From IMG/VR virus record IMGVR_UViG_3300027242_000010, positions 1-37,584 of that record: a stretch of DNA of 37,584 bases, one strand, 5' to 3'. The stretch's first letter is position 1; each line of letters opens with the position of its first letter. This DNA comes from a virus. Lineage: Duplodnaviria > Caudoviricetes. The notes under the pieces are model-generated. The model was not told the origin of the DNA. It made no database searches and saw only the letters and a list, made by a program, of their open reading frames with translations. A program made the position numbers and the translations under genes. Positions 1 through 37,584 of this stretch are shown here, piece by piece.

Positions 1-2
1 CA

Positions 3-150
3 AAGAAAGCTGAGCCAAAAGCTGAACCAAAAGCAGAGCCAAAAGCTGAACCAAAAGCTGAGCCTAAGAAAGCAGAGCCAAAAGCTGAACCAAAAGCAGA
101 GCCAAAGAAAGCTGAACCAAAAGCAGAGCCTAAGAAAGATGAACCAAAGA
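3..150 (+). repeat. Coding tandem repeat of about 12 nt (aaagcWgaRcc, peptide KAEP)
   Basis: About 10 imperfect copies visible directly, with synonymous variation. Confidence 0.9.
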
Positions 151-389
151 AAGAAGATAAAAAGAAGAAATCTACAAAAGAATCCCTAGTTATCGATGCA
201 ACTGAATTAGGTTTAAATGAAATGGCGGCTGAAATCGAATCTAAATTAGATTGGCAGTTAGAAAATAATTCAGTTCTTGCTAGAAAATATCAAAATGAAA
301 TTGCTAAAGCTAAAGCAAATAAATCATTAAACGAATCTAAATATACTAACATCAGTGTTGCTGATAAATTCAGACAATTACTTGGTTAA
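3..389 (+). CDS. 3' end of a protein with KAEP repeats, possibly an internal head or virion protein (5' truncated)
   Basis: Frame 3 is open from the window edge to TAA at 387-389: KKAEPKAEPK...LNEMAAEIES...SLNESK...FRQLLG. Not in the ORF track. Confidence 0.75.
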   Translation, partial: KKAEPKAEPKAEPKAEPKAEPKKAEPKAEPKAEPKKAEPKAEPKKDEPKKEDKKKKSTKESLVIDATELGLNEMAAEIESKLDWQLENNSVLARKYQNEIAKAKANKSLNESKYTNISVADKFRQLLG

Positions 390-895
390 TTAACTTTAGA
401 ATTCTTTTTAGCTAATCTTAAAAGCTCTTGTTGTTCATTCATCAAGAGCTTTTTTACATATTTGCGGAACTCAACTGATGATTTAAGAATTCGGCTATCG
501 ACCATTGGAGCCTTTAAAATGTCATGGTACTCTGGATGGACAAAGTTTTCTAAGCTGAAGTCATCTGTGCGGGAAGTGATAGGCTTACCGCTGACGCAAC
601 AAACCCAAGGGATTGAGTTGTAATTGTTTATAAGTTCTGATTTCTCTACGATGCTTCCCGTTGACCAGTCGTAATATAACCGATCTTTAAACTTGAAAGG
701 TTGTACCGAATAGTTTGTCAGCTCAAGAATTATTGCCGCAAATTGGTCGTCCTGCACCCTGTCCTTAATAATAGGATGGTTGGCTAAGAATCTTCTTTGA
801 AGTCTCGAAAGATTCTTAAGTATGATTCCATATCGATTTGATGGAAAGGGTCCACCTGTTCTGGCAATCGTAGGGTACTTTTTTCTAAATGACAT
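386..895 (-). CDS. Hypothetical protein
   Basis: ORF track 386..958. The ATG at 895 (MSFRKK) follows an AATAAATA leader and avoids overlapping the divergent promoter at 913. Confidence 0.65.
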   Translation of the reverse strand: MSFRKKYPTIARTGGPFPSNRYGIILKNLSRLQRRFLANHPIIKDRVQDDQFAAIILELTNYSVQPFKFKDRLYYDWSTGSIVEKSELINNYNSIPWVCCVSGKPITSRTDDFSLENFVHPEYHDILKAPMVDSRILKSSVEFRKYVKKLLMNEQQELLRLAKKNSKVN

Positions 896-912
896 ATAAT
901 TATTTATTCTTG

Positions 913-938
913 AAACTAAACTTAGTTCTATGATATAA
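913..938 (+). promoter_or_regulatory. Putative middle promoter AAAC-N17-TATAA
   Basis: AAAC 913-916 and TATAA 934-938. Same spacing recurs at 17524, 26893, 27385 and 36016. Confidence 0.6.
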
Positions 939-968
939 CAATAGAAATAAATTGTCAAAAATAAATCT

Positions 969-1919
969 ATGGTTCACTCCCTTTTTACAGAGAAATATCG
1001 TCCGAAAAACTTATCGGAATTAATCCTACCAGACAGAGTAATGGCTAAATTCAAGGATGGCATAACGCAGAACATGTTATTAGCTGGAAGTCCAGGAACT
1101 GGAAAAACTTCAACTGCTAAAGCAATTGTTAACCAATTCGGTCTACCCTACATTTATATTAATGCGTCAACTGATACTTCGGTAGAAGTTATTAGAACCA
1201 GAATTACTGATTTCTGTTCTACCATGTCAATTCTAGATGACCAAGGAAAATTCAAAGTAGTTATATTAGATGAGGTTGATGGTGTATCAGATCAGTTCTT
1301 TAAAGCCTTACGTGCTACTATGGAGCAATTCGCAAGTAACTCTCGTTTTATTGCAACTTGTAATTATGTCAATAAAATCCCAGATCCAATCCTTTCTCGC
1401 TTCGAAGTTATTAACTTTGACTTTGACAAGGCAGAAGAAACTGAATTGACTAAGAAATACATTAAGAGAGTTTATGATATTTGTGGAAAAGAAGGTATGA
1501 CAATTGATAAACCAGCCTTGGTTGAATTTGTTAAACGTAATTTTCCAGATCTAAGAAGTACTCTGAATAAATTACAAGGATATAAAACTCAAGGCACGCA
1601 GAATATTTCAATTGATGATGTCAAGAAATTTAACTCAGTTTATAAAGATGTGTTCGAATTAATCTTCAATGAAACAGATCCTGCTAAAAATTACAAACAA
1701 CTTGTTAGTGATTATTCAAATCGAGTTGACGATGTTTTACAATCTTTAGGAAATGATTTCATCGAGTATATTCAAGCTGAGAAACCAAATTCAATTAAAC
1801 ATATTCCACAAGTAGCAATTGCAGTCGCCGAACACCAGGCTCAAAGAGTTCACGTTATTGACCCGATTATTACAATGTTAAGCTGTGTTTATAAACTACA
1901 AACCATAATCAGATCATAA
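969..1919 (+). CDS. Sliding clamp loader large subunit (T4 gp44/RFC-like AAA+)
   Basis: EKYRP, Walker A GSPGTGKT, INAS, Walker B ILDEVD, LRATME and SRF motifs. Confidence 0.93.
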   Translation: MVHSLFTEKYRPKNLSELILPDRVMAKFKDGITQNMLLAGSPGTGKTSTAKAIVNQFGLPYIYINASTDTSVEVIRTRITDFCSTMSILDDQGKFKVVILDEVDGVSDQFFKALRATMEQFASNSRFIATCNYVNKIPDPILSRFEVINFDFDKAEETELTKKYIKRVYDICGKEGMTIDKPALVEFVKRNFPDLRSTLNKLQGYKTQGTQNISIDDVKKFNSVYKDVFELIFNETDPAKNYKQLVSDYSNRVDDVLQSLGNDFIEYIQAEKPNSIKHIPQVAIAVAEHQAQRVHVIDPIITMLSCVYKLQTIIRS

Positions 1920-2191
1920 TGTTATACCAGTCAAAAAAGCAACTTACGTTCGAATCACTAGAAACTGATCATCAGGCGAATATCATAGACTATGCTAAAG
2001 AGCAAATGGCGATTGAAATTGCAAAGCAGTTGTTAAAAGATGGTATGTTTAAATTTGAATTAGTAGACCCAAGACAACCAATTGATTCTCAATCATATTC
2101 AAATCCAGGATTAATGGAATGGGAAGTAGAACGTAGAAGATTCTTAAACGAGAATCGTTCCGTTGAAATAAGTTTAAAAATAATTGTATAA
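1919..2191 (+). CDS. Hypothetical protein
   Basis: 90-aa ORF coupled to the upstream stop by TAATG. Confidence 0.7.
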   Translation: MLYQSKKQLTFESLETDHQANIIDYAKEQMAIEIAKQLLKDGMFKFELVDPRQPIDSQSYSNPGLMEWEVERRRFLNENRSVEISLKIIV

Positions 2192-2233
2192 ATATTTTTT
2201 TATGTCAAGAAAATTGTTTATATTTACATATAA
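2173..2233 (+). promoter_or_regulatory. Early host-type promoter, TATGTCAA subtype
   Basis: TTTTTTTATGTCAA-n-TTGTTTATATTTACATATAA, nearly identical to 22763-22823. TATATTTA resembles the Bacteroidota -7 element TAnnTTTG. Confidence 0.7.
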
Positions 2234-2248
2234 TAAAAGATAAAAGAT

Positions 2249-3472
2249 ATGAAACTAGGTAATCACACACTGCTAATAGATGGAAACTATTTTATTCACA
2301 GCAGACTATTCGTCCTTCCAAGACCAAAATCAGGTGCATTACTTGGCGATGACAATAGTAAAGGTCAATTTATAAGAAAACTCTCAATCGATTTTGCATC
2401 TGAAGTCAGGAAAATGGCTCCATTTGTTAATCAAATTGTCTTTGCTGTCGATTCAAAATCATGGCGTAAAGACTTATTTCCAGAAGCGCAGTACAAAGGT
2501 ACTAGAACTCAAGATAGTTCAGTCGATTGGACAGCTGTGTATGAAGTATATGAAGAGTTCAGAAACATCCTTGCTAAAAAAGGAGTTATTGTAAACCAAG
2601 TCAAAGGTGCAGAAGCAGATGATATTCTTTTTGCATGGTCAACCTACTTAAATACACAAGGTAAAAATTGTATTATATGGACTGGTGACCGTGATATGAT
2701 TCAATTAGTTGACTACTCAAAAGCAACTGATGGATATTCTCTATGGTATTATAACACTAAAAGAAAACTAATTGCGTTCGAAGGATTCAATGATATTATC
2801 GCTAGCGACAATTCTATTGATATATCTGATGAAGACTTGTTATTTAATATGGATTCTCCATCTCATGAAGCTGACAGAGTAAAAGGTCAAATGATTGAAT
2901 GGATCAAAAAGAATTCTATTGAAATCGAAGAAATGAATTGTGATAGCTTTGTTTTCCAAAAGATTCTAATTGGTGATAAGTCCGATAATATTAAATCAGT
3001 TGTTACGTACCAAAAACCTATGAAAACTGGTAAAATGCGCACATTCTCAATTACTGATAAGCAGGCACAAGGCATCTTAGAACAATACAACAAAGAAGAA
3101 GGTGAATTTGTTATCGATCATATGTTTAACAAAACACAAGTTGATAAGATTGTCAACCTGATTTACCGCATCGTTGGTCATGACACTCAAGCAAGCATAT
3201 TGAATAGATTTAATCAAAATCTAGACTTAATGCTGCTTCACTACAATACAATACCAGAACCTATTCAACAAGAAATTACTAAAGTAATTGAACGTGATAA
3301 AAATGTTGAGCCAATGATTATGAATCTATCTCAAATGGAAAAGATTCTCGAAGGCTCTAGTTGGTTAAAAATTGCTAACTCGACACCAGTTGATTTTGAT
3401 GCATTTTCTGGACTCGATGAAAGTGAAACAAAAAGCAACAATTCCTCTACAACTATAAACAATTTATTTTAA
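2249..3472 (+). CDS. rnh: RNase H / 5'-3' exonuclease (T4 rnh-like, FEN family)
   Basis: LLIDGN, SWRK..FP..YKGTR, EADD, TGDRDMIQL and GDKSDNI motifs. Confidence 0.88.
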   Translation: MKLGNHTLLIDGNYFIHSRLFVLPRPKSGALLGDDNSKGQFIRKLSIDFASEVRKMAPFVNQIVFAVDSKSWRKDLFPEAQYKGTRTQDSSVDWTAVYEVYEEFRNILAKKGVIVNQVKGAEADDILFAWSTYLNTQGKNCIIWTGDRDMIQLVDYSKATDGYSLWYYNTKRKLIAFEGFNDIIASDNSIDISDEDLLFNMDSPSHEADRVKGQMIEWIKKNSIEIEEMNCDSFVFQKILIGDKSDNIKSVVTYQKPMKTGKMRTFSITDKQAQGILEQYNKEEGEFVIDHMFNKTQVDKIVNLIYRIVGHDTQASILNRFNQNLDLMLLHYNTIPEPIQQEITKVIERDKNVEPMIMNLSQMEKILEGSSWLKIANSTPVDFDAFSGLDESETKSNNSSTTINNLF

Positions 3473-3624
3473 TGCCAGAAATAGTAGAAGAAATCTTACA
3501 AGAAGCAAAAGAATGGGGTCTTGAATGGGAAGTAAAAGTATTTGCTGAAAGTTATATTGCCCAAGACCCCAGTCTTTCAATAGAACAAGCGTACATAGAC
3601 GCATATAATGATTGGGTAAAATGA
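3472..3624 (+). CDS. Small acidic hypothetical protein (50 aa, MPEIVEEIL...YNDWVK)
   Basis: Translated by hand. TAATG overlap with rnh and ATGA overlap with the next ORF. Confidence 0.65.
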   Translation: MPEIVEEILQEAKEWGLEWEVKVFAESYIAQDPSLSIEQAYIDAYNDWVK

Positions 3625-3737
3625 AACTAATAGTAAAAGAAGGTGTATATGAAGCAGATACTCTATTTGGTATCGTTGTCGCAGTATTAAAACACAGATT
3701 TTGGCATTTGCGCAAGCATGGTAAGTGGATGGATTAA
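3621..3737 (+). CDS. Small hypothetical protein (38 aa, MKLIVKEG...HGKWMD)
   Basis: Translated by hand. ATGA overlap; fills the gap in the operon. Confidence 0.55.
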   Translation: MKLIVKEGVYEADTLFGIVVAVLKHRFWHLRKHGKWMD

Positions 3738-3752
3738 TTAAAATAACAAACT

Positions 3753-4181
3753 ATGTTAGACGAAACAAAATTATTTGACTTTGTAAAAATTATGTTTACA
3801 AAGCCAAAAGACTTTAAAGATATTAAAGACCATACTAAGAAGCGCCATCATTTTATGATTAATCGCTTCTTTTCAATTAAGTTTCCTGCGAATGCGCAGG
3901 CTTTTAACATTAATGGCATCAATGGTTATGCTGTTGTTGAAAGTTGGGGTATGGTTGCTCAAAGATTCACATCAGTTCCAGCTTGGTTTTATACAAAAAC
4001 CAAAAAAGTTGAAGCGGACAAAGCTGATAAAAAAGAATACATACCTAGTCAAGAAGCAATAGACTTTTATCTTAAAAAGAACGAAATTGGCAAAAGAGAA
4101 TTTAGCGAAGTTATGAAGTTTTTTAAGAAAGAAACCTTAGCCGAGTTAAAAACACTCGACGAAAATATAAAAGTTTACTAA
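3753..4181 (+). CDS. Probable clamp loader small subunit (gp62-like)
   Basis: KLFDFV, FMINRFFS, AN...N and W..K.KK resemble the short gp62 proteins of marine T4-like phages; near the gp44-like gene. Confidence 0.55.
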   Translation: MLDETKLFDFVKIMFTKPKDFKDIKDHTKKRHHFMINRFFSIKFPANAQAFNINGINGYAVVESWGMVAQRFTSVPAWFYTKTKKVEADKADKKEYIPSQEAIDFYLKKNEIGKREFSEVMKFFKKETLAELKTLDENIKVY

Positions 4182-4861
4182 TGAAGGATAACTTCTCGCT
4201 ATACGATACAACCGACGTTGTTGACATTGTATTATACAAATACAACTACAATGATAACAGAGTTTGGACTGGTATTAAAAACAGTGTAGAGTATTTAAGG
4301 CCAAACGATTCTTCGGTAATTGTTACTAAAGAACAACTTGAGAATTTTATATACAGTCAGTTTCTAGATGAGATAAATTTATTTAATTCAGTAGGTTCTG
4401 AAGTTCTACACAAGGAAGTTAATTCCATCTTTTTTATGATTAACATGCTCAAAGAAATGAAACATTTGAGATGGATAAAATTATCATTAAATAAAAATTC
4501 AAGTTACTCTAGGATAGTTACTGATCCAGCCGGATTACAGACAATTAAATTTGGGTATAAAATTCTTCACATGACCCTAAAAACATTTGAAGTTTTTGAT
4601 GCAGACGAACTGATTATTTTTAATAAGGTTCTACATTCGCAGAAAATTCTAGAAGAAGGAATTCCATACCGAAGATTAAAACTTAATGACTTATTAGACC
4701 GCCTAGACGAATGGCTTACCAAAGCCGATAAAGGAACCATCAGGGATCTAGGAGATAACGATTTAGATGTAATTGATACAATTTCTATTATGCTCGACAT
4801 GATGGGAGACCCTAAAATAGCAGGAGATAATCCTGAAGTTCTACTGGTCACCGATTACTGA
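4181..4861 (+). CDS. Hypothetical protein
   Basis: 226-aa ORF, TAATG-coupled. Confidence 0.75.
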   Translation: MKDNFSLYDTTDVVDIVLYKYNYNDNRVWTGIKNSVEYLRPNDSSVIVTKEQLENFIYSQFLDEINLFNSVGSEVLHKEVNSIFFMINMLKEMKHLRWIKLSLNKNSSYSRIVTDPAGLQTIKFGYKILHMTLKTFEVFDADELIIFNKVLHSQKILEEGIPYRRLKLNDLLDRLDEWLTKADKGTIRDLGDNDLDVIDTISIMLDMMGDPKIAGDNPEVLLVTDY

Positions 4862-4863
4862 GA

Positions 4864-4871
4864 ATATATAA
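4864..4871 (+). promoter_or_regulatory. Putative late promoter ATATATAA
   Basis: ATATATA lies about 20-35 nt before several structural genes (also 9392, 12043, 12674, 14127, 30060). Confidence 0.55.
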
Positions 4872-4891
4872 AGAAAAGTATCTTACAATAA

Positions 4892-6835
4892 ATGGTAACA
4901 GGTAGTATAGCCTCAGCATACGGCGATTTTCTTATAGCATCCATCACAACACCATACCTCAATCTTAAAAAGGTTTTAAGTTGGGAAGTACTTGCTGGAG
5001 TAACTGATGTTTCGACAGCAGGTACCGCAAGTTTTGTTAGTGGTTCAACCATTGTAAATGGAGTTGGAACCGATTTTAATCGTTTATTTTTAAACACAAA
5101 TAGAATAATCGTAGGTAACAGAACTTTAACTATTGCTTCGGTTGTTAACAACACAACACTGGTATTAACAGCACCTGTTAATTTTACAGGAAGTGGACTT
5201 ACTTTCTACCGACCTACTGATTCTAATAATCAATTTGAATATACATTCAGACTTTCGACAGATGGTGGTAAAGTTTTTAGCGAATTCTCACCATTGAATA
5301 TAGGAACCGTTCCAGGAGATATTAAATCCTATTTATGGAATTCAGGAGAAGATGTATTATTTGATTTTGGTGCAGAAGTTTCTGCAATTATACCAGGAAG
5401 TACTATAACATTTATTTCAACAACTCTTACCGTTGAAACAGTAGCTGGAATTATCGAATCATGTCCTAATTTTTGTGTAACATGTACCGATCCATTTGCC
5501 TATTCTGGTTGTGCGACAATCGAAATGGTATGCGATACTCCATCTCTATTTCAGCCTTATAAACAATTCAGATCTCAGCAGACTTATATTCAACTAACAA
5601 ACATTGTTAAAAATATATTCGGTCATGAAGTAACATACTTTAGAACTGAACCAGATAAAAGAACAAAAGACGTTATCTTAATGGAATATTCATTACATAA
5701 CGTTGTCGACCAAGATATTGTTAAAATATTAGTTCCAGATAATGAATTCCCTCAAGAATCAACTGTGAATTATGATATGTTCGGTATGGAATTTGAAGAT
5801 TTTGAAATCCATATCACTCAACAAGAATTCCAAAGAGTATTTGGACAAGGCACTAGACCTAGAAATCATGATTATATGTACATACCGATTATTAATAAGA
5901 TGTACACTATTAATTCTGTTGCTCTAGGAGATCGTTTCAACGAAGCTATTACATACTGGAAAATCATGTTGACTAAATATCAAAATGATAATGCAGTTCT
6001 TAAAAATAATTATGAAAGTTTAACAGATTCATTAGTTACAGACGTTGATGAGGTATTTGGAGCAGAAATCAGGGACGAATACGCTAAGAATCTAAAACCA
6101 GAACAATACCAAACTGTTTCAACCTCATATAGAGATGGTATTAGAAACTTTTTATCAACTAATTTAAAAATCGAAGACTATGATATTAAAAATAGATGGA
6201 CTGTTGTTTCAAAGAATGCATACGATTTAACTAATGTACCTCTTAATTTTCCAGCGGTTGAATATGTTGCTCCAGTAAAATCAAATGACAATCTTGCATT
6301 TACTTGTTGGTTTTCACCACAGGCCGGATTTGGAACAACTGCTGAGTATTGGGTGTTTGGAACATCTGCTATTAATAAAGGTTTAAAAATTACAGCTTCT
6401 GGAACCTCTATTAAAGTGTACGTAAATAGTAACACATACACATTTACACATAACATTATTATGGGAAGTGACAGATGGTATGCGATGGTATTAAACGCAA
6501 ATACAGAATTTAATCAATTATCCTTATCGATATATGCATTAAGTCCAACTTCTAATGCTGGATTTCCACAATCTGGAACCAATGATTTAACACAGATGTT
6601 TACAGAAACTAAAAACCAAGTACTTAATATTTCTTGGGATGAACCAGCTGCATCTTACCAACTTAAAGGAGGAAAACTTAAATTAACAAATATTAGATTA
6701 TTTAATACACCCGTCGAGGCTGAACAACACAGCAACATATTAAACCAATATGTTGTTCGAGATAATCAACTCGCAATTATTATAGACAATGCACTACCTT
6801 CATTAGGATTCCAGAAGTTCAGAAACGCTCGATAA
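4892..6835 (+). CDS. Neck/head-completion protein (T4 gp14-like core) with N-terminal beta-rich and C-terminal LamG-like domains
   Basis: Central FGHEVTYF..., DVILME, FGMEFEDFEIHI...F and RP...DYMYIP...MYTI match the gp14 pattern; C-terminal FTCWF...WYAMV...LTNIRLFN is LamG-like. Confidence 0.65.
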   Translation: MVTGSIASAYGDFLIASITTPYLNLKKVLSWEVLAGVTDVSTAGTASFVSGSTIVNGVGTDFNRLFLNTNRIIVGNRTLTIASVVNNTTLVLTAPVNFTGSGLTFYRPTDSNNQFEYTFRLSTDGGKVFSEFSPLNIGTVPGDIKSYLWNSGEDVLFDFGAEVSAIIPGSTITFISTTLTVETVAGIIESCPNFCVTCTDPFAYSGCATIEMVCDTPSLFQPYKQFRSQQTYIQLTNIVKNIFGHEVTYFRTEPDKRTKDVILMEYSLHNVVDQDIVKILVPDNEFPQESTVNYDMFGMEFEDFEIHITQQEFQRVFGQGTRPRNHDYMYIPIINKMYTINSVALGDRFNEAITYWKIMLTKYQNDNAVLKNNYESLTDSLVTDVDEVFGAEIRDEYAKNLKPEQYQTVSTSYRDGIRNFLSTNLKIEDYDIKNRWTVVSKNAYDLTNVPLNFPAVEYVAPVKSNDNLAFTCWFSPQAGFGTTAEYWVFGTSAINKGLKITASGTSIKVYVNSNTYTFTHNIIMGSDRWYAMVLNANTEFNQLSLSIYALSPTSNAGFPQSGTNDLTQMFTETKNQVLNISWDEPAASYQLKGGKLKLTNIRLFNTPVEAEQHSNILNQYVVRDNQLAIIIDNALPSLGFQKFRNAR

Positions 6836-6854
6836 TTTATTGAGATACATAGTC

Positions 6855-6862
6855 TATAAATA
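6855..6862 (+). promoter_or_regulatory. Match to the T4 late promoter TATAAATA
   Basis: Exact octamer 10 nt before the TerS ATG. The AT-rich background weakens this. Confidence 0.4.
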
Positions 6863-6872
6863 ATATTATATT

Positions 6873-7556
6873 ATGTCAGAAGAAAAAGATAAAAATCGGC
6901 CGATCCGAGATCAGGCTGAAGATATTCGTAAAGAATTAGAGTGGTTGATTAGCGATGAAGAATCCTTAACAGATCTAGTCGAAACCGACCCGGTACTACC
7001 TTCAAAATCTCTTGTTCTAAAAACACCAGCAGTTTCTTATGCAACTTTAAAGACTGGTGCTGAAGCGCAAGCTAAGAAAACTATTACGGCATTAATGAAA
7101 TTCTATCTCGATGCAGATATTATTGAGAATGACGAATACGTAATGGCAAAAAAGAAGATGGACGAAATGACGATGTCATCCCTTGTTTATCAGCTTAATG
7201 CCGGTGAAAGAGCACTTACATTACTGTTAGAAACTATTGAAGATGGAGAATTATCCCCTAGGATGTTCGAGGTATTAGCCACGCTACAAAAATCAATGTT
7301 AGATATTATTAAATCTCAAACAATGTACTTGATGGCAACTGAAGAGTCGAATAAAAGAATTGCCAGAGATATTGAAATATATCGTAAGAAAACTAATACT
7401 GCACAGATTGAAGAATCTGGAGGAGATAGTAAAGATCCTAATATCCACAGAGGTTCGAAAGATTTAATGAGAATGATTCAAATGGGTCTTAATCAAAACG
7501 TCGAACAAGTGGACGAATCAGATATTGTTGAAATAGAACCAGAACCAAATGAGTGA
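6873..7556 (+). CDS. Terminase small subunit (gp16-like)
   Basis: SPRMFEVLATLQK resembles the gp16 PRAYEV motif; GSKDLMRMI near the C-terminus; overlaps the TerL start. Confidence 0.65.
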   Translation: MSEEKDKNRPIRDQAEDIRKELEWLISDEESLTDLVETDPVLPSKSLVLKTPAVSYATLKTGAEAQAKKTITALMKFYLDADIIENDEYVMAKKKMDEMTMSSLVYQLNAGERALTLLLETIEDGELSPRMFEVLATLQKSMLDIIKSQTMYLMATEESNKRIARDIEIYRKKTNTAQIEESGGDSKDPNIHRGSKDLMRMIQMGLNQNVEQVDESDIVEIEPEPNE

Positions 7557-9369
7557 AAGTAATATTTGGATCCCAAAAGACGCTGACGAAACGATATCTA
7601 ATAAGATCGTATGGTCAACTAAGGCAATTAATGATTTAATCATAGCCTTAGACAAGGGATACCGCCCATCAGTTGCAATGCCTTTTTATGAAGGAAAACA
7701 ACACCTTAAAAAAGGTAATGTTGTATTTGAGTACACTGATGACGAGATAGTAGAAATTGCAAAATGCGCGAATGATATAGTTTATTTTGCAGAGAAATAC
7801 GCGGTTGTAATGACCGATGAGGGAGTTCGTAGAGTAAAACTTCGCGAATACCAGAAAAAAATGTTGTTAAATCTACAACATGAGAGATTTAATATAGTAT
7901 TAGCATCTCGACAAATGGGTAAAACCGTAACCGCATCAATTTTTAACGCGTGGTTCATTTGTTTTAATGTTGATAAGAATACTCTGCTTCTAGCAAATAA
8001 GGGAGAATCTACCAAAGAAATTATTGATAAGGCAAAAGTTGTATTAGAACACTTACCCTTCTTTATGAAGCCTGGTATTTTAAAATATGACGTAATGAAC
8101 GTTCGTTGTGATAATGGTTGCAGATTAGTAGGACAATCAACTACTGCAAAAGCCGGTATTGGTTTTACCATTCATAATTTGTACTTAGATGAGTTTGCGC
8201 ATATCCATCCAAATATCGTAGATGTATTCTATGAAAACGTTTATCCTACTCTATCATCTTCGAATATTTCAAGGATTAATATCACATCAACACCAAACGG
8301 ATTTAATAAATTTTATGAAATTTGGGCAGCTGCAGTCGATGGTAAGAATGCTTACACTCCACTGCGAATTGACTGGTGGCAACATCCTGAAAGAGATGAT
8401 GCATGGTACCAAAGAGAATTAGGAAACCTAGGTTCAGAAGAAGCGTTTAACCGACAATATGGTAATGAATTTATTAGTTCATCTTCTCTTTTACTTTCAC
8501 CAGGATCTCTTGGTAAATTAAGAAAACATTCCAGCAAATTTAAATATGAAGACCTAGAAGAGTTTGAAAATATCCACGTTGACGTTAAAGGATTCTTAGG
8601 ATTTAATCCTAAATTTGACATTGAAACTGCAAAAGAAGAAGGTAAATATTGGTTATTTACGGTAGATATTGCAGAAGGTTCAGGTGGAGATTACTCAGTA
8701 GTTAATATTTTTGAAGTTAGTGCAAAATCTAGAAAAGAAATAGAAGATACTCCAAATCCTGGAGCGATGTATGATTTCTTTAAATTAGATCAAGTTGCAG
8801 TTTTTAAGAGCAACGAGCATCCTATCGAAGATTTTGCTAAAGTATTATATACATTGGCAGTTGACGTTTTTAATTCTGAGAACGTTAAAATGCTAATTGA
8901 ATTTAATACATACGGTACAATTCTATTAAAATACCTACAAACGGTGTTTCCTCAACGCAACGATTTCGATGAGGATATGATTCTTCGTTTTAAACATCGA
9001 CATGATTCGAAAGGAGTAAAACCAGGTCTTAGACTAAGGGCTGATAATAAAGCCATATTTTGTCAAAACTTTAAAAAATTAATCGAAGAGAATAGGATAA
9101 ATATTAATGAAGTAGAAACTGTGAATGAAGCCTCCCTATTTGGAGTTAACAAGAACGGAAACTACTCAGCGCAAATGGGACACGACGATTTAATTATGTC
9201 ATCCATTATCGCTACTGAATTTTTTGGAACTACAGACTATGCTGATTTTGTCGAGGAAATGTTAGATATTATTGATGAGGATCTTCACGATTATATGGAA
9301 GAAGTGTTGTATAAAGACAACGATTCTTCTGGAGACCTACAATTTGACATCTACGATTTGCTTACTTAG
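7549..9369 (+). CDS. terL: Terminase large subunit (gp17-like)
   Basis: LREYQ, Walker A SRQMGKT, Walker B LYLDEFAH, ITSTPNG, nuclease VDIAEG..DYS and HDDL. Confidence 0.95.
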   Translation: MSESNIWIPKDADETISNKIVWSTKAINDLIIALDKGYRPSVAMPFYEGKQHLKKGNVVFEYTDDEIVEIAKCANDIVYFAEKYAVVMTDEGVRRVKLREYQKKMLLNLQHERFNIVLASRQMGKTVTASIFNAWFICFNVDKNTLLLANKGESTKEIIDKAKVVLEHLPFFMKPGILKYDVMNVRCDNGCRLVGQSTTAKAGIGFTIHNLYLDEFAHIHPNIVDVFYENVYPTLSSSNISRINITSTPNGFNKFYEIWAAAVDGKNAYTPLRIDWWQHPERDDAWYQRELGNLGSEEAFNRQYGNEFISSSSLLLSPGSLGKLRKHSSKFKYEDLEEFENIHVDVKGFLGFNPKFDIETAKEEGKYWLFTVDIAEGSGGDYSVVNIFEVSAKSRKEIEDTPNPGAMYDFFKLDQVAVFKSNEHPIEDFAKVLYTLAVDVFNSENVKMLIEFNTYGTILLKYLQTVFPQRNDFDEDMILRFKHRHDSKGVKPGLRLRADNKAIFCQNFKKLIEENRININEVETVNEASLFGVNKNGNYSAQMGHDDLIMSSIIATEFFGTTDYADFVEEMLDIIDEDLHDYMEEVLYKDNDSSGDLQFDIYDLLT

Positions 9370-9424
9370 ATAAAATCAGAAATAGAAGCAGATATATACA
9401 TAAAGAAAAAAACATTATAATAAC

Positions 9425-12034
9425 ATGGCATTAAGTCCTCAATTATTGCAATTCAAGAGTTCAGGTGTTTATCGTTTAGAATTCGATAAATCACAAACTA
9501 CTAACTTTGCTACAGAGACTATCAGATTGGTAGTTGGTCATTCTAAAAAAGGTCCATACAATACTCCTGTTTTTATTCAAACCGTTGAAGATTTTAATAC
9601 AATCTTCGGAGGTATTGATAGAAACCTAGAGAAAAAAGGAATGTTCTTCCATAGATCAGCACTTACTACTCTTACAAGAGGTCCTATCCTAGCATTAAAC
9701 CTAGCGTCATTTGACTCTGGAGACACTATTAACTTCGCTTCACCATCTACAAATGGTTCTAGCGTAACTGCAGTTTCTGATTCAGGAACTGACGAGTACA
9801 CAAAATTCTTTAACACTGACAAATTCTGGTTTCCATCAGATGAGGCAGTAATCGATACTATTGGTACTGACAACAACAGATTATTAAATTTAATTAACAT
9901 TAAGCAAGAGCCTATTACTGTTATCGTAAGAAAAGCGCAAGATGTTGCATCATTCGACGTTACTGCTAGAGAGTGGTACGGAGAAGGTAATGTACCTGCA
10001 TTCTTAAACGACAAAGATTATTTGTCAGATTTCATGGTAGACGTTTTTGTTTTCAAAGGAGAATTCGATCCAGCTACTTTAGTAACTGATCCAGTTTACA
10101 AAGATTACTTTACAGCTCAAGGTTTAATTAAAACTCAATTAGATGCATTTTCTAACCTAAGACAAGTATCTTTAATTGCTTCTTACACAGGTTCATTAAT
10201 TCCTAACTTTAAAGATTTGGAAGGAAGAAACCTTTATGTTGAAACAATGATTAACTCAGAAGCTAGAAGAACTGGTTTATTCTGTGCAATCGATGAAAAT
10301 AACGTACAAGAAGAAACTGGAACTAACGTTGATTTAGTTGGACATACATTTGATGCAGATCAAAACTATGAAGTACTTTCATACATTATCGATCAAACAT
10401 TAAATCCTTCAGCTGGAACAACCATTACTTTAAATGGTGCATTAGTATTTGCTGGAGCAGCAACAACTACAGTTTCTGGTTCTACATTAACAGCACCTCA
10501 TGATATTTCAGCATCAATTTCAGTTGGAGACTTTTTAAAGTCTGCAACTCTTGGACCTAACGGAACAGTAGAATACGTTGAAGTAACATCAGTAGTTGTT
10601 GTAGCTGGAAATGGAGTAAATACTAACACAGTAACAACAGTTACTTGTGAAGGAGCTATTTCATCTACATTAAACGGAGTTGCTTCATTTAAAAAATTCA
10701 CAATCACAAACTCTAGAGTTGTTGATTACGCTTTAAGCGAAACCAATCTTGCTGGAAACGGTTCAGTATCTGGAACTTACGCAAACTTAGGAGCTGGTAT
10801 TTTCACCATCACTTATGCTGCAGCAATTTCTACTGTAACTCTTAAGAAAGGACAATACGTTCCTTCTGCAATAGCTGGAAGACTTGCTAAAATCAAATCA
10901 GTATCTAAAGCAGTTGTTGGTTTAAACACAGTAGTAACAATTACAACTGATGCTAACCTATCAAACACTTGGGGCGGACAATATGTTGTTTCTTTCGAAG
11001 AAGCTACTAGCGTTTACAAACCATTTATTTTAGGTAAAGCAACAATTGGAGATAAATCAATCACAAATGCTCTTACTGCATTAAGTGGAACTAACTTATT
11101 CAACGCTCTAGCTGACAAAGATTTAATTCTTTACAGATATGTTGTTGATACATTCGGTTCATATGATACTGTTGAAGGTTTACAAAACAAGAAAGAACTT
11201 TCTTTCTTAGCACACCAAAGACAAAACGTATCCGCTATCTTAAACGCACCAACTATAGCTGATTTCAAAAAATCAACTAATCCATCTTTCACAGATGAGA
11301 ACGGATCATTCGATACAATTTACTTAAAAGACGGAGGAAACTTAGATAAGAATCCTACTGCATTCTATACATTACCTTCTATTAATGATGGAGCAAATTA
11401 TGCATTCTACTACGGACCTGGTTTAACAATCAGAGAAAATGGTAAAGACATCGTTGTACCACCAGCAGCTTACGTATCTAACAATTACATTGATAAATAC
11501 TCAACTGCTTTACCTTGGTCAATCGTTGCTGGATCTAGAAGAGGAGTTATCTCTGGAACTGGAGTTGTTGGAGTTGAATACGCATTTGATAAAACGGACA
11601 GAGATGTTCTTGAACCATTTGGTATTAACCCAATCGTTTTCCAAAGAGGAGTTGGTTTAACAGTTCTTGGAAATAAAACTGGTCAACAATCAGTTAAATC
11701 TGCACTTTCATCTGCTCACGTAAGAGAAGTATTGATTTACATCCAAGAAGGAATGGCTAACATTCTTAAAGGTTACGTATTCGAATTTAATACAGCACAA
11801 ACAAGACTTGAAATTAAAACTTTAGCAGATGCCTTTATGGAATCAGTTAAAGCTGACCAAGGAGTTTATGACTTTAAAAACGTTATCGATCAAACAAATA
11901 ACACAAACGAAGTTATTGATAACAACATCGGTATCCTAGATACTTTTGTTGAACCAGTAAAAGGATTAGAAATCGTTGTTCACAGAACTACAGTATTAAA
12001 CACTGGCGAAATCTCTACTGGAAACTTTAGCTAA
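9425..12034 (+). CDS. Tail sheath protein (gp18-like)
   Basis: SSGVY..EFD, KGPYNTP, VPPAAYV, PW..VAG..RG, INPI, SALS..HVR and FEFN motifs. Confidence 0.92.
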   Translation: MALSPQLLQFKSSGVYRLEFDKSQTTNFATETIRLVVGHSKKGPYNTPVFIQTVEDFNTIFGGIDRNLEKKGMFFHRSALTTLTRGPILALNLASFDSGDTINFASPSTNGSSVTAVSDSGTDEYTKFFNTDKFWFPSDEAVIDTIGTDNNRLLNLINIKQEPITVIVRKAQDVASFDVTAREWYGEGNVPAFLNDKDYLSDFMVDVFVFKGEFDPATLVTDPVYKDYFTAQGLIKTQLDAFSNLRQVSLIASYTGSLIPNFKDLEGRNLYVETMINSEARRTGLFCAIDENNVQEETGTNVDLVGHTFDADQNYEVLSYIIDQTLNPSAGTTITLNGALVFAGAATTTVSGSTLTAPHDISASISVGDFLKSATLGPNGTVEYVEVTSVVVVAGNGVNTNTVTTVTCEGAISSTLNGVASFKKFTITNSRVVDYALSETNLAGNGSVSGTYANLGAGIFTITYAAAISTVTLKKGQYVPSAIAGRLAKIKSVSKAVVGLNTVVTITTDANLSNTWGGQYVVSFEEATSVYKPFILGKATIGDKSITNALTALSGTNLFNALADKDLILYRYVVDTFGSYDTVEGLQNKKELSFLAHQRQNVSAILNAPTIADFKKSTNPSFTDENGSFDTIYLKDGGNLDKNPTAFYTLPSINDGANYAFYYGPGLTIRENGKDIVVPPAAYVSNNYIDKYSTALPWSIVAGSRRGVISGTGVVGVEYAFDKTDRDVLEPFGINPIVFQRGVGLTVLGNKTGQQSVKSALSSAHVREVLIYIQEGMANILKGYVFEFNTAQTRLEIKTLADAFMESVKADQGVYDFKNVIDQTNNTNEVIDNNIGILDTFVEPVKGLEIVVHRTTVLNTGEISTGNFS

Positions 12035-12069
12035 AAATTAGAATATATAAAAAAACAATAAAGAACAAG

Positions 12070-12624
12070 ATGGCACTACCACATTATTCACAAGACCAGA
12101 CAAGTAGAAAAGGTTCACAATGGGAACCAGTACAGGCTAACCTCTTCGAAGTTACCATAATTCCTCCATCTGGTGTAAAAGGTGCTCCGTTGCTGTTACA
12201 ACACGTAAACAGTATCGGTGGATTGGATCTATATAAAGAAGTTGCAGAAGTAACACAAAAATATAAGTTCGCAACCCGTTCTTATGCTGGTATGCCAGAC
12301 AGTACTTCATTGGACATTACAATTAACTTCTCTTTGAACTTAAATGATTCTAATCAAGCATACCTTTACAAAACCATGAGAGAATGGTATAACTTAGCTT
12401 ACGATCCTCAAAACGGTATTATGGGTCTTAAGAAAGACTACACTGGAACTCTAGTTATCGTTCAGTTCAATAGAGCTGGAGATATTTACAGAACAATTAC
12501 TTTAGAAGATTGCTTCATTAAATCAGGTCTACCATTCACTAACGAATTAAGTTATGAATCAGGAGATCCTGCAGCATTAGAAGTAGGATTCAGATGCGAT
12601 ACTTTTAAAGAAGTATTAGCATAA
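12070..12624 (+). CDS. Tail tube protein (gp19-like)
   Basis: Follows the sheath gene; NLFEV, MREWY...DPQNG and KKDY motifs; 184 aa. Confidence 0.85.
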   Translation: MALPHYSQDQTSRKGSQWEPVQANLFEVTIIPPSGVKGAPLLLQHVNSIGGLDLYKEVAEVTQKYKFATRSYAGMPDSTSLDITINFSLNLNDSNQAYLYKTMREWYNLAYDPQNGIMGLKKDYTGTLVIVQFNRAGDIYRTITLEDCFIKSGLPFTNELSYESGDPAALEVGFRCDTFKEVLA

Positions 12625-12635
12625 TTTACAACACC

Positions 12636-12666
12636 GAAGGGATGGTGCAAGCCATCCTTTCTTTTT
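12636..12666 (+). terminator. Rho-independent terminator
   Basis: Stem AAGGGATGG / CCATCCTTT with loop TGCAAG, followed by CTTTTT. Confidence 0.85.
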
Positions 12667-12700
12667 GAACCAAATATATAATATGTTATTAAAATAATCT

Positions 12701-12919
12701 ATGTCACATAAACTAACTAAAAAACTTCAGGTTTTAATAACTGATGAGGAGGTTCAAGAGCTTAATATCATTATTCTAAATGATGCGATCGAAAATGACC
12801 AAAGACCAATATCAATTTCCGCATTTATCAGACATTTAATAAGACTTGAAATCGAAAGAAGACCCGATCTTGTAAAAGAATGGGACAAAACAAAAATTAA
12901 ACACTTAAAATCAAAGTAA
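12701..12919 (+). CDS. Small hypothetical protein, possibly ribbon-helix-helix DNA-binding
   Basis: KKLQVLIT-DEE...SISAFIRHLI has an RHH-like pattern. Confidence 0.5.
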   Translation: MSHKLTKKLQVLITDEEVQELNIIILNDAIENDQRPISISAFIRHLIRLEIERRPDLVKEWDKTKIKHLKSK

Positions 12920-12920
12920 T

Positions 12921-13871
12921 ATGAGCAACAAAAACCAAGACAACGAACAAAATTCGGAAGAACAATACCGTAAAATGGTAGAAGAAAAAGAAAACCATGA
13001 AGAAAGACTTGACCTAGGAAAAGTAAACATGGACCGCTATGCAACTCAAAAGGCATTAGATCCAGACATGCATTTAGGTTTCCACAATGTTGATATTTCT
13101 ACATTACCGTCAGGTGGTAGATTTTATCCAGTTGGTTCTAAATTAGCAATTAGACCTGCACAAGTTTCTGAAGTTAGACATTTTTCAACTATTGATGAAG
13201 GTAACTTGTTAGACATTGAAGACAAATTAAATCACATTGTAAAAAATTGTACAAGATTTAATTCTGGTACCAAAGTATTATCTTACAAAGATATTCTAGA
13301 AGAGGATAGAATTTATATTCTATTATCGATCAGAGATCTAACATTCCCTGAACCAGAATCTAAGTTAACGGTAAAAGCCTCTACTAAAGATGGTGAAGAA
13401 TTCGATGCTGAAATTAGTGCACAATATTTTCAATTGTCTAAGGTAACTGAAGAAATTGAAAAATATTATGACGAAGAAGCTAGAGCATTCGCTATTAGAA
13501 CAAAAAGTTTTGGTGTAATTATGATGCGTCCACCTTCGATTGGAGTTATGGAAGCCATTACGAATTACATTAAAGTTCGTCAAATTGAGAAAAAACAGTG
13601 GGATCAATCTTACCTACAAATCTTACCTTATATCTCATTAGATTGGAGAGGTTTTACAGATGAGAAAATCTTTAAAGGAGAAGTTGATTTCCATAGTTGG
13701 AATACACAAAAATATTCATTAGTATATAGACTTGCTGAAAAAATGAGAATTGGAGTACAACCAGAAATGCTGGTACCATTCGGAGACGAGGAGGTTCTCG
13801 TAACTATCGGCTTTCGCGACGGGATCAAATCTCTTTTCGTTGTTCAAGATATCGCTGGAGAACTTCTTTAA
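12921..13871 (+). CDS. Baseplate hub / tail assembly chaperone (T4 gp26-like)
   Basis: LPSGG.FY, IRP...E, D..YILL.IR and MRPP motifs; lies between tube and tape measure genes. Confidence 0.65.
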   Translation: MSNKNQDNEQNSEEQYRKMVEEKENHEERLDLGKVNMDRYATQKALDPDMHLGFHNVDISTLPSGGRFYPVGSKLAIRPAQVSEVRHFSTIDEGNLLDIEDKLNHIVKNCTRFNSGTKVLSYKDILEEDRIYILLSIRDLTFPEPESKLTVKASTKDGEEFDAEISAQYFQLSKVTEEIEKYYDEEARAFAIRTKSFGVIMMRPPSIGVMEAITNYIKVRQIEKKQWDQSYLQILPYISLDWRGFTDEKIFKGEVDFHSWNTQKYSLVYRLAEKMRIGVQPEMLVPFGDEEVLVTIGFRDGIKSLFVVQDIAGELL

Positions 13872-14121
13872 GACGAAGTTTTATCTCATGTATCATCTGC
13901 ATATACAACCATCTGAGATCGATAAGCTTGACTATTACGAATATTGGTACATAGTAAAAGACCTCGCAGAATATATTAAGAAACAGAACGACGGACAAAA
14001 AGGTGAAGAAAGTGCAGCAATGCAGCAATATGGAGATCCTCAAAAAATGGCAAAACAAAAAATGCCAAGTATGAAAACTCCATCATTTAAAACACCTTCA
14101 TTCAAGACTCCTAAGTTTTAA
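13840..14121 (+). CDS. gp51-like baseplate hub assembly protein (TTG start or frameshift extension)
   Basis: SLENFFKTKFYLMYH...SEID.L.YYE resembles the short gp51-like proteins of T4-like phages. Confidence 0.6.
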   Translation: MFKISLENFFKTKFYLMYHLHIQPSEIDKLDYYEYWYIVKDLAEYIKKQNDGQKGEESAAMQQYGDPQKMAKQKMPSMKTPSFKTPSFKTPKF

Positions 14122-14156
14122 TCTTGATATATAGTAAAAAATATACTGTATAGATT

Positions 14157-17100
14157 TTGAGTATTTTCAAAAGTCCTTTTGAGCGACTATCGGTCGACAA
14201 TTTACAACTTATTAGCACTTCAACTGGAGTTACTGCATTAGCAGTTTCTCCAGGTGGTGCGTTTTTTGGTAAAGTTGACGAGATGGTAAAGTTGTTAAAA
14301 ACTATCGCAACGAATACTGCAAAATCGATTAGCACCGGCGGTCAGGCATCCAACCTTCTTCAATTTAAACAAAGACTAGATGAGTTAAAATTATTAAAAG
14401 AAATCGCAGCAAATACCAAAGCCGGTAAAGGTGGAGGTGGAGGAGCTGCAGGTGGTTCTGGAATTGGAAATGCAGTAGCACTTAAAGTTTTAGGAGGCAA
14501 GGGATTACAAGGAATTGGAAAAGGATTAGAAGCAATTGTGAACGCAATTGAATCTATGAAAGGTTCTAGTAAAGAATTTAAAGCAAAGGCAGATGCTCTA
14601 GTTTTAACAATTGATTCTATTTCAAAAATAGGACCAGCAATTCTTAAATTTGCTGGATATTTGTTCTTAGCAACACCGCTCTTGATAATAGGAGCAATTG
14701 CAGCACCCTTATTTGGTTTAGCATTATTCATTATAGCTAAAGTTTTACAAATTGCTGCAAAACCACTATCGGATAAAAAAACACAAGAGGCATTAATCGC
14801 AATGGGCGGAGTTGGAAAGGCAATATTAATACTTGGAGTTGCTTTAGTATTAGCATCAGTTCTCTATCCAGTTGGTATAATGGCATTGCCATATATTGTA
14901 ATTTCATTGTTAGCAATCGGAGGAGTATTCTATTTGCTAGATAAGATGGGAATTGATAAATCCATGAAAGATACTAGTAAAGCATTAATGTTTGCCTCTT
15001 TAGCAATTGTAACATTAGGAATAGGATTGTTATTATTTGAAGTTATTATAAACGCAATGGACAACCCAATCCAAACATTGTTCCTAGTTGGAGCAGTAGT
15101 TCTTGGTATTGGTTTAATGTTTTTTGCGCTTGATAAATTAGGAGTTGATAAATCATTAAGAACTACCAGTATTGCATTAATGTTTGCAGCTGGAGCAATA
15201 GTTTTATTAGGATTCGCAGTTATGTTAGTTGATCAGTTTTTACAAGCAACTGGAGATCCGATGGGTACATTGTTAATGATTGGAGCAATGGTTGGCGGAG
15301 TAGCACTGGTAATGTATTTAGCTGGTAAACAAGCAGTGACAATATTTGAAGGAGCACTCGTAATGATAGTTGCTGCAATCCCAATTATATTATTAGGATT
15401 AGCAGTTAATCTATTTGCAGCAGCGGTTAAACCAGATGAATCAGGTTGGACTACAATTGCTCAAATTGGTGCATTAGTTACTGGAGTAGGATTAGTTATG
15501 GGAGTTGCTGGATTAGCATCACCATTTATTCTTGCTGGAGCAGGCGCAATGATTGTTGCTGGAGTAGCATTAGTTGCAATTGCTCTTGGAGCAGCGGCAA
15601 TGGCTGCACTATTTAATAGCGCAGATATGAGTAAAATGCTTGGAGATTCTGGAGAAGTAACTGAAGGATTTATGGGATTTGGTGGTGGAAGAAAGATGAG
15701 TAATATGGAATACATGATGTTATCAATTGCTAATTCATTTACTCTTAGTCCCGTTTCAATTGCATCAATGTATGCTACTGCGCCAGCTATGGTTATGGCT
15801 GGAATAGCAATGGCTACAATATCACACGGTATTAAAAAGATTCAAGATTTAAAAATAGACTACGCTGTGTTACCAACTCAAATTGGTAACTTAATTACGT
15901 CAATCGCAACACCATTTGCTGAATTAGGAGTTAAATATCCAGGAGGACGTAAAAGCTTATTTGCTAGTATCTTTGGCGGAGGAAAACAATCTGCTCTAGC
16001 TGATGGTATCTCTGCAACAATGGGAATGGGAGACGCTCTATCAGGAATTGCTTATGGAGTTCAATCCATGGCTGACTTAAAGTTCCCAATATACACAGGA
16101 ACCAAAATTACAGGTTATTATACACTGGGAAGCGATACATTTGGAAAATTAAATACTAATATTAATTTAATTGTAGATTCTTTAAGTAGAACATTTGGTG
16201 AATTAGGAGTTAAATATCCTGGAGGTAAAGCAGGTTTCCTTTCTAGCGTTTTTGGAAGTGGAAAACAATCTCCAGTAGCTGACGGTATTGCCGCAACTAT
16301 GGGAATGGGAGAAGTTTTAACCAGTATTGCTGGTGGAGTACAATCAATGGCTGACTTAAAGTTCCCGATTTATAAAGGAACTAAAGTTATAGGTTATCAA
16401 AGTTTAAATTCAGATACTTTTGGAAAAGTTAATGATAACATCAAATTAATTGTAGATTCGTTAAGTACCGTATTTGGCGAAATAGGACTTCAGTATCCTG
16501 GAGGACAGAAGAGCTTTACGCAAATGATTTTTGGCGGTGGAGGAAATCCAGTAACAGATGGTATTGGAGCTGTTCAAGGTATGGGAAGCGCTATTTCTGA
16601 AATAGCCAAAGGAGTTCAGGCTTTTGCAGATCTTAAGATTCCAATTTATCAAAATGGAAAAATCGTAGGTTATGAATCCCTAGGAGCAGATTCCATGAAA
16701 AAAGTTACTGATAATATCAGATCTCTTGTGGTTGCATTAACAGGAACAATGGGAGAGATTGGAAATAATCCAGACGCTCAAAATGATTGGGGTTGGTTTG
16801 GTTCTTCTAAAATCGAAGATGGTGTTGAAATTGTTCAAAGTTTTGCAGATCCAATTAAGAAGATTGCAGATGCTGCTAAAACATTCATGGAAACTAATGT
16901 TGATCCAGCTGCATTAAATACTAAAATTCAAGGAATTATTTCTGGAATGACTGGTGCTCTTTCAAGCGCTGGAGAAAATGCAGATGAACAAGGTAAATTT
17001 GTTTTAGTCTTAGGAAACGTTGCTGATAAAATGAAAGTAATCGCAGAGAATATTGATCCATGGGTTAAATTCGTAGACAACTTCAAGAAATACGTTGATG

Positions 17101-17510
17101 ATATGGGTAGACTTAAAGATACCTTAAATTCATTTGACAAAGTTAACTTGAAATTTACAAGTGATATGTTCCAAGGGCTTGCATATCTTTCTGGATATAA
17201 AGGCGCTGGTTCTATTAATCAAATGAGTGCATCCCTTACTGAAGCAATCAAGAATCTATCAACGATGATTGAAGAGTTTAAGAAGAGTACAGCTGCGCCA
17301 GTTGAACCAAGTTCGGTTAATCCATCCCCTGCAATGGCTGCAGCAAACGCAAAAGCTGGAGTACCTGCAAAACCTGGAGCACCAGCATCACCAGCCGCAA
17401 ATCAAGTTACTCCGGCACAAATAGTTGCTGCTTTCAAAACCGCATTAGCTGATGTTACACTTAAAGTTAAAAGTGCAAATCAATCTACTGGAACATCAGT
17501 TAGTTTTTAA
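14157..17510 (+). CDS. Tape measure protein
   Basis: 1117 aa, Ala/Gly-rich, long hydrophobic segment, internal repeats; downstream of tube and chaperones; TTG start. Confidence 0.75.
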   Translation: MSIFKSPFERLSVDNLQLISTSTGVTALAVSPGGAFFGKVDEMVKLLKTIATNTAKSISTGGQASNLLQFKQRLDELKLLKEIAANTKAGKGGGGGAAGGSGIGNAVALKVLGGKGLQGIGKGLEAIVNAIESMKGSSKEFKAKADALVLTIDSISKIGPAILKFAGYLFLATPLLIIGAIAAPLFGLALFIIAKVLQIAAKPLSDKKTQEALIAMGGVGKAILILGVALVLASVLYPVGIMALPYIVISLLAIGGVFYLLDKMGIDKSMKDTSKALMFASLAIVTLGIGLLLFEVIINAMDNPIQTLFLVGAVVLGIGLMFFALDKLGVDKSLRTTSIALMFAAGAIVLLGFAVMLVDQFLQATGDPMGTLLMIGAMVGGVALVMYLAGKQAVTIFEGALVMIVAAIPIILLGLAVNLFAAAVKPDESGWTTIAQIGALVTGVGLVMGVAGLASPFILAGAGAMIVAGVALVAIALGAAAMAALFNSADMSKMLGDSGEVTEGFMGFGGGRKMSNMEYMMLSIANSFTLSPVSIASMYATAPAMVMAGIAMATISHGIKKIQDLKIDYAVLPTQIGNLITSIATPFAELGVKYPGGRKSLFASIFGGGKQSALADGISATMGMGDALSGIAYGVQSMADLKFPIYTGTKITGYYTLGSDTFGKLNTNINLIVDSLSRTFGELGVKYPGGKAGFLSSVFGSGKQSPVADGIAATMGMGEVLTSIAGGVQSMADLKFPIYKGTKVIGYQSLNSDTFGKVNDNIKLIVDSLSTVFGEIGLQYPGGQKSFTQMIFGGGGNPVTDGIGAVQGMGSAISEIAKGVQAFADLKIPIYQNGKIVGYESLGADSMKKVTDNIRSLVVALTGTMGEIGNNPDAQNDWGWFGSSKIEDGVEIVQSFADPIKKIADAAKTFMETNVDPAALNTKIQGIISGMTGALSSAGENADEQGKFVLVLGNVADKMKVIAENIDPWVKFVDNFKKYVDDMGRLKDTLNSFDKVNLKFTSDMFQGLAYLSGYKGAGSINQMSASLTEAIKNLSTMIEEFKKSTAAPVEPSSVNPSPAMAAANAKAGVPAKPGAPASPAANQVTPAQIVAAFKTALADVTLKVKSANQSTGTSVSF
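15921..16754 (+). repeat. Three about 93-aa (279-nt) tandem repeats in the tape measure gene
   Basis: ELGVKYPGG / ELGVKYPGG / EIGLQYPGG begin at 15921, 16200 and 16479; each unit contains GVQ..ADLK.PIY. Confidence 0.9.
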
Positions 17511-17523
17511 TATTTTAAAACCT

Positions 17524-17549
17524 AAACAATTTCTAAAAAGCATATATAA
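17524..17549 (+). promoter_or_regulatory. Putative middle promoter AAAC-N17-TATAA (overlaps ATATATA) for the tRNA
   Basis: AAAC 17524-17527 and TATAA 17545-17549; the tRNA starts at 17560. Confidence 0.6.
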
Positions 17550-17559
17550 ATTAATAACA

Positions 17560-17645
17560 GGAAAGATGGCAGAGTTGGTCTATCGCATCAGTCTTGAAAA
17601 CTGACGTACTGCAAGGTACCGTGGGTTCGAATCCTACTCTTTCCG
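17560..17645 (+). tRNA. tRNA-Ser (anticodon TGA), no encoded CCA
   Basis: Acceptor GGAAAGA/TCTTTCC, anticodon arm TCAGT-CTTGAAA-ACTGA, long variable arm GTAC-TGCAAG-GTAC, T loop GGTTCGAATCC, discriminator G followed by CAAA. Confidence 0.95.
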
Positions 17646-17665
17646 CAAAGTGGTGCCTAACACAC

Positions 17666-17725
17666 TTGAGGCCCTGAGTCAATAATGGCTTTAGAACTAT
17701 CCTAAAGGTAGTAAAAGGGTTTTAA
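17666..17725 (+). ncRNA. Candidate structured 5' leader RNA (three-way junction)
   Basis: Folded by eye: P1 TTGAGGCCCT/AGGGTTTTAA, P2 GAGTCA-ATAA-TGGCTT, P3 ACTATC-CTAAA-GGTAGT. Every non-Watson-Crick pair is G-U on the + strand. Confidence 0.45.
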
Positions 17726-17741
17726 AATAAATGGTAAAACA

Positions 17742-18536
17742 ATGAATACAACAACAAATTCGGCTCACGTTGCCGTAAAAAACAGCAGGCTCAAAACTTA
17801 CAAGAGCCCAACAAATTCAAATGTCGTATATTTAAAAGACGGCGATGAATTTCAAATCGAATTATTTAATCCTTATGAGTACTCTGTACTTGCAAAAATC
17901 TGGATGAATGACGCGATCATTTCAGAGAGTGGATTAGTCCTAAAACCAGGACAAAGAGTATTCTTAGAACGCTACATCGACACAAACAACAAATTTGTTT
18001 TTAGAACTTATGAAGTTGACGGTACCGATAAAGAAGTTCTAAATGCTATCAAAAACAACGGTTCAGTTAAAGTAATTTACTACAGAGAAAAGGTTGTACA
18101 AAATTCAGGATACGTTGTTAACGTAAATCCAAGTTGGAGAGGTTGGAATACACCAAACACTGGAACACCTACACCTTACTATGGAGATATTTCTTTCACA
18201 ACAAATACCAGTAATTTCGTAGGAGGTTCTACAACCACAAATGCAGCATTTTATTCTTCTTCTACTGCTAATGTTAGTTTACCCGGTGAACCTACATTAA
18301 GTACAAGTTATGAAACTGGTAGAGTTGAAAAAGGCTCTAGTTCAAATCAGAATTTCTCATCAGTATTTATGGAATTTGAAAATTATCCATGTGAAACTGT
18401 TTACATGCAAATTCTAGCAGAATCTAATAAACCAGCAGAAATTTCAGATCTTAGAAATTATTGTTCTGGATGTGGAACTAGAATGAAGAAACAAACTTGG
18501 AAATTCTGTCCAAGTTGCGGAACTAAAATAGATTAA
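17742..18536 (+). CDS. Hypothetical protein with beta-rich N-domain, T/S/N linker and C-terminal zinc ribbon
   Basis: C-terminal YCSGCG...KFCPSCGTK. Confidence 0.8.
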   Translation: MNTTTNSAHVAVKNSRLKTYKSPTNSNVVYLKDGDEFQIELFNPYEYSVLAKIWMNDAIISESGLVLKPGQRVFLERYIDTNNKFVFRTYEVDGTDKEVLNAIKNNGSVKVIYYREKVVQNSGYVVNVNPSWRGWNTPNTGTPTPYYGDISFTTNTSNFVGGSTTTNAAFYSSSTANVSLPGEPTLSTSYETGRVEKGSSSNQNFSSVFMEFENYPCETVYMQILAESNKPAEISDLRNYCSGCGTRMKKQTWKFCPSCGTKID

Positions 18537-18560
18537 TTATAAGTTAGGCACCACTTATAA

Positions 18561-18591
18561 AAGAAAAAGCTCTCTTTCGAGAGCTTTTCTT
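18561..18591. terminator. Bidirectional intrinsic terminator
   Basis: AAGAAAAAGCTCTC-TTTC-GAGAGCTTTTCTT between convergent genes. Confidence 0.85.
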
Positions 18592-18721
18592 ATTTACGTC
18601 CTTGACCGCGGTATTTGCTTACTTTTCTGGTATGTTTGTTTTTACCTTTAGTAGCTTTTCCACTTTTACGTTTTCCGAACTGAACTTTTGCAGGACCAGC
18701 TCCACCTTTTGCCTTTGCCAT
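18590..18721 (-). CDS. Very basic 43-aa peptide MAKAKGGAGPAKVQFGKRKSGKATKGKNKHTRKVSKYRGQGRK
   Basis: Translated by hand: ATG at 18721, TAA at 18590 running into the terminator, upstream ATAAATA and A-rich leader. Confidence 0.75.
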   Translation of the reverse strand: MAKAKGGAGPAKVQFGKRKSGKATKGKNKHTRKVSKYRGQGRK

Positions 18722-18790
18722 AATGTTGGTTTAATATTTTTAGTTGGTTTCGATATTTATTTTCACTTATTGAAAAATAAATCACTAAAA

Positions 18791-18830
18791 GTTTTTTTAT
18801 GTCAAATATTTTGTTTATATTTGTATAGTA
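18791..18830 (+). promoter_or_regulatory. Early host-type promoter, TATGTCAA subtype
   Basis: GTTTTTTTATGTCAAATATTTTGTTTATATTTGTATA contains an exact TAnnTTTG. Confidence 0.7.
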
Positions 18831-18842
18831 ATAAATAAACAT

Positions 18843-19082
18843 ATGATAGAAAAGAGAAACAGAATTAAAAACGCAGTAGAAACATTCGGAACATTAGCAA
18901 TATTTTCTGACAATGAACAGCCTCTAAGGCATATCGCCGAAATCATCGGGATCAACGAGTATCAACTAACAGATGAGGCACATGATATTATTAATGGTAT
19001 GCTATCTGAACTCCAGTATATCACGGATGAACAGATAGAAACTAGGATTTGGCCTCTTATGGAAGAATTTCAGTATGTGTAA
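18843..19082 (+). CDS. Hypothetical protein
   Basis: 79-aa ORF directly after a promoter. Confidence 0.7.
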   Translation: MIEKRNRIKNAVETFGTLAIFSDNEQPLRHIAEIIGINEYQLTDEAHDIINGMLSELQYITDEQIETRIWPLMEEFQYV

Positions 19083-19124
19083 ACAAATCGAAATTTGATA
19101 ATATAATAAAGAGAAAACATACAA

Positions 19125-19832
19125 ATGAGAATCACACTAATTTCAGATACGCACACTAAACACGACGAATTAGATTGGGACAAAACAGATCTTCCAGGTG
19201 GAGACTTGTTAATCCATGCTGGAGACATTATGAACTCAGGTTATAATGCAACCGACATTACAGATTTTTGCAAATGGTTTGATGGCTTAGAACAATATCA
19301 CCATAAAGTCTTTATTGCTGGAAATCATGATCGAATGTTTGAAAATGTACCAGAAAAGGCAATGGAAATTGTTAATTCATATAAGTGGATTGATTATTTA
19401 CAGGATGATTGGATTGAAGCTGGAGATGATAATGAAATTGCTAAAATTTACGGTAGTCCTTGGCAACCAGAATTTTACAATTGGGCATTTAACTTGCCTC
19501 GTCAAGGAAAAGAATTAGAAGCTAAATGGGCCGCAATTCCAACTGACACCGATATTTTAATCACGCATGGTCCAGCACAAGGACATTTAGATATGAGTGG
19601 ACCTCCATATAATGAGCCTAACTTAGGGTGTCCATTATTAAGGCATCATATTGATACAGTTTCTAGACCAAAGATTCATGTTTGTGGTCATATCCATGGC
19701 GGTTATGGTTATAAGTTCGATGGACAGACACATTTTTTTAACGCATCTATTCTAAACGAAAGATATGATTATGTCAATAAACCAGTCACGTTTGACTGGA
19801 ACCCAGAAACCAACGAAGTTACATTTATTTAA
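19125..19832 (+). CDS. Metallophosphoesterase (calcineurin-like, MPPED-type)
   Basis: SDTH, HAGD, AGNHD, THGP and GHIH motifs all intact. Confidence 0.92.
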   Translation: MRITLISDTHTKHDELDWDKTDLPGGDLLIHAGDIMNSGYNATDITDFCKWFDGLEQYHHKVFIAGNHDRMFENVPEKAMEIVNSYKWIDYLQDDWIEAGDDNEIAKIYGSPWQPEFYNWAFNLPRQGKELEAKWAAIPTDTDILITHGPAQGHLDMSGPPYNEPNLGCPLLRHHIDTVSRPKIHVCGHIHGGYGYKFDGQTHFFNASILNERYDYVNKPVTFDWNPETNEVTFI

Positions 19833-19843
19833 AAATTAAAATT

Positions 19844-20479
19844 ATGGAAATAGGATTTGCAGATTCTTTTGGAAAGAGTCTTAAGAAGTTAATTTGGCAA
19901 GAGTCGAAAATTTATAAATTTTACAATTTTTTTAGAAGAGACATTGGTCGTTTTGTAAAAAATGTTTGGCTTTTTAGAAAGGCTCTAGCTAGTTATTACT
20001 GGTGGGATCATCATGGAACCCTAGTATTCTTAGAAACAGGATTAACTAACATGTCTGATAACATGGAAGTTAGAGGAAATGAGGTTGAAGAATCAAGAAT
20101 GAAAAAAGTGGCAGCAATGCGTAGAGCTGTTGAACTCATTAAAAATTATAATGAGAGCAACTATGTCGATATGGCCGAAGCTGAATTAGGAGAATTGTAT
20201 CAGCGAGATTGGGAATTTGAAGATGTTCCAGATAAACCAGGTTTTAGTCGATTGGTAGAGAATGAAACTCCTGCTGAAAAGAAGCATAACCGTAAAGTAT
20301 TTAATCGATCTCGTCAAATCGAAGAGCAAGAATGGAAAGAGCTTTTTACAATCTTAGAGGGTCAAAATCATGCTGAATATAAAAAGATTGTAAAAAATGC
20401 AACTGAAGAAGAACGTAAAAATGGCGATCTTTGGAACAATTGGTACAATGGAACCGGATTAAACGGCTGGTGGGATTAA
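19844..20479 (+). CDS. Hypothetical protein
   Basis: 211-aa ORF ending GWWD. Confidence 0.75.
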   Translation: MEIGFADSFGKSLKKLIWQESKIYKFYNFFRRDIGRFVKNVWLFRKALASYYWWDHHGTLVFLETGLTNMSDNMEVRGNEVEESRMKKVAAMRRAVELIKNYNESNYVDMAEAELGELYQRDWEFEDVPDKPGFSRLVENETPAEKKHNRKVFNRSRQIEEQEWKELFTILEGQNHAEYKKIVKNATEEERKNGDLWNNWYNGTGLNGWWD

Positions 20480-20521
20480 AGAACTGTAGATAATTTAATA
20501 TAAAACTTAAAAGAAAATTCA

Positions 20522-21541
20522 ATGAAATCAATCCATGACGTGGAAGACCACGATGACGAAATAACAGATCACGAAGTTGCTCTTGAAATGATTAAGTATG
20601 AGAGAGAATCAGAAAAAGAAAAGGAAGAGAAGAAAGAATTAGAGAAAGGTTACACTCAATGGTCGATTTTAGGAAATGGCAAGTATGGTCCAAGTTTTCC
20701 AACAACTGCGAAGTTACCAGCTGGTTTTTATGAAATTAAATACGACCATTCGATCGGTTCTCCGATTATGGTCCATAAACCAGTAAACAGCGATGAGTTG
20801 TTTGAATTACCTTCAAAAGAAATTATTGACATCATCGAAGATATTAGTAAATTCTGGGCAAACGCTGAAAAGTACAAGGAATACAACTTTGTACACAAGA
20901 GAGGTATTTTATTATATGGCGAACCAGGTTGCGGTAAATCTGGAATCATTCAACTGTGTACAAATCACTTGATAAAAAACATGAATGGTATTGTAATTAA
21001 TATCACAAATGCTGACGCAATCGAGAAATATACCGAGTTTATTGATTCAATTCGATTAATCGAGCCAAATAGACCAATCATTGTTATCTTAGAGGATATT
21101 GATTCTATTGCAGGTGAAGAGAGATACAATACCTCGTTAATTCTAAACATCCTGGATGGTGTTAAACAAATTGACAATATTGTTTATATTGCAACAACTA
21201 ATTACCCAGAGAAGTTAGAGGAGAGAATCTCAAATCGTCCATCTCGTTTTGACAGAAGATATGAAGTTGAAATGCCGACCGCTGAAGTTAGAGAATCTTA
21301 TTTGCGTAATAAATTAACCAAAGAAGATATTAAGAAGGTTAATATTACTGAATGGGTTGAAAAAAGCGAAGGAATGTCTCTTGCACACATGAGAGAATTG
21401 GTAATTTCAGTCATGACTCTAGATAATACGTTTGAAGAAACTATTGAAAGGTTAAATGGTTTTAAAATTAAACCAAGAATCAAGAGCAAAAATAAAAAAG
21501 TAGGTTTTGGACTACACGGTAGCGAAACCTCAATTGGATAA
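20522..21541 (+). CDS. AAA+ ATPase
   Basis: RGILLYGEPGCGKS, ILEDID, LNILDG, ATTNYPE and RPSRFD. Confidence 0.9.
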   Translation: MKSIHDVEDHDDEITDHEVALEMIKYERESEKEKEEKKELEKGYTQWSILGNGKYGPSFPTTAKLPAGFYEIKYDHSIGSPIMVHKPVNSDELFELPSKEIIDIIEDISKFWANAEKYKEYNFVHKRGILLYGEPGCGKSGIIQLCTNHLIKNMNGIVINITNADAIEKYTEFIDSIRLIEPNRPIIVILEDIDSIAGEERYNTSLILNILDGVKQIDNIVYIATTNYPEKLEERISNRPSRFDRRYEVEMPTAEVRESYLRNKLTKEDIKKVNITEWVEKSEGMSLAHMRELVISVMTLDNTFEETIERLNGFKIKPRIKSKNKKVGFGLHGSETSIG

Positions 21542-21542
21542 T

Positions 21543-22256
21543 ATGGTAACATTTTTAATTACAAGTTGCGGTCGACTGGACCTATTAGAAAGAACTATTG
21601 ATAGCTTCTTGAAATTTAATCAATGTCCTATCGAAAGGTATATTATAACCGAAGATTCAGCAGATCCAAAGATTTACAAACAATGTAAAGAGTTAAATAA
21701 AAAATATGGCGGAATGCTAGAATTTATATTTAACAAAAATAAGCTTGGTCAAAGCAGGACAATCGACCAAGCTTATTCACAAATCACAACACCCTATGTT
21801 TTTCATTGTGAAGATGATTGGGAATTCTATGCTGGCGGATTCATTGAAAAATCAATGGCTCTTCTAGAATCTAGACCAGAAATCTTACAAGCATGGATTC
21901 GGCCAAAGGCAGATGGTATCTTAAATGCGATTAACTCCGAGGTATTCTATACTGAGAATGGTATTCCATTTCGTAGTGTTGTCCCTACTAGTTTCTATAC
22001 CGGCCAAGTTTTAGAAAATGGAGAGAAGGAAACTGTAATAAATTATGCAGGTTTCTCATACAATCCAGGACTAAAGAGAATGAAAGATTATTTTAAACTT
22101 GGGTCAGGTGGTTATAGTCAATTTGGAAAAGAACATTGGGTTGATAAGTACTACAGAGATTTAGGCTACCGATTCGTTTCAATGACAATGAACGACCAAG
22201 ATGGTTATGTCAAACATATCGGATGGGATCGCCGAGTTGAAAATACAATTCACTAG
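21543..22256 (+). CDS. Glycosyltransferase, GT-A/GT2-like
   Basis: ITSCGR.DLL..T..SF, EDS, FHCEDDW and HIG motifs; start moved to ATG 21543. Confidence 0.75.
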   Translation: MVTFLITSCGRLDLLERTIDSFLKFNQCPIERYIITEDSADPKIYKQCKELNKKYGGMLEFIFNKNKLGQSRTIDQAYSQITTPYVFHCEDDWEFYAGGFIEKSMALLESRPEILQAWIRPKADGILNAINSEVFYTENGIPFRSVVPTSFYTGQVLENGEKETVINYAGFSYNPGLKRMKDYFKLGSGGYSQFGKEHWVDKYYRDLGYRFVSMTMNDQDGYVKHIGWDRRVENTIH

Positions 22257-22261
22257 AAAAA

Positions 22262-22342
22262 TGTTAATAACTTTTTGAAAATAATTCACTAAATAGTTTC
22301 GGGTTTGAAAAATTATGTTTATATTTACATATAACAAATTAA
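22262..22342 (+). promoter_or_regulatory. Early host-type promoter, GTTTGAAA subtype, with upstream TGTTAATAAC box (copy 1 of an 81-bp repeat)
   Basis: Contains TTTG and TATATTTA; nearly identical to 24448-24529. Confidence 0.75.
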
Positions 22343-22354
22343 CAAAGAAACATT

Positions 22355-22759
22355 ATGATGAATTCAATTCAAAAACAAGTTAGAATTTCTTTAAGTCCTT
22401 CATCTGAACAGTACGCTCTAATCAGAGCAGAATATCTTAAACAGACTGGTTCTGATAATTACTATGACAATCCGGATTTTTTCGATGGTCTAGTTAAAAT
22501 GCACATGGAAGAATGGACATTGGAGAATGTTACGTTCACACAAGCTCAAGCCTTTGCTGAGCCGATTCGTATTGCGAATCCTGACCAATGTGTTTCTCTT
22601 TATAATGATAAGACAAACAGTTTTATCGGTAACACATCTTGGAATGACCAAATCAAAATGTTTTGGGAATACCCAGTCTATACTGAAACTGGTGCAGAAA
22701 TCATGATGATGCGCCAAACTGAAGCAGCGGATCAAGGTCTAATCGCCGCATGGGAATAA
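22355..22759 (+). CDS. Hypothetical early protein
   Basis: 134-aa ORF after a promoter. Confidence 0.75.
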   Translation: MMNSIQKQVRISLSPSSEQYALIRAEYLKQTGSDNYYDNPDFFDGLVKMHMEEWTLENVTFTQAQAFAEPIRIANPDQCVSLYNDKTNSFIGNTSWNDQIKMFWEYPVYTETGAEIMMMRQTEAADQGLIAAWE

Positions 22760-22762
22760 CCT

Positions 22763-22830
22763 TTTAAAAATAATTGCATAAATATTTTTTTATGTCAATT
22801 ATTTTGTTTATATTTACATATAACAAATTA
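22763..22830 (+). promoter_or_regulatory. Early host-type promoter, TATGTCAA subtype
   Basis: Near-identical to 2173-2233. Confidence 0.72.
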
Positions 22831-22842
22831 AAAATAACAATT

Positions 22843-23166
22843 ATGAACATCCAAGATCAAATCTCTCTAGTAGAAAAAGAAGTAAAACAATTCTACGATG
22901 CAAACACCACATGGTGTAAGTTAGAAAACCTTAGTGAAAATGAGAAATCTCATATCATCAGAATCGGAACCTCGATCCTTTGTACAAAATGGAAAATAGG
23001 CTATGAAGGTGGTGGATTCGTCCAAGCATTCGTTAGTAACAACTTAATGGGAGCCCTTGGACAGGCTGATGATACAACCATCAAAGGACTTAAGTTCTTC
23101 AGCGGATTGGTATACAATGTTGGAAAACCAATGAAGTTATGTCAACTTGAATTAAACGCAGATTAA
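22843..23166 (+). CDS. Hypothetical early protein
   Basis: Start moved to ATG 22843 (MNIQDQ) because the track start lies inside the promoter. Confidence 0.72.
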   Translation: MNIQDQISLVEKEVKQFYDANTTWCKLENLSENEKSHIIRIGTSILCTKWKIGYEGGGFVQAFVSNNLMGALGQADDTTIKGLKFFSGLVYNVGKPMKLCQLELNAD

Positions 23167-23516
23167 TGGAGAAGTTCATTATCAAACCACACAGACAGTA
23201 TGGTACCGTCTTTGGATTTGTAAATACCCTAAGTGGTACTTATATATGTCCGGGTTGGTACCCTGTTCCAGCTGGAACCCTTCGCGAACAAGTAGAGTTT
23301 GATATGAGTGATTATGTTGCACGAGAAACAAAGACTCCAGAAGTGACGAAAACACTAGTCTCAAAGGTCTACAAAGTTGAAGCTTCTAAGCCGGGTAACT
23401 TCTACGAAGTTAAAAACCAGAATGGGGATTGGAGTTGTAGTTGCCCTTCAGCATCTTTCCACAGAGGAGATTGTAAACATATTAAAAAACTAAAAGAAAG
23501 TGCCACAGATATTTAA
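23166..23516 (+). CDS. SWIM zinc-finger protein
   Basis: YEV...WSCSCP...CKHI (CxC...CxH). Confidence 0.8.
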   Translation: MEKFIIKPHRQYGTVFGFVNTLSGTYICPGWYPVPAGTLREQVEFDMSDYVARETKTPEVTKTLVSKVYKVEASKPGNFYEVKNQNGDWSCSCPSASFHRGDCKHIKKLKESATDI

Positions 23517-24237
23517 AGTAGGAGGTTGTGTAAGAGATAAATTCCTTGGAGTCGATTCTAAGGATATTGATTTTACTTTTGTGCTAGACGAACTAGACGA
23601 GACCGTAGAACAAGGATTCCAAATCATGACTGAATGGATGACTGAAAGAGGATTTGAAATTTTCTTAAGTACTCCAGATTGTTTCACAATTCGCGCAAGA
23701 TTTCCAAAAGACCATCAATTTAATGGTATGGTAGCCGATTTCGTAATGGCTCGTAAAGAAGTTGGATATGTTGAAGGAACTCGTAGACCAATCTTGGAAC
23801 TTGGAACTCTGCATGATGATTTACTACGTCGAGATTTTACAGTTAACGCCATCGCCGAATCAGTTGATGGAGAGATTATTGATCCATTTGGCGGAGTAGC
23901 CGATTTGAAACTTGGAATCTTAAGAACTCCACTTCCAGCCGAGCAGACGATGATGGACGATCCATTGAGAATCCTAAGAGCCTTAAGATTTCAAATCACT
24001 AAAGGTTTTAGCATTCATGAAGATATTTGGATGGCAATGGCTCAACCAGAAATCTTAGAGAAATTAAAGACTACTGTTAGCGCTGAAAGAATTAGAGACG
24101 AAGTTTTCAAAATGATGAAACAAGATACACCAATGACTATAAAAGTATTAAGTCTTGTTGATAATCACTCTATTCCAGGATTTATTGACTTAGTATTTGG
24201 TCGAGGTTTATGGTTAAAACCAACTTTTGAACTATGA
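23500..24237 (+). CDS. tRNA nucleotidyltransferase (class II CCA-adding / poly(A) polymerase family)
   Basis: VGGCVRD, KDIDF, DL.RRDFTVNA, DPFGG..DL, DDPLRILRA.RF and SAERI; GTG start. Confidence 0.88.
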   Translation: MPQIFKVGGCVRDKFLGVDSKDIDFTFVLDELDETVEQGFQIMTEWMTERGFEIFLSTPDCFTIRARFPKDHQFNGMVADFVMARKEVGYVEGTRRPILELGTLHDDLLRRDFTVNAIAESVDGEIIDPFGGVADLKLGILRTPLPAEQTMMDDPLRILRALRFQITKGFSIHEDIWMAMAQPEILEKLKTTVSAERIRDEVFKMMKQDTPMTIKVLSLVDNHSIPGFIDLVFGRGLWLKPTFEL

Positions 24238-24374
24238 AAATAATCTACATGGAACAGACAATCAACTTGATTGCCGCTCAAAGTAAAGAACTAGCATCTG
24301 CCATAATCCAGTCGGGTGTAGTCAAAGAATTAAATGGATTTAAATATTTATTAATTGAAGAAAATGAACAATAA
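24234..24374 (+). CDS. Small hypothetical protein (46 aa)
   Basis: Translated by hand: MKIIYMEQ...EENEQ, ATGA overlap. Confidence 0.5.
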   Translation: MKIIYMEQTINLIAAQSKELASAIIQSGVVKELNGFKYLLIEENEQ

Positions 24375-24453
24375 AACACAAGACACAGCAGTAACAATCG
24401 GAATCGTAGCATGGTTCGTAATAATCATTGCAATTTCTGTAATAATTTGTTAA
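24364..24453 (+). CDS. 29-aa single-pass membrane peptide MNNKTQDTAVTIGIVAWFVIIIAISVIIC
   Basis: Translated by hand; one uninterrupted hydrophobic stretch. Confidence 0.45.
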   Translation: MNNKTQDTAVTIGIVAWFVIIIAISVIIC

Positions 24454-24529
24454 TAACTTTTTTGAAAATAATTCATTAAACAGTTTCGGGTTTGAAAAAT
24501 TATGTTTATATTTACATATAACAAATTAA
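24448..24529 (+). promoter_or_regulatory. Early host-type promoter (copy 2 of the 81-bp repeat)
   Basis: Differs from 22262-22342 by one indel and two substitutions. Confidence 0.75.
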
Positions 24530-24541
24530 AACTTATACAAG

Positions 24542-24781
24542 ATGAACGCATTCTTTCAAACATTAACCGGAGTTAACAAAGTACTTTACAAAACTTCTTA
24601 TGAGTTTCACATGAAGTACAGCACAAATGCAACTGAAGAATCAGCTCACCAAGCTGGTCTAGATAAAATCAAGAGTGTTAGCAAATTAAGTGAAGAACTT
24701 AGCAAACCTCAAACTTACGTGGACCTTTCTACTGGAAAGAGATTCCGTTGTACTGAAAATGAATTAAGATACAGAAGCTAA
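24542..24781 (+). CDS. Hypothetical early protein
   Basis: 79-aa ORF after a promoter. Confidence 0.7.
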   Translation: MNAFFQTLTGVNKVLYKTSYEFHMKYSTNATEESAHQAGLDKIKSVSKLSEELSKPQTYVDLSTGKRFRCTENELRYRS

Positions 24782-24811
24782 TTACATATAACAAATTAAA
24801 ACTAAAATCAC

Positions 24812-25156
24812 ATGAACAAAGCACAATCACTTAGACTATTTGAAGTAACAAGTCAACGTCAAGCCGATAACGGTACCGTATGTTTCCACGACCCAATTGC
24901 AAATTGCGATTATATGAGCTATGAAAGTGGCTATGTTCGTCGTAAATATTCTGCTCGAAATTGGAGAGGTAATGTCATCAACACAGTTTACCAATTGAAT
25001 AAAACTCGCCAAGTTCCAACTGAATATACTAATTGGAATGGCAACGTTTATACTTCTACAAAAACTGAACGTATCCTAGAAATGGATCCAGAAAAAAGAA
25101 TGGAAATTATCTACCGTGGAGCTACAAATTATCGTAGAACTCTAGGTAAAATCTAA
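24812..25156 (+). CDS. Hypothetical early protein
   Basis: 114-aa ORF preceded by the leader remnant TTACATATAACAAATTAAA. Confidence 0.72.
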   Translation: MNKAQSLRLFEVTSQRQADNGTVCFHDPIANCDYMSYESGYVRRKYSARNWRGNVINTVYQLNKTRQVPTEYTNWNGNVYTSTKTERILEMDPEKRMEIIYRGATNYRRTLGKI

Positions 25157-25590
25157 TGACTAGAATCAACGGCACAATTCCACCAGCCGCTCTTTGCGAC
25201 CAACATCTAGTAGCCGAATATCGAGAGATATTAAGAACTACGGCGTTGGCCACAAAGAATCCAGTTGATCCGTCAAAGTTACCACAGAACTTTACCCTAG
25301 GAACTGGACATGTTAAATTCTTTTATAATAAGTTAAAGTATATCCATCATCGATTTAGCCAACTCCGACAGGAACTCTTAAACCGAGAATATGCGGCTAA
25401 TATTGAATGGGACGATGGACGTTTAAATGGTCGATTTGAACTCTACCACGAGTGGTTAGGGACAACAGAGGCTAATCAATTAGTTATTGATAGAATATAT
25501 GAACGCGCTATTACAATGAAGAAAATCACATTCAGGAATAAACAAATTAGTGCTGAGCAGTATAAGTTAATATTAAATAATTCAGTATGA
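25156..25590 (+). CDS. denV: Pyrimidine dimer DNA glycosylase (T4 endonuclease V-like)
   Basis: MTRIN, L.DQHL.AEYRE and FTLGTGHVKFFYNKL. Confidence 0.92.
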   Translation: MTRINGTIPPAALCDQHLVAEYREILRTTALATKNPVDPSKLPQNFTLGTGHVKFFYNKLKYIHHRFSQLRQELLNREYAANIEWDDGRLNGRFELYHEWLGTTEANQLVIDRIYERAITMKKITFRNKQISAEQYKLILNNSV

Positions 25591-26021
25591 CAAGAGAAGA
25601 GTTCGACTTATTTCTACAGAATGAAGTAGAAATTAAGAATTGGAAAGGTACAAAAATAGACTCATCTTATTTCTTTTCGTTTGAAGAAGGTTGGTTTGCC
25701 TTAACTGCTCAATTAATCAAAGATTGTTTAGCAGCTGGATGGGATGGAGACCTTCATCAGTCAAAAGAGAAATTTGGTGGATTAAGATTCTATATTGGTT
25801 CAGGTAGCGAAGAAATCTGGAAGATAATTCAAAAGGCTGAAGGAGACTCTTATGAAACATGCGAAATGTGTGGAACTACAGAACAGATTGGACATACCAG
25901 AGGCTGGATTTCTACGTTTTGTAAACCTTGCGCCGAAAAAGTATATTCTGAAAAGAATATCATGACTGCTACCCTAGAAGATTGGTGGAAACCAAAAGAA
26001 ACACCTCACGTATACGATTAA
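25587..26021 (+). CDS. Conserved phage hypothetical protein (KEKFGGLRFY, two CxxC)
   Basis: KEKFGGLRFY, TCEMCG and FCKPC. Confidence 0.75.
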   Translation: MTREEFDLFLQNEVEIKNWKGTKIDSSYFFSFEEGWFALTAQLIKDCLAAGWDGDLHQSKEKFGGLRFYIGSGSEEIWKIIQKAEGDSYETCEMCGTTEQIGHTRGWISTFCKPCAEKVYSEKNIMTATLEDWWKPKETPHVYD

Positions 26022-26030
26022 TACACAACT

Positions 26031-26909
26031 ATGCCAGAATTAGCAGAACTTAGACTAACCGCCGATTATATTAACCAAGAGGCAAAGAACCGAATTTTTA
26101 GTGGCGTTGTAAAGAATCCAGAACATAAAGGTGAAGAAGTCGAGATTGATTTTCCTTTTATTATAGAAGCCAAAAGCAGGGGAAAAGAATTAATGTTAAC
26201 CATTAGTACAGCTCCTGAATTTGTAACAGATCAAGTTGAAGTCAAACACCTGATGATGGGAATGGGCATGACTGGCTATTTTAAATGGCTTCAACCTGGA
26301 GCAATAGAAAAACATGCTCACTTGATGTTTAAAACAGAATCTGGTACATTAGCATTTGTTGATGTTCGTAGATTTGGCAAATGGAAATTAGGTTTTTGGA
26401 ACAAGGACAGGGGTCCAGATCCAACTCAACAATTCCAAGATTTTGTCCGTAATATTAAGAATAATCTACACAAAAAAGATTTTGATAAGCCAATTTGTGA
26501 GGTGCTGATGAATCAAAAATGGTTCAACGGAATTGGGAATTATCTTAGAGCCGAAATCTTATACCGAATGGATATTAATCCCTTTATGCCGGCAAGAGAA
26601 GCCTTAACCAAACATACCAGTATTTATAGTCTTTGTCGTACCATTCCAGAAACTGCTTATTTGCTAGGTGGTGGAGAATTAAAAGATTGGAAGAATCCAT
26701 TTCAATTTGAAACTCTTGAAGACGTTAAACTTGGTTGGAGCGAATTTATGCAATGTTATGGAAAACCTGGAATGGCAGCAATGATAGACAATAATGGAAA
26801 AGGCCGTAGATTCTGGTACAATCCAAAATGGCAGCAGCTCGACGAAGAAACATGGTGTCATTACAGCGGAATGCCTAGCCCGATGGCATATGAAACAAGA
26901 CTAAAATAA
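26031..26909 (+). CDS. nei: Fpg/Nei-family DNA glycosylase, NEIL1-like
   Basis: MPE, RGKEL, GMTG, FVDVRRFGKW, H2TH FNGIGNYLRAEILYR; no C-terminal four-Cys zinc finger. Confidence 0.9.
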   Translation: MPELAELRLTADYINQEAKNRIFSGVVKNPEHKGEEVEIDFPFIIEAKSRGKELMLTISTAPEFVTDQVEVKHLMMGMGMTGYFKWLQPGAIEKHAHLMFKTESGTLAFVDVRRFGKWKLGFWNKDRGPDPTQQFQDFVRNIKNNLHKKDFDKPICEVLMNQKWFNGIGNYLRAEILYRMDINPFMPAREALTKHTSIYSLCRTIPETAYLLGGGELKDWKNPFQFETLEDVKLGWSEFMQCYGKPGMAAMIDNNGKGRRFWYNPKWQQLDEETWCHYSGMPSPMAYETRLK

Positions 26910-26918
26910 AAAATATAA
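26893..26918 (+). promoter_or_regulatory. Putative middle promoter AAAC-N17-TATAA
   Basis: AAAC 26893-26896 and TATAA 26914-26918. The ATG follows 5 nt later, so the mRNA would be near-leaderless. Confidence 0.5.
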
Positions 26919-26923
26919 GAAGC

Positions 26924-27403
26924 ATGGATAGCAAAATTGTAATCGTCGGAAAGGCCGCATCAGGCAAAGATTATTTCCGTAAAATATTATCAGATAAGGG
27001 CTTTAAATCTGGTGTCTCACATACAACCCGGCCACCTAGGAAAGGAGAAGTCGATGGAGTTGATTATCATTTCATTACAGTAGAGCAGTTCAAGGCAATG
27101 ATCGCGAGTGATCAGCTGGTTGAATGGCAAGAGTTTGTCGGATTCTATTATGGCATTCATAAAGACGAATTTGAACGTTGTGATTCAATGATTTTAAATG
27201 TTGAAGGCCTGGCAATGTTACCAGCAGAGTATCGCCAAAGATGTTTTGTAACTTACTTAGATATACCATTTGACGTAAGAGCAGAACGCTTAGCAGGACG
27301 TGGAGATTCTCATGACCCATGGGAACGCCGAATCGAAGCCGATGAAAAACAGTATGAAAGTTTTACAAACTTTGACTGCCGGATAAACAATCCAAATTTT
27401 TAA
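26924..27403 (+). CDS. gmk: Guanylate kinase-like protein
   Basis: GKAASGKD, SHTTRPPRKGEVDGVDYHF and YYG. Confidence 0.88.
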   Translation: MDSKIVIVGKAASGKDYFRKILSDKGFKSGVSHTTRPPRKGEVDGVDYHFITVEQFKAMIASDQLVEWQEFVGFYYGIHKDEFERCDSMILNVEGLAMLPAEYRQRCFVTYLDIPFDVRAERLAGRGDSHDPWERRIEADEKQYESFTNFDCRINNPNF

Positions 27404-27410
27404 TATATAA
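27385..27410 (+). promoter_or_regulatory. Putative middle promoter AAAC-N17-TATAA
   Basis: AAAC 27385-27388 and TATAA 27406-27410. Confidence 0.55.
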
Positions 27411-27428
27411 TACCTAAACAACTTACAA

Positions 27429-28013
27429 ATGAAGAAAAATAAAGGAAACGTTGAAGAGTTAGTAGCACTCCGTAACGAATTAGAGACTAAAGTATCAAGC
27501 TTACAAGTTGAATTATCAGAAAAACAATTCGCAGTAGATTTCGAAAGTATGGCAAATCTTACTCGTGTAATGAAACATCTTAATGATGACGTTGCATGGA
27601 GTACTAAAAATGCTGCTCTTCTAGTAAATCTTTCAGATAGTTTAAAAACTGAAAAGCAACGTATTAATGCTGAAGTAGCTCTTGCAAGACAAGAGAAACG
27701 CGAATTAGAAGCAGGTACAGATTCAATTATCAATCTTAGAGCAATCGACCTAAATACATTGTACCAATCTCTTTTAGGAGTACAAAGTTCTGGTATCGAA
27801 TCAGCTCGCAACTACATCAAATTATTAACGAATATCGGTGCTCAAATTTCAGATGCTATGCGCCAAATGGCAGAAGACAATAAACAAGTACAGGCACTTC
27901 ACGCTGAATTAGGAGATTTAGACAAACGTATCACTGAATTCGGAATTCCAGTTGAAACAACATCTAATTCCGTTCCAGCAGAACAAGAATTAGCAGATGA
28001 AACTAGCAAGTAA
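27429..28013 (+). CDS. Coiled-coil hypothetical protein
   Basis: 194 aa, heptad-like E/K/L-rich composition. Confidence 0.75.
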   Translation: MKKNKGNVEELVALRNELETKVSSLQVELSEKQFAVDFESMANLTRVMKHLNDDVAWSTKNAALLVNLSDSLKTEKQRINAEVALARQEKRELEAGTDSIINLRAIDLNTLYQSLLGVQSSGIESARNYIKLLTNIGAQISDAMRQMAEDNKQVQALHAELGDLDKRITEFGIPVETTSNSVPAEQELADETSK

Positions 28014-28533
28014 GTCCAAGAACAGAATAGAATTAGTTGATATAATTTCCGAAGGCATCTCTACACAAGATGTCTTCGGAACTATTAATTATAAAAAGCA
28101 GTCAGAAGATAAAATTAAACAATTTATCTACCCCCACCTAGTGGAATGCTTAGGTAAGTGGTTGGCTGAAAAGAAGGATATGGATTATGCCCTTGCAAAA
28201 GAAAAGGCAAAATCAATTATCAGATGGGAAGGTAACATTAATACTATTATGCACAATATGGTATTTATGGGAACTTCAAATCGTCCTGACATGGCAGTCG
28301 AACATGGTGGAATCAAAATTGCAATTGAATTTAAACGAGGAGAAAAAGGAGCTGATTTAAGAGCTGGATTTGGCCAAAGTTTAATTTATTCAACAGTTTA
28401 TGATTTCATTATTTATATGTTTATTGACTGTTCAGATGACGGTAGAATTAAGAATGCAAAATCTGGTATTTCTGAAGAGAAATTTCTAGAAGATTTATGG
28501 AATAATTTCAATATAAAATTCATAGTAGTATAA
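27997..28533 (+). CDS. PD-(D/E)xK nuclease-fold protein
   Basis: RPDM...IAIEFK followed by GQSLIY (QxxxY). Confidence 0.65.
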   Translation: MKLASKSKNRIELVDIISEGISTQDVFGTINYKKQSEDKIKQFIYPHLVECLGKWLAEKKDMDYALAKEKAKSIIRWEGNINTIMHNMVFMGTSNRPDMAVEHGGIKIAIEFKRGEKGADLRAGFGQSLIYSTVYDFIIYMFIDCSDDGRIKNAKSGISEEKFLEDLWNNFNIKFIVV

Positions 28534-28534
28534 T

Positions 28535-29062
28535 ATGCAGCAAAAAATCTATTTTACAGCAAATCAGCAGTTTGGCCGACCAAGCGCAATCCGTGATTTT
28601 CAACGTCCTTTTGAGAATGTTGAAGACATGAACCTCTCCCTAGAGGAATCATGGAATTCGACTGTAGAAAAAGATGATATTGTTTACGTTCTTGGAAATT
28701 TCGCATGGGATCCAACAACTGCCGAAGACATGTTAAAGCGACTAAATGGAACTATTGTCCTAGTAGAAGGAGAACATGATTCGGCTATTCGAGATTTAAG
28801 CAAACGTAAAGTTATGCCGAAAGATTGCGGATTGGTAGAACCCCTATTCTCTTCTCCAACCGAAAAGATTGCAATTTCATATTGGCCAATGCATGAATGG
28901 CCAGGCAAATCAAAAGGGTATTACCATTTCTTTGGTTTCCCGAATAAAAAATACAAAACTGACCACAAGAAAAAAATGGTCAACGTCGCTTGCGACTTCT
29001 GGGGATACAAACCCAAATCTTTAGATTCTATTATGGATTTATTTAATGACATTGAGACATAA
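28535..29062 (+). CDS. Calcineurin-like phosphoesterase homolog with degenerate active site
   Basis: Scaffold RPF...M...WN.TV..DD.VY.LG, LNG and NV..D.W.Y.P.SL is kept, but the metal ligands are replaced. Confidence 0.75.
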   Translation: MQQKIYFTANQQFGRPSAIRDFQRPFENVEDMNLSLEESWNSTVEKDDIVYVLGNFAWDPTTAEDMLKRLNGTIVLVEGEHDSAIRDLSKRKVMPKDCGLVEPLFSSPTEKIAISYWPMHEWPGKSKGYYHFFGFPNKKYKTDHKKKMVNVACDFWGYKPKSLDSIMDLFNDIET

Positions 29063-29075
29063 CTACTTAGACAAA

Positions 29076-29146
29076 TGTTAATAACTTTTTTAAAATAAAG
29101 TGAAAAAAGTTTTACCGTTTGAAAAATTTTGTTTATATTTACATAT
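29076..29146 (+). promoter_or_regulatory. Early host-type promoter with TGTTAATAAC box, upstream of the sigma gene
   Basis: TGTTAATAAC...GTTTGAAAAATTTTGTTTATATTTACATAT. Confidence 0.72.
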
Positions 29147-29167
29147 CATTAATTAAAACATACATAC

Positions 29168-29806
29168 ATGACTAAGATCGCAAAACCAAATTACAGAGAA
29201 TTAACAGAAAACTTTTTAGAAACTCGTTCTGAAAAAGATTACACAAACCTTTATCGTAAGGTTAAACCAGGTCTTAGATCTTATATTGGTAAAATCGTTA
29301 AAGATGCCGATGCAACTGAAGATATTTTAGTTAATACTTTGACTAAAATGTGGACTAAAATCGATCAATACGATCCACAGTATCAAATCACAACTTGGTT
29401 ATATCGTATTGCTTTTAATGAGTGCTTAGGATTCATCAACGAACGTAATAAGAAAACTTCTCTAACCCGCCTTCAAGAGTATGGTTTAGAAGTTAATGAT
29501 GGTGGTACTGTCGCAATCGAAACGATCGGATCCCTAGTTGAAGACATGGATTTTAAAACTGAAATGGACTTATGGGAAGAAGATAACGAATTACAAGCTC
29601 GTTATGAATCTTGCCTAAGAGCAATGGAACAATTAAAACCAATCTACCGCGATATCGTAGTTGATCGTTTAATCAACAAGGTTAAATACGAAGACCTAGC
29701 CGATAAGTACAAATTGCCTCTACAAACTATTAAAAACCGTATTCGACGTGGTAAGTCTCTTATCGCAGAATCGATCGGTCAAAAAATAGTAGAAAACAAT
29801 GACTAA
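29168..29806 (+). CDS. RNA polymerase sigma factor, ECF (group 4) type
   Basis: Region 2: EDIL..T..K.W..I..YD....TTWLYRIA.N.C; region 4: L....R...Y..LA....PL.TIKNRIRRGK. Confidence 0.9.
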   Translation: MTKIAKPNYRELTENFLETRSEKDYTNLYRKVKPGLRSYIGKIVKDADATEDILVNTLTKMWTKIDQYDPQYQITTWLYRIAFNECLGFINERNKKTSLTRLQEYGLEVNDGGTVAIETIGSLVEDMDFKTEMDLWEEDNELQARYESCLRAMEQLKPIYRDIVVDRLINKVKYEDLADKYKLPLQTIKNRIRRGKSLIAESIGQKIVENND

Positions 29807-30050
29807 TCCTGACGATAAGAAGGGTAATAAAATTCCGGTAATAGTAGTTTATCGAGTTTCTGAAAGAGCGAAAACTGCGAAAATGGTAGTATTTATGAAT
29901 CATCTAGTAGATGATATTATTTCTACAGAAAAACGGAAACCATTATTACCCTATGCTTATGTCTTTGATGAGGTCGGTATTGGCGGAGAAACCCTAATTG
30001 CCTTTTATAAAAAGAAGTATAAAATCAAAACTCATGAAATAGTTAATTGA
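29799..30050 (+). CDS. Hypothetical protein
   Basis: 83-aa ORF overlapping the sigma stop. Confidence 0.65.
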   Translation: MTNPDDKKGNKIPVIVVYRVSERAKTAKMVVFMNHLVDDIISTEKRKPLLPYAYVFDEVGIGGETLIAFYKKKYKIKTHEIVN

Positions 30051-30087
30051 TTTAAAGAAATATATAAAAGAAAAGATTCGGTTTGTA

Positions 30088-32175
30088 ATGCCAAACAAAT
30101 TCAAGTACAATAAGACCGGAGCCGAAGCTAATTCTATCTTTAAAGGAAACTGGGCAATTGATAATACTCCAATAAATGTAGGCGGTGGACCAAGTTCATC
30201 AACTGGTTTCTACAACGGCGCCAATATTCCAGCCGGTGGATATGCAATATACAGCCCTACCTCAGTTTTTATTGCAAACAATGATGCCGAGCTGGTTGGT
30301 AAAATTAATAGTTTAGGTGCTAACGTAACAGGCGCTAGTCAAGCATTAACTTGGGCAGCAGGTCAATCAACACTGACGGTGCTAAGCAAACCAATTGATA
30401 ATATAGTAACAAGTGGCCTAGTCTTAAACGTCGATGCTTCACAAGTTTCTAGTTTTAACGATAGTCAACCAACTACTAATAAGGTTACTAATGCAGCTAC
30501 TTTTAATGGAGGTTGGGCATCTTATAGTAATGGAAACGACGGGACATTTACTACTCAATTTGGTACAACTGGATATCGAATGATTAATAGAGGTTCTTGG
30601 AATGGAGTATATCAAAACTTTGATGTAGGTGCTGCGGGAACTTACACGTTCTCAGCATGGATCAAGTACCTAGGAAATGCAGCACCAGTTACCGGAGGAG
30701 CAGTTTACGTAAGTAATTACGGAGCAGGAGACACTGCATCAGCAGTAAATAAAAGTTTAATAGGAATATGGCAGCGAGTTACTATAACCGTAAATGTTAC
30801 CTTACCTGGCAATGTATATTTTTACTTAATCTCTTGGGGAGGTACATACGGTGGAGATAACCATAGTTGGGAAGTAACAATGCCTCAAATAGAATCAGGC
30901 AGTACCGCAACACCTTTTATAAACGGTACTAGATCGCAAACAACAACATGTTATGATTTATCAGGTAATGGTAATGCTGTAACCTTAGTAAATGGTGTTA
31001 CTACAGATTCAAATAAAGGTCTTTCCTTCGATGGTGTTAACGACTATGGTGTATTAAACACTTTTAGTGAAAAACCAACAACCGCAATCACGTGTGAATC
31101 TTTAATTAAACCAATGAAAGGTACCCTTAGTGGTACAATCAGAGGTGGTGCAATTTCCTCTAGCAATTCAATGTATCTTGGTATCATAGATTCAGTCGAT
31201 GGCGGATCTACACATGCAATGCATTGGGCTAATCAAACAAACGCATCTAGACTATACAATTGGAATGGTAGTGTTCCAAATAACAGATGGTCTCATTTAG
31301 TCGGTACATACGATGGAGCAACCGCTAAAGCATATGTTAACGGTGTTTTGATTTCATCATGGGCTCAAACTGGAACTATACCAGACGCAACATATTATAT
31401 TGGAACATACGGAGGTACTGTAGTTGATGTAACTCATAATTTTGATGGTAATATCGAGACTGCAAGAATTTATAGTAGAGGATTAACCTCAACAGAAATT
31501 TCTCAAAATTATTATAATGGTCCAATTGTAACAAGTGGATTAACACTTGCTTTAGATGCTGGTAATTTAGTTTCTTATGAAAGTGGTTCTGTTACTTCAT
31601 ATGATTTATCAGGTAATAACAATACTGGTACTTTAGTTAATGGTGTTGGGTATAATACAGGAAATGGTGGAAGTTGGACATTTGACGGTGTTGATGATTA
31701 TATTAATATACCTCATAGCAGTTCTATAGCTCCATCTACCGGTTACATAAGCGTAGAAGCAATATTTAAAGCATCTTCGGCCGGAGGTTTGCATAATAGC
31801 ATAATATACAATAAAGAAAATGAATATGAAATGTCTGCCGGTGGTGGATATATTTCTTATGCTTTTAGACCAAACTGGGCTTGGGTAGGAAATACAGCGT
31901 TTAACACAAATCAATGGTATCATACAATGTTAACTTACGATCAACAATATCAAAGATTATACATTAATGGAGTTGAAGTATATAGTGCTGCTCTATCAGG
32001 AGCCATTGGAAATGTGTATTCGAATGATTTAAGAATTGGAGCAAGAGGAGCACCAGGAGCTCCTGGAAGTCTTTTTAATGGATCGATACCGGTGGTTAAA
32101 GTATATAATAGAGCACTTACAGCAGATGAAGTAACACAAAATTTCAGTGCTCAACGAAATAGATTTGGAATATAA
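30088..32175 (+). CDS. LamG/ConA-like virion (fiber or adhesin) protein, paralog 1, two LamG domains
   Basis: Two sets of FDGV.DY, W.H...TYD, Y.NG and Y.R.LT..E..QN motifs. Confidence 0.8.
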   Translation: MPNKFKYNKTGAEANSIFKGNWAIDNTPINVGGGPSSSTGFYNGANIPAGGYAIYSPTSVFIANNDAELVGKINSLGANVTGASQALTWAAGQSTLTVLSKPIDNIVTSGLVLNVDASQVSSFNDSQPTTNKVTNAATFNGGWASYSNGNDGTFTTQFGTTGYRMINRGSWNGVYQNFDVGAAGTYTFSAWIKYLGNAAPVTGGAVYVSNYGAGDTASAVNKSLIGIWQRVTITVNVTLPGNVYFYLISWGGTYGGDNHSWEVTMPQIESGSTATPFINGTRSQTTTCYDLSGNGNAVTLVNGVTTDSNKGLSFDGVNDYGVLNTFSEKPTTAITCESLIKPMKGTLSGTIRGGAISSSNSMYLGIIDSVDGGSTHAMHWANQTNASRLYNWNGSVPNNRWSHLVGTYDGATAKAYVNGVLISSWAQTGTIPDATYYIGTYGGTVVDVTHNFDGNIETARIYSRGLTSTEISQNYYNGPIVTSGLTLALDAGNLVSYESGSVTSYDLSGNNNTGTLVNGVGYNTGNGGSWTFDGVDDYINIPHSSSIAPSTGYISVEAIFKASSAGGLHNSIIYNKENEYEMSAGGGYISYAFRPNWAWVGNTAFNTNQWYHTMLTYDQQYQRLYINGVEVYSAALSGAIGNVYSNDLRIGARGAPGAPGSLFNGSIPVVKVYNRALTADEVTQNFSAQRNRFGI

Positions 32176-32184
32176 AATATTGTA

Positions 32185-33567
32185 ATGGCAAACAAATTCA
32201 AGTATAATAAGACTGGAGCCGAAGCTAATTCTATCTTTAAAGGCAATTGGGCGATTGATAATACTCCAGTAAATTCAGGAGGTGGACCAAGTTCAGTAAC
32301 AAGTTTTTATCATGGTGCCAACGTACCAGCCGGAGGATATTCAATATACAACAACGGTACGGTTTTTACAGCAGCAAGCGATACTCAATTACTTGGTAAA
32401 GTTGCTCAACTAGGTGGAGATACTGGTAGCGTTAATGCTGCGCTACAGTGGTTGTCAACTCAATCTAATTGCGTTGTCTTAAATAAGGATTTTGAAAATA
32501 TAGTAACTGATGGATTAATATTAAATCTTGATGCTTCATACCTTTCCAGTTATGTCGATAACCAACCAACTGTAAATTTACTATATAGTGCCGGAGCTTA
32601 TAACTTAATAAGCGGTGCCGGAGACATCTACGGAAGATGTACTAAAACAGACTTAGGAGGTGGTAAATTTAGATTCGTAAATAACGGTAGTGGAGACAGC
32701 ACTATCAGGGTATATACTAACCAAGCTGATCTTATCGCTGGAGCAACTTATGCATGCAGTGTTTATTTTGAAAATTTATATGGAAGTTTATCAATTGATT
32801 GGTGCGATGTTGGAATAACAGGTACTAATTCTTCAACAAGTCCATCAGGAAGATTAGGAGGTTACTCATCTCGCGCAACATACGACGGACCTTATTATTT
32901 CTTAGATATTAATCTTTCAACAAGAGGAGAAGTAACTCTATTTAATCCTCAAGTAGAATATAAATCTTATGTTACTGCATTCGTAAATGGCACAAGAACA
33001 CAAAATACTACATGGTATGATTTAAGTTTAAATCCAACTAATACATCGATACCAGCAGGCGCATATTCTAATAACACAATAAATTATATTAATAATTCAT
33101 CAGCTATAGGACCTGTATCATCTGCAGGAGCTTATAATAATACAATGGAATGTTGGTTTTATGTTCCGAGCGGAGGATCTTATGCTGGATGTTGTCAAAC
33201 TATTTTTGGAACTTATTGGTTTAGAACATTTTTAATAGGACAAGGGCTATACACTATGATAGGATTTTGGACAGGTTCAACTTACACGTATCAGCACCCG
33301 GCTTTTGGTATTTCATACGATGCATGGCATTGCGCAGTAGGAGTAAGAAGGGACAATAGGTATCTTATTTGGATTGATGGAGTCGAGATGTATAACGGTG
33401 ATTTTGGCAGTGGACTATCTCTTTATGATGCTGTAGGATCATGGAGTATAAGTGATCCTTCTCATTCTAATATCAAGGTGGCTGCAGCTAGAGTGTATAA
33501 TCGCGGTTTAACAGACTCTGAAATATTACAAAATTACAACTCAACTAAAACAAGATTTGGATTATGA
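32185..33567 (+). CDS. LamG/ConA-like virion protein, paralog 2
   Basis: Shared N-terminus NKFKYNKTGAE.NSIFKGNWAID; C-terminus VYNRGLTDSEILQNY. Confidence 0.8.
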   Translation: MANKFKYNKTGAEANSIFKGNWAIDNTPVNSGGGPSSVTSFYHGANVPAGGYSIYNNGTVFTAASDTQLLGKVAQLGGDTGSVNAALQWLSTQSNCVVLNKDFENIVTDGLILNLDASYLSSYVDNQPTVNLLYSAGAYNLISGAGDIYGRCTKTDLGGGKFRFVNNGSGDSTIRVYTNQADLIAGATYACSVYFENLYGSLSIDWCDVGITGTNSSTSPSGRLGGYSSRATYDGPYYFLDINLSTRGEVTLFNPQVEYKSYVTAFVNGTRTQNTTWYDLSLNPTNTSIPAGAYSNNTINYINNSSAIGPVSSAGAYNNTMECWFYVPSGGSYAGCCQTIFGTYWFRTFLIGQGLYTMIGFWTGSTYTYQHPAFGISYDAWHCAVGVRRDNRYLIWIDGVEMYNGDFGSGLSLYDAVGSWSISDPSHSNIKVAAARVYNRGLTDSEILQNYNSTKTRFGL

Positions 33568-33725
33568 CCTTTAGAATTATAGAAATAGAACCTGATAAAA
33601 TCGGAGACTGTATTTTAAATGCGTTTAAATATATGGTGGAAGAAGTAGAAAGCGCAACACGATGGTTTGGCGCAAATACTTACGAAGAATGCGAAAATTG
33701 GATAAAAAATTATAAAGTATTATAA
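33564..33725 (+). CDS. Small hypothetical protein (53 aa, MTFRIIEIE...WIKNYKVL)
   Basis: Translated by hand. ATGA overlap upstream and TAATG overlap downstream fill the gap exactly. Confidence 0.65.
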   Translation: MTFRIIEIEPDKIGDCILNAFKYMVEEVESATRWFGANTYEECENWIKNYKVL

Positions 33726-35602
33726 TGCCGAATAAATTTAAATATAATAAGACTGGAGCCGAAACCAATTCTATCTTTAAAGGTAATTGGGCAATCGACA
33801 CAACTGACAATAATATTGGAGATGGCCCAAGCTCGGTAACAGGTTTCTACAATGGCGCTAGTATTCCAGCTGGAGGTTACACAATCTACAGTCCTACTGT
33901 TGTTTATGCTGCGGCAAACGATACACAATTACTCGGTAAACTTAATGCTTTAGGTGCTAATTCTCCTAGTGCTAGTGCTGCATTAAATTGGGCAGCAGGT
34001 CAATCAAATATTGCAGTGTTAAATAGCCCAATTGAAAATATAGTCACAAACGGCTTAATATTAAATCTTGATGCTGAACATGTTTCTAGTTTTGTTAATA
34101 ATGAACCAACAACTAATTTAATTCCTAACCCAACGATTAACGCGTATCCTACAATAGGAAATGGATGGGGTACATATAATACAAACCAATACTGCGGAAA
34201 TAATGGTTGTGCAGTATACTGGGATATACCTGCAATCTCTTCTGTTTCTGATAATATCGTAACAACATCAAGTGCTCATCCAATTAGATCTTTTGATGTG
34301 ATTAACCCTCAAACAACCGGAGGAGGAGTAAACGCAGGTCAACAATATTTTGCTAAAAAAATCTCAGATACACAATTTAGTTTACATGATTATAATAGTT
34401 CGCAAGATGGATCTCAAGGATATTTGAATCCTTCAACCGGAAGATTTAAAGTGCATGACTCATTTTACCTAGATCAGCGAGTTGCCGTTAACGCATCTTC
34501 TTTTCCTACAAAATGGTTTGGAAATCCTCATCAGCCTAATTCAGGGTTAGTTAAAGAGGTTATATCAGGCGGATTTAATGTTCCCGGACACACAGTAACC
34601 GACTGTCTACGACAACATGTGTTTCGAGCAGACGGTGTTGCTGATCACATGGCGTACAGTGTAGATGCGGCGTTTACTCCAAACGTTACAGTTACTGCAT
34701 CGTTTTGGGCAAAATCAGTTACCGCGGGTGCAGTTGGACAAAGTATAAATTTCTATCACTATACATACGGACAAACTAGTCCAACTGCATACGCAATGGG
34801 AGCTACACTTGGAGCAGTTGGAGTTTGGCAAAGATACAGTTATCAATTTACTTCACCAAATAGTAATGCAATATCTTATTGGTTTAATCCAGGCGGGCCG
34901 TACTCTTATGATATTGCAAATATTCAAATTGAACAACAATCTGCAGTAACTCCATTTGTCACAGGTTCAAGATCGCAAAATACAACATGGTATGATTTAA
35001 CCGGTAATGGTCACCATGCTACTTTATACAACGGAGCTAGATTCGGGTTAACAGCAGGAGTAAAATCAATAATTTGCGATGGTATTGATGACTGGATTGG
35101 AAATACTACCTTAACCGGAGGACATTCTAATTTTACTTTAGAATTAATGTTCTACCATAATGGCACAGATCAAGGAGGATCTTATGGAATTTTATCTATG
35201 GGAGCTAATGGTAATTATGGCCCAATGTTTTATTGTCATACATCATGTATGGGTTCTCACTACTTTCCTGGTAGTCCTAGCGGAGATTATCCTGGTGGAA
35301 TGGGTTCCTGGACAAATAATGCGTGGAATTTATTTACATGGGTGTTTACTGATACTGTACCTGATATCAACGGAAGTTTAAAAACATACGTAAATGGTGT
35401 ATACGTAGATGGAAATTCTAGTTTTAATTTTCACAATGGCGGAATGGGCAGAGGTAGCAATGGTTATGGGTTAAGTACATATTCCTCCGGAGGAAATCCA
35501 TATAAAGGGTCCTTTTCACAATTTAGAGTTTATAATAGAGCACTCTCAGCAGCTGAAGTATTACAAAACTTTAATGCAAATAAAACTAGATATGGTTTAT
35601 AA
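33725..35602 (+). CDS. LamG/ConA-like virion protein, paralog 3
   Basis: Same N- and C-terminal motifs, with a longer central insert. Confidence 0.8.
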   Translation: MPNKFKYNKTGAETNSIFKGNWAIDTTDNNIGDGPSSVTGFYNGASIPAGGYTIYSPTVVYAAANDTQLLGKLNALGANSPSASAALNWAAGQSNIAVLNSPIENIVTNGLILNLDAEHVSSFVNNEPTTNLIPNPTINAYPTIGNGWGTYNTNQYCGNNGCAVYWDIPAISSVSDNIVTTSSAHPIRSFDVINPQTTGGGVNAGQQYFAKKISDTQFSLHDYNSSQDGSQGYLNPSTGRFKVHDSFYLDQRVAVNASSFPTKWFGNPHQPNSGLVKEVISGGFNVPGHTVTDCLRQHVFRADGVADHMAYSVDAAFTPNVTVTASFWAKSVTAGAVGQSINFYHYTYGQTSPTAYAMGATLGAVGVWQRYSYQFTSPNSNAISYWFNPGGPYSYDIANIQIEQQSAVTPFVTGSRSQNTTWYDLTGNGHHATLYNGARFGLTAGVKSIICDGIDDWIGNTTLTGGHSNFTLELMFYHNGTDQGGSYGILSMGANGNYGPMFYCHTSCMGSHYFPGSPSGDYPGGMGSWTNNAWNLFTWVFTDTVPDINGSLKTYVNGVYVDGNSSFNFHNGGMGRGSNGYGLSTYSSGGNPYKGSFSQFRVYNRALSAAEVLQNFNANKTRYGL

Positions 35603-35620
35603 AAAATAATTTAATACAAT

Positions 35621-35995
35621 ATGGAAAACAGACAATACATGATTTTTAGCCTTACTGAGGTTGACACAATCGATTTTAATGAAGTACTACAAACTTCAGC
35701 TGAAACACTTAGAAAATCTAATGATGGTACCAAATCATTCGTGAAATGGGAAAGCAAGATGGTTGCAAATTCTATTGATTCGTCATTAATGATACCAGCA
35801 CTAGATGAAAATGGACAAATATCAGAAATAGAATCTCTACCATCTGTGTCATTGGTAGAAACTACTCCGGAACTCTATATTCCAGAGAGCGTTAAGGCTC
35901 TTACAACAAAAGAAGGCCCTTACTCACACGAAGAGATTCTTTTAATACTTACAGGTTCTAATTGGATAGATCTAGACACAGATCCTACTGCGTAA
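35621..35995 (+). CDS. Acidic hypothetical protein (possible fiber-associated chaperone)
   Basis: 124-aa ORF directly after the LamG cluster; function inferred from position only. Confidence 0.6.
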   Translation: MENRQYMIFSLTEVDTIDFNEVLQTSAETLRKSNDGTKSFVKWESKMVANSIDSSLMIPALDENGQISEIESLPSVSLVETTPELYIPESVKALTTKEGPYSHEEILLILTGSNWIDLDTDPTA

Positions 35996-36015
35996 AACTT
36001 TTTTAAAAAGTTTTG

Positions 36016-36041
36016 AAACAATAATTTAAACGTTAGTATAA
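36016..36041 (+). promoter_or_regulatory. Putative middle promoter AAAC-N17-TATAA
   Basis: AAAC 36016-36019 and TATAA 36037-36041. Confidence 0.6.
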
Positions 36042-36073
36042 GTAGTATAATTTATAATTTAACAAAATCAATT

Positions 36074-37504
36074 ATGAAATTCGTAGACGCATTAAGACAA
36101 GAAGACCAGTTAACTGAAAATGGAATGGCAACCAACTCAACATCTTTAAATGCATGCGTTGATTTGTTCTTTAATATTGGAGCAATGCGTGGCCAAGACA
36201 AAACCCGCTTAATTGCAACTTTCTCAAAGGCTTTCAATGAAGATCCTAAAAGAGCCTTAAAATTATTATTCTGGGCTAGAGATGTTCGTGGTGGAGCTGG
36301 AGAACGTCAAGTTTTTAAAGACATTTTAGTCTACTTAGCCGAAAACCACGATCTCGTTTTAAAGAGCAATCTACAATACGTTTCAGAATATGGTCGTTGG
36401 GATGACTTACTAGCCTTAGTAGGAACCTATCTTGAAAAAGATGCATTTACCCTAATTTCAGATGCCTTAATCGCTGAAAATGGTTTATGCGCAAAATGGA
36501 TGCCACGTAAAGGTGCAGTCGCTGAAAAGTTACGTAAATTTACTGGAATGTCTCCAAAACAATACCGTAAATCTCTTGTAGGTTTAACTAATGTTGTTGA
36601 AACCAAAATGTGTGCTAAAGACTGGGATTCTATCGATTTCGGTAAATTACCATCAGTCGCTTCGGCTAGGTATCAAAAAGCCTTTGGTAAAAATGCATAC
36701 GAAAGTTATTCAGCTTATATTGCTTCCCTAGTAAAAGGAGAGGCTAAAATTAATGCTGGAGCAGTTTACCCTTATGATGTTACTAAGTCGTTAGATCACG
36801 GTAACAAAACTGTTGCAAACGAACAATGGAAAGCCTTACCAAACTATTTGGAAGGTGCAAACGATATGATTCTGCCAGTTGTGGATGTTTCAGGTTCTAT
36901 GTCTTCTCCAGCCGGAGGAAGTAAAACCGTAACTTGCATGGATGTTGCAATCTCGTTAGGTCTCTATATTTCTGAAAGAAATGAAGGTCCTTTCAAAGAT
37001 GCATTTATCACATTCTCAAGTACGCCACAATTGCAGGTATTAAGTGGTACCCTAAGTGATCGCTACACACAGATGGCAAGCTCCGATTGGGGAATGTCAA
37101 CGAATCTTGAGGCGACGTTTAAATTGATCCTGGATCAAGCCACTAAACATAATCTGTCTCAGGACGAAATGCCAAATAAGGTATTAATCCTATCGGATAT
37201 GGAGTTCAATGCAGCAACCGGAGGTGGAGGTTGGAGAAATGAAGGTGGAAAATGGACACCTACTGCTCAACAAATGATTGAGAAAATGTACAACGACGCA
37301 GGTTATAAAGTACCTCAAATTGTTTATTGGAATATTCAATCCAGAAATGGTGGAATACCAGTCGCATTTGATACTCAAGGAACTGCTCTAGTATCTGGAT
37401 TCTCTCCAGCGATTATGACAAGTTTACTTGGAGGAGATATTGAATCTCCACAACAAATAATGGATAAAACAATTTTAAGCGAGAGATACGCGAGAATTTG
37501 TTAA
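36074..37504 (+). CDS. DUF2828-type helical domain plus vWA protein (TROVE/Ro60-like architecture)
   Basis: TENG, DLFF, ARDVRGGAGER, YGRWDDL, AKWMPR; MIDAS motifs DVSGSM, W..STN and SDMEF; YWN and VSGFS. Confidence 0.8.
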   Translation: MKFVDALRQEDQLTENGMATNSTSLNACVDLFFNIGAMRGQDKTRLIATFSKAFNEDPKRALKLLFWARDVRGGAGERQVFKDILVYLAENHDLVLKSNLQYVSEYGRWDDLLALVGTYLEKDAFTLISDALIAENGLCAKWMPRKGAVAEKLRKFTGMSPKQYRKSLVGLTNVVETKMCAKDWDSIDFGKLPSVASARYQKAFGKNAYESYSAYIASLVKGEAKINAGAVYPYDVTKSLDHGNKTVANEQWKALPNYLEGANDMILPVVDVSGSMSSPAGGSKTVTCMDVAISLGLYISERNEGPFKDAFITFSSTPQLQVLSGTLSDRYTQMASSDWGMSTNLEATFKLILDQATKHNLSQDEMPNKVLILSDMEFNAATGGGGWRNEGGKWTPTAQQMIEKMYNDAGYKVPQIVYWNIQSRNGGIPVAFDTQGTALVSGFSPAIMTSLLGGDIESPQQIMDKTILSERYARIC

Positions 37505-37516
37505 TATATAAAGAAA

Positions 37517-37576
37517 TTGGTTCTTTGCAGCAAACAATATACAAGCAAATCAGATAGCAATCACGAACAGAACCAG
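37517..37576 (+). ncRNA. Candidate small RNA downstream of the DUF2828/vWA gene
   Basis: ATATATAA at 37504, then TTGGTTCT/AGAACCAG closes a loop with three AGCAA copies. May continue past the window edge. Confidence 0.4.
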
Positions 37577-37584
37577 GTGGATCG

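Follow-up and report, generated by a model that had tools for sequence, protein, structure and literature searches.

Tested examples of end-to-end pairing in bacterial-type mRNAs are few. In the hbs mRNA of Bacillus subtilis (PMC5737220), a 14-nt stretch of the 5' untranslated region (UTR) is paired with a complementary segment immediately before the terminator; the 5' segment is an internal one that coincides in part with an RNase Y site, and the interaction was shown in vivo. In type I toxin mRNAs (i.e., hok and aapA), the end interaction is described as masking the ribosome site for a small toxin, the message being activated by 3' trimming (PMC6733600). Two further classes of RNA structure and one survey candidate are relevant here. 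Intrinsic terminators are described as a stem followed directly by a U-tract (PMC3993855). The k-junctions, of which the TPP riboswitch, DUF-3268, and 23S J4,5 and J94/99 are given as examples, tolerate A-A at 2b-2n (PMC4005666, PMC10573300). In the table rows of a survey of viral structured RNAs, candidate DNAVirus_8941 (76 nt) comprises 11 sequences from mammal-gut phages, 6 of which lie just upstream of a zinc_ribbon_2 gene (PMC10690425).

Here, we describe a locus in a 37,584-nt stretch of phage DNA (IMG/VR record IMGVR_UViG_3300027242_000010; the whole stretch is referred to as the window) at which a predicted end-to-end helix sits beside a conserved three-way-junction leader. No published description of such a paired-end system was found in the literature searched, from whose coverage most subscription papers fell outside. 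As in hbs, the two UTRs of the locus contain mutually complementary stretches, and that in the 3' UTR immediately precedes the terminator; the energies are comparable (-19 kcal/mol for hbs and -23.5 kcal/mol here). Unlike the hbs arrangement as reported (PMC5737220), the phage 5' arm lies at the predicted 5' end, covaries across the family, and stands beside a conserved junction, and members of the phage family often have no terminator hairpin behind the 3' arm. In contrast to hok and aapA, the start region here is predicted to stay accessible when the ends pair (PMC6733600). By analogy, the panhandle may act in the manner of the end interactions in hbs and hok/aapA (PMC5737220, PMC6733600).

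Two specific assignments were rejected. A type I toxin-antitoxin mRNA does not fit a product consisting of a 264-aa beta-sandwich plus zinc ribbon, with no small toxin open reading frame (ORF). Sequestration of the ribosome site as in hok/aapA does not fit a 5' arm that ends 80 nt before the start codon and whose blocking lowers the predicted cost of opening the start region.

The locus and its virus

The window virus record is rated 12% complete, and near-complete relatives are jumbo phages of 256 to 430 kb. The window encodes a terminase, tail sheath and tube proteins, a clamp loader, a sigma-70-type factor, and a tRNA nucleotidyltransferase (phrog_24229; positions 23500-24237). It also carries a DUF2828/DUF7788 protein labelled RNA-binding (phrog_850; 36074-37504) and, upstream of the locus, a 1117-aa ORF (14157-17510) with 279-nt internal repeats at 15913-16504. 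The hosts of Lak phages and the bins that hold homologous contigs point to a host in the Bacteroidota.

The gene between the arms belongs to a family of 2498 homologues, including those of Lak and other huge phages, with 22 GenBank records. Its 264-aa product is predicted to consist of an Ig-like beta-sandwich, a disordered insert (residues 121-186), and a C-terminal zinc ribbon. Comparison of the predicted fold with the PDB gave no match (best Z, 6.5, to generic Ig-like folds). The predicted fold does match uncharacterised proteins of giant viruses, nudiviruses, iridoviruses, and granuloviruses, as well as Wsv390 of white spot virus (E, 9e-7; 13% identity); white spot virus ORF390 has been described as a P35-like caspase inhibitor (PMC3317351). 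It is a matter of speculation that the disordered insert could be a protease bait loop.

An earlier note on this DNA had claimed a perfect 14-bp inverted repeat around this gene. Both arms are indeed exact reverse complements of 14 nt, spaced 881 nt apart, and a search of the whole window found exact copies of the 14-mer at these two arms alone (Table 1). Their placement is also as the earlier note had it: the 5' arm starts at the third base past the tRNA discriminator (G17645), the 3' arm begins at the seventh base past the stop of the zinc-ribbon gene (18536), and a two-way terminator-like hairpin (18565-18588) stands behind it. The reported absence of a transposase agrees with a Pfam scan of 38 proteins (from 81 ORFs of at least 60 aa), which contained no transposase or recombinase family. 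A perfect repeat of at least 14 nt arose in 6 of 5000 shuffles of both intergenic regions, and the window holds a second perfect 14-mer pair within 2 kb (4660/5780, inside genes). Because of these two observations, the repeat at this single locus is only moderately unlikely by chance, and the case therefore rests on conservation in relatives.

Table 1. Positions of features at the zinc-ribbon locus of the window
Feature	Position	Strand	Basis or remark
Promoter-like box ATATATAA, predicted phage promoter	17542..17549	+	10 nt before tRNA
tRNA-Ser(TGA), ending G-CAA	17560..17645	+	Rfam; ARAGORN end, 17646
5' arm of long-range helix	17648..17661	+	Exact repeat search, fold prediction
Three-way junction leader	17666..17725	+	Covariation model R1
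Leader helix P1	17666-75/17716-25	+	
Leader helix P2	17676-91	+	
Leader helix P3	17696-17712	+	
Junction strand UAGA	17692-95	+	
Junction strand AAA	17713-15	+	
A-rich translation initiation region	17726..17741	+	17733-17740 predicted to pair weakly with 5' arm
Zinc-ribbon protein gene, 264 aa	17742..18536	+	Domain search, structure prediction
3' arm of long-range helix	18543..18556	+	Pair probabilities 0.98-1.0 at 13 of 14 pairs, 0.79 at the first
Terminator-like hairpin	about 18564..18590	both	Terminator scan; common to the convergent small gene
Convergent ORF, 43 aa, basic	18590..18721	-	Neighbour, outside the fold

The convergent 43-aa ORF is very basic and matches unnamed clusters of 83 to 475 members; in close relatives, DNA resembling its region is also found 3' of the zinc-ribbon gene. 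Farther downstream, before the next gene, positions 18792-18822 match many unrelated contigs (depth of about 100 vs 11) and probably represent a widely shared promoter-like motif.

Complementary ends across relatives

The earlier note had proposed comparing the flanks of homologous genes. We assembled a first set consisting of the window and 148 loci, from which three partial zinc-ribbon hits were excluded and in which nine loci were incomplete; it yielded 109 distinct flank sets, 102 with enough flank, and 72 representatives (<85% protein identity). A hold-out set gathered later comprised 190 loci, 181 of them complete; it supplied 50 further representatives, and the leader could be located in 39 of these. 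Unconstrained duplex energies were noisy against shuffles (35/72 at p<=0.02), and a test with segments fixed by position was used instead.

With this test, the duplex within a locus reached -17 kcal/mol or better in 51 of the 72 representatives, and the remaining 21 had values of -12.1 kcal/mol or weaker. Non-cognate arm pairs averaged -9.6 kcal/mol (n=4478), and the own arm beat every non-cognate arm in 46/72 representatives. The hold-out gave the same picture, with complementary arms in 33/39; in five of the other six, the arms are visible at -16.4 to -16.9 kcal/mol. The ends are thus complementary in both sets, with sequences that differ among loci. There are about a dozen arm types, anchored in 45 of the 51 panhandle loci by a CC/GG core, around which most positions show several pair types; one helix pair, for example, is G-C in the window, G-U in L194, and A-U in L206. 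The helices are interrupted by bulges or mismatches in 41/51 loci. Among isolated mismatches within helices (33 contexts), G-U/U-G occurred 11 times and C-A/A-C twice, a bias that points to RNA of the coding strand, even with the slight advantage that selection by RNA energy gives to G-U. All 22 full-length folds computed from the 51 panhandle loci had a panhandle probability of 1.00.

The covariation, the G-U pairs, the bulges, and the prediction of the helix in the full transcript bear out the suggestion that the arms form an end-to-end RNA helix, and we hold with high confidence that they represent selected RNA pairing.

The panhandle is dispensable, since 21/72 representatives and three Lak-phage loci do without it. 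Fourteen of these 21 representatives fall in one clade, and presence and absence require 7 changes on a quick protein tree. At the three Lak-phage loci fetched (L305, L307, and L309), no clear panhandle was found; their homologues have in-frame TAG codons (1 or 2 counted). Among nine GenBank loci, LR756500 and LR756502 have clear arms. Two distant homologues (L311 and L312; LR756502 and LR745206) have a different C-terminus without the zinc ribbon, and their ends are still complementary (14 and 8 bp, respectively).

A three-way-junction leader

The leader was sought with a descriptor that fixed pairing and linker lengths and left the letters free; a version with a 2-nt linker failed, and 3 nt was set after inspection. 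The descriptor fits 63/72 representatives at -8 kcal/mol or better. The junction letters, on which it places no demand, read U-N-G-A in 61/63 and R-A-W in 63/63, with G at 2n in 27; the corresponding hold-out counts are 38/38 and 37/38. Among 55 aligned leaders, 13 of 14 pairs vary on both sides; their 100% pairing is partly built in, as these leaders were cut by the same descriptor, and slid controls are 42 to 47% paired.

Covariation model R1 scores the window leader at 66.9 bits, the only strong match there, the window sequence being part of the model. It gives one strong match per genome in 5 near-complete jumbo genomes and a single strong copy in each of the 10 genomes or records searched. 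The model matches 7/9 GenBank loci, the Lak ones among them weakly, a weak junction match being found in two of the three Lak loci. In 151 genomes from the same phylum as a Bacteroidetes bin, no leader was found beyond the known contig and one 24.6-bit match within a coding sequence. Rfam 15 at gathering score returned only the tRNA in window positions 16500-19500, with nothing on the leader or arms, and only group I introns at 10 homologous loci.

The leader resembles k-junctions in being a three-way junction with two abutting helices and in having a loop followed by G-A on one strand and R-A on the other (PMC4005666, PMC10573300). The third helix lies on the non-bulged strand and abuts the C helix (63/72), G1b-A2b and A1n are conserved, and 2n is G or A. 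By its sequence and covariation, the leader thus fits a k-junction-like fold. It differs from the named examples in its two-base loop and unrelated stems (PMC4005666, PMC10573300). A protein probably binds the junction, and this may be the zinc-ribbon product of the gene itself.

DNAVirus_8941, compared with the leader by the survey's table rows alone, might correspond to the leader as it occurs in Lak phages; unlike our description of the leader family, these rows are silent on end pairing (PMC10690425). Motif strings were absent from those supplements of the survey that were searched, which did not include the alignments (PMC10690425).

Promoter-like box, tRNA, and the 5' end

Six of the seven plus-strand copies of the ATATATAA box in the window lie 10 to 20 nt ahead of a gene start, and the seventh lies near the window end. 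From this placement, we infer that the box acts as a phage promoter; total counts of ATATAWAW are at the chance level, so that positions alone are informative, and a sigma-70 promoter scan was likewise at the chance level.

A tRNA stands between box and leader only in the window's clade. Of the panhandle loci, 47 have 300 nt or more of upstream DNA. In these, the distance between the end of a tRNA and the arm is at most 15 nt in 5, 16 to 60 nt in 4, and greater in 2; the upstream DNA examined contains no tRNA in the other 36. The five loci with a tRNA abutting the arm, including the window, form one clade (support, 99). The promoter-like box lies just before the arm in 52/60 tRNA-less loci vs 0/12 tRNA loci (2.8% inside ORFs, an imperfect control). 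As 36/47 panhandle loci have no upstream tRNA, the tRNA-fed leader is a derived arrangement, and the repeat belongs to the zinc-ribbon mRNA, not to the tRNA. Since the box adjoins the arm in tRNA-less loci and precedes the tRNA here, tRNA trimming likely supplies the 5' end in the window; 3' trimming of the tRNA would recreate the usual 5' end of the family. Release of the mRNA by tRNA processing, as previously suggested, is therefore plausible in the window's clade, where no box precedes the arm, and does not extend to the family. The description of the tRNA as CCA-less holds for the window (G-CAA), while CCA is encoded in 4 of 7 close relatives (L194, L203, L204, and L206).

In L199 (1096-1289) and L179 (1093-1283), a group I intron occurs at the upstream tRNA gene (Rfam RF00028; ARAGORN intron calls). 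Some sister loci carry an HNH-like gene or a hairpin plus U-run between tRNA and arm; in L005, L007, and L008, the ORF between tRNA-Ser and the 5' arm has what we take, by eye, to be an HNH-endonuclease-like motif. A ribozyme at the tRNA 3' end was considered and rejected, as there was no Rfam match and the fold also occurs without a tRNA.

Contigs of close relatives from RNA libraries extend over the gene, and those of one run link tRNA and ORF; such contigs can include DNA. Circularisation of the transcript, another proposal of the earlier note, finds no backing in five RNA runs, in which no backward joint was seen, a weak negative drawn from contigs alone.

What the helix may do

We think it moderately probable, and the most likely explanation, that the helix closes the finished one-gene message, defining and shielding its ends. 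Transcription would start at the box, and in the window's clade trimming of the tRNA-Ser 3' end would free the 5' arm (i.e., the end that relatives would obtain directly from the promoter). In the nascent RNA, the 5' arm would be held in a weak local hairpin or weakly paired with the start-codon region: it also forms the 5' strand and loop of a predicted hairpin at 17648-17667, and before the 3' arm is made it pairs with 17733-17740 at a predicted probability of 0.64-0.68. The 3' arm would then invade via the conserved CC/GG core and displace these pairings (-23.5 kcal/mol for arm-arm vs -5.0 for the local hairpin and -6.4 for the start pairing). The local hairpin is better than shuffles (p<=0.1) in only 19/51 panhandle loci. 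The finished helix would protect both ends and modestly open the start region, with the junction probably serving as the putative protein-binding site and, in relatives that have no terminator hairpin, the helix taking over the 3'-end job.

This last step leads to a stronger proposal, which we consider possible at low probability, that the helix serves chiefly in termination: the transcript would provide, with its 5' end, the upstream strand of an intrinsic terminator that has the whole gene as its loop. No local terminator hairpin follows the 3' arm in 42 of 84 panhandle loci (51 from the first set and 33 from the hold-out), as counted after a first detector that missed hairpins in L194, L274, and L264 had been replaced. 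At least 5 U in the 8 nt after the arm were found in 22/26 hairpin-less loci vs 1/25 with a hairpin in the first set (background, 15%), and in 7/16 vs 0/17 in the hold-out; under a stricter rule, the pooled counts are 25/42 vs 1/42. Loci without a panhandle keep a hairpin in 20/21 cases (first set). The median duplex energy is -28.9 kcal/mol in hairpin-less loci vs -21.1 kcal/mol in those with a hairpin (42 each), a trend without significance across independent pairs (p, 0.375). An oligonucleotide can take the place of the upstream strand in a terminator stem. Antisense RNA, as reported, can form duplexes in the polymerase exit channel (PMC5842316). Like intrinsic terminators, 25/42 hairpin-less relatives have a G/C-rich duplex and then a U-rich tract; unlike them, the loop would be about 850 nt with a translated gene, and the window does not fit (PMC3993855).

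Several points weigh against termination as the main job. In 8 independent pairs, the U-run trend had the same direction in 5.4 and was never reversed, but the sign test gave a median p of just about 0.06 (0.125 in another run). The U-run is missing from 17/42 hairpin-less loci, many of the U's are opposite A's that precede the 5' arm and could simply make the helix longer, and the idea arose from the first set, with a weaker effect in the hold-out. The window itself has UUAUAAAA (3 U) after the 3' arm and then an ordinary terminator. The helix may act as a gene-spanning terminator in hairpin-less relatives, for which the phylogenetic support is suggestive only; that the window's clade, with its local hairpin, keeps the helix for a second use is a tentative suggestion. 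Equally doubtful is the fullest form of this proposal, in which the first bases of the mRNA would supply the upstream strand for an intrinsic terminator some 850 nt farther along the same molecule, with the whole gene as loop, and termination, end protection, and start-codon opening would all depend on an intact free 5' end, supplied by tRNA processing in the window's clade.

It is rather improbable that the helix serves in processing as the stems flanking rRNAs do, with an RNase III-type double-strand cut that would free the mRNA or start its decay. Several clades with neither hairpin nor U-run do have helices of 22 to 25 pairs (-29 to -39 kcal/mol), and several tRNA-clade loci have a hairpin plus U-run and no promoter-like box just before the arm, so that the 5' end there needs processing. 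Many helices, however, are just 9 to 14 bp, and in tRNA-less loci the arm lies right behind the promoter-like box, so that no release from a longer transcript is needed.

A translation gate, in which the start region would stay blocked by the 5' arm until synthesis of the 3' arm, so that only complete messages are translated, is quite unlikely as the main purpose of the helix. Different arm types match different start-region islands; against 253 other starts, the own start region ranks within the best 20% for 39/51 arms (rank median, 0.13), and the opening cost in the window drops from 3.6 to 1.3 kcal/mol when the arm is blocked. Initiation in Bacteroidetes is reported to be tuned by structure (PMC6847099). 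Against this, the arm-start pairings are just 4 to 8 bp, a test for 5-mers shared by arm and start region was negative (14/51 vs 21%), and the gain in start opening has a median of 0.7 kcal/mol (>1 kcal/mol in 22/51; opposite direction in 6/51). In the full-length ensemble of the window, the start region is not more open (0.64 vs 0.73 unpaired). Translation gating by the arm appears to be a minor effect.

That the arms are DNA recombination sites, as an invertible cassette or attC-like ends, is exceedingly improbable: the repeat is perfect in the window and the inner ends of its arms match the attC R-box consensus, but R''/R' boxes occur in 1/51 panhandle loci, which rejects an integron attC site; the arms are imperfect in 41/51 and G-U biased, which speaks against an inverting cassette with near-perfect conserved repeats; and no recombinase is among the 38 proteins scanned. 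The inversion of 17662-18542 that the earlier note had raised as an alternative was not borne out, as contigs from three DNA runs cross the gene colinearly with no strand-changing joint seen (contigs drop rare variants).

Implications

The three-way junction, the other pairings open to the 5' arm, and the connection with loss of the terminator go beyond the earlier note. The locus adds a derived tRNA-fed arrangement and an apparent trade-off between panhandle and terminator. If the helix terminates transcription in the hairpin-less lineages, intrinsic terminators would not always be local hairpins, as the rule has it, and termination could be made to depend on the condition of the 5' end. Since the family offers both covariation in >80 non-redundant phage loci and natural lineages that lost the panhandle, the purpose of the panhandle is directly testable. 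In the 256- to 430-kb genomes searched, the junction leader is single-copy, and a recognisable form of it is also present in Lak and other huge phages; this single-copy, widespread occurrence points to a putative RNA-binding regulator.
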